This document shows, piece after piece, positions 1 to 42,160 of a stretch of 42,160 nt of DNA. The stretch lies in sequence record SRR31156797_1306. The stretch is one strand, 5' to 3'. The translations under genes and the position numbers were made by a program. The notes below the pieces were generated by a model that saw nothing but the letters and a program-made list of their open reading frames with translations, searched no databases and was not told the DNA's origin. Every line of letters starts with the position of its first letter. The first letter of the stretch is position 1.

Positions 1-660
1 TCCATCTCCATCTACAGTTAATGTATGATCCGTACCATCATTATACTTATAAGTAGCATTTACAGTAGCAGTTTTATCGGCAGAAACAACCGGCTTAAAC
101 TTCCAACTATTAACTGTACCTGTCATGGTAATGTTGAAATCTCTTGGAGTAGAACCCAACTGAGCGGCATCTGGAGTATTACCTGTAAATAAAGTACCTG
201 AAGCTGTATTACAACCATCAGCTGTAACAGCAGCAATCTGAATATCGAATGCATTAGGAATTACATCAATTTGAATTCTTCGCTTACTAATACAACGATT
301 TGCAGAGTATTCTTCAACAAATAAATAGTATGTTTTTCCACTCGCTGCTGCATTCCAAGTTATATTAATCCTGAACAAATTAGCAACATCAGTACTTTTA
401 TCCCAAGCATTATCTGCATTATCAACCTTTGTTACAGCATAATCACCATCGGTAGCCGCTATATCTCCAGCTTCATTTGTTGCTAAATACCATTTATAAG
501 TATTACCCACATGTACTGCTTCTTGAGTAGCTCCATTATCTGCAGAGTTCACAAAATAAATATGAGTACCTCCAACGTATGGATTTGTTCCTGATTGGGC
601 AAACACATTAATTCCTACAACCAGAAATAAAACAGTTATTATCCCTTTTAATAATTTCAT
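1..660 (-). CDS. Secreted Ig-like protein, paralog of the two ~270 aa neighbours (5' part only; runs off the window)
   Basis: Not in the ORF track. Hand translation from ATG at 660 gives MKLLKGIITVLFLVVGINVFA|QSGTNPYVGGTHIYFV...W...INITW...YYLFVEEYSANRCISKRRIQIDVIPNAFDIQI...GCN, open to position 1, with the same motif order as 683..1498 and 1527..2336. Confidence 0.9.
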   Translation of the reverse strand, partial: MKLLKGIITVLFLVVGINVFAQSGTNPYVGGTHIYFVNSADNGATQEAVHVGNTYKWYLATNEAGDIAATDGDYAVTKVDNADNAWDKSTDVANLFRINITWNAAASGKTYYLFVEEYSANRCISKRRIQIDVIPNAFDIQIAAVTADGCNTASGTLFTGNTPDAAQLGSTPRDFNITMTGTVNSWKFKPVVSADKTATVNATYKYNDGTDHTLTVDGDG

Positions 661-682
661 AATATTTAATTTTTACTAGTTA

Positions 683-1498
683 CTAATTAAAACGAATATT
701 CGATGTATTCGGAAGTGCATCAATTGTAAGCATTTGCTCTTTATTTCCAGTTCCATTATCTGGAGTAACAATTGAACCTATTTTGGCTTTACCATCTGAA
801 ATTTCTAATGTTACACTTTGAGCTATTGCAACAGGTCCCGATAATTCAACTTCAATCGTCACACTTTTTTTATTTCCTGGAATCGAAATCCCATTGTAAT
901 CGGTAACTCCACTAACTCCATTCACTGTTACATTATCAATTGAATAATCTACACTTGTTTTTGCTAGAGTAAAATCAAACTCCCAAGTATCAACTGGTAA
1001 AGCATATGTTACATCATCGAGGGTAACAGTAAATTGAACTGTTGTTGTTGCAGAAGCACCTTGAGCTAAAATATGGTTATCTTCATCATGACATTCATTA
1101 GCATTATCACCTGCTATTAAGAAGAAAGTATTACCCTTAACTGTAATATCCGCCGATCTTACAGAGATACAACCGCCAGCTGGTTTTGATTCCTTAAATT
1201 GAATCGTAAAATTAGGATTACCATCAGGACTAATAGAAGCCCAATCTTTATTCCAGGTAATAACCAGCTTTGCTTCATTTCCAACTTTTGTTTCAGCCAT
1301 AAAGACAGTAGGTTGAGAAGTTAAAGCAACCCCTGATGCATCAGCAACTATCCAAGATGCTGTATTATTTGTCCCATCTTCCATGGTAACCAAATATGTT
1401 TGCTGAGAGTTTTGATATGGATTTTGTGCATCCTGAGCAAATAGATTACTCGTCAAACCAATCAAAGTGGCAATAAGTACAATCTTAAATATTTTCAT
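683..1498 (-). CDS. Secreted beta-rich two-domain Ig-like protein, 271 aa, unknown function
   Basis: Signal peptide ending LFA|Q; Thr/Val-rich beta strands; two Cys; ends ALPNTSNIRFN. Confidence 0.85.
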   Translation of the reverse strand: MKIFKIVLIATLIGLTSNLFAQDAQNPYQNSQQTYLVTMEDGTNNTASWIVADASGVALTSQPTVFMAETKVGNEAKLVITWNKDWASISPDGNPNFTIQFKESKPAGGCISVRSADITVKGNTFFLIAGDNANECHDEDNHILAQGASATTTVQFTVTLDDVTYALPVDTWEFDFTLAKTSVDYSIDNVTVNGVSGVTDYNGISIPGNKKSVTIEVELSGPVAIAQSVTLEISDGKAKIGSIVTPDNGTGNKEQMLTIDALPNTSNIRFN

Positions 1499-1526
1499 GA
1501 TATATAGTTTTGTCGTTTTCAGTCAA

Positions 1527-2336
1527 TTAAAAAGTAATACCAGACGCAGCAGGTAGAGCTTTAACTATAGTAGAAGCAGTGTTCGTATTAGTGTCAGGAG
1601 TACCTTCAGCAGTTTTAGTTACACCATTTACGGCAAAAGCTTCTGATAATACAAGCTCTACTGTAACCTGTTCGTTCGCATTACCTGTAACATCAACTTC
1701 AATAGTACGTGTATCACCAACAGAAACACCCAAATCTGCATATTTTCCACCTGATTCAGTAAGAGTACTAGCTCCGATTCGCACTGCAGAAACTGAAGGA
1801 GAACCAGCTCCGGTAAGGTTTACTGCGAATTTATACTCCCATGTATCTATTGTCCATGCAGCATCCTTAGTCATACTAACGTCAAATGTCACAGTTGTAG
1901 TTGCATTATCATTCAAATTAGAAACCAAGTCATGCAATGCATTACATTGAGTTGAATTTCCTTCTGCAATTGTTACATCGAAAGAATTATTGGTCTTATA
2001 AACAACATCCAAAGTTCTTACAGTTGTACAAGAATTAGCTTCTTCAGTATATTGAATTGTATAAGTATGCTCAGCTACTAACCCCAAACCCCAAGTAATT
2101 TTTGCTTCACTATTAACACCAACTTTATTAACTGTTATTGTATAATGAGTACCAGCAGTCAAAGCAGTTGTTCCATCATAAACAGACCAAGTTATTGTAT
2201 TATCAATATCTTCTGCCTGTACTCTATAAGTATAAGTTGCACCAGCCAATGGTTTATCAGCTGTTTGCGCCAATGCCACATTAGTAAAAAGAACTAATGA
2301 AAAAAGTCCAATTAATGATTTAAGCAATGTTTTCAT
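1527..2336 (-). CDS. Secreted beta-rich two-domain Ig-like protein, 269 aa, unknown function
   Basis: Signal peptide ending ALA|Q; aligns by eye with the 271 aa protein (ITW, E..C..R, TTTVxFxV, DTWEx); ends ALPAASGITF. Confidence 0.85.
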   Translation of the reverse strand: MKTLLKSLIGLFSLVLFTNVALAQTADKPLAGATYTYRVQAEDIDNTITWSVYDGTTALTAGTHYTITVNKVGVNSEAKITWGLGLVAEHTYTIQYTEEANSCTTVRTLDVVYKTNNSFDVTIAEGNSTQCNALHDLVSNLNDNATTTVTFDVSMTKDAAWTIDTWEYKFAVNLTGAGSPSVSAVRIGASTLTESGGKYADLGVSVGDTRTIEVDVTGNANEQVTVELVLSEAFAVNGVTKTAEGTPDTNTNTASTIVKALPAASGITF

Positions 2337-2362
2337 AGTTTGTATATTTATTTTGTTATTTC

Positions 2363-4768
2363 TTAGAATGTTATTTCAGATGGATTAGGATTTGGTTTTA
2401 CACTAATAGATACTCCTGTATCCATGTCCAAGGTACACCCACCACGTTCCGCTCTAATTGTTATATTATATGTTTTTTCTGTATTTAATACTGTATTGTT
2501 AATGGTTAGAATCAAATCCGTTCCACTAACACTTGATACAAACGTTAATGAGCTTGTTCCTTCAAATAAGGAATAAGTAACATCTGCTTCATAATTTTCT
2601 ATCGTAATAACTCCTGAATCACCAAAGCAAATACCTGAAGTACTGATTGTTAAATTTGTAATTATTGCATCAGGCTCACTTACTGTAATATCTTTTTGTG
2701 CTACACAATTATTTCCATCCTTCACATACAAAGTATGAGTACCTGCTGGTAAATTAAATGTATTCAATGCCTGATAATTGATTCCATCATCACTATAGGT
2801 ATAAGAACCATCACCTCCACCAGCTGTAATAGTAACTTGTGCATTACTACCATTACAAATAATTGATTTGGTTTCGATTACATCAATTGTTACAACTGTC
2901 AATATTGTTACATCAAAACTACATGTTGCCGTATTACTTGCTCCATCAGTAGCCGTATATATTACTGTTGTAGTACCAACTGGAAATACATCTCCAGAAT
3001 TATGCGTACTTGCAAGAGTTGCAGAACAATTATCATTTGCTGTTGGAGCTGTCCAGGTTACTGTATTGGCACATGCACCAACTGTTATATCCGTTGGACA
3101 ATTAGTAAGGATAGGATCTTGATCATCGGTTACAATTACATCAAAACTAGAAGTAGTTTCATTAGTCCCATCAGTAGCTGTATAAGTCACAGTTGTTGAT
3201 CCTATTGGAAAATCATCGCCACTATTGTAATTCGAACTCAAGCTTACAGTTCCGCAATTATCAACAGCAGCAGGAGCATCCCAACTTACATGTGCTCCAC
3301 ATCTTCCATTTTCAGCAATAATCGGAATGTCATTTCGATCGTTAGCTGTACATCCTATCACTTCCACCTCTGCTAAAGAAAGATGATTACGAGCTGAAAG
3401 TTGAATCTTAACATATCTTGCAGAATTACCCGAGGTCAATATTCTTTTTAAATTTCCAGGATTACCTTCTACATAGTAACTTTCCACATTAGGATCAATC
3501 AATGCATCTGCAAGCGTTACACTTTGAAGATCATTATTAGATAGCATCACATAAAAATTCACCAATCTATCGGTACAACAATCTGTTCTACGAAATACAT
3601 TCACATAATTCACCGCTTCCTCTGCCCCTAGATCCACTTGCCACCATGCATTCACATCGTTATTAGTATGGGTAACCGAATTGTTAGCCCAAACTCCATT
3701 GGTATTTCCATCAACCGCTTTTGAGGCTGTACCATTAGGATAGGTACTAGACTGAATTGCTGTTTTTCCTATAGCGTAATTGGTAGATTCAAAACAAATT
3801 AGAGGAGCTATTCCACCATCCTGAACAGTAATTTTAAAACTCTCCTGAACAGAATTAGTTCCATCATTAGCTGTATATGTAACAATAGTTTCGCCAGTAG
3901 GAAATGCTTTACCTGAACTATGATTTGAAGTTAAAGTAGGTGTACCACAATTATCTGTTGCTGTTGGTTCAACCCAATTGACCACCTGCATACAATTAGT
4001 AACTAGAATATCAGTTGGCATATTAGTTATAACTGGATCAGTATTATCTTCTTGCCTAAGTTCTACATCGGCAGATTCGCTCCAACTCCCCTTAACAACA
4101 ATTGAATTATCTGTACTCAACACATATCTTATCTGAACTTTATATGTTGCAGGATCCAAATTATTGAAAATATGATTTAAATTATCGTTGATCCAATCAG
4201 TCTCAGAGCTTGCAGTTACATTAACCAACTTGTATTGAAGCTGTAAGACTGCAGGAACTGTTGCTGTAACTGACACACTAAGACTCCCCTTACCGGAAGC
4301 ACAAACAGCATGGGTTGGTACTGGTAAAACTAATATTGGTTTTTTATGAACATGAACTGTCAACCCAGGATTAGATACCCCAGTAGAACAAGCTGCAGGA
4401 TCAGCAGAAATTTCTTGAATTTTAAGACTATGGTTTTCTATAGTGTTGCCTCCAGATAAGCTCCACGTATAATTCAACAAAGCCCTATTGTAAGTTAGTC
4501 CTCCATGAATAACATTACCTCCACTTGCTGGTGGATCAATAGTGTTATTTGGAACAACTACATCTTTACCAGTCAAATGAACATCATCAACATACCATTC
4601 AACCGTAGATCCAGGGAAGCCAAACAAGGTATACTTAATTATTGTATCCGCACACACATGTTGATCTGTTGGGATATCATCACCAATATCCTGCCCACTC
4701 ACATGAATGAGTCCGGCAAGACAAATAAGTAGAAAGGATAGAATTATATGGCGTAAATGTCTAATCAA
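2363..4768 (-). CDS. Modular adhesin: N-terminal Ig module, HYR repeats, F-type (fucolectin/F5-8) lectin domain, SprB-like repeat
   Basis: TTG start; signal peptide VSG|Q; three HYR repeats (W..PTAxDNC...SGxxFPxGxTxVxYTAxD); lectin motifs AVDG and H-X26-RTDCCTDR; SprB-like ITAGGGDGSYTYS; ends VKPNPNPSEITF. Confidence 0.85.
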   Translation of the reverse strand: MIRHLRHIILSFLLICLAGLIHVSGQDIGDDIPTDQHVCADTIIKYTLFGFPGSTVEWYVDDVHLTGKDVVVPNNTIDPPASGGNVIHGGLTYNRALLNYTWSLSGGNTIENHSLKIQEISADPAACSTGVSNPGLTVHVHKKPILVLPVPTHAVCASGKGSLSVSVTATVPAVLQLQYKLVNVTASSETDWINDNLNHIFNNLDPATYKVQIRYVLSTDNSIVVKGSWSESADVELRQEDNTDPVITNMPTDILVTNCMQVVNWVEPTATDNCGTPTLTSNHSSGKAFPTGETIVTYTANDGTNSVQESFKITVQDGGIAPLICFESTNYAIGKTAIQSSTYPNGTASKAVDGNTNGVWANNSVTHTNNDVNAWWQVDLGAEEAVNYVNVFRRTDCCTDRLVNFYVMLSNNDLQSVTLADALIDPNVESYYVEGNPGNLKRILTSGNSARYVKIQLSARNHLSLAEVEVIGCTANDRNDIPIIAENGRCGAHVSWDAPAAVDNCGTVSLSSNYNSGDDFPIGSTTVTYTATDGTNETTSSFDVIVTDDQDPILTNCPTDITVGACANTVTWTAPTANDNCSATLASTHNSGDVFPVGTTTVIYTATDGASNTATCSFDVTILTVVTIDVIETKSIICNGSNAQVTITAGGGDGSYTYSDDGINYQALNTFNLPAGTHTLYVKDGNNCVAQKDITVSEPDAIITNLTISTSGICFGDSGVITIENYEADVTYSLFEGTSSLTFVSSVSGTDLILTINNTVLNTEKTYNITIRAERGGCTLDMDTGVSISVKPNPNPSEITF

Positions 4769-5079
4769 ATGCTCTCTTTTAGTGATTTTATAGTAGTTAC
4801 AGCGTTAAAATAAGCTATTTTTTTCCAATTTATAAACACCTATACGCGAAATGTTAAAAAGTGTTTACTTATTTATTGGTTAATTTCATAAATAAAGATC
4901 GGTCGCCCCGTTAAATCAATACGTTAATCATTCTTAAACAAGCACTCATAGTACCATAAGAGCACATTATCAATAAATATAATACACTCATCTATTAAAT
5001 AAATTTCTTCATCAATAGATTACTTCCAAAATCTAGATTGAAAATCAAAGAAATAAACTCTGTATGAACACAAAAAGGA

Positions 5080-5087
5080 CAAAGATA
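5080..5087 (-). promoter_or_regulatory. Putative Bacteroidota sigma-A -7 element for the 801 aa adhesin operon
   Basis: TATCTTTG on the minus strand matches TAnnTTTG; about 310 bp upstream of the start codon. Confidence 0.45.
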
Positions 5088-5515
5088 TTGAATGAAGATT
5101 GAAAAAAGAAGAGGAATTTATCTTAAATTGATAGAATTTCACAAAACAATTGACTATTCTTTTTTATAGAATTAAGAAAAACATTTAAAACACCTATATA
5201 TATATGGGTAAAAATATTGATTTTACATTCAAAATTCTATTCAATTTTTATTTTAAAAAATTTACAAATAAATATTATATTTTTCATTTTTGCTACGCTA
5301 CCTAAAGCATCTATTCTACCTCTCTATTTTTTTTCAATCTATTTTCTGTTTAAATTCATAAAGTAATTATGTGTTAGATACAACATCTATATACAACCGA
5401 TATTAATAAATCAAAATTTATATTAGAGTTTACTATTATCATCAATATAACGTACAATCGTCAATAAAACTCTACTATTACTTATTACACCAATTAAAAC
5501 CTAAATACGAATAAG

Positions 5516-8500
5516 CTAAGGATTTAATTGAAAAAAAATACCAACAGGTTTTGGCTGTTGCCCCACCTTAACATTAAGTTTTCCTACACACGATTTAGAA
5601 TCACTAACTGTTATTGTATATGTTTTAGGAGATAAACCAATCGCAACATTAGAATTAATTCCCCCATCATGACTCCATGAATAATCATACTCAGGTTCTG
5701 ATAATCGTGGTGTTCCACCATCTGCAACAACAGTAATTTCCCCATTAAATCCCTCAGAACAAAGAGTTGACAAGCCTAAATCTAACGTAAGATTCGGATT
5801 TGGGTAAACTTTAATTCCACTAATGCTTTGTGTAGAAAAACAAGAATTATCCGATGTTACTCTAAAAGTAAATGTCCTAGATGCTAATATGTTAGTTTCA
5901 GGTTTTGCAATAATATTCAATTGATTTGAAGAACCAACAATTTCAGAATTAGGAGTCCAGATATAAGTTGGGTTATTAGCATTACTAACACTAGCTGACA
6001 AATTAATATTTATACCACTACAAACATCCAATTTATCTGAATTCAATCCATTAATTACAGGTGTTGGTTTCACAACAACAATTACATCATCAGATGACTC
6101 GCATGCTTTTCCTACTCCATCCGAAACTGTTAATGTGTAAGTATAAGTATCAGCTAAAAGAGAAGATGAAATAGTAGGATTCTCTGAAGTAACGTCCATA
6201 TCTGTTAGACCTGCAGCTTTATCGCATGTCCAAAGGTAATCTATACCACCCGTTCCATTAAGCGTTTTGGAAGTTTCCTTCTCACACATCTCAAAATCAC
6301 TGCCCGCGTTTGCTTCTAGATCAGTAGGTTCCGGAATATTTATCGTGACATCTTTCGATTTACAAGAAAACTTATCTTTAATAGTTATTTTATGATCTCC
6401 CACAGTAAAAGTACCCTGAAATTTATTCTCAGGCTGAAATGCACCATCATCAAGTGAGTAAAAATAATTAGCAGGGTCAAGTCCATCCTTCAATTCTACA
6501 ATTATTGTTGATATAGGGGTTCCACCTCCACAAGTCACATTTGATATTGCATTTGCTTTAATCTCTCCAACATCCAAAATATCAATAGTTTTTCTAAAAT
6601 AGTCATCATCATCAGTACTACACGGACAACCTCTTAACACCTCAAACAAAATATTTTTTGCACCACTCACCTCATCACTAGCTATATAATAAATTTTAAT
6701 CTCTGATTGACCAATGGCAAATGTTATATCTTCGGGAAAATTACCAATTTTAGTTCCATCTTCAGTAACTTGATAATAATCGACACCATTTGTCGCAGAT
6801 CCACTTATTGTAACATGGAATTTATATTCCTCGTCCAAATTCTCCTTTCTTGTAAAACTAATATAACTTTTGTCACAACCACGGTACATAATCTCTTTGT
6901 CACCATCAAGTCCATCTATTTTATTTTCAACAGTAACCTCATTAGACTTAAAACTTTTAGCTTCCAAAAATACTGCTGAATCAAAATTATCATCTGCAAC
7001 ATCAGCAATTGCCAATTTAATATGATAAGTATTACACTTTTTCACATTATATGTTGCGGTTAAAATAATTGTACGTCCATCATATTCAATATCATAGGAA
7101 CCTTCTGTATTATAGACATCGCGTATTCTTCCTCCCTGATAAACAATACGCTCCCTATTTTGATTATCAACATACAAATGCGAGTTTACTGGAGAACAAG
7201 AAGTCTTATCAACCCAATTTGTTTCTCTATAGTATCTTCCTCTCCAATCACTAAAAGCTCCATTCGTATCATAAACCCTACTTACGGTGGTTCTGTCTCT
7301 TTCATAACCATGAACTGTGCTAATCATTACTGGAGTTGTACCATCATCCAAAAGAGCAATATTTTCAGCTTGTTTTCTGGATCCATCGTTAATATCTGGT
7401 CCACTTAATAAAAAGGCAAAAACATCATTAAAATTACTACAAGCATATTCCGCATACTCCTCCGATGCAAATACATATCTAAACTGAACTATATCTCCAG
7501 CTGGCATAAAATCAAATTCTAAAACAGAAGCATCATTTGTCTCAAGTCCTGCAATACTCGTTAAATGAGAATCTCCAGCTCCTCCAAATCCCGTTGAAGT
7601 TTCACTGTCATCATTTTCACCAACTGCATCAACCACATTTCCAGTAGAAAGAATAATCCCCTCGGCAAGAGGAAAATCCGATTCTCCTTTATTAAAATAC
7701 CCAATCTGTCTACTATCGCCTATAAAAGTTACATCACTAGCAGTTAAACAACCAGTTACTAATACATTTTGTACCAATTCATTTGGAGAACTACCAATAC
7801 TTGCATCTTGCGTATTTATTTCAATAGAAGCAGTTGATAGCGTGTTATCCTCTTCAACAGTCACTTCAACATTAAAATTCATTAAATTTCCATTTGCATC
7901 TCTAATTGTAAGTGTCACATTATTAACTCCGATATCAGAACTTGAAAAACTAGATTTACTCAAAGTTCTTGAAGTAACGCTACAATTATCTATAAAACCA
8001 GGATCAACATCTGCAGCATTAAGAGTAGCCACACCAGACGAGTTAAGCATCAAGGTTGTTTTAACCGTTGTATGATTCAAAATGGACGATTTAGAAAACA
8101 CCTCTCTTAATATTCCCGCATCTGAGGATTCCCATTCCAGTTCAATAACAGCCCCTCCTCCATTTTCATAATATTCCAATACAATCGTATGCTCTCCTTT
8201 AGTCAAATTTACAGTTCCGTTATTTGTTATTGGCGCATGATTAGTCCAATTATTTATGACATTCGAACCATCAATTAATAAACGCACCCCATCATCGGAG
8301 TTGGTATAAAAAGTGTAATCTCCTGCTTCAGAAATAACAAAATTTCCACTATAGCGAATTGAAAAATTATCATTGCCAATTAAACTGCTATTTGGAGATC
8401 CTCCTCCCCAATTATTATCAACCTCATCTACGGATTCAGAATATTTTAAATCATCAAAATTTCTTCCGTTGAAATATTCGGCATTCAAATTCAGTAACGA

Positions 8501-9511
8501 TGGCGCTATATCATCTTCCACCGTAACTGTAGATGTACAAGTAGATTGATTTCCATCCTCATCTTCAACCGTAAGTGTAACAGTATTCGCACCCAAATTA
8601 GAACAATCAAAAGTTGCCTTATCTATACTTAAGATCAAATTTGCACTAGATGTTTCGACATCATTACTCCCATCATTAATATCGTCAGTTGTTAAACTTG
8701 CATTTCCAGATGCATCCAATTGAACTGTAATATCCTTACAATTCGCATTAGGAAAATTTCCTATAGTTGCCTGAATATTTATTGAATAATCCTCCACTTC
8801 CCCTTTAAAGCCAGTATCGCAACTTTTGGGATAATTTTTAGCTCTATTTGCAGATACTCTCATTCTTGTTTGCCCCACTTGAGCGCCAACCGGTGCAGAA
8901 ACCCTCAACGGGGAATTTCCTGATAATCCATCAGTATTAGTAAAACCTAAATTATACTCTTCCCCCGAATCATTAAAGCTTCCATTATGATTCCAATCAA
9001 TCCAAGCCCTCGTCCAAACAGAATTCCCATTATCCGGTGTATTAACTCTAACACTTAAATCATAATCTCTTCCAATCATAACATCAGTAATAACTCCGGT
9101 ATTATCAGTATAAGAAGGTTTTCCTGATGTAGTTTCACTAATAGAATTAAAGCTAACATTTGTTATTCCAAACCGATTATTATTTTGACCATATGAAGAA
9201 CAATAGGTAGTAGATACAAGAGTTAGGGTGACAGGTCCAATGTATCCTGTAGCGGCATTCCAATAATATAGTTCATAATCCCCTTCATCCAGACCATTAA
9301 CATCTAACACATTTCTTTCCTGCCAAACCCCATCAAGCATCACCCATTTATCACCAATCACAGACCACGTGATAGAAATACTTCCATCATTACTAGTTGG
9401 TGAAGTTGGATGGGTAACGACAGCTGTCTGCGCTAAAAGCATTTCACTCAGCAAACATAATAACACAGTAACAAATACTAAAAAGAAATTTCTAAAAGAA
9501 TTGAGAGACAT
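5516..9511 (-). CDS. Large modular adhesin: GEVED, HYR-like repeats, PA14, choice-of-anchor L, Calx-beta-like and Ig/SprB repeats; no T9SS CTD
   Basis: Signal peptide LLA|Q; AWIDWNHNGSF...GEVEDY (GEVED); YTFYTNSDDGVRL...LEYYENGGGA (PA14); GIILSTG...DASVLEFDF...YVFASEEY...NDVFAF...YHIKLAIADVADDNFDSAVFL (choice-of-anchor L); ends QPKPVGIFFQLNP. Confidence 0.85.
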   Translation of the reverse strand: MSLNSFRNFFLVFVTVLLCLLSEMLLAQTAVVTHPTSPTSNDGSISITWSVIGDKWVMLDGVWQERNVLDVNGLDEGDYELYYWNAATGYIGPVTLTLVSTTYCSSYGQNNNRFGITNVSFNSISETTSGKPSYTDNTGVITDVMIGRDYDLSVRVNTPDNGNSVWTRAWIDWNHNGSFNDSGEEYNLGFTNTDGLSGNSPLRVSAPVGAQVGQTRMRVSANRAKNYPKSCDTGFKGEVEDYSINIQATIGNFPNANCKDITVQLDASGNASLTTDDINDGSNDVETSSANLILSIDKATFDCSNLGANTVTLTVEDEDGNQSTCTSTVTVEDDIAPSLLNLNAEYFNGRNFDDLKYSESVDEVDNNWGGGSPNSSLIGNDNFSIRYSGNFVISEAGDYTFYTNSDDGVRLLIDGSNVINNWTNHAPITNNGTVNLTKGEHTIVLEYYENGGGAVIELEWESSDAGILREVFSKSSILNHTTVKTTLMLNSSGVATLNAADVDPGFIDNCSVTSRTLSKSSFSSSDIGVNNVTLTIRDANGNLMNFNVEVTVEEDNTLSTASIEINTQDASIGSSPNELVQNVLVTGCLTASDVTFIGDSRQIGYFNKGESDFPLAEGIILSTGNVVDAVGENDDSETSTGFGGAGDSHLTSIAGLETNDASVLEFDFMPAGDIVQFRYVFASEEYAEYACSNFNDVFAFLLSGPDINDGSRKQAENIALLDDGTTPVMISTVHGYERDRTTVSRVYDTNGAFSDWRGRYYRETNWVDKTSCSPVNSHLYVDNQNRERIVYQGGRIRDVYNTEGSYDIEYDGRTIILTATYNVKKCNTYHIKLAIADVADDNFDSAVFLEAKSFKSNEVTVENKIDGLDGDKEIMYRGCDKSYISFTRKENLDEEYKFHVTISGSATNGVDYYQVTEDGTKIGNFPEDITFAIGQSEIKIYYIASDEVSGAKNILFEVLRGCPCSTDDDDYFRKTIDILDVGEIKANAISNVTCGGGTPISTIIVELKDGLDPANYFYSLDDGAFQPENKFQGTFTVGDHKITIKDKFSCKSKDVTINIPEPTDLEANAGSDFEMCEKETSKTLNGTGGIDYLWTCDKAAGLTDMDVTSENPTISSSLLADTYTYTLTVSDGVGKACESSDDVIVVVKPTPVINGLNSDKLDVCSGININLSASVSNANNPTYIWTPNSEIVGSSNQLNIIAKPETNILASRTFTFRVTSDNSCFSTQSISGIKVYPNPNLTLDLGLSTLCSEGFNGEITVVADGGTPRLSEPEYDYSWSHDGGINSNVAIGLSPKTYTITVSDSKSCVGKLNVKVGQQPKPVGIFFQLNP

Positions 9512-9752
9512 ATTATTACTTTTGACTTTTAAATAACAAATGGGGAATCAAAAATAAACATTTATCAATATTTTCATATCAATTAAAAAATTAATTTTAA
9601 TTAAAATTTTAAAATCAAGTACTACAATTACGATTTACATAAATTTTCAAATAAAACTCTTTAATTTAAATCAAACTATTTGACTTGTAAAGGAAAAACT
9701 TTAAAGAATTATTCATTTTTTAAAGCCGCTTCTGTACTTATATAAAATCATA

Positions 9753-10448
9753 ATGAAAAAATACAAACACATCTTCTTCGACCTAGACAGGACTCTCTGG
9801 GATTTTAATTCCAACTCTGAAATTACCTTAAGCCAATTGTATCGAGACTATCAATTGCAGCTAATTTTTGGAACATTTCTGTTTTTTAAGTCTAGATTTG
9901 AATACCATAATGGCAAACTATGGAATGCCTACTATCAAAATAGAATTAAAAAAGAGGATTTAATGTACAGAAGGTTTTATCTTACTTTAAAGGAAGCTGG
10001 AACCGATGATATTGATTTAGCAAAAGAAATAGCTCAAGATTTTATTGATATCAGTCCCTTACAAACCAAAACATTTCCATATGCACATGAAACTCTTCAG
10101 TATCTGAAAGAGAAAAATTATGAATTACATATTATTACGAATGGATTTAATGAGGTGCAAGGAAAAAAATTAAGAAATAGCAAGTTGGATTCGTTCTTTT
10201 CCCATGTAATCACATCGGAAGATGCCGGAGCCAACAAACCTTCACCAAAAATCTTTGAGCATGCATTAAAAATAGCCAATGCTACACCTGAAAATAGTTT
10301 AATGGTTGGTGATGATTTAAAAACGGATATAGCTGGGGCAAAAAATAGCAACATCAACCAAATTTACTTCAACAACCATAAAGTAAAACATGACAAAAAA
10401 CCAACTTTCGAAATTTTCAATTTAAAAGAATTACAAAACATTCTATAA
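9753..10448 (+). CDS. YjjG-family HAD noncanonical pyrimidine nucleotidase
   Basis: FFDLDRTLWDF, IITNGF, KP, MVGDDLKTDI HAD motifs. Confidence 0.9.
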   Translation: MKKYKHIFFDLDRTLWDFNSNSEITLSQLYRDYQLQLIFGTFLFFKSRFEYHNGKLWNAYYQNRIKKEDLMYRRFYLTLKEAGTDDIDLAKEIAQDFIDISPLQTKTFPYAHETLQYLKEKNYELHIITNGFNEVQGKKLRNSKLDSFFSHVITSEDAGANKPSPKIFEHALKIANATPENSLMVGDDLKTDIAGAKNSNINQIYFNNHKVKHDKKPTFEIFNLKELQNIL

Positions 10449-10536
10449 GTTTCAACCTGTAATCAATATTCGATGTTTTGCAGCATTTAGTAACATCTTT
10501 TAACATTTAAAACAGGATCTGTAAGTTTTCTTGTAT

Positions 10537-10544
10537 TACATTTG
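10537..10544 (+). promoter_or_regulatory. Sigma-A -7 element for the downstream ncRNA
   Basis: TACATTTG matches TAnnTTTG immediately before the structured region. Confidence 0.6.
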
Positions 10545-10549
10545 TGGCG

Positions 10550-10744
10550 GTAATAGTTACGATATGGTTCGCAAAGCCTGTCGTATAATCAACACCTTTA
10601 AGCTTGTATTAACTTTCATAAAATTCTAAAGGGTTAGTGAAGTTACTAGGTAAAGATCAACAAATGGTTAATAAAATATTGAGTTAGACCATACAAGTGG
10701 TGTTGATATAAAGGCTGTGTTTAGGGGACACAGCCTTTTCTTTT
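10550..10744 (+). ncRNA. Structured ~195 nt RNA, probable Bacteroidales-1-like RNA
   Basis: Bounded by a promoter and a terminator. Closing helices ATCAACACC(10588-96)/GGTGTTGAT(10699-707) and CTTGTAT(10603-09)/ATACAAG(10691-97). The core AACTTTCATA..CTAAAGGGTTAGTGAAGTT..TAGGTAA..AACAAATGGTT resembles the Bacteroidales-1 motif as I recall it. Confidence 0.7.
10710..10744 (+). terminator. Intrinsic terminator of the ncRNA
   Basis: AAAGGCTGTGT-7 nt loop-ACACAGCCTTT followed by a T-rich tail. Confidence 0.85.
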
Positions 10745-10753
10745 GCTTCTTTT

Positions 10754-10862
10754 TCCACAAACAGACACAAATTAACTCAAAACATATCTTATTAATATTT
10801 GTGTATATTAGTGAGTATCTGTGGATGAGAATTAATCCACGAAAACACTAATTAACACAAAT
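10754..10862. repeat. Three copies (forward, reverse, forward) of a ~30 bp repeat with internal 10-bp periodicity upstream of the GxxExxY gene
   Basis: 10754 TCCACAAACAGACACAAATTAACTCAAA; 10797-10826 reverse complement ATCCACAGATACTCACTAATATACACAAAT; 10835 ATCCACGAAAACACTAATTAACACAAAT. Confidence 0.8.
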
Positions 10863-11240
10863 GAAAAAGAATGAATTTCTCTACAAAAAAGAATGCTATC
10901 AAATTATTGGAGCTGCCATGGAGGTGCACAATGAACTGGGATGTGGATTTTTAGAAGCTGTTTATCAAGAAGCACTTGCAATTCTACTTGATAAAAAACT
11001 CATTCCTTTTGAAAAGGAGAAGGTATTAGATATCGCTTTTCGAGGTAACATATTAAGCAAAAAATACATTGCTGATTTCGTTTGTTTCAATGAAGTAATT
11101 GTTGAGTTAAAAACGGCCGATTCAATCCACACAGAACATATTGCTCAAGTCTTAAATTACCTAAAAGCTACCAATAAGAGAATAGGATACTTATTAATTT
11201 CGGTACTACTCGTCTTCAATACAAAAGAATTATCCGGTAA
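10861..11240 (+). pseudogene. GxxExxY protein (PD-(D/E)XK-like fold) with a 1-bp frameshift near the 3' end
   Basis: GCGFLEAVYQEAL, ADFVC, IVELK, AQVLNYLKAT. The family C-terminus LINFGTTRLQYKRIIR* is encoded in a shifted frame from 11190 to TAA at 11238-11240. Confidence 0.8.
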
Positions 11241-11246
11241 AACTTC

Positions 11247-11300
11247 ATCCACAAATAAATCATGGAAAATATTTGAGTGAATTTGTGTTAATTCGTGGAT
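11247..11300. repeat. Downstream copies of the GxxExxY-flanking repeat
   Basis: ATCCACAAATAA at 11247; 11271-11300 reverse complement ATCCACGAATTAACACAAATTCACTCAAAT. Confidence 0.8.
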
Positions 11301-11309
11301 ACTCATTTA

Positions 11310-12575
11310 TCAAGTTTTTCTTTTCTTCTTCTTTGCTGCAGGGAATAATACATTATTCAATATTAATCGATATCCCGCAGAGGTTTTCTTTAAATCCAAA
11401 TCAGTTGGCGGATCACCTACCAAATGTTGATAATCTTCCGGATCGTGTCCTCCGTAAAATGTCCAGGTACCTTTTCCATGTTTTCCATGAATGTATCTTG
11501 CCTCTCCTGCCGATTTATTCTCGCCCATTATTAATATACCAGGCTTTATCAATTTTTTATTAAATGCGGTTGTCTGCCCCATGAATCCTTTAATTAAATT
11601 TTTATGGTTCTGACAAAGCATTGTTGGAACAGGATCCCATTTGGCAGAAAATTCAAATAGACTAAAATAGTCCTCATCTCTATTCAGTTTTCGTGTTAAA
11701 GTAACATCAATATCCGAAAATTCATACACAAAAGGATTGGTCTCTAAGGTGAAATCAGTAAAAGCGAAAGTATTCGAATAATCCAATTTCTCCTGAGCAT
11801 GTGCATCAATAGGATCGCCATCGAAAACATGATTACAGATATCTGTATCACCTGCAGCTAATGAAATATCAAAAGTATCGGTAGCAGAACACATTGCAAA
11901 CAAAAAACCACCGGCCTCAACAAAATCTCTTATTCGTTGCGAAACAGCTTTTTTAAGATCCGAAGATTTTGAAAAACCAAATTGCTTAGCTCTCTCTAAA
12001 TTAGTTCTTACCTCATCTTTATACCATTGCATATTGCGATAGGAGGCATAAAATTTACCGTGTTGTCCAGTAAAATCCTCATGATGAAGATGTAACCAAT
12101 CGTAGGACTTTAACTTCCCGGTCATCACTTCCTCATCGTAAACAATGTCGTAAGGAATTTCGGCATAAGTCAAAGCCAAGGTAACTGCATCATCCCAGGG
12201 CTTTTTACCTTTTGGTGTATAAACAGCGATGGATGGAGCTTTTTCTAATTTCATGATATCCATATTTACCTCTGCACTGGATATTTCATTTGTTATTTTA
12301 GCAACCGAAGCATCAGAAAGAACTGTAAAACTAACACCTCTTATTTGACACTCATCTTGAATAGTTTTATTTAATGGTAGTAAAAATGATCCACCACGGT
12401 AATTTAAAAGCCAATGAATTTCATACTCTTTCTCAAGAGTCCAGTAAGCAATTCCATACGCCTTAAGATGATTTTTCTGGGTATCATCCATTTGAATTAG
12501 TAAGCTTGCTGAAAAACCTGAACATGCATAAATCAGCAAGTAAAAACTAAGTGCGAATTTCGAAAGGAATTTCAT
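11310..12575 (-). CDS. Conserved exported Bacteroidota protein with class I glutamine amidotransferase-like motifs (family often labelled asparagine synthetase B)
   Basis: Signal-like N-terminus; HLKAYG, PWDDAVT, WLHLHHEDFTGQ, GGFLFAMCSATD, YGGHDPED. Confidence 0.7.
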   Translation of the reverse strand: MKFLSKFALSFYLLIYACSGFSASLLIQMDDTQKNHLKAYGIAYWTLEKEYEIHWLLNYRGGSFLLPLNKTIQDECQIRGVSFTVLSDASVAKITNEISSAEVNMDIMKLEKAPSIAVYTPKGKKPWDDAVTLALTYAEIPYDIVYDEEVMTGKLKSYDWLHLHHEDFTGQHGKFYASYRNMQWYKDEVRTNLERAKQFGFSKSSDLKKAVSQRIRDFVEAGGFLFAMCSATDTFDISLAAGDTDICNHVFDGDPIDAHAQEKLDYSNTFAFTDFTLETNPFVYEFSDIDVTLTRKLNRDEDYFSLFEFSAKWDPVPTMLCQNHKNLIKGFMGQTTAFNKKLIKPGILIMGENKSAGEARYIHGKHGKGTWTFYGGHDPEDYQHLVGDPPTDLDLKKTSAGYRLILNNVLFPAAKKKKRKT

Positions 12576-12633
12576 AGATACAAATATCAGTGATGAAAAA
12601 ATTTTAAGGATTATAAATTTTCAACCAACTCAA

Positions 12634-14166
12634 TTAAAATGGAGGTGCATCTTCAAAATCACTTCCTCCAACCAAGCCAGCATTTAAATCATCGAAACCA
12701 CCCTGCTCCTGATTCATTCTTGAACTAAACGTCTTAACATCTTCAGGACTTTCATCACCGAAAGGATCCATACTTTCACCTTCCAAATCCATAAATCGAG
12801 CCAATTGATTACGGAATCGCAACTGAATTTCACCAACGGCACCATTACGGTGTTTGGCTATAATAATATCGGCAATACCAATTAATGAATTTCCTTCGGC
12901 ATCTTCTGTAATTCCATATCTTTCCGGACGGTGAATAAACAACACCATATCGGCATCCTGCTCAATCGCTCCAGATTCACGAAGGTCAGAAAGCATCGGT
13001 TTTTTCGCATCTCCAGTACGTTGCTCAACACCACGATTCAACTGCGATAGTGCGATAACCGGAATATTTAATTCTTTTGCAATAATCTTTAGCTGACGCG
13101 AGATTAAACTTACCTCCTGCTCACGATTCCCACGCATATCTGAACCAGCTGTCATCAGCTGCAAGTAGTCAATAATAACACAACCAATATCGTATTTGGC
13201 TTTTAATCGACGACATTTAGAACGCAACTCATAAATTGATAAACCTGGCGTATCATCCACATAAATCGGGGCTTCAACCAAGTCTTTAATTTTCACGTGC
13301 AATTGCTCCCACTCGAAATCCTCCAAACGTCCATTTCTCAACTTCTCCGATCCCAATTCCGTTTCACTGGAAATCATACGTTTTACTAGCTGGTCGCCAC
13401 CCATCTCCAGAGAGAAAATAGCAATTGGTGATTTATGAGTTACTGCCATATTTCGTGTCATAGACAATACGAAAGCCGTTTTCCCCATTGAAGGACGTGC
13501 CGCAATAATTACAAGGTCAGACTTTTGCCAACCTGAGGTTATTCTATCAAGTGCCATAAAGCCAGAAGGCACACCACTTAATCCATCGGGGCGTTTTCCA
13601 GCCTCAACAATTTGGTTGATTACCTCATCTGCCAAAGGTCTAATATGAGCAGATTCCTTTTTTATATTCCCTTCTGCAATGTCAAAAACATCCTGCTGGG
13701 CTTTATCCAGCAAATCTGCAACATCAACACTTTCATCGAAGGCTTGATTCTGAATCTCGGAAGAAACACGTATCAATTCTCTTTGAATGTGCTTTTGAGC
13801 AATTATTCTCGCATGAAATTCAATGTGAGCTGCAGAAGCTACACGGTTTGTTAGCTGTGTAATGTAAAAAGGTCCGCCTACATCGTCAAGCGTTCCTTCT
13901 CTTTTCAATTCTTCTGTAACAGTCAAAATATCTATAGGCTCTTCCTTTGTAGAAAGATTCATAATTGCCTTGTAGATTTTCTGATGAGCATCTTTATAGA
14001 ATGTCTCTGCATTTAGCAAATCACCAACTGAAATGATAGCATCTTTCTCAAGCATAATTGCTCCCAACACTGCCTCCTCAAGCTCTACTGCCTGAGGTGG
14101 AACCTTCCCATAATCAAGATCTACCTTATTCTTCGATTGATTTTTGTAATTATTTGCTCCAGCCAT
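12634..14166 (-). CDS. dnaB: Replicative DNA helicase
   Basis: PPQAVELEEAVLG, AARPSMGKT, IIDYLQLM, LSQLNR, SDLRESGAIEQDAD, IAKHRNG; no intein. Confidence 0.98.
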   Translation of the reverse strand: MAGANNYKNQSKNKVDLDYGKVPPQAVELEEAVLGAIMLEKDAIISVGDLLNAETFYKDAHQKIYKAIMNLSTKEEPIDILTVTEELKREGTLDDVGGPFYITQLTNRVASAAHIEFHARIIAQKHIQRELIRVSSEIQNQAFDESVDVADLLDKAQQDVFDIAEGNIKKESAHIRPLADEVINQIVEAGKRPDGLSGVPSGFMALDRITSGWQKSDLVIIAARPSMGKTAFVLSMTRNMAVTHKSPIAIFSLEMGGDQLVKRMISSETELGSEKLRNGRLEDFEWEQLHVKIKDLVEAPIYVDDTPGLSIYELRSKCRRLKAKYDIGCVIIDYLQLMTAGSDMRGNREQEVSLISRQLKIIAKELNIPVIALSQLNRGVEQRTGDAKKPMLSDLRESGAIEQDADMVLFIHRPERYGITEDAEGNSLIGIADIIIAKHRNGAVGEIQLRFRNQLARFMDLEGESMDPFGDESPEDVKTFSSRMNQEQGGFDDLNAGLVGGSDFEDAPPF

Positions 14167-14251
14167 AAATTCAATTTATTGGATCCTTCAGAACCACGAT
14201 TCGAAGGAAAAAAATAATTCAGGATTCTATATTGCCTGAAATTTTAGAATG

Positions 14252-14259
14252 CAAAGATA
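14252..14259 (-). promoter_or_regulatory. Sigma-A -7 element for dnaB
   Basis: TATCTTTG on the minus strand about 85 bp upstream of the ATG. Confidence 0.6.
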
Positions 14260-14354
14260 AAGATAGAAAATAAAAATGCCATCCATAGATTTTTTTAGTT
14301 TGACAAATGATCTATTTTTACTCAATAAATTTTACAAACTCAAATAGTAAAACA

Positions 14355-15170
14355 GTGCTTAATTTCCCAAATGCAAAAATCAACTTAGGGTTAAACGTAG
14401 TTGAAAAACGACCTGATGGATTTCATAATATTGAGACAATTTTTTATCCAGTTCCTTTAACTGATGCTTTAGAAATTACAAAATCAGAAAGTAATAACCC
14501 ATACACCTTCAATTCTTCGGGTATTCCTATCAAAATTGAAGATTCTGAAAACATTGTAGTAAAGGCATTTGAATTGATTCATAAAAATTTTAACATTCCA
14601 TCTACAAGCATTCATCTTCATAAAAATATTCCGTTTGGTGCTGGTTTAGGCGGAGGGTCTGCTGATGCAGCATTTATGATTAAAATGCTAAACGAATATT
14701 ACAATTTAGACATCGGCATCAATAAAATGGAAGAATTGGCTTGTGAATTGGGTAGCGATTGTCCTTTCTTTATTTCCAACCAACCAGTTTTTGCAGAAGG
14801 GAAAGGTGAAATTTTCTCACCAGTCAAGGTTGATCTCACAGGCTATTATATTGTAATGATAAAACCAGATATCCATATCAGCACTCCAGAAGCCTATGCT
14901 GGTGTTAGCCCAAAACAAAGCAGAACATCACTTCAAAAGTTAATCGAACTCCCAATCCAGGAATGGAAAGAGAATATTTTTAACGATTTTGAAGAAAGTA
15001 TATTTCCAAATCATCCCTTATTGGCACAATTAAAAAATGAATTGTACAGCAGCGGAGCTACCTATGCAGCAATGTCGGGAAGTGGATCAACTATCTTTGG
15101 ATTATTTAAGGAAGAACCTTCTATACAACAAAATTGGCAAAAATATTTCAACTGGATAGGAAAACTATAA
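14355..15170 (+). CDS. ispE: 4-diphosphocytidyl-2-C-methyl-D-erythritol kinase
   Basis: FPNAKINLGL, KNIPFGAGLGGGSADAA, LGSDCPFF, MSGSGS; start moved to GTG 14355. Confidence 0.96.
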   Translation: MLNFPNAKINLGLNVVEKRPDGFHNIETIFYPVPLTDALEITKSESNNPYTFNSSGIPIKIEDSENIVVKAFELIHKNFNIPSTSIHLHKNIPFGAGLGGGSADAAFMIKMLNEYYNLDIGINKMEELACELGSDCPFFISNQPVFAEGKGEIFSPVKVDLTGYYIVMIKPDIHISTPEAYAGVSPKQSRTSLQKLIELPIQEWKENIFNDFEESIFPNHPLLAQLKNELYSSGATYAAMSGSGSTIFGLFKEEPSIQQNWQKYFNWIGKL

Positions 15171-15175
15171 CAAAC

Positions 15176-15213
15176 AAAAAGGGATTGTCATTACAACAAT
15201 CCCTTTATATTTT
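15176..15213. terminator. Bidirectional terminator between ispE and the biotin carrier gene
   Basis: AAAGGGATTGT/ACAATCCCTTT stem between convergent genes. Confidence 0.8.
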
Positions 15214-15227
15214 TCATCACAGAAAGA

Positions 15228-15536
15228 TTACTTAATTTCTAACATCAATAATCTGTTAGGAACCTTTATTCCTTCTTCTACATGAATTTTTTTAATTACA
15301 CCGTCAAAAGGCATTTTGATCTGATTCTTCATCTTCATAGCTTCAAGAATCATTAGACTTTCGCCTTCTTTCACTTCCTGCCCTTCTTTAACGAAAATTT
15401 CAACAATTGTTCCAGGAATAAATGAGTTGATATGCTTTGGATTAGGCTTAACCCAAGGCTTTCTACTTTCAAATTTCTTGGTTAGTTCTGTTTTGTAAAC
15501 AGTACCATCAACGTTGAATTCTTTTAAATTTTCCAT
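15228..15536 (-). CDS. Biotin carboxyl carrier protein
   Basis: LEAMKMKN biotinylation motif. Confidence 0.93.
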   Translation of the reverse strand: MENLKEFNVDGTVYKTELTKKFESRKPWVKPNPKHINSFIPGTIVEIFVKEGQEVKEGESLMILEAMKMKNQIKMPFDGVIKKIHVEEGIKVPNRLLMLEIK

Positions 15537-15548
15537 AATGAATAATTT

Positions 15549-17093
15549 TTAGAATGGAGGAATACCGTGTTTTTTAGCTGGTCTTCTATCAACTTTATTA
15601 TTAGATACCTCAATAGAATGTAATAACATATTACGAGTCTCTTCAGGTTCGATAACAGTATCGATATAACCTTTAGCTGCTGCAACGTAAGGATTTGCAA
15701 ATTTCTCTCTGTATTCTGCAACCTTCTCTTTTCTCATAGCTTCAGGATCTTCTGCTGCCATAATTTCTTTACGGAAGATGATATTTGCAGCTCCATCAGG
15801 ACCCATAACAGCAATTTCAGCATTTGGCCATGCAAACATGAAATCTGCCTTCATATGACGAGAGTTCATGGCAATATAACCTCCACCGTAAGCTTTACGG
15901 ATAATAACTGTAATTTTTGGTACAGTTGCTTCAGAATAAGCATAAAGAATCTTCGCACCGTGACGAATAACACCCATGTGTTCCTGATCAACACCTGGTA
16001 AGTAACCTGGCATATCCTCAAGAGTAACAATAGGAATATTAAATGAATCGCAGTAACGGATAAAACGCGCTGCCTTATCAGATGAATCACAATCCAATAC
16101 ACCAGCTAAAACAAGTGGTTGATTCGCAACGAATCCAACTGTTTCACCATTCATTCTACCAAAACCAATTACGATATTTCTTGCGAAATTCTCCATAATT
16201 TCAAAGAAATCTGAATCATCAGAAATAGCTTTGATTACATTACGGATGTCGTAAGGCTGAGTAGGATCAGCAGGAACAATTTCCTCAATTTTGAATTCTG
16301 GCTTAGGAGGCTTTGGTGGGAAAGCTTTGGCTTTCTTCGCGTTGTGCCAAGGAATAAAGGTAAGTAGCTTCTTAATTTGTTCGAAGCATTCGTACTCGCT
16401 TTGAGCATAGAAATGAGCATTACCTGTGATTTCGCTATGAACTTTAGCTCCACCCAGTTCTTCCATACTAATTTCTTCACCCAATACGGTTTTAATTACC
16501 TCTGGGCCGGTAATAAACATTTTCGAAATGTTTTCTACCACAAACACGAAGTCGGTAAGCGCAGGAGAATAAACAGCTCCACCAGCACAAGGACCAAGAA
16601 TAACTGATAATTGAGGGATTACACCTGATGCTAATGTATTACGGAAAAAGATTTCTCCATATCCGGCAAGTGAATTTACACCTTCCTGAATACGAGCTCC
16701 ACCCGAATCATTAATACCAATCAATGGCACACGCATTTTCAATGCATGATCCATGATCTTTGTAATTTTACGTGCATGCATAAGACCTAAAGAACCTCCA
16801 GCTACTGTAAAATCCTGTGCAAAAATACACACTGGCTCACCGTAGATTGTTCCTGTTCCTATAATAACACCATCACCATGAAGTTGTTTCTTTTCCATAC
16901 CAAAGTCGCGAGCCTCATGCTCAACAAACATATCGTATTCATGAAAAGAATCTTCATCTAAAATAGATGTTACCCTTTCTCTAGCAGTCAACTTTCCCAT
17001 CGCAACTTGCTTCTGGATAGCTTTTTCACCGCCACCTTGAAGCACTTTTTCTTTTCTCTTTCTAAGATCAAGAATGTTTCGTTTCAATGACAT
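15549..17093 (-). CDS. Acyl-CoA carboxylase carboxyltransferase (beta) subunit, propionyl-CoA carboxylase / methylmalonyl-CoA decarboxylase type
   Basis: GKLTARER, QDFTVAGGSLG, DSGGARIQEG, GPCAGGAVYSPALTDF, RKAYGG, KKHGIPPF. Confidence 0.93.
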   Translation of the reverse strand: MSLKRNILDLRKRKEKVLQGGGEKAIQKQVAMGKLTARERVTSILDEDSFHEYDMFVEHEARDFGMEKKQLHGDGVIIGTGTIYGEPVCIFAQDFTVAGGSLGLMHARKITKIMDHALKMRVPLIGINDSGGARIQEGVNSLAGYGEIFFRNTLASGVIPQLSVILGPCAGGAVYSPALTDFVFVVENISKMFITGPEVIKTVLGEEISMEELGGAKVHSEITGNAHFYAQSEYECFEQIKKLLTFIPWHNAKKAKAFPPKPPKPEFKIEEIVPADPTQPYDIRNVIKAISDDSDFFEIMENFARNIVIGFGRMNGETVGFVANQPLVLAGVLDCDSSDKAARFIRYCDSFNIPIVTLEDMPGYLPGVDQEHMGVIRHGAKILYAYSEATVPKITVIIRKAYGGGYIAMNSRHMKADFMFAWPNAEIAVMGPDGAANIIFRKEIMAAEDPEAMRKEKVAEYREKFANPYVAAAKGYIDTVIEPEETRNMLLHSIEVSNNKVDRRPAKKHGIPPF

Positions 17094-17292
17094 AATCTGT
17101 ACATTTAGTTAGAAAATATATATCTCTATATATGTTGAATTTCAATAGCTCATGAAATTCCAAGCTACAACGTTAGTAATTTTTGAGCTAGAAAAAAATT
17201 CTAGCTTAAACTACCTTAATGTTCCAGCTATATAAAATAAGCTCTTTATCCTGATAATCAAAACAATTCGCAAAAAACTATTTAGAATTATT

Positions 17293-18369
17293 CTATTTAG
17301 GTGCAATTCTATACAAATACAATGCTATTATAGTAAACACAATATTAGGTAACCAAACTGCTAACATAGGATTCATATTGCCGTTTGTCGCAAAAACAAC
17401 GGATATCTGCATAAATAGTATAAATGAGAAACTTAACAAAAGACCTATTCCAAGATGTAATCCCATCCCTCCTCTAACTTTTCTTGAAGCTAAAGAAGCT
17501 CCAATTAGAGTCAAAATAAATGTGGAGAATGGATTCGCCATTCTTTTGTACTTCTCAATTCTATAGGCATTAATATTACTATCACCTCTCATCGTTTGCT
17601 GATCGATATAATCGTTCAACTCATTATAATTCATTGCTTCAACAAGATATTTCTTTCGTCCAAATTCCTTTGGGCCAAAATTTAAAGTGGTATCAATTTT
17701 TCTTCCCGATTCGAAAATCTCTTTTTCTCCATCATAATGTCGAATAAAGTAATCATTAATGGTCCATCTCTTGTTTTCTTTATTCCAACGAATATATTTT
17801 GAGGTTAACTTCGACACCAATTCCTTACCTTCAAATTTCTCCAATGCAAATCGATACCCAGTATTACTTGAGGTTTCCCAGTTCTGCATATAAATAAAAA
17901 CACCTGGTTCTATTTGCCTATGAATATTTCTTTCCTTGTTTCGATATTGCTTTTTGATATAAGTTTCGGTAAAATCTATTCTCTTCTGATTTGCAGGTGG
18001 AATAATATAATTACTCAGCATAAAAGAAAAAACACCAATAACCAATGCCGATAAAAAATAGGGGAACATCATCCTTCGGAAACTTATTCCACTACTTAAA
18101 ATGGCAATAATCTCAGTATCGTAAGCCATCTTTGAGGTAAAAAAGATTACCGCAATAAATGTGAACAGTGCACTAAAGAGATTGGCAAAATACGGTATAA
18201 AGTTCAGGTAATAATCAAATAAAACAGCTTTAAGTGGAGCTTCCTTGTCAATAAATTCATCAATATGTTCGGAAAAATCAAATATCACTGATATACTGAT
18301 AATCAAAACAATGGCAAAAAAGAAAGTTCCTAAAAACTTACGAATAATGTATAAATCTAATTTTCTCAA
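17293..18369 (-). CDS. LptF/LptG family LPS export permease
   Basis: LDLYIIRKFLGTF, EIIAILSSGIS..R, WLPN; 3+3 TM layout; TTG start. Confidence 0.92.
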   Translation of the reverse strand: MRKLDLYIIRKFLGTFFFAIVLIISISVIFDFSEHIDEFIDKEAPLKAVLFDYYLNFIPYFANLFSALFTFIAVIFFTSKMAYDTEIIAILSSGISFRRMMFPYFLSALVIGVFSFMLSNYIIPPANQKRIDFTETYIKKQYRNKERNIHRQIEPGVFIYMQNWETSSNTGYRFALEKFEGKELVSKLTSKYIRWNKENKRWTINDYFIRHYDGEKEIFESGRKIDTTLNFGPKEFGRKKYLVEAMNYNELNDYIDQQTMRGDSNINAYRIEKYKRMANPFSTFILTLIGASLASRKVRGGMGLHLGIGLLLSFSFILFMQISVVFATNGNMNPMLAVWLPNIVFTIIALYLYRIAPK

Positions 18370-18489
18370 AACCTGTTATTTAATTTCTAATATTTCCGAA
18401 AATCCTCGAAAATAAACTTACCGGAATAAAAGTAAAACTTATTCTTCAAATAGCAATTAGCCTTTCTCTAATGTAAGGTTTTTTAACAC

Positions 18490-19620
18490 TTACAAGCGAG
18501 TTGCTAACTTTTTAACCATGATATCTTTCCAAGCAGAAAATGTTCCAGCATTAATATGCTCACGAGCCTCTCTAACTAACCATAAGTAAAATGCCAAATT
18601 GTGAATACTACAAATTTGAGATCCTAACAGTTCGCCAGAATGAATCAAGTGTCGAACATAAGCTTTTGAATAGGCTTGATCCACAAATGAAGTTCCATTT
18701 GGATCAATCTTCGAAAAATCGTCAGCCCATTTCTTATTTTTAATATTGATGATACCTTCACTCGTAAAAATCATACCATTTCGTCCATTACGAGTTGGCA
18801 TAACGCAGTCGAACATATCAACACCTCTGGAAATAGCTTCCAGAATATTTACCGGTGTTCCTACGCCCATTAAATACCGCGGCTTATCTTCTGGTAGAAC
18901 ATCATTCACCACTTCAATCATGGAATACATTTCTTCCACAGGTTCACCTACTGCTAAACCTCCAATTGCATATCCTTCTCGATCAAGAGAAGCTGCATGT
19001 TCCGCGGCTTTAACTCTTAAATCATTGTATACACAACCCTGAACAATAGGAAACAATGTTTGAGAATATCCATATTTAGCTTCGGTTTCATCAAATCTTT
19101 TCACACAACGCTCCAACCAACGCTGAGTCAACCCTAATGAATTTTTAGCATATTCATAGGTCGATGTTCCCGGAGGACACTCATCAAAAGCCATTATGAT
19201 ATCAGCCCCAATTGTTCTCTGAATATCCATCACATTTTCAGGAGTAAAAAAATGCTTCGATCCATCAATATGAGATCTAAACATAGCTCCTTCTTCAGTC
19301 AACTTACGATTATCAGCTAATGAAAATACTTGAAATCCTCCACTATCGGTCAGTATAGGACGTTCCCACCCATTAAACTTGTGCAAACCTCCTGCTTTCT
19401 CAAGAACATCCAAACCAGGACGCAAATACAAATGGTAAGTATTTCCTAGTATTATTTCAGCATTAACATCATCTCTCAACTCACGTTGGTGTACTCCCTT
19501 AACAGATCCCAGAGTTCCAACTGGCATAAATATAGGAGTTTGTATTTTTCCATGATCGGTTGTAATCTCTCCTGTTCTTGCAGAAGATTTTGGATCTGTA
19601 TTTTGTAATTTAAAATCCAT
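18490..19620 (-). CDS. tgt: tRNA-guanine transglycosylase
   Basis: TPIFMPVGT, NTYHL, TDSGGFQVFSL, DCVMPTRNGR; start moved to ATG 19620 (TATCTTTG promoter at 19678-19671). Confidence 0.97.
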   Translation of the reverse strand: MDFKLQNTDPKSSARTGEITTDHGKIQTPIFMPVGTLGSVKGVHQRELRDDVNAEIILGNTYHLYLRPGLDVLEKAGGLHKFNGWERPILTDSGGFQVFSLADNRKLTEEGAMFRSHIDGSKHFFTPENVMDIQRTIGADIIMAFDECPPGTSTYEYAKNSLGLTQRWLERCVKRFDETEAKYGYSQTLFPIVQGCVYNDLRVKAAEHAASLDREGYAIGGLAVGEPVEEMYSMIEVVNDVLPEDKPRYLMGVGTPVNILEAISRGVDMFDCVMPTRNGRNGMIFTSEGIINIKNKKWADDFSKIDPNGTSFVDQAYSKAYVRHLIHSGELLGSQICSIHNLAFYLWLVREAREHINAGTFSAWKDIMVKKLATRL

Positions 19621-19844
19621 ATTGACTGTTTTAATGGTATGTAAAACTCTAGTTTTACAAAAATCGGCAACAAAGATACTAATTAATCTTAGTTCTTTAT
19701 CGAGATGTATAATTCTAGATGATTTGAGCAGATTGTAGCGATTACTTGCATCTTTCATTCTATGAATAAAAACAGACAATTCATCTTTTAAATCCTAAAG
19801 ATTCTCTTATTTTTGGGAATCATAAAAACTAAAACTTAAAACAA

Positions 19845-20960
19845 TTGCCTACTTATTCTCTCACACCGTTTCAATTATTTATTACAATTGGATTTTCAAT
19901 ATCATTCCTAATCTACTTTTCATTTCAACTTTTTTATTTCATAAGATATAAGCGCTATAAATCACTTAAAACTACCCAACAAAACAAAAGTGTTTCCATT
20001 ATCATTTGCGCCAAAAATCAAGCAGAACAACTAAAGGAAAACCTTCCATCCTTTTTAAACCAAAATCACCCTAATTTCGAAATCATTGTGGTGAATGATT
20101 GTAGCACTGATAATACAGAAGAGACCGTTCGCTCCCTCCAGAATAAACATTCAAATTTAAAAACTACAAACATTCCTGTTGATGAAAAATTTAATCACAA
20201 TAAAAAACTAGCCTTAACTATTGGAATAAAAGCAGCTAAAAACGAACAACTTATTTTTTCCAACCCCAACTGCAAACCCGTAAATGAAAATTGGCTTACA
20301 AATACAATAAACTCCATTTGTGAAAACAACTATTCGGGCTATTCTAATTTTGAGAACAAAAAAGGCTTCTTTTATAACTTCATGAAATACGATTTGCTAA
20401 TGCAGAGTTTAAAAGTATCTGCATTCTCATCGATAAGAAAAACCTATGCTGCAAATGGAGATAATATGGGATACTCAAAAACTAACTTTTTCAGTAAAAA
20501 AGCATTCGCTGGTCATTCCCACTTCGAAGCTGGTTACGACCATCTTGCACTTCGTAAAATTAGCTCAGATTCAAAAGTTTCCTCTGCACTTTCTTACGAT
20601 ACTAAAACTCTTATCAGTTCCACTCAAGCACAAGTTGACTGGAAAAAAATCAACCTAGACTACTATATAAGTAGAAAATTTATCCCAAAAGGGATTAGGC
20701 TTTTAATCAACTTAGATTTTGTGAGTAAAGTTTGTTTGTATTTGTTTCTACTTGCTGGATTATTATTTACAAACCTTTACATATTTTTTACCGCCATAAG
20801 TATAGTTGGAATATTTATTTCCGGATACTGTTTTAAAATAATGACAAGGGATTTGAAGGAAGCGAATTTATTTTTATCTTCGTATGTATACGGTCTTATC
20901 AGACCATTTTCGAAATTGCTATTTTATATCAAAAGTCTCATTCTCAGTAAACGATTATAA
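19845..20960 (+). CDS. Membrane glycosyltransferase family 2-like protein with degenerate catalytic motifs
   Basis: VSIIICAKN, VVNDCSTD, KKLALTIGIKAAK; expected FTDADC reads FSNPNC; N- and C-terminal TM helices. Confidence 0.8.
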   Translation: MPTYSLTPFQLFITIGFSISFLIYFSFQLFYFIRYKRYKSLKTTQQNKSVSIIICAKNQAEQLKENLPSFLNQNHPNFEIIVVNDCSTDNTEETVRSLQNKHSNLKTTNIPVDEKFNHNKKLALTIGIKAAKNEQLIFSNPNCKPVNENWLTNTINSICENNYSGYSNFENKKGFFYNFMKYDLLMQSLKVSAFSSIRKTYAANGDNMGYSKTNFFSKKAFAGHSHFEAGYDHLALRKISSDSKVSSALSYDTKTLISSTQAQVDWKKINLDYYISRKFIPKGIRLLINLDFVSKVCLYLFLLAGLLFTNLYIFFTAISIVGIFISGYCFKIMTRDLKEANLFLSSYVYGLIRPFSKLLFYIKSLILSKRL

Positions 20961-21574
20961 TGGAAATAAATCCGAATCTCTCCGAAAAAGCTCAGTACGA
21001 TTACAGGCTAGTTTTAGCCTCGGTTAATGGTGATCAAAAAGCTTACGAGGAACTTTTTAAAAGATATAAGGATGCAATATTTTTCATGTTATTAAAAATG
21101 GTTAATAACAAAAATGATGCTGAAGATTTAACTTTTGAAGCATTCGGAAAAGCCTTTCGTAATATAAAGCAGTACTCCCCAAAATATGCTTTTAGCACAT
21201 GGTTATTTAAGATTGCCTCTAATAATTGTATCGATTTTTTAAGAAAGAAAAAGGGAAATACGATATCAATCGATGGTAAGGATGATAAAGAGAATGAAAG
21301 ATCTATCACGCTTGAGTCGGGAGGTTTAAACCCAGAACAGGAATTTGTAAAAAAGCAGAAGGCAAAAATAATGCGTAACGAGGTTAGTCGATTAAAAGAA
21401 AGATATCGCCGATTGATCGAACTTCGTTATTTTGAGGAATTCTCTTACGATGAAATTGCTCAAGAGCTTAAATTACCAATCGGGACCGTTAAAGCTCAAC
21501 TTTTTAGAGCACGCGAATTACTCTTCAACAATCTTAAAGATTCAGAAGTGAAAATCGAAAAGAAAAAGAAGTAA
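20960..21574 (+). CDS. ECF-type sigma-70 factor
   Basis: DAEDLTFEAFGKAF, FSTWLFKIASNNCIDFLRK, SYDEIA..L..PIGTVKAQLFRAR; start overlaps the GT2 stop (TAATG). Confidence 0.95.
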   Translation: MEINPNLSEKAQYDYRLVLASVNGDQKAYEELFKRYKDAIFFMLLKMVNNKNDAEDLTFEAFGKAFRNIKQYSPKYAFSTWLFKIASNNCIDFLRKKKGNTISIDGKDDKENERSITLESGGLNPEQEFVKKQKAKIMRNEVSRLKERYRRLIELRYFEEFSYDEIAQELKLPIGTVKAQLFRARELLFNNLKDSEVKIEKKKK

Positions 21575-21650
21575 TTTCTTTTTTGACTTGAGTTAAACTC
21601 ATAGCTTCCAAATTAGTTTTTTATCTTTGCCAACTCAAATTACAATTGGC

Positions 21651-22271
21651 ATGGAAATCATTGAAAAATATTTTACGGACTTAACTGAGGATCAAAAAGA
21701 CAAATTTTCTCAGCTGCAATCTCTATACACTCATTGGAACGATCAAATCAATGTTATTTCACGAAAAGATATTGATTCATTGTATCTACATCATGTGTTG
21801 CATTCTCTTTCAATAGCAAAGGTGATTCAATTTGAACCAGGCACCAAAATTATGGATGTTGGTTGCGGTGGTGGATTTCCAGGAATACCTTTGGCAATAA
21901 TGTTTCCAGAAACTGATTTTTTCCTTGTAGATTCAATCGGAAAAAAGATAAAAGTGGTAAATGAAGTAGCTGCAGCACTAGGATTAAAGAATATACGCGC
22001 AGAACACACTAGAGTTCAGCAAGTAAAAGACAAATTTGATTTTATTGTCAGCCGAGCCGTGACTGCATTTCCAAAGTTTGTAAACATGGTTCGTAAAAAT
22101 AGTGAGCAAAAAGATAAAAATAGTTTAGCCAATGGAATTCTCTATATTAAGGGTGGAGATTTTCAGGAAGAAATCGCTGGATACGGCGATAAAGTAATGC
22201 TTTTCGACTGTACCGACTTTTTTAAAGAGGAGTTCTTTGAAACTAAAAAAGTTGTACATCTTGAGCTTTAA
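21651..22271 (+). CDS. rsmG: 16S rRNA m7G527 methyltransferase
   Basis: WNDQINVISR, HVLHSL, DVGCGGGFPGIPLAI, VSRAV; start ATG 21651 after TATCTTTG at 21622. Confidence 0.96.
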   Translation: MEIIEKYFTDLTEDQKDKFSQLQSLYTHWNDQINVISRKDIDSLYLHHVLHSLSIAKVIQFEPGTKIMDVGCGGGFPGIPLAIMFPETDFFLVDSIGKKIKVVNEVAAALGLKNIRAEHTRVQQVKDKFDFIVSRAVTAFPKFVNMVRKNSEQKDKNSLANGILYIKGGDFQEEIAGYGDKVMLFDCTDFFKEEFFETKKVVHLEL

Positions 22272-22374
22272 TGAATTTTTTTTCGAACATCCTTTTGTCA
22301 GATTAAAAAAAACCTTATTTTTGCAGTCCAAAATCAACGCATATAATAACTTTATTAGATAAAAATTTTTCGCG

Positions 22375-22533
22375 ATGAAAAGAACATTTCAACCATCAAA
22401 TAGAAAGAGAAGAAATAAACACGGTTTCAGAGAAAGAATGTCTTCTGTAAGCGGAAGAGCCGTATTATCTCGTAGAAGAGCTAAAGGCAGAAAGAAAGTT
22501 TCTGTATCTAGCGAACGCAGACACAAAGCTTAA
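22375..22533 (+). CDS. rpmH: 50S ribosomal protein L34
   Basis: Too short for the ORF track. Translates as [60 protein letters not shown] promoter at 22316-22323. Confidence 0.98.
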
Positions 22534-22559
22534 TTTTTAATTAAGTAACCGATATACAG

Positions 22560-22590
22560 AAAGTAAGGAATATCTATTCTTTACTTTTTT
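22560..22590 (+). terminator. rpmH terminator
   Basis: AAAGTAAGGAA/TTCTTTACTTT stem plus T tract. Confidence 0.6.
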
Positions 22591-22621
22591 GTATTTTACA
22601 GTGTTAGCAAACAATGATGGG

Positions 22622-22646
22622 AGTTCCAGAGGAACTCTTTTTTTTT
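22622..22646 (+). terminator. Second intrinsic terminator downstream of rpmH
   Basis: GAGTTCC-AGA-GGAACTC followed by a long T run. Confidence 0.65.
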
Positions 22647-22872
22647 GCCTTAAAATCTACACTCTAATAATCGATGTAAGTAGTAAATCATTTTCAAGCT
22701 CGATGAAATATAGGCTCAAATTTCATTTTTAGGTTTCTTAAATCTAAAAATCTCTGTTATTTTTGTAAGATGTGATAAGTTAAGAATATGAATATTTTCT
22801 TTCCGACTTACACAATTACATAGCTCTGTAAGCAGTTATTTAAAATATCTGCCAATCAAAAATCAAAAACGG

Positions 22873-23700
22873 ATGAAATCAGGAAATTTCTTTAAAAGTA
22901 AACTATTCCTATTCCAAATGGGACTTGCTTTACTAATTACAATTGTTTTGGTATGGATTACGCTATCAGGATTAAAATGGTATACACATCATGGTGAAAA
23001 ACTTAGTGTACCAGATCTTTATGGATCAAGTCTGGAAGATGCAGCCAACATAATAGAATCAGAAAATTTAAGATACTCTGTTTACGATTCTATTTATGAT
23101 CCAAAGTTAGAGCCCGGAACCGTTTTAGACCAAAGACCTATTGCCGGAGCTATTGTTAAAAGAAACAGAAATCTATTTTTAACCATCAATGCTCATAAAC
23201 CAGAACAGGTTCGTTTTCCAAATTTGGTTGACAATTCCTTCCGCCAGGCTTATGAGTTATTAATGACAAATGGATTTAAAATTGGTCGCTTAGAATACAA
23301 GGAAAGTCAATTCTTTAACTTGGTACTTTACCCAAAATACAAGGGAGACTCAATTAACGCTGGAAGCATGATCAACAAAGGTGCTACCATTGATTTGGTT
23401 TTGGGCAGAGGAAAAACCTTTGGAATTTTAGCTCCAAACCTTATGGGGAAAAGCCAAATCCAGGCAAAAGAAAAAATCATATTATCGAATCTTAATTTAG
23501 GTTCAACTCGTTACGATGAATCAGTTCAAAATCACATAGATTCGTTGAAAGCTAAGGTTTTCAAACAATATCCTACCTATAATGAAGATAGAAAAATAAG
23601 ACCTGGGAGCAATATTGATGTTTGGCTTACAACCGATACAATAAAACTGCACCAAGCTGATTCAATTTTACAAAAAAGATTAAGCAAATTGCTTTACTAA
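22873..23700 (+). CDS. PASTA domain membrane protein
   Basis: N-terminal TM, YTHHGE..VPDL, three PASTA-like repeats. Confidence 0.9.
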   Translation: MKSGNFFKSKLFLFQMGLALLITIVLVWITLSGLKWYTHHGEKLSVPDLYGSSLEDAANIIESENLRYSVYDSIYDPKLEPGTVLDQRPIAGAIVKRNRNLFLTINAHKPEQVRFPNLVDNSFRQAYELLMTNGFKIGRLEYKESQFFNLVLYPKYKGDSINAGSMINKGATIDLVLGRGKTFGILAPNLMGKSQIQAKEKIILSNLNLGSTRYDESVQNHIDSLKAKVFKQYPTYNEDRKIRPGSNIDVWLTTDTIKLHQADSILQKRLSKLLY

Positions 23701-23715
23701 TATACAACTAGAAAA

Positions 23716-24777
23716 ATGACAGAACAGGAACCAAAAGAAAATTTCAACACAGAGGAGGAATTTGATAGCAATCAGGAGGTGTTTGAACATTTTCGATTTG
23801 AAGTGGATCCAGGACAGAGCTTGCTTCGTATCGACAAATATTTAGTTGATAGAATGCAAAATGCGTCGAGAAATAAAATTCAGGATGCTGCCAATGCAGG
23901 CTGTATTCATGTAAATGATATTCCTGTAAAAAGGAACTATAAGGTTAAACCAAACGATGTAATTACCATTGTATTGAGTTATCCACCACGCGAAATTGAA
24001 ATCATTGCTCAGGATATTCCATTGAATATTGTTTATGAAGATGATTCCTTTTTAATTGTGAATAAAAATCCAGGAATGGTAGTACATCCATCTTACGGAC
24101 ACTATTCTGGTACATTGGTTAATGCTTTGGCATATCACCTTAAAGATTTACCTCTTTTCAATTCTGAAGATCCTCGACCAGGTTTGGTACATCGAATTGA
24201 TAAGGACACTTCTGGAATTTTGGTTATTGCAAAGACCGAAGAAGCAAAAACAAAATTGGGACTTCAATTCTTTAATAAAACCAGCGATAGAAAGTATCGT
24301 GCCTTAGTTTGGGGTAATTTAGAGAACGACGAAGGAACCATAACGGGTAATATCGGTAGAAACTTAAAAAACCGTAAGGTTATGGATGTTTTCCCTGAAG
24401 GAGAAGAGTATGGAAAACATGCCGTTACTCACTATAGAGTATTGGAACGATTGGGCTATGTTAATTTGGTGGAATGTATTCTGGAAACAGGCAGAACTCA
24501 TCAAATTCGTGCACATTTTAAGCACATTGGTCATCCTCTTTTCAACGATGCTGATTATGGTGGAGATCAAATCTTAAAAGGAACAACCTTTACCAAGTAC
24601 AAACAATTTGTTCAAAATTGCTTTAAAACCTGTCCAAGGCAAGCGCTTCATGCAAAAACTTTAGGTTTTGATCATCCAGCAACAGGAGAATATATTTCTT
24701 TTGATTCGGAGATTCCGGAAGACATGAGTACCGTTATTCAAAAATGGAGAGATTATACATCTTTTAGAGAAGAATAA
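23716..24777 (+). CDS. RluA/RluD family pseudouridine synthase
   Basis: S4 domain, LVHRIDKDTSG, LETGRTHQIR, QALHA. Confidence 0.95.
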   Translation: MTEQEPKENFNTEEEFDSNQEVFEHFRFEVDPGQSLLRIDKYLVDRMQNASRNKIQDAANAGCIHVNDIPVKRNYKVKPNDVITIVLSYPPREIEIIAQDIPLNIVYEDDSFLIVNKNPGMVVHPSYGHYSGTLVNALAYHLKDLPLFNSEDPRPGLVHRIDKDTSGILVIAKTEEAKTKLGLQFFNKTSDRKYRALVWGNLENDEGTITGNIGRNLKNRKVMDVFPEGEEYGKHAVTHYRVLERLGYVNLVECILETGRTHQIRAHFKHIGHPLFNDADYGGDQILKGTTFTKYKQFVQNCFKTCPRQALHAKTLGFDHPATGEYISFDSEIPEDMSTVIQKWRDYTSFREE

Positions 24778-24792
24778 AATAGTAAGATATCA

Positions 24793-25764
24793 ATGAAAAG
24801 AACAATTGCAGTTATTGCCGGAGGCGATTCAGCTGAAATAGTTATATCGCGTCAAACAGCAGATCATATTTTCAACACTCTGGATAGGGAACTTTATGCT
24901 CCATATTTACTAGAGATGATCGGTTTAAAATGGAATGTGAAAATAAATGAGCAATCCTACCCTATCGATAAAAATGATTTCAGTTTTACCAAAGATGGTG
25001 AAAAAATAAAATTTGATTTTGCCTATATAGCCATTCACGGAACACCGGGTGAAAATGGAGTTCTACAAGGATATCTGCAATTACTTCAAATACCTCATTC
25101 AACTTGCGGTGTTTTAAGTAGTTCTTTAAGCTTTAACAAGCATGCTTGTAATTCTTATCTTCAGAATTTAGGTTTCAAAATTGCAAAATCAGTTCTTCTA
25201 AAAAAGAATGAAACGTATTCCATTGCTGATATTCATACAAAATTAGGCATGCCTTGCTTTGTTAAACCAAATGCTGATGGATCTAGTTTCGGTATCTCTA
25301 AAGTGAAAAAAGTTGCCGATTTAGAAGAAGCAATTCAAAAAGCATTTAATGAAGGAAACGAAGTGATAATCGAAGAATTCATCGATGGTTTGGAGTTTAC
25401 CTGTGGATTGGTAAAAACGAAGAAAGAGAGTTTACTTTTTCCGGTAACAGAAGTACTTCCTAAAAAAGAGTTTTTTGACTTTGAAGCTAAATATGATCCA
25501 GATATGGCTGAAGAAATTACTCCGGCAAGAATTTCTGTAGATCTTACCAAACAAATTCAAAACCTATCATCGAATATTTACGATGCATTAAAATGCAAAG
25601 GCATTGTGCGTGTTGATTATATGATTAGAGGTGAAGAAATAATTGTTCTGGAAGCAAACACCGTTCCTGGTATGACTGCAAACAGTTTTATACCAAAACA
25701 AGTTGCAGCAATGAACCGAGATTTAAAAGATATCCTAAGTTTAGTTATAGAAAATGAATTTTAA
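24793..25764 (+). CDS. ddl: D-alanine--D-alanine ligase
   Basis: IHGTPGENG, FVKP..GSSFG, FFDFEAKY, LEANTVPGMT. Confidence 0.95.
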   Translation: MKRTIAVIAGGDSAEIVISRQTADHIFNTLDRELYAPYLLEMIGLKWNVKINEQSYPIDKNDFSFTKDGEKIKFDFAYIAIHGTPGENGVLQGYLQLLQIPHSTCGVLSSSLSFNKHACNSYLQNLGFKIAKSVLLKKNETYSIADIHTKLGMPCFVKPNADGSSFGISKVKKVADLEEAIQKAFNEGNEVIIEEFIDGLEFTCGLVKTKKESLLFPVTEVLPKKEFFDFEAKYDPDMAEEITPARISVDLTKQIQNLSSNIYDALKCKGIVRVDYMIRGEEIIVLEANTVPGMTANSFIPKQVAAMNRDLKDILSLVIENEF

Positions 25765-25974
25765 TCTCTACAAATAAAATTCATTTAAGGAAGCTTAAAC
25801 TATTGATAAATTGACATTTACAAATAGATGAAAACGAAAAAAAAGTATATTTTTTTTCGTTTTTTTTTATCCTCTTGAAAGGCTTATAAAAAAAGGATAA
25901 TTCTCTTTTTTATGAAAATAACACTCTTAATATCAAGTCGAAAAGAATAAAACAGACCTAACTTTTTTAAAACT

Positions 25975-26085
25975 CACACGTAATAGTAGGTAGATTTTAA
26001 TGGATTATTTAATTCATTATTTCATAGTTAAATTTTAGGGTTAGTAATAGAACATGAAAAGGAGGCAGGGGCAGCCTCCTTTTTT
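25975..26085 (+). ncRNA. Candidate small RNA (5' end uncertain), resembling Bacteroides FopS-type paralogous sRNAs
   Basis: TTTCATAGTTAAATTTTAGGGTTAGT motif followed by its own GC-rich terminator, separate from the gcvP terminator. Confidence 0.5.
26057..26085 (+). terminator. Intrinsic terminator (plus strand)
   Basis: AAAAGGAGGC/GCCTCCTTTT stem plus T tract. Confidence 0.85.
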
Positions 26086-26107
26086 ATGCGTTAAAATGTG
26101 ATCAAAT

Positions 26108-26141
26108 AAAAAATCCGATGAGTCATAAACTCACCGGATTT
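26108..26141 (-). terminator. gcvP terminator
   Basis: AAATCCG-A-TGAGT/ACTCA-C-CGGATTT stem with a minus-strand T tract. Confidence 0.75.
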
Positions 26142-26169
26142 AATTTTATCTAAATGATCTGATTAAAAA

Positions 26170-29061
26170 TTAATCAGCATCAATAAATTCTTCGTTGTAA
26201 ACCTCAAGAGGTGCACAAGTACACATTAAATTACGATCTCCGTAAGCATCATCCACTCGACCAACAGTTGGCCAGAATTTGTTATCAGCAACCCATTTTA
26301 ATGGGTAAACAGCTTTCTTACGAGAATAGGTATGATTCCACTCATCATCCGTCATTACAAGATGTGTATGTGGTGCATTTTTCAATACATTATCAACTGT
26401 ATCTGCAACACCATCTTCAATCTCCTTCATCTCTTCATTGATCTTAGCCAATGCTTCGATAAAACGATCTAACTCTTCCAATGGCTCACTTTCTGTTGGT
26501 TCAACCATTAAAGTTCCATGAACCGGGAATGATAAAGTAGGTGCATGGAAACCATAATCCATCAATCGCTTAGCAATATCTGTATCTGTAATTCCAACTG
26601 ACTTATTGAATTCACGACAATCGAAAATCATCTCGTGACCAACACGTCCGTTTTCACCTTTGTATAAAATCTTAAAGCCTAATTTTTCGAATGAAGAAGA
26701 CAAATAGTTAGCATTCAAAATTGCCATCTCTGTTACTTCTTTCAATCCATCAGCCCCAAGCATTGCAATATAACCATAGGTTATTGGCAATACACTTGCC
26801 GATCCGAAAGGTGCAGCAGCTACTGCAGTAATTGCATTTTCGCCACCAGTTTTCACATACTTATGAGAAGGTAAGAATTGTACCAAGTGCTCAGCCACTC
26901 CAATTGGACCAACACCAGGACCACCTCCACCATGAGGAATTGCAAATGTTTTGTGTAAGTTCAAATGGCAAACATCAGCTCCAATGATTCCAGGATTTGT
27001 AAGACCAACCTGTGCATTCATATTCGCACCATCCATATAAACCTGTCCACCATTTTCGTGAATCACATTCATCATTTCTTTGATACCCGATTCGAATACA
27101 CCGTGAGTTGAAGGATAAGTAATCATGTATGCACACAAATCATCCTTATGCTTTTCTGCTTTCGCTTTCAAGTCATCAAACTTCACATTTCCATTCTCAT
27201 CACAAGCAACGATTACCACTTTCATTCCTGCTACAGTTACCGAAGCAGGGTTGGTTCCGTGAGCCGATGAAGGAATCAAAACAATATTTCTGTGACCTTC
27301 TCCACGAGAAATGTGATACTCGCGAATCACCATCAAACCAGTATATTCTCCAGCAGCACCAGAATTAGGCTGTAAAGTACATCCTGCAAATCCAGTAATA
27401 ACTGATAACCATTGCTCTAATTCTGTAATGATTTGAGAATAACCATCAACTTGATTCATTGGCACAAAAGGGTGAATCCCACCAAATTCAGGCCAGCTGA
27501 TCGGTAACATTTCAACAGCAGCATTCAATTTCATTGTACATGATCCCAAAGAAATCATGGAAGTATTCAAGCCAATGTCTTTTTTCTCTAAGCTTTTGAT
27601 GTAACGCATCATTGCCGTTTCTGAACGATAACGATTAAACACATCAAGAGTTAGGAAATCACTTGTTCTTGTAAATTTAGAATCGAAATAGAATTTCTCT
27701 TCTAACTCCTGAACTGCAACCTCCGCTTTTCCAGCAGCTTTTGCAAAAATATTTAAAATGGTATTAACTTCTTCCTTACTGATTTTTTCATCAGTAGAAA
27801 TACCAATTGTTGTTTCATTTATATATCGGAAGTTCAACTCTGCCTTTAAAGCAGCTTCACGAATTTCTTCAACAGAAACTCCAGCAGGAGCTACAATCTC
27901 TAATGTATCAAAGTAATTTTCTACATTTTGCTGATAACCTAATGCTTTTAATCCATCAGAAAGTTGACCTGCAGCAGAATGAATATGTGTAGCAATTCTC
28001 TTTAATCCTTCAGCACCATGGTAAACACCATAGAAACCAGCCATAGTTGCCAATAAAGCTTGTGCTGTACAAATATTCGAAGTTGCTTTTTCACGCTTAA
28101 TGTGTTGCTCACGAGTCTGCAATGCCATTCTAACCGCGTGATTTCCCTGAGCATCTTTGGTTACACCAATAATACGACCTGGAACATTACGTTTGTACGA
28201 TTCACGGCAAGCAAGATAAGCTGCATGTGGTCCACCATAACCCATTGGAATACCAAAACGTTGAGTAGTACCTACAACAATATCAGCACCCCATTCTCCT
28301 GGAGGAGTTAACAGTGTCAAACTCATTAAATCTGCAGCTACAGAAACTAATGATTCTACAGCATGAGCACGTTCCACAAAATCAGTATAATCTTCAATAC
28401 TACCGTTTGATGCAGGATATTGAACAATAGCACCAAATACCTTCTCAGTAAACTCAAAAGTTTTAAAATCTCCGATAACTAACTCTATTCCAAGAGGAGT
28501 TGCTCTGGTCATTAAAACATCTAAAGTTTGAGTGTAGATTTTCTCATCAACAAAAAGTTGATTCGCTCCAGCCTTCTTCTTAGCACGAGAGCGAAGTCCC
28601 TGCATCATGTACATAGTTTCACCCACTGCTGTTGCTTCATCAAGAAGAGAACAGTTTGCCAATTCCATTTTGGTTAAATCCAAAACCATGGTCTGGAAGT
28701 TCAACAAAGCTTCTAATCTACCTTGTGAAACTTCCGCCTGATACGGAGTATAAGGTGTATACCATCCTGGATTTTCCAGTACATTTCTTTGAATTACCGC
28801 AGGTGTAATGGTATCGTAGTAACCTTGTCCAATAAAAGTACGGAACAATTTATTCTTAGCAGCAATTCCCTTAATCTTCGAAAAATATTCGTATTCCGAT
28901 AGCGCTTGAGGTAAATCTAACGCTTTATCTAATCTAATATCCGAAGGGATTGTTTCTTCAATCAGGGCATCAATTGATGATGCGCCAACAGTTTCCAACA
29001 TGGTTTTGATATCGCCATTGCGAGGACCAATGTGACGGGAAACAAACTTTTCGCTTGCCAT
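26170..29061 (-). CDS. gcvP: Glycine dehydrogenase (decarboxylating), single-chain P protein
   Basis: [52 protein letters not shown]. Confidence 0.98.
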
Positions 29062-29311
29062 ATTGTTGTTAAAATTAGTTGTTGTTATAAAATATTTGTG
29101 AGTGTAAATGTAAGAAAAGAATTAAGATTTAGAAGTCTAAGTTAACGATTTCGGGCTCTGTTTTTTAACATTCTACCACAATCTACATAAAGCTCTTAAC
29201 AAATTGTTTTATAGATGAATACAAACCTGACATTTATCACCTTTTCTATGGTGAATTTGACCAAAATTCAATCTATTAAAATCTTATCAAATCCTTCCCA
29301 AAATCAATAAT

Positions 29312-29340
29312 AAAAAAAACCTCTTCGAAGTGAAGAGGTT
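29312..29340 (-). terminator. Terminator of the MBL hydrolase gene
   Basis: AACCTCTTC/GAAGAGGTT stem with a minus-strand T run. Confidence 0.8.
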
Positions 29341-29357
29341 CTATTCTAAAAATATTT

Positions 29358-30005
29358 TTATAAGCCTTTCAGAAACACATTGTTATTTCTTTCGTGCCCT
29401 ATACTTGTTGCAGGTCCATGTCCAGGATAAACACTCACTTCATCATCTAAAACAAGAAGTTTGGTTTTGATTCCTTCAATTAGCTGTTCGTAATTTCCGT
29501 ATGGCAAATCTGTGCGTCCAATACTTTCTCTGAACAAAACATCACCAACAATGGCAAACTTTTGATCTTCATTGTAAAAAACAACATGACCTGGTGAATG
29601 ACCTGGCACATGCAATACTTTCAATTCAGAATTCCCGAATTTAATACTATCACCATCAACAATTGCAGTTCCCATTTTTGGTGGTTCAACTACATTCTCC
29701 AAGCCCAAACGAACACCATAATTTGGAGCTTCGGCTAAAAGAAATTCATCATCTTTATGAGCATGGGTAAGCAATCCAAACTGATCTTTCATGAACTGAT
29801 TTCCCAAAACATGATCGATATGCAGATGCGTGTTCAATTGTTTTACCAATTTCAATCCTTTTTTCTCAACAAAATCGATTAGTTTTTTGCCTTCATCTTC
29901 GAAAAAAACACCACAGTCTATCAATACTGCTTCACCTGTTTCATCGTGTAGAATATATGTATTTTCCTGCCAGTGATTAAACACTAAAGTTTCAATCGTA
30001 ATCAT
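29358..30005 (-). CDS. MBL-fold metallo-hydrolase (glyoxalase II-like)
   Basis: THLHIDH, PGHSPG, GDVLF, PGHG; start moved to ATG 30005 (TAAATTTG promoter at 30034-30027). Confidence 0.92.
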   Translation of the reverse strand: MITIETLVFNHWQENTYILHDETGEAVLIDCGVFFEDEGKKLIDFVEKKGLKLVKQLNTHLHIDHVLGNQFMKDQFGLLTHAHKDDEFLLAEAPNYGVRLGLENVVEPPKMGTAIVDGDSIKFGNSELKVLHVPGHSPGHVVFYNEDQKFAIVGDVLFRESIGRTDLPYGNYEQLIEGIKTKLLVLDDEVSVYPGHGPATSIGHERNNNVFLKGL

Positions 30006-30058
30006 ATCATTATTTTTTAGGTAGCCCAAATTTACATCTTATTACATTAGTAGAAAAA

Positions 30059-30634
30059 TCAAAGTGCTGAAAATTTCAATTCAAATTTATCCAATACCTT
30101 ATATACAGGTCCTGATTGATTTAAAATACTCTCCATTAAAACAATCTCTTCAACAATAAATGACTTATCCTCCCAATTCGCATATAAATCTAAAATGGAA
30201 TTAACCAAGTCAGGATTTTTAACACCCATCTTAATTCTGCCTAAGGTTACATGAGGCGAAAAACGCACATCTCCAATTTCCACAATACAATTTAATTGCT
30301 TTACTATTTCTGCATGAAGATTATAAATTATTTCATCACTGTTAACGCCCAACCACAATACTCTTGGTTTAATATTGCTGGGAAAAGCCCCTAACGATTT
30401 AAGTTGAACGTGAAATTGCGGAGTATTTCTCACCAATTCGCTCAACCTGTTTTTTATTAATGAAATTTTTCTCACATCAGTAGTACCCAGAAAGCTAATA
30501 GTGATATGTAACCCTTTAGTATTAACCCATTTTATACATTCATCTTTTAAATCGACTTGTACTTGTCGAAAAATCTTACGAATTTGATCTGTATTGGCTA
30601 TCTTTATTGCTATAAATATTCGCTTTGTTTCCAT
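30059..30634 (-). CDS. thpR: RNA 2',3'-cyclic phosphodiesterase (2H family)
   Basis: RIFIAI, LHITISFLG, FSPHVTLGR; start moved to ATG 30634. Confidence 0.9.
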   Translation of the reverse strand: METKRIFIAIKIANTDQIRKIFRQVQVDLKDECIKWVNTKGLHITISFLGTTDVRKISLIKNRLSELVRNTPQFHVQLKSLGAFPSNIKPRVLWLGVNSDEIIYNLHAEIVKQLNCIVEIGDVRFSPHVTLGRIKMGVKNPDLVNSILDLYANWEDKSFIVEEIVLMESILNQSGPVYKVLDKFELKFSAL

Positions 30635-30730
30635 GAGCTTGTTTCGGTTTCTATTTCTGATCAATTTCTAAAATTTAAAGTGATTCTTAGACCAACTAAA
30701 TCAAGTATCTTAAAACTAAATCATATCAAA

Positions 30731-31384
30731 ATGAATTCAAAGAAAAAATTTGCTGTTGTTCTTGCTGGTTCGGGTGTATACGATGGATCTGAAATTCATG
30801 AGGCGACATTGGCTCTTTATGCGATCTCGAAAAATGGAGGTGAATATCAAATTTTTGCTCCCGACAACGATCAATTTCACGTAATCAATCACCTTACAGG
30901 TGAAGAAATGCCTGAAAAAAGAAATGTTTTAGTTGAAGCTGCACGAATTGCTCGTGGTAATATTAAAAACCTGAAAGAATTTAAAGCTGATGAGTTTGAT
31001 GCAATTCTTTTCCCGGGAGGCTTTGGTGTAGCTAAAAACTTATGCACATTTGCTTTTCATGGTCCCGACTGCCAGGTAAATAACGATGTTGAAACAGCTT
31101 TAAAAGCTATGCATGTAGCCAATAAGCCTATTGGTGCACTTTGTATTGCTCCTGCTTTAATTGCTAAAATTTTGGGTAAAGTTGAAGTTACCATAGGTCA
31201 AGATGCTGATACGGCAGAAGCCATTACTTCTCTTGGAGCCACTCATGTAAACACCAATCATGGTGAAATCGTTTTTGATAAAGAGAACAAAATCGTAACT
31301 ACTCCTTGTTATATGCTTGATGCAACAATAGCACAAATTGGCGAAGGAGCCGAAAATGTGGTTAAAACCATTATGGCATTATAA
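30731..31384 (+). CDS. elbB: ElbB-family glyoxalase (DJ-1/PfpI superfamily)
   Basis: GSGVYDGSEIHEA, RNVLVEAARIARG, PGGFGVAKNL, LCIAP, VTTPCYM; start ATG 30731. Confidence 0.92.
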   Translation: MNSKKKFAVVLAGSGVYDGSEIHEATLALYAISKNGGEYQIFAPDNDQFHVINHLTGEEMPEKRNVLVEAARIARGNIKNLKEFKADEFDAILFPGGFGVAKNLCTFAFHGPDCQVNNDVETALKAMHVANKPIGALCIAPALIAKILGKVEVTIGQDADTAEAITSLGATHVNTNHGEIVFDKENKIVTTPCYMLDATIAQIGEGAENVVKTIMAL

Positions 31385-31396
31385 ACGCATATCTAC

Positions 31397-31431
31397 TTGT
31401 TGGCTTAATGTAGTTCAATTTAAGCCAACAA
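31397..31431. repeat. Perfect 12-bp inverted repeat after elbB
   Basis: TTGTTGGCTTAA/TTAAGCCAACAA; no plus-strand T tract. Confidence 0.7.
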
Positions 31432-31446
31432 AATCTTAATTCATCT

Positions 31447-32007
31447 ATGAAAAATCGAAACACAAAAGATGTTGGTGAAAACCACATCTATCCCTTTATC
31501 CTTTCTAATTTATTTTTGTTTATCGGAATCTTCTTTTCATTAAATTCTGCCCCAGAAGTAGCCATTCTTTTTTATTCCCTGGCATTAAACCTATTTTCGA
31601 TTTGGATTATTTTTTATTCTTCATTGAAAAAGAAACTTGCTCATTACACGGAGTATTTTAACAATTTGAAAATTGGCATTTTATGTGTTGCTGCAATTTT
31701 ACCTGTATTTTTAATGCTAATTCCCCTATTGATTCAACCCGACTTAAGTAAATCTTTATTGTTAGGTTTAAGTTGGATTGTATGTTTACTGAGTAAAGCT
31801 CTACTTTCTAATTATTACTCGTGGGAATTAAAAGCCGAACAATTAATGAATAATTACAGAATGAATATAGGTGATGCAAGAGATGACAAATTCGAAGAAT
31901 TAAAGATTTTCATTGAGATCAATCCTGATAAGTTTGCTCGCTATATTGAAAAATCAGAGCTTTTCGACGATAGAATTGAGGATTTTATTACTTCAAAAAC
32001 TCATTGA
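31447..32007 (+). CDS. Hypothetical membrane protein (about 4 TM)
   Basis: Four hydrophobic segments and a charged C-terminal tail. Confidence 0.75.
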   Translation: MKNRNTKDVGENHIYPFILSNLFLFIGIFFSLNSAPEVAILFYSLALNLFSIWIIFYSSLKKKLAHYTEYFNNLKIGILCVAAILPVFLMLIPLLIQPDLSKSLLLGLSWIVCLLSKALLSNYYSWELKAEQLMNNYRMNIGDARDDKFEELKIFIEINPDKFARYIEKSELFDDRIEDFITSKTH

Positions 32008-32011
32008 GAAT

Positions 32012-32278
32012 TTAAACACCTCCTCTGGTTAAATTATTCCAATTATCTGAGAATCCATTTTTATTTCCTCTTCGTTTCAATTTTGTCTTAATATCTAATT
32101 TATGATCTTTTAAAATATTCAGAATAATAAATCCGCAAATAAAAGGAACTAAATATGTTAAAATAATATTATAATTCTTTTGCTTATCACTTAAGGATTT
32201 AGAATTACCAATTTGTCTCGAAACAAGGTACGAATACACCAAATAAATAATTATTCCACAAATTAAGTATGAGTTCAT
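32012..32278 (-). CDS. Small 2-TM hypothetical protein
   Basis: ATG start, two hydrophobic helices and a basic tail; fills the intergenic gap. Confidence 0.6.
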   Translation of the reverse strand: MNSYLICGIIIYLVYSYLVSRQIGNSKSLSDKQKNYNIILTYLVPFICGFIILNILKDHKLDIKTKLKRRGNKNGFSDNWNNLTRGGV

Positions 32279-32330
32279 AATTTTTAGTTTAAAAAAGAGT
32301 TTTTTTACTCATTCAATAAACATCAGATAT

Positions 32331-32978
32331 TTAGTTAATCCTTTGCATTGGTAATTTTCTTGGAGGTCTTAATTCCTGATTCTTCATTCTATCTAATATT
32401 TCTTCCACCATCCAATCATCACCTAAAGGATCGTATTCAGCTTTTAAGGATGTGCCAAACATTACAGCTATCGATTGCCAAAAAACTGCTGTAAATGATC
32501 CTTTCAATTCTTTTAAATGATGATAACTGCTATTTCCTGTTTCTCTATCAATCAATTTCATCAAAAGTTTTCCTTGAGAGATTTTCAACTTCATTAAGGG
32601 CTTCTTATACTCCTTCATTAGCCCCTTGTATTCCTTACGAATTAATTTTCTTCTGGCTTTTTTACTATCAACAGATTTAAGTAGAATATTTAATTGCTCG
32701 ATAGTTTTATTGGCAGCTTCAGCATACGGATAGACAACTCGAATATTTCGAACAGTCCTCCAATATTTATGAGTTGACCGATAATGTTTTCTCCGCTTCC
32801 TCTTGTAATGTTCAATTTTAACTTCGTCGAGATTGACATGCAAATTGGTATCAAGAAAAACAACCGTATCCACTTTATTCTGAACAGATCGAATGCTGTT
32901 CGATTTTGCTTCTACAATACTGGCAAAAGCAAAAACGAATATCAGAACCAAGCCTATTTTAAAATATCGAACATCCAC
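32331..32978 (-). CDS. DUF4294-like exported protein
   Basis: VVYPYA, SQGKLLMKLIDRETG, FWQ..A..FG.SLK.EYDP. Confidence 0.8.
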   Translation of the reverse strand: MDVRYFKIGLVLIFVFAFASIVEAKSNSIRSVQNKVDTVVFLDTNLHVNLDEVKIEHYKRKRRKHYRSTHKYWRTVRNIRVVYPYAEAANKTIEQLNILLKSVDSKKARRKLIRKEYKGLMKEYKKPLMKLKISQGKLLMKLIDRETGNSSYHHLKELKGSFTAVFWQSIAVMFGTSLKAEYDPLGDDWMVEEILDRMKNQELRPPRKLPMQRIN

Positions 32979-33287
32979 AATTCAAATTTAAACTTTCTAT
33001 CTTTAAACGAACTTTCTAAATCCTATTAACCCGAAAAAAAATCAAATAACAGGATATTAAATATCAAAAACGGAAGATTTTACTTTACATATATCAAGAT
33101 ATTAATTGAAAATATAGACACAGCCTATTTATCAAGATTTAAAAGGTTTTAAGCTCATTTCATAAAAAATAAAATTTACTTAACACAATCCTTTTGTATG
33201 CACCGAAATTTTATTTCTTTTGCAAATTACAAAATCAAGTATTTTTTACAACAAACAACTTTAATAACAAGAGATAACATAGCAGGC

Positions 33288-34577
33288 ATGACTAAGTATG
33301 TAGAATTAGATGTTAGATCGGAGATTGGTGAATTGGAGGGAGTAATCCTTCATACTCCGGGTTCGGAAGTTGAGAATATGACTCCTGAGAATGCCGAACG
33401 AGCACTTTATAGTGATATCTTAAACCTTGCTGTTGCAAGAGAAGAGTACAAGCAACTTAGCGGAGTACTTGGCGAGATAGCAGAAACTTATCAGGTAAAA
33501 GATTTGTTGGCAAATGTTCTGAAAAACGAAAAAGCCAAGGAAGAAATTATCGATAAGATTTGCCTAATGGAACCACAAGTAGGTATTAAAGGAAACACCT
33601 ACTGTATTAAGGACTATTTACTTGCTCAGGAGCCAGAAGAGCTTTCAAGATTATTAATTGAAGGTGTACCGCTTAAAGCTGATAATTTAACCAAATTCTT
33701 AAGCAAAGAGCGTTATGCAATGCGTCCATTGCACAATTTCTTCTTTACTCGTGATGCTTCCATGTCGGTTCTTGACGAAGTATTAATTGGTAAAATGGCT
33801 AATGGTGTTCGCGATCGCGAATCACTAATTATGCAAGCTATTTTCGATTATACTCCTGGATTCAAAACCAAAACAGTTAATCCAATTGACAATCCAATAA
33901 TGGATCCAAATTGTATGATTGAAGGTGGTGATGTTTTGATAGCTAGAGATGATATTTTGGTAATCGGAAATGGAACCAGAACAACATCGCAAGGTATCGA
34001 CTTTATTTTGGCTCAATTGCTTTCTCAGAAAGAGAAAAAGCAACGTCATATCTTAGTTCAGGAATTGCCAAGTCAACCAGAATCATTTATCCACTTGGAT
34101 ATGGTATTCACTTTACTTGATGTGGACAAATGTATGGTTTACGAACCACTTATCGTTCGTCCTAACAAATACCAAACTGTTCATATTACAATTGTGAATG
34201 GTAAAGTAATTAACATCAAACGTGAAAACAACTTACTTGAAGCTCTTAAGAAGTTAGGAATGGATCTTAAGCCTATTTACTGTGGTGGTAATAATGATCC
34301 TTGGAACCAGGAAAGAGAGCAATGGCACAGTGGAGCCAATTTCTTTGCTGTTGGACCAGGTAAAGTGGTTGGTTACGGTAGAAATATCCACACTATGGAA
34401 GCTATGAACAAAAATGGCTTTGAAATTCTTCGTGCTAAAGATATTATTCGCCATAAGGTTGAACTTTCTGATTACGAAAAATATGTAATTACCATTGAAG
34501 GATCTGAATTGCCTCGTGGTGGTGGTGGCGCTCGATGCATGACAATGCCAATACGTCGTAAACCAGTTAAATGGTAA
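33288..34577 (+). CDS. arcA: Arginine deiminase family protein
   Basis: SEIGEL, FFTRD, IEGGD, HLD, SELPRGGGGARCMT; start moved to ATG 33288. Confidence 0.88.
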   Translation: MTKYVELDVRSEIGELEGVILHTPGSEVENMTPENAERALYSDILNLAVAREEYKQLSGVLGEIAETYQVKDLLANVLKNEKAKEEIIDKICLMEPQVGIKGNTYCIKDYLLAQEPEELSRLLIEGVPLKADNLTKFLSKERYAMRPLHNFFFTRDASMSVLDEVLIGKMANGVRDRESLIMQAIFDYTPGFKTKTVNPIDNPIMDPNCMIEGGDVLIARDDILVIGNGTRTTSQGIDFILAQLLSQKEKKQRHILVQELPSQPESFIHLDMVFTLLDVDKCMVYEPLIVRPNKYQTVHITIVNGKVINIKRENNLLEALKKLGMDLKPIYCGGNNDPWNQEREQWHSGANFFAVGPGKVVGYGRNIHTMEAMNKNGFEILRAKDIIRHKVELSDYEKYVITIEGSELPRGGGGARCMTMPIRRKPVKW

Positions 34578-34599
34578 TCATTTCAACAAAATAACACAC

Positions 34600-34628
34600 A
34601 AAGGAATCCTATTCGGATTCCTTTTTTT
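34600..34628 (+). terminator. arcA terminator
   Basis: AAAGGAATCC/GGATTCCTTT plus T tract. Confidence 0.85.
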
Positions 34629-34669
34629 ATTTTTGTGCCTGATTAAGTAAGAATAGTAGCAAGACAAGT

Positions 34670-35206
34670 ATGAGAAAATTAAAAAACAGCGAATTAGAAC
34701 GCAAAAGCATTGATGAGTTTAAGCAATCTGAGAAAACTCCAATCGTAATTGTATTAGACAATGTAAGAAGTCTGAACAATATAGGTTCAGTGTTTCGTAC
34801 TTCCGATGCCTTACTTATCGAAGCTGTCTATTTGTGTGGTATTACTGCAACTCCTCCACACCGTGAATTACATAAAACTGCCCTAGGTGCTGAAGATTCT
34901 GTAAATTGGGAATATTTCAAAAATACCGAAGATGCAGTTGCTAAACTTAAAGAAAATGGGTTTGAAGTTTATTCGGTAGAACAAGCTGAGAATAGTGTTT
35001 CACTAGAGAATTTTGAAGCAAAATTATCTGAAAAATATGCTCTTATTTTCGGTAATGAAGTAAAAGGAGTTCAGCAAAAAATTGTAGATTCTTCTGATGG
35101 TTGCATAGAAATTCCACAATTTGGCACGAAACACTCATTTAATATTTCAGTTAGCTGTGGAATTGTTTTATGGGATTTGTTCTCAAAACTCAATTATAAG
35201 AAATAG
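34670..35206 (+). CDS. SpoU/TrmH family RNA methyltransferase
   Basis: LDNVRSLNNIGSVFRT, FGNEVKGV, EIPQFGTKHSFNISV. Confidence 0.93.
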   Translation: MRKLKNSELERKSIDEFKQSEKTPIVIVLDNVRSLNNIGSVFRTSDALLIEAVYLCGITATPPHRELHKTALGAEDSVNWEYFKNTEDAVAKLKENGFEVYSVEQAENSVSLENFEAKLSEKYALIFGNEVKGVQQKIVDSSDGCIEIPQFGTKHSFNISVSCGIVLWDLFSKLNYKK

Positions 35207-35207
35207 T

Positions 35208-36026
35208 TTACTCTTTAAGATTAAACTCTAAGGTGGTAACCGTTCCTGGAAATGCCTTATCTGTCATTTTCGAAAAGGTGCGATGCCCTACTTGTTTCCA
35301 AACACCATTACCGGACAGAATTTGGATTTTCCCTTGATTTTGTTCTATAAACTGGCGTATTGTAAACAACCCTATGCCACCTTTTTGAGCTCTTTTTGAG
35401 CTTGTACCACTTTTAACAGCCCACTCAATTGCAGAGATATCATTTCTAGAAAATTCCTTATCGGGAACAACTTCTTTCAATGTTTTTCCTCTACTAGCAA
35501 CAGTGATGTATAGTTTTTTATTATACACCGAAAAGTAATGAGCGATAAAAACTTCATGACACTGACTATGCACAAATGCATTTCGAAAAACTTCGGCAAC
35601 ACAAAGTTGAACCGCCATTTTTAAATGCGGATTAAGTGTTACATCTGGTCTTTCAGGAAAAATTTTCGTTTCCAGATATTCCGATAATGCATCTTCATCG
35701 GCTGTTCCAAAAAACTGGCACTTGATCAAATGCTTCCAAAGAAATTTTCTGGTTGCTCCGTTGATCAGTTTTTTTGTATTAAAAAGATTAGAAATAGACT
35801 CCTGTAATCCTAATAAACGAACCTTATTTCGTTTCTTTTCCAATGTAGCTATCAAACATCCCAAAACCGAAAATAAATTCGATTCAAAAACTTTAGTTTC
35901 TTCAAAGTTCAAAACAATCTCTTCAGCGTAACATCTCCTGGTTTTTTCATATGTTTCAATAAAAAAAACCATAGCTTGAAAATTATTTGTCACTTTTTGC
36001 GGAATATCAACAACTGTCTTTTTCAT
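35208..36026 (-). CDS. STAS-like plus GHKL/HATPase-like protein
   Basis: N-box EVFRNAFVHS, G2 GTSSK...GGIGL, ILSGNG, FPGT. Confidence 0.7.
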   Translation of the reverse strand: MKKTVVDIPQKVTNNFQAMVFFIETYEKTRRCYAEEIVLNFEETKVFESNLFSVLGCLIATLEKKRNKVRLLGLQESISNLFNTKKLINGATRKFLWKHLIKCQFFGTADEDALSEYLETKIFPERPDVTLNPHLKMAVQLCVAEVFRNAFVHSQCHEVFIAHYFSVYNKKLYITVASRGKTLKEVVPDKEFSRNDISAIEWAVKSGTSSKRAQKGGIGLFTIRQFIEQNQGKIQILSGNGVWKQVGHRTFSKMTDKAFPGTVTTLEFNLKE

Positions 36027-36093
36027 ACTAGATCCTTAATTAATGGGATCGACTAAGATAAAAAAATCACTCTATATTAGTGCATATTAAAAT

Positions 36094-36124
36094 AAAAAAA
36101 GGCGATCCATAAAGGATCGCCTTT
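36094..36124 (-). terminator. Terminator of the TPR lipoprotein gene
   Basis: AAAGGCGATCC/GGATCGCCTTT with a minus-strand T run. Confidence 0.85.
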
Positions 36125-36145
36125 CATATATATCGTAATTATTAA

Positions 36146-37870
36146 TTACTCAACAATAGCTTTGAATTTAGCATCTTCAAATACTTTTGCAAATTCCATA
36201 TCAGTTTTTGCAGTAGCTTTTAAAGCAGCATCCTTAGCAACAGCAGTTTCAAGGTTTGTGAAAACCAAGTTGTTGTTGTCAGTTCTAGCACCAACTACAG
36301 CTTTCAAATAGTAAACCATAGCAGCATCGCTAGTGTTAGCATTTAACTTATCAAGAGCAACATTGTATTTTCCATCAAGGATGTTAGCTAAAGCAGCATT
36401 TACACCATTACACTCACCAAAGTGCTTAACAGCAGTGTTGTATTCAGCTTTCTTAACAGAAACAATACCTAAGTTGTAATTAACTTCTTTACCTGCACCT
36501 GTAGCAGCTCCAAAAAGAACTTCAGCTTCAGCAACATTACCGTTAACCAACTCAACAGCACCTAAGTTATTCTTAACAACTGCATTGTTAGCAGATAATT
36601 TATCAGCTTTTTCGAAGTTAGACTTAGCATCAGCAACTTTATTCATTCCGAATAAAATCATACCAGCATCGTTAAAACCTCTCCAATCGCTAGAGAATTG
36701 CTTCTTAGCAGCTTCGTAAATTTTCAATTTATCATCAGCAGAATCAACTAAAGTTGCAGAGAATAATAATTCTTCAACATTTAATTCAGCAGGAGTATTC
36801 ATTGCAAGATCTTTCAACTGAGCATCAGTTTTACCAATTAGGTCAACGTTTACAGTGAATTTAGATCTTCTCAATTTAGGAAGTACTTCTTTCTTTACAT
36901 CGTCAAAAGCAGCAGAAATGTTTCTGATTTCTTTTTCACGTACTTCAGGATCTGAGTACATAGAAAGAACACGTAAGATTAATTCTTTATCCTGGATGTT
37001 TGAAGCTTTCATTAACTTCTGGAAACCTTCCCAGTCTTCTGGAGTAACTTTAGATTTGAAGAAATCTTCAGCAGCATACTCTGCCATTTTACCTTTCTTC
37101 ATCTCTTTTTTGATGTACTTAGAAGAAGAAACTTCACGTTTACCAGCTAATTTCTCATTCCAGTCTTGCTTTCCATCAGGAGAAGCATAAGCTGAAACCT
37201 CAACACCTTTGTATTCTTTGTTTTCGTCAGCTTTAACTGCATCTAAATATGCTTTTAATACTTTCACATCTTCAGCTTTCATCTCTGACCAACGAACCTG
37301 AGAGCTGTTGATTAGGTAATGAAGATCTGCTTCCTGAGTTTCAGGAATAATTCTTTGGAAAGCATCTTTTCCTACGATGTTTCGAGGAGTATTTTGAACC
37401 ATAGTAGCTGTTGCGATAACACCATCAGCAATTTTATATGGATCAAAATCTACAGATTTTTCACCTTTACTACCAACCATTCTTACTTCAAGGTCAGAAA
37501 TTCTCATCGCTTGCTCATAAGGAATCTTACCAGTATAAGTGATTGTTTTACCAGTTTCAAAAGGAACTACAGTATTGTTTCCTTGAACTTTTTCACCTTG
37601 TAAAGTCTTAGAAGGGAAAGCTTTTTCGCCACCTTCATATTTAAGAACCGGAGTTGCAACAACAACTACGTTCTTATTAAAATACTTTGCAGGAATGTTT
37701 ACAGTAACTTTTACATCAACCATATCAGCATGTGCTTCCAATACTTCAGGAGTCACCTGATACTTGATGTTACTTGCTTCTTTCTTCATTTTGTTTAGTC
37801 CGGCACAACTTGAAAGTACGATACCAGCTAACGCTAAAGAAGCTAAGGAAATAACCTTTGATCTTTTCAT
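36146..37870 (-). CDS. Conserved lipoprotein with an OmpA-like middle domain and C-terminal TPRs
   Basis: Lipobox VLSS|C; SAYASPDG...N..LA..R; EDWEGF; LPKLRRS; Ala-rich TPR helices. Confidence 0.85.
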   Translation of the reverse strand: MKRSKVISLASLALAGIVLSSCAGLNKMKKEASNIKYQVTPEVLEAHADMVDVKVTVNIPAKYFNKNVVVVATPVLKYEGGEKAFPSKTLQGEKVQGNNTVVPFETGKTITYTGKIPYEQAMRISDLEVRMVGSKGEKSVDFDPYKIADGVIATATMVQNTPRNIVGKDAFQRIIPETQEADLHYLINSSQVRWSEMKAEDVKVLKAYLDAVKADENKEYKGVEVSAYASPDGKQDWNEKLAGKREVSSSKYIKKEMKKGKMAEYAAEDFFKSKVTPEDWEGFQKLMKASNIQDKELILRVLSMYSDPEVREKEIRNISAAFDDVKKEVLPKLRRSKFTVNVDLIGKTDAQLKDLAMNTPAELNVEELLFSATLVDSADDKLKIYEAAKKQFSSDWRGFNDAGMILFGMNKVADAKSNFEKADKLSANNAVVKNNLGAVELVNGNVAEAEVLFGAATGAGKEVNYNLGIVSVKKAEYNTAVKHFGECNGVNAALANILDGKYNVALDKLNANTSDAAMVYYLKAVVGARTDNNNLVFTNLETAVAKDAALKATAKTDMEFAKVFEDAKFKAIVE

Positions 37871-37985
37871 AACAACTACTTAATTATTTTAACTTTTAAA
37901 ATTATAATCCAGTTCAAAAACAAATTTAAGAAAATTTTATGCAAATTAAATTTATTCGATCTTTTTATTTGGAAATTCGGGGCTT

Positions 37986-38621
37986 TCAGAGAATTACTCT
38001 ATTAACACCAAATTTGCATTCGGTATTGAATATTGTTTCTGTAATTTTCTTATAATCTTCTTTGTTATTTACAAAGTCAATGTTGTTAGTATCAATCACT
38101 AAAAACTTTAAATCTCTTTGCTGTTTAAAGAAATCGAAATAGCTTTCCTGAATCTTTGTCAAATAATCTGCAGTAATTTCTTGTTCATATTCTCTTCCTC
38201 TATTCTTAATGTTATGCAGCAATTTTTCCGCATTTGAATGCAAATAAACATACAAATCAGGCTTAGGTAAAGAGTTGTAAATAATATGAAAAAATTGACG
38301 ATACAAAGTATACTCATCATCTTGCAAGGTTTGCTTCGAAAAAATGAGAGACTTCATGAAGTAATAATCTGAAATGGTAAAAGATTTAAACAAATCTCTT
38401 TCACTCAGTTCTTTTTTCAATTGATTGTACCGATCGGCAAGAAACGACATTTCCAATGGAAAAGAATACTTATCTGGATCTTTATAAAATTTCGGTAAAA
38501 AAGGATTCTCAGCGAACTGCTCCAATATCAATTTTGCATTACATTCCTCTGATATTTTGTGAGAAAGCGTTGTTTTACCCGCGCCAATATTTCCTTCAAT
38601 TACGATAAAGTTATAATCCAT
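37986..38621 (-). CDS. Deoxynucleoside kinase
   Basis: IEGNIGAGKTT, NPFLPKFY, PDLYVYL, RGREYE; start moved to ATG 38621. Confidence 0.92.
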   Translation of the reverse strand: MDYNFIVIEGNIGAGKTTLSHKISEECNAKLILEQFAENPFLPKFYKDPDKYSFPLEMSFLADRYNQLKKELSERDLFKSFTISDYYFMKSLIFSKQTLQDDEYTLYRQFFHIIYNSLPKPDLYVYLHSNAEKLLHNIKNRGREYEQEITADYLTKIQESYFDFFKQQRDLKFLVIDTNNIDFVNNKEDYKKITETIFNTECKFGVNRVIL

Positions 38622-38761
38622 TAAAAACAAGTTTCGGTTTTGGAGACATAAAAATAGAAAATGAGCGGCAAATATCAGTCTTTTTTTAAAAAAAGGAAAA
38701 GCCATTTCGAATAAAAAATTCAAGAATGACTTCTCTTTGATTAAACTATTTTTTAAAACGA

Positions 38762-40879
38762 CTAATTAAGTTCAGGTGTTATTCCCATATTGTGGAAAAT
38801 AAATGACCAAATATCAGTGTATTCCTCAATTTGTTTTGACGTTGGCATACCGCCTCCATGTCCAGCTTTAGATTCAATCCGAATAAGAACAGGATTATTT
38901 CCGGTATACTTTTCTTGCAATACAGCGATGTATTTAAAAGAATGTGCCGGAACAACGCGATCATCGTGATCAGCTGTAGTTACCATTACGGCAGGATAAT
39001 TAACGTCCTTAATGTTATGAATTGGTGAATATTTTAATAAATAATCGAACATTTCCTTACTATCAGCGCTAGTACCGTAATCGCCAGCCCAAGCCCAACC
39101 AATAGTAAACTTATGATAACGTAACATATCCATTACACCAACTTCTGGTATGGCAACTTTAAATAAATCCGGACGCTGGTTTATAACAGTACCTACTAGC
39201 AAACCACCGTTCGAGCCACCTTTTAATGCCAGTTTATCAGGGTTCGTATATTTATTATCGATTAGATATTCAGCTGCAGAAATGCAATCATCAAATACAT
39301 TTTGCTTATTTAGCTTTGTTCCTGCCTTATGCCAATCTTCTCCATATTCTCCACCTCCACGTAAATTGGCGACAACATAAATTCCTCCATTTTCTAACCA
39401 AACCAATCTTCTTGGGGTAAAATAAGGTGTCAGGCTAACATTAAATCCTCCATATCCATAAAGTAAACACGGATTTTCACCATTTAATTTTGTTCCTTTT
39501 TTATACACAATAAACATCGGCACTTCTGTTCCATCTTTACTTGTGTAAAATTTCTGTTCTGTTACAAAATCATCAGGATTAAAATTGATTTTTGGCTGAT
39601 AAAATATTTCCGATTTACCTGTCGAGAAATCGTACTTATATGCTACATCAGGAGTCGTAAACGATTCGAAACTGTAAAATGCAATATTCTCATCTTTTTT
39701 TCCTGAAAAACTTCCTGCCGTTCCAATCCCTGGTAATTCTAAATTTGATTCAAATGTTCCGTCTAGCTTTAAGATTTCAATTTTTGAGTAAGCATCTTTC
39801 ATATAAGAAGCAACCATTTTACCACCAGCTAGCTTCACACCACTCAAAACATTTTCCTTTTCAGGGATTAGAACTTTCCAATTCTCTTTAGTAGGATTGG
39901 TTACATCTACTTCAACTACCTTGTATTTAGGTGCACCATTATTGGTATACATTAATAACTTTCCATCAACGTCATCAATAATACTATGATTCAGTTCAAT
40001 TTCGTCTGTAATTAATGTAAACTCAGAAGTTCTTTTAGTCAGATCTTTAAAGTAAAGAGCATTTCCATGACTCGCCCCCATTTCTGAAAGAATCAAATAT
40101 TTTTCGTCATCCGTTACACCAACTCCATATAGCCTTTTAGGATACTTCGAATTCTCATAAATCAACTCATCTTGTTCCTGTTTGTTACCCAACTTGTGAT
40201 AATATACTTTGTGATATTCGTTAGAATTTGACAATTCACCACCTTTTTCAGGCGCATCGTAACGTGAATAGAAAAAACCATTTTTGTACCAGGAAACTCC
40301 AGTAAATTTTAGCCACATTAAATGATCATCTAAATCTTTTCCCGTAGCAATATCTCGAATATACAATTCATTCCAATCCGATCCTGATCTAGCAATTCTG
40401 TATGCTAAATACTTGCTATCTTCCGATACGGCTATGCCTGCAAGTGCAACTGTACCATCCTCGGATAAGGTGTTTGGATCAAGTAGAATTGTTGCTTCAT
40501 CGTCCAATGATTTTTGAACGTATAAAACGTACTGATTTTGCAATCCATTATTCCGGTAATGAAAATACAAATCACCTTTCTTAAAAGGAACTCCAACCTT
40601 AGGATAATTCCAAACCTCAGTAAGTCGTTTATTAATTTTTTCCCGATTTGGTATTTGCTCAAGGTAAGCATCGGTGACCTTATTTTGGGCAATTACCCAA
40701 TTTTTGGTTTCCTCCGAATTGTCATCTTCAAGCCAACGATATGGATCTTGTACTTCTGTATCGAAGTATACATCAATTGTATCGACTTTTTTCGATAAAG
40801 GATAATTCATTTTTTCTTTTGGGTTTGAACAAGCTCCAACAATCATGCATGCGATTATGGGCAAAACTATGTGTTTCAT
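38762..40879 (-). CDS. Prolyl oligopeptidase (S9A), predicted lipoprotein
   Basis: Lipobox VGA|C; DPYRWLED, YGYGGF, GGSNGGLL, DHDDRVVP, AGHG. Confidence 0.95.
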   Translation of the reverse strand: MKHIVLPIIACMIVGACSNPKEKMNYPLSKKVDTIDVYFDTEVQDPYRWLEDDNSEETKNWVIAQNKVTDAYLEQIPNREKINKRLTEVWNYPKVGVPFKKGDLYFHYRNNGLQNQYVLYVQKSLDDEATILLDPNTLSEDGTVALAGIAVSEDSKYLAYRIARSGSDWNELYIRDIATGKDLDDHLMWLKFTGVSWYKNGFFYSRYDAPEKGGELSNSNEYHKVYYHKLGNKQEQDELIYENSKYPKRLYGVGVTDDEKYLILSEMGASHGNALYFKDLTKRTSEFTLITDEIELNHSIIDDVDGKLLMYTNNGAPKYKVVEVDVTNPTKENWKVLIPEKENVLSGVKLAGGKMVASYMKDAYSKIEILKLDGTFESNLELPGIGTAGSFSGKKDENIAFYSFESFTTPDVAYKYDFSTGKSEIFYQPKINFNPDDFVTEQKFYTSKDGTEVPMFIVYKKGTKLNGENPCLLYGYGGFNVSLTPYFTPRRLVWLENGGIYVVANLRGGGEYGEDWHKAGTKLNKQNVFDDCISAAEYLIDNKYTNPDKLALKGGSNGGLLVGTVINQRPDLFKVAIPEVGVMDMLRYHKFTIGWAWAGDYGTSADSKEMFDYLLKYSPIHNIKDVNYPAVMVTTADHDDRVVPAHSFKYIAVLQEKYTGNNPVLIRIESKAGHGGGMPTSKQIEEYTDIWSFIFHNMGITPELN

Positions 40880-40959
40880 GTAGCAAAAATTTAGAATTTA
40901 TAGAAGTGTATTATGTATTTAACAAGTTCATCTAAAATACAATATACTTCACTCAAATC

Positions 40960-41448
40960 CTAAATCTGTTTCCCCTCGCGTTTACACAATTTATCTTTTT
41001 TACTTCCTAAAATATTACCAGCTGTTAATCCTACACCTGTGCATAAAAAGAAAGTAGTTGGATTAAAACTAAAAAACATACCATAAGAAACCAACAATCC
41101 AAAAACTAAACCTACCATGAAATAAATGGCAGAATAAGTGTAGGTAAAATGATGTGCCTGATAAATCTGATGTGCATCTTTTAAATGCTTTATCAATTTT
41201 TCCACTCTCTTTTCGTACTCACTTCGGTTGACACCAGATTTATTAATTAAACGATCCAAATCATCAACAATATTCTCTAATTCTTTCTTTCCATATTTAC
41301 AATCCAAGCATGAAGATTGTTTATCCAATATCGCTGCTAATCTTTTTAATTTTTCAATCTGATAAAATCTATAATCACGCACCGAAATAAATTCTTGCGC
41401 TTGTTCATCTACTTTCTTCGATATTTTATCAAGCCAGATTTCTTCCAT
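40960..41448 (-). CDS. Hypothetical membrane protein with CxxC and HxxxxH and two C-terminal TM helices
   Basis: Helical N-domain with CLDC and HLKDAH; two Gly-rich hydrophobic segments. Confidence 0.75.
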   Translation of the reverse strand: MEEIWLDKISKKVDEQAQEFISVRDYRFYQIEKLKRLAAILDKQSSCLDCKYGKKELENIVDDLDRLINKSGVNRSEYEKRVEKLIKHLKDAHQIYQAHHFTYTYSAIYFMVGLVFGLLVSYGMFFSFNPTTFFLCTGVGLTAGNILGSKKDKLCKREGKQI

Positions 41449-41493
41449 ATTACTTTTTATTTGAACTGCTAATTTAAGTATTCAGTTTAGAGC

Positions 41494-41524
41494 AAAAAAA
41501 AATCCCGGAATAAATCCGGGATTT
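41494..41524 (-). terminator. pnp terminator
   Basis: AAATCCCGGA/TCCGGGATTT with a minus-strand T run. Confidence 0.85.
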
Positions 41525-41544
41525 CAAAACATATAATAAAATGA

Positions 41545-42159
41545 CTATTTGTCTTTTTTCTCTGGCTTAGGCAAAAGAACCTTTCTTGAAAGTTTCAATT
41601 TACCAGATTTAGCATCAATATCGATCAATTTCACTTCGATTTCCTGACCTTCCTTCAATACTTCATCAACAGTGTTTAGTCTGCGATGCTCGATTTCAGA
41701 AATGTGAAGTAAACCATCTTTACCAGGAAGAACTTCAACGAAAGCACCAAAGGCAACAATCGACTTAACTTTTCCTTTGTAAACAGTTCCAACTTCAGGA
41801 ACAGCAGTGATACCTTTGATACGACCTAATGCGATATCGATAGCTTCTTTGTTGTCAGCTGAAATATCAACGTGACCTTTTCCGTCAACTTCTTCGATAA
41901 CGATAACCGCACCCGAAGTTTCCTGAATTTCCTGAATAATCTTACCACCTGGTCCGATTACTGCACCAATCATATCCTTAGGAATAACAAGAGATACAAT
42001 TCTTGGAGCGTGAGGCTTAAGATCTTCTCTTGGAGTCTCAATAGTCTCAGAAATCTTATCTAAAATATGAAGACGTCCGTCGCGAGCTTGCATTAATGCT
42101 TGCTCCAATACTTCATATGGAAGTCCGTCAACTTTAATATCCATTTGAGTAGCAGTAAT
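41545..42159 (-). CDS. pnp: Polyribonucleotide nucleotidyltransferase (3' part; starts beyond the window)
   Basis: [11 protein letters not shown] domain [13 protein letters not shown]1 domain FGAFVE...DGLLHISEI. Confidence 0.97.
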
Positions 42160-42160
42160 A

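Follow-up and report, generated by a model that had tools for sequence, protein, structure and literature searches.

Cargo of the T9SS is defined by a C-terminal domain (CTD) of its own, and type V pili are, to our knowledge, the pilus class that has been described as unique to the Bacteroidia. Type B cargo remains bound to a cognate PorP/SprF-like barrel (PMC9143113, PMC12618676), as in the pairs SprB-SprF of F. johnsoniae and PG1035-PorP of P. gingivalis (PMC9143113, PMC12618676, PMC10202324), and SprC is reported to travel on the gliding track (PMC12635249). The type V pilins FimA and Mfa1 are lipoproteins matured by a protease, with a donor strand on base and stalk subunits and none on the tip (PMC13655056). 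Chaperone-usher and Elr/WxL pili use an N-terminal donor strand and depend on a chaperone plus an usher or sortase (PMC13721041, bioRxiv 10.64898/2026.10.17.759780).

We examined a window of 42,160 nucleotides (record SRR31156797_1306), the first 9,511 of which carry a row of genes from a marine bacterium that most likely encodes a sticky surface stalk. It is likely that the products join head to tail into a chain whose tips bear lectin domains and whose base bears a CTD and sits on PorP; its polarity would be opposite to that of type V pili. Whether this would amount to a new fibre class, in which CTD-less subunits are joined by C-terminal strand complementation in the periplasm, locked by disulfides and exported together as a covalent chain that one type B CTD draws through the T9SS, we regard as evenly balanced. 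No published description of such a fibre was found in a search of openly accessible main texts.

The gene row and its continuation in related loci

The first-pass annotation had described five co-oriented genes whose products carry Sec signal peptides cleaved before Gln. Five minus-strand open reading frames are indeed present (Table 1), and by eye the signals of all five proteins end in Ala or Gly followed by Gln. The claimed lack of a lipobox also holds, since in the 1331- and 801-aa proteins the h-region Cys is preceded by Leu/Ile (sequence and regular expression); the same expression matches one protein among about 168 scanned. No type A or type B CTD model of Pfam or NCBIfam matches any of the five, as had been stated, and the three small proteins are paralogs as proposed, the 269- and 271-aa proteins sharing 30% identity (E 9e-20).

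Table 1. Features of the gene row in the window
Feature	Position	Strand	Basis or remark
Gene, 1331-aa protein	5516..9511	-	ORF call
Cys1251, start of last domain of 1331-aa protein	5759..5761	-	L001 orthologue by eye, position carried over
Tail of 1331-aa protein, P1320-x4-I1325 + 6 residues; putative donor segment	5519..5554	-	Sequence, tail statistics
AT-rich gap, 747 bp, between the 1331-aa and 801-aa genes	4769..5515	.	Overlooked by the first-pass annotation
Gene, 801-aa protein, TTG start	2363..4768	-	ORF call
Tail of 801-aa protein, P794-x4-I799-T-F	2366..2389	-	Sequence
Gene, 269-aa shaft subunit	1527..2336	-	ORF call
Gene, 271-aa shaft subunit	683..1498	-	ORF call
Head of 271-aa subunit, PKD_6-like Ig domain without first strand (putative acceptor)	1130..1435	-	hhalign
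Tail of 271-aa subunit, putative donor segment	686..712	-	Sequence, tail counts
Third shaft subunit, 5' 220 codons only, runs off the window	1..660	-	In L001 293 aa long, tailed

The AT-rich gap is probably the boundary between two transcription units. A match to the motif TANNTTTG within it (5080-5087) is a weak pointer to such a boundary, the motif not being enriched in the window; promoter and terminator scans gave scores no higher than shuffled sequence. DNA repeats in the row are mere codon-level echoes, for example of the HYR repeats. Two studies contain RNA contigs (150-350 bases) that map onto the locus; these are evidence neither of its transcription nor of a transcript level.

The annotation had suggested that export or anchor genes might lie left of the window, and had named PorP/SprF and a type B CTD protein among the candidates to look for. 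The neighbourhood of a Marinifilum locus 93% identical to the window, L001, bears this out, and it is from L001, outside the window, that the base and porP genes are known. Its 11 co-oriented genes are all accounted for: past the third shaft subunit come four more subunits, a base with a head and a type B CTD (TIGR04131), and porP/sprF (TIGR03519) as the last gene. L001 adds five tailed subunits, the 293-aa one included, to the four complete proteins of the window. CTD models do not match the nine L001 proteins upstream of the base, nor do usher or chaperone families match among the 11 co-oriented genes.

A metagenome search with a pattern that left the tail out gave 17 matches (L006 and L016 being chance matches and L018 a copy of L013), a GTDB scan yielded one locus among 80 pattern matches, and tblastn against plasmids found no match. 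Seven loci extend to a complete 3' end (L001, L002, L011, L012, L013=L018, L014 and L015), and in all of them a CHU_C protein is directly followed by PorP_SprF. Each of these seven CHU_C proteins matches the head profile at its N-terminus (E 4e-12 to 0.011), and the base has a head and no tail. At the opposite end of the row, the first gene has no head in five of the six loci where it is complete, the exception being L012 with a weak N-terminal match (E 0.007).

Clustering at 50% leaves at least 411 representatives of the subunit family, which has named members in Marinifilaceae and Prolixibacteraceae and corresponds to no Pfam or NCBIfam family. Cultured bacteria with a member are Prolixibacter bellariivorans (WP_025865110.1) and Ancylomarina sp. 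DW003 (WP_275123374.1); neither the small subunits nor 15 fusions reached a family cut-off in those databases. A WxLIP_PGBD assignment of the 269-aa protein was rejected (20 bits against a cut-off of 27), and a PDB sequence search returned nothing below E 1.2.

Tails, heads and cysteines

A P-x4-I tail closes all four complete proteins of the gene row, among them that of 1331 aa; the first-pass annotation had not noticed it. In the loci retrieved, 54/55 genes of the chain that precede the CTD gene encode an ending of the form P-x4-[ILVF]-x0-6, as against 7/57 other complete open reading frames and 0/28 other window proteins; in L014 and L015 the expression also matches the base protein at its CTD end. 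The tail Pro lies 8-12 residues from the C-terminus in 119 of 121 subunits, a count that is biased because the tail was part of the search profile. Within these last 8-12 residues (consensus P-x-[TP]-[SG]-x-I), P is kept in 119/119, T in 104/119 and I in 109/119, despite some 25% identity between the sequences.

Ahead of the tail, each complete shaft subunit has two domains. In the 269-aa subunit a head (about residues 24-116, with Cys103) is followed by a cohesin/CnaA-like second domain with Cys131 and a tail from P262 to I267; in the 271-aa subunit the head spans 22-123 with Cys110, the second domain holds Cys136 and the tail runs from P263 to I268. A monomer model of a small subunit built on 13 sequences (pLDDT 67, pTM 0.47) leaves the tail poorly ordered. 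The Foldseek comparison proposed for the ~270-aa proteins, run on this model, listed generic two-Ig matches with TM <0.3; fold comparison of the second domain gave a cohesin-like match (Z 13.5, rmsd 2.7, 131 aligned). A cohesin-like fold, which binds partners otherwise, and the presence of exactly two Cys in 97/121 subunits would suit an alternative in which the proteins are independent two-domain monomers, or form non-linear complexes, and the disulfide closes within each chain; the tail would then be left over from the splitting of a gene. Such a leftover would not preserve P, T and I at this level of divergence, however, and the tail also occurs on unrelated tip proteins (HYR, Ig_7, MBG), so that we hold this reading to be highly improbable.

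Aligned with the continuous PKD_6 repeats of the type B cargo protein P0166, the head starts only at repeat position 14 (hhalign probability 94.5%, E 1.6e-8), while the Pfam PKD_6 model itself gives no match on the subunits. The missing part of the repeat reads P-x-P-G-x-I-x-G, and tip tails such as P-D-P-G-T-I-T look similar to it; this likeness is one seen by eye, since a profile of the fusion junctions gave no significant alignment with PKD_6 (probability 1.7-23%). On sequence grounds, the head is a PKD_6-like Ig domain without its first strand, a strand that the tail resembles. Heads begin 4-6 residues past the signal cleavage site; no removable anchor strand is visible there by eye, and neither a chaperone nor a self-capping strand for the heads was seen.

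Natural fusions of two modules (n=32) place tail and head in one chain. In 26/32 the junction fits the expected pattern, with the tail retained internally, and the linker is 13 residues long in 22 of those 26. In an AlphaFold2 model of one fusion, P0029 (pLDDT 88, pTM 0.74), the internal tail block has pLDDT 97, as against 69 and 48 for the free terminal tail. Ig matches to the second head (1p53, 4wgk, 8s80) begin at residues 291-293, inside the tail, and those to the first head at 27-28; Foldseek with the whole model returned, among the matches listed, generic tandem-Ig chains with a best TM of 0.33. Because DSSP assigns the internal tail a strand of just two residues (298-299), we describe it as extended, with no more than a short ladder, and not as a long donor strand of chaperone-usher type; without a disulfide, the hold of such a tail may be weak. 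Fusion model and homology support the completion of the Ig fold by a neighbour's segment within one chain; between separate chains the same is predicted.

The tail could alternatively be a tag for sorting or chaperone binding, either a new T9SS signal or a segment bound by the CTD protein or PorP, with subunits exported one by one and no chain formed. Its place at the extreme C-terminus, as for sorting signals, and its poor order in the monomer model fit such a role. Against it, fusions retain the tail internally with a near-fixed linker and in an ordered state in the model, the base has a head and no tail, and the cysteines flanking the junction are lost together. We therefore consider a tag distinctly unlikely.

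These cysteines bear on how a tail-in-head link would be held. All 121 subunits have the head-hairpin Cys and the Cys of the second domain's first strand, and none has one in the first-strand region of the head. Of the 32 fusions, 27 have all four Cys, four have lost both that flank the junction and one has lost a single Cys; in none are the outer two lost. As the junction cysteines are lost together across the fusion boundary, the Cys of the donor's last domain and the head-hairpin Cys of the acceptor most likely form a disulfide between subunits, with the co-loss resting on two independent events in a FastTree tree. A bond between Cys110 and Cys136 within a bent subunit may form instead. The head Cys is kept in the L011 base, which has no further Cys within 336 residues, and tip or first proteins have a Cys 69-115 residues ahead of the tail Pro in 14/14 examined; in the 1331-aa protein this would be Cys1251, the putative partner of the next subunit's head Cys.

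Proposed assembly and export

We are now able to propose how such a stalk would be built, namely as one giant T9SS type B adhesin split into genes at a fixed point within an Ig domain. Each subunit would pass Sec with a cleaved SPI-type signal. Its last 8-12 residues would provide the following subunit's head with its missing segment, after which a disulfide would lock the donor's last domain to the acceptor's head hairpin. Tips (the 1331-aa protein and perhaps the 801-aa protein) would contribute a tail and no head, and carry domains of carbohydrate-binding type; the base would contribute a head and no tail, with its type B CTD bound to its own PorP/SprF barrel. Assembly would probably be periplasmic, the single CTD of the base leading the chain through the T9SS translocon. 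Only the base would need the T9SS tag, because each exported protein would be linked to the next by its tail and probably by a disulfide.

Since the linking tail is common to all subunits, the 1331-aa protein included, that protein is most likely the distal tip and a donor only. The first-pass annotation had proposed a pilus-like assembly with this protein at one end, which these data support, with the tail link running head-to-tail; it had also noted that the protein lacks the Ig module, and there is indeed no head, though the tail is present. Behind the Sec signal lie GEVED (168-245), PA14 (343-466) and choice-of-anchor L (579-854) domains and Ig/PKD-like domains. Compared with L001, the N-terminal 300 residues vary most (76-85% against 93-100%).

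The 801-aa protein comprises an N-terminal Ig-like module, an F5/8 type C domain (339-461), three HYR domains and a tail of the type also found on the tip-gene products of L004, L009, L010 and L012. It had been said to begin with the module shared by the small proteins: the motif order Y, W, xTW, E, C stands, and the match to the family head profile is not significant (no hmmsearch match; hhalign probability 0.7-1.6%, E 0.03-0.04). The module is 36% identical to the first gene product of L012 and is, tentatively, a weak relative of the head; the protein may be a second or alternative tip, or an adaptor, while its role as the cargo-bearing subunit of the first-pass annotation is a further possibility. 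Pfam matches to PA14/GEVED and to F5/8 type C/HYR confirm that the two large proteins, originally called lectin adhesins, have domains of carbohydrate-binding type, and binding is predicted. The domains found on tips are PA14, F5/8 type C, C-type lectin or laminin-G, and tip sequences diverge fastest at the distal end.

This pattern also bears on where the chain would lie. It could remain periplasmic, or expose just the base and a few subunits, in a structural and non-adhesive role; none of the five window proteins has a CTD, and we found no T9SS export of CTD-less passengers in the openly accessible literature. The glycan-type domains of the tips and the rapid variation at their distal end argue for exposure and adhesion, and the head of the base is N-terminal to the CTD, which should place it outside like the rest of type B cargo. 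A periplasmic location thus seems very unlikely.

Within the favoured head-to-tail chain, order and copy number are predictions. One or more small subunits might, as the first-pass annotation implied, homopolymerise through the same link into a long pilus of variable length with major and minor pilins. With a head and a tail on every shaft subunit, self-polymerisation is topologically possible; the tails of some subunit types are alike, and loci have two to seven shaft genes. However, five positions are orthologous between L001 and L010 and occur in one and the same order, and a subunit of the 'RPxTxGI' type always comes after one of type 1; the whole chain would have to ride on a single CTD, and the RNA contigs point to no major subunit. 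Given that distinct subtypes recur in a fixed order, an ordered heteropolymer suits the data no less well than a long homopolymer, and we consider the latter unlikely, albeit with an appreciable chance.

Comparison with known systems

If the proposal is correct, the stalk would represent a further fibre class, with covalent hitch-hiking export, disulfides between subunits and swappable glycan-binding tips. It would be built from known parts, and the class label depends on the proposed mechanism. In that case the tail of nine residues would serve generally as the plug by which interchangeable adhesin tips are loaded, T9SS secretome predictions based on the CTD would overlook such proteins, and the same rule might account for SprC and SprD beside SprB and for unexplained genes upstream of type B adhesins. 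A tail-into-head plug with a disulfide lock is also a possible protein-coupling tool.

The proteins had been judged to fit neither type V pili nor the T9SS. The lack of lipobox and CTD stands; the system is nevertheless tied to the T9SS, because its chain would end on a type B cargo protein. As in type B cargo loci, a CTD gene is followed by porP/sprF, and the predicted topology of the chain is that of long Ig-repeat cargo such as P0166. The PKD_6 (PF19408) repeat proteins of Bacteroidota are homologous to the head (Atlas feature matches 0.86-0.88), which differs from the repeat in that positions 1 to 13 and the first Cys are missing. Known type B cargo is a single polypeptide with its own CTD, whereas here nine CTD-less proteins are predicted to hang on the base by their tails. 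In the sprC-sprD-sprB-sprF row of Flavobacterium johnsoniae, too, a type B adhesin and its barrel are preceded by other genes; no Pfam or NCBIfam match names SprC or SprD, and the L001 PorP has one Cys in its C-tail where SprF has Cys-x-Cys.

Among pili, CryoSeek TLP-1 was considered as the same system and rejected, its donor strand being N-terminal. No type V pilin (FimA/Mfa1-like) was found among the PDB matches listed or by Pfam and PDB sequence searches, the best fold being that of cohesin. Type V pili share with the present system its occurrence in Bacteroidia, two beta-sandwich domains per subunit and a C-terminal donor strand, the last as predicted for our proteins. They differ from it in the lipobox, which our proteins lack, and in polarity, since in our loci the tail is present on the tip and absent from the base; anchoring, too, would be through CTD and PorP. 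In chaperone-usher and Elr pili a neighbour's strand completes an Ig fold in a series of tip, shaft and terminating base, as is predicted for the present system; unlike them, the stalk proposed here would use a short C-terminal donor and a disulfide between subunits, and its complete loci contain no chaperone or usher gene.

Organisation of the locus and its putative base

The five co-oriented genes proposed in the first-pass annotation are borne out as minus-strand ORFs of 1331, 801, 269 and 271 aa, with a fifth of 220 aa or more. As it had stated, all five proteins carry hydrophobic signal peptides ending in A/G before Q and lack a lipobox (both by eye), and none has a CTD in Pfam or NCBIfam. 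The small proteins are related to one another as paralogs (30% identity, E 9e-20), and none of them reaches the cut-off of a family in either database. Of the module that the annotation extended to the N-terminus of the 801-aa protein, the motif order is indeed common with the small paralogs, but similarity to them is not significant. GEVED, PA14 and choice-of-anchor L domains are present in the 1331-aa protein, while the 801-aa protein combines one F5/8 type C domain with three HYR domains. The C-terminus of each of the four complete window proteins consists of P-x4-I plus 2-6 further residues, a tail that had been overlooked.

The suggestion that anchor genes lie beyond the window's left edge is supported by related loci. 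A GTDB scan returned one locus, L001 (uncultured Marinifilum sp.), and its proteins share 93-100% identity with those of the window. Within its gene run, gaps measure 9-100 bp, apart from one of 744 bp that follows the first gene and one of 212 bp that precedes porP. A metagenome scan using the motif pattern of the head, the N-terminal Ig-like domain of the subunits, gave 17 loci, of which 15 were real and one of these a duplicate. A CHU_C (CTD) protein followed by porP forms the 3' end in 7/7 distinct 3'-complete loci (L001, L002, L011, L012, L013, L014, L015), the others being cut by contig ends. All seven CHU_C proteins, here termed bases, match the head profile at their N-terminus, with E-values from 4e-12 to 0.011 in a set of 140 sequences. 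The first gene has no such match in 5/6 loci where it is complete, the exception being L012, and its content differs by locus (HYR, Ig_7, MBG, C-type lectin, laminin G), while the tail is common to all. The tail expression matches 54/55 chain genes, against 7/57 other complete ORFs, where two of the seven matches are CTD ends, and 0/28 other window proteins.

Several further features were recorded (table). The divergent N-terminal part of the 1331-aa protein reads as a fast-changing distal tip, and the phage-protein matches of the 269-aa head probably reflect the common Ig fold only. The single PorP cysteine of L001 and L012 differs from the Cys-x-Cys of SprF, and four other locus PorPs have none; it could form a disulfide to the GldK/PorK track. 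The PDDEXK_3 gene has no counterpart ORF of at least 100 aa at the corresponding place in L001, and thus appears recently gained or lost.

Coordinates of features in the window and in related loci (L001, L002, L012)
Sequence	Position	Feature	Observation
Window	1983-2267	Head of 269-aa protein	Among Atlas structure matches: 107-aa phage protein cluster at TM 0.71, phage head-completion cluster at TM 0.75
Window	5542-5560	Terminator-like hairpin and T run	Overlaps 1331-aa tail codons; terminator counts in window not above shuffled sequences
Window	5137-9758	Junction in contig of run X10	Looks as if from a related strain without the whole 1331-aa gene
Window	8612-9511	First 300 residues of 1331-aa protein	76-85% identical to L001 (remainder 93-100%); contigs of runs X2 and X10 likewise diverge
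Window	10861-11280	PD-(D/E)XK gene (PDDEXK_3)	Between HAD hydrolase and 421-aa genes
Window	11310-12575	421-aa protein	Signal-peptide-like start, conserved in L001; no Pfam or NCBIfam family
Window	12634-42144	Ordinary housekeeping genes	DnaB, GHMP kinase, carboxyl transferase, Tgt, Ddl, GcvP, prolyl oligopeptidase, others
L001	17886-18944	PorP barrel	C-tail Cys before P-K-F
L012	8607-9659	PorP barrel	C-tail Cys before P-K-F
L002	4648-8939	Pair of nearly identical tip paralogs (636 aa, 633 aa)	N-termini differ, last domain and tail the same
L002	9759-13932	Plasmid-mobilisation-like genes (by eye)	Adjoin the tip paralogs

Head, tail and cysteines

A 13-sequence profile found 411 representatives at E <=0.001, of which the best 150 were taken up; the set analysed comprised 121 single-module proteins (235-352 aa) and 32 two-module fusions (540-625 aa). 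Twelve named ids were left out: the two adhesins along with fragments, one near-duplicate and a single repeat protein. Organism names on five clusters among 20 proteins looked up were all Marinifilaceae or Prolixibacteraceae; Marinifilum and Prolixibacter both belong to Marinilabiliales. In this set, the tail is terminal in 32/32 fusions and 119/121 singles, the latter count being biased by a search profile that contained the tail. At their ends the fusions share a distinct version of the tail, P-Q-x-G-x-L-x-G-V-D, and this suggests that a dedicated acceptor exists for it.

In P0166, a type B cargo encoded as one continuous protein, the head profile aligns with the 11 PKD_6 repeats, but the alignment begins at repeat position 14 and runs on to the repeat end (hhalign probability 94.5% global, 96% local). 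The 13 repeat positions absent from the head carry P-x-P-G-x-I-x-G, resembling by eye the tails of tips, the tailed adhesins without a head (e.g. P-D-P-G-T-I-T). Fusions retain an internal tail, with the junction pattern in 26/32 and a 13-residue linker in 22 of these 26. In an AlphaFold2 model of one fusion, P0029 (32 sequences; pLDDT 88, pTM 0.74), the internal tail block reaches pLDDT 97, against 69 and 48 for the free terminal tail. In structural comparisons, the matches to the second head begin at residues 291-293, within the tail, and those to the first head at 27-28; the second domain has a cohesin/CnaA-like fold (Z 13.5, rmsd 2.7 A over 131 residues). Two results count against reading the tail as the head's first strand: DSSP assigns strand to just two tail residues, and the fusion-junction profile gave no significant alignment with PKD_6.

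Each PKD_6 repeat has two cysteines, the first near its start and the second in the last hairpin. From Ig topology these positions would lie at opposite poles, so pairing is expected across neighbouring domains. Among the singles, cysteine occurs in the head hairpin and the first strand of the second domain in 121/121 each, in the head first-strand region in 0/121 and in the last hairpin of the second domain in 4/121. The in-chain pair has been lost, leaving two cysteines predicted to face each other across the subunit junction. All four cysteines are kept in 27/32 fusions; both junction-flanking residues are lost in four and one in a single fusion, with outer loss in 0/32. This co-loss (Fisher p 1.4e-4, taking no account of descent) arose twice independently on a tree built without cysteine columns (supports 1.0, 0.94). 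The head cysteine is present in 7/7 bases, that of L011 being followed by 336 residues free of Cys. By eye, 14/14 tip or first proteins have a cysteine 69-115 residues ahead of the tail Pro; internal domains frequently contain such a cysteine as well. Together, these sequence patterns lend good support to an inferred disulfide between subunits.

Proposed assembly and comparison with known systems

We propose that Sec would carry the subunits over the inner membrane and that tails would then dock into heads, probably in the periplasm, with disulfides locking the joints. In topology, the assembled chain would match a single long type B cargo whose C-terminus is formed by the CTD. Type B substrates require a directly downstream-encoded barrel and remain bound to it (PMC12618676, PMC9143113, PMC10994853); base and PorP would therefore anchor the chain, placing glycan-binding-type domains at its far end. 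The conserved order of subunit subtypes suggests programmed pairing. With Ig domains about 4 nm long, a rough estimate for the stalk is ~60 nm if seven two-domain subunits are used once each; alternatively, it might contain homopolymer stretches. We consider a head-to-tail chain on a CTD/PorP base probable, and regard the full model, in which the links are covalent and the chain is exported behind a single CTD, as evenly balanced.

The 801-aa protein may act as an adaptor or an alternative tip. Retention of its hairpin Cys is consistent with an adaptor, while a tip is favoured by the 747-bp gap preceding its gene, the resemblance of its N-module to the L012 first gene (36%), the existence of two head-less tip paralogs in L002 and, weakly, the X10 contig that bypasses the 1331-aa gene with 30 letters on its short side.

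In the main text of the literature searched, we found no description of such a system. Type V pili consist of lipoproteins with donor strands on base and stalk and none on the tip (PMC13655056), whereas the present proteins have no lipobox and show the reverse polarity. In chaperone-usher and Elr pili, donors are N-terminal and chaperones take part (PMC13721041; bioRxiv 10.64898/2026.10.17.759780), and under the CTD rule (PMC10202324) the subunits are not T9SS cargo. By these features the system fits neither the type V nor the chaperone-usher pili, nor CTD cargo. The sprC-sprD-sprB-sprF operon, whose SprC travels on the gliding track (PMC12635249), is similar in layout. By analogy, the locus would operate like a strand-complemented pilus, with anchoring as in a type B T9SS adhesin.
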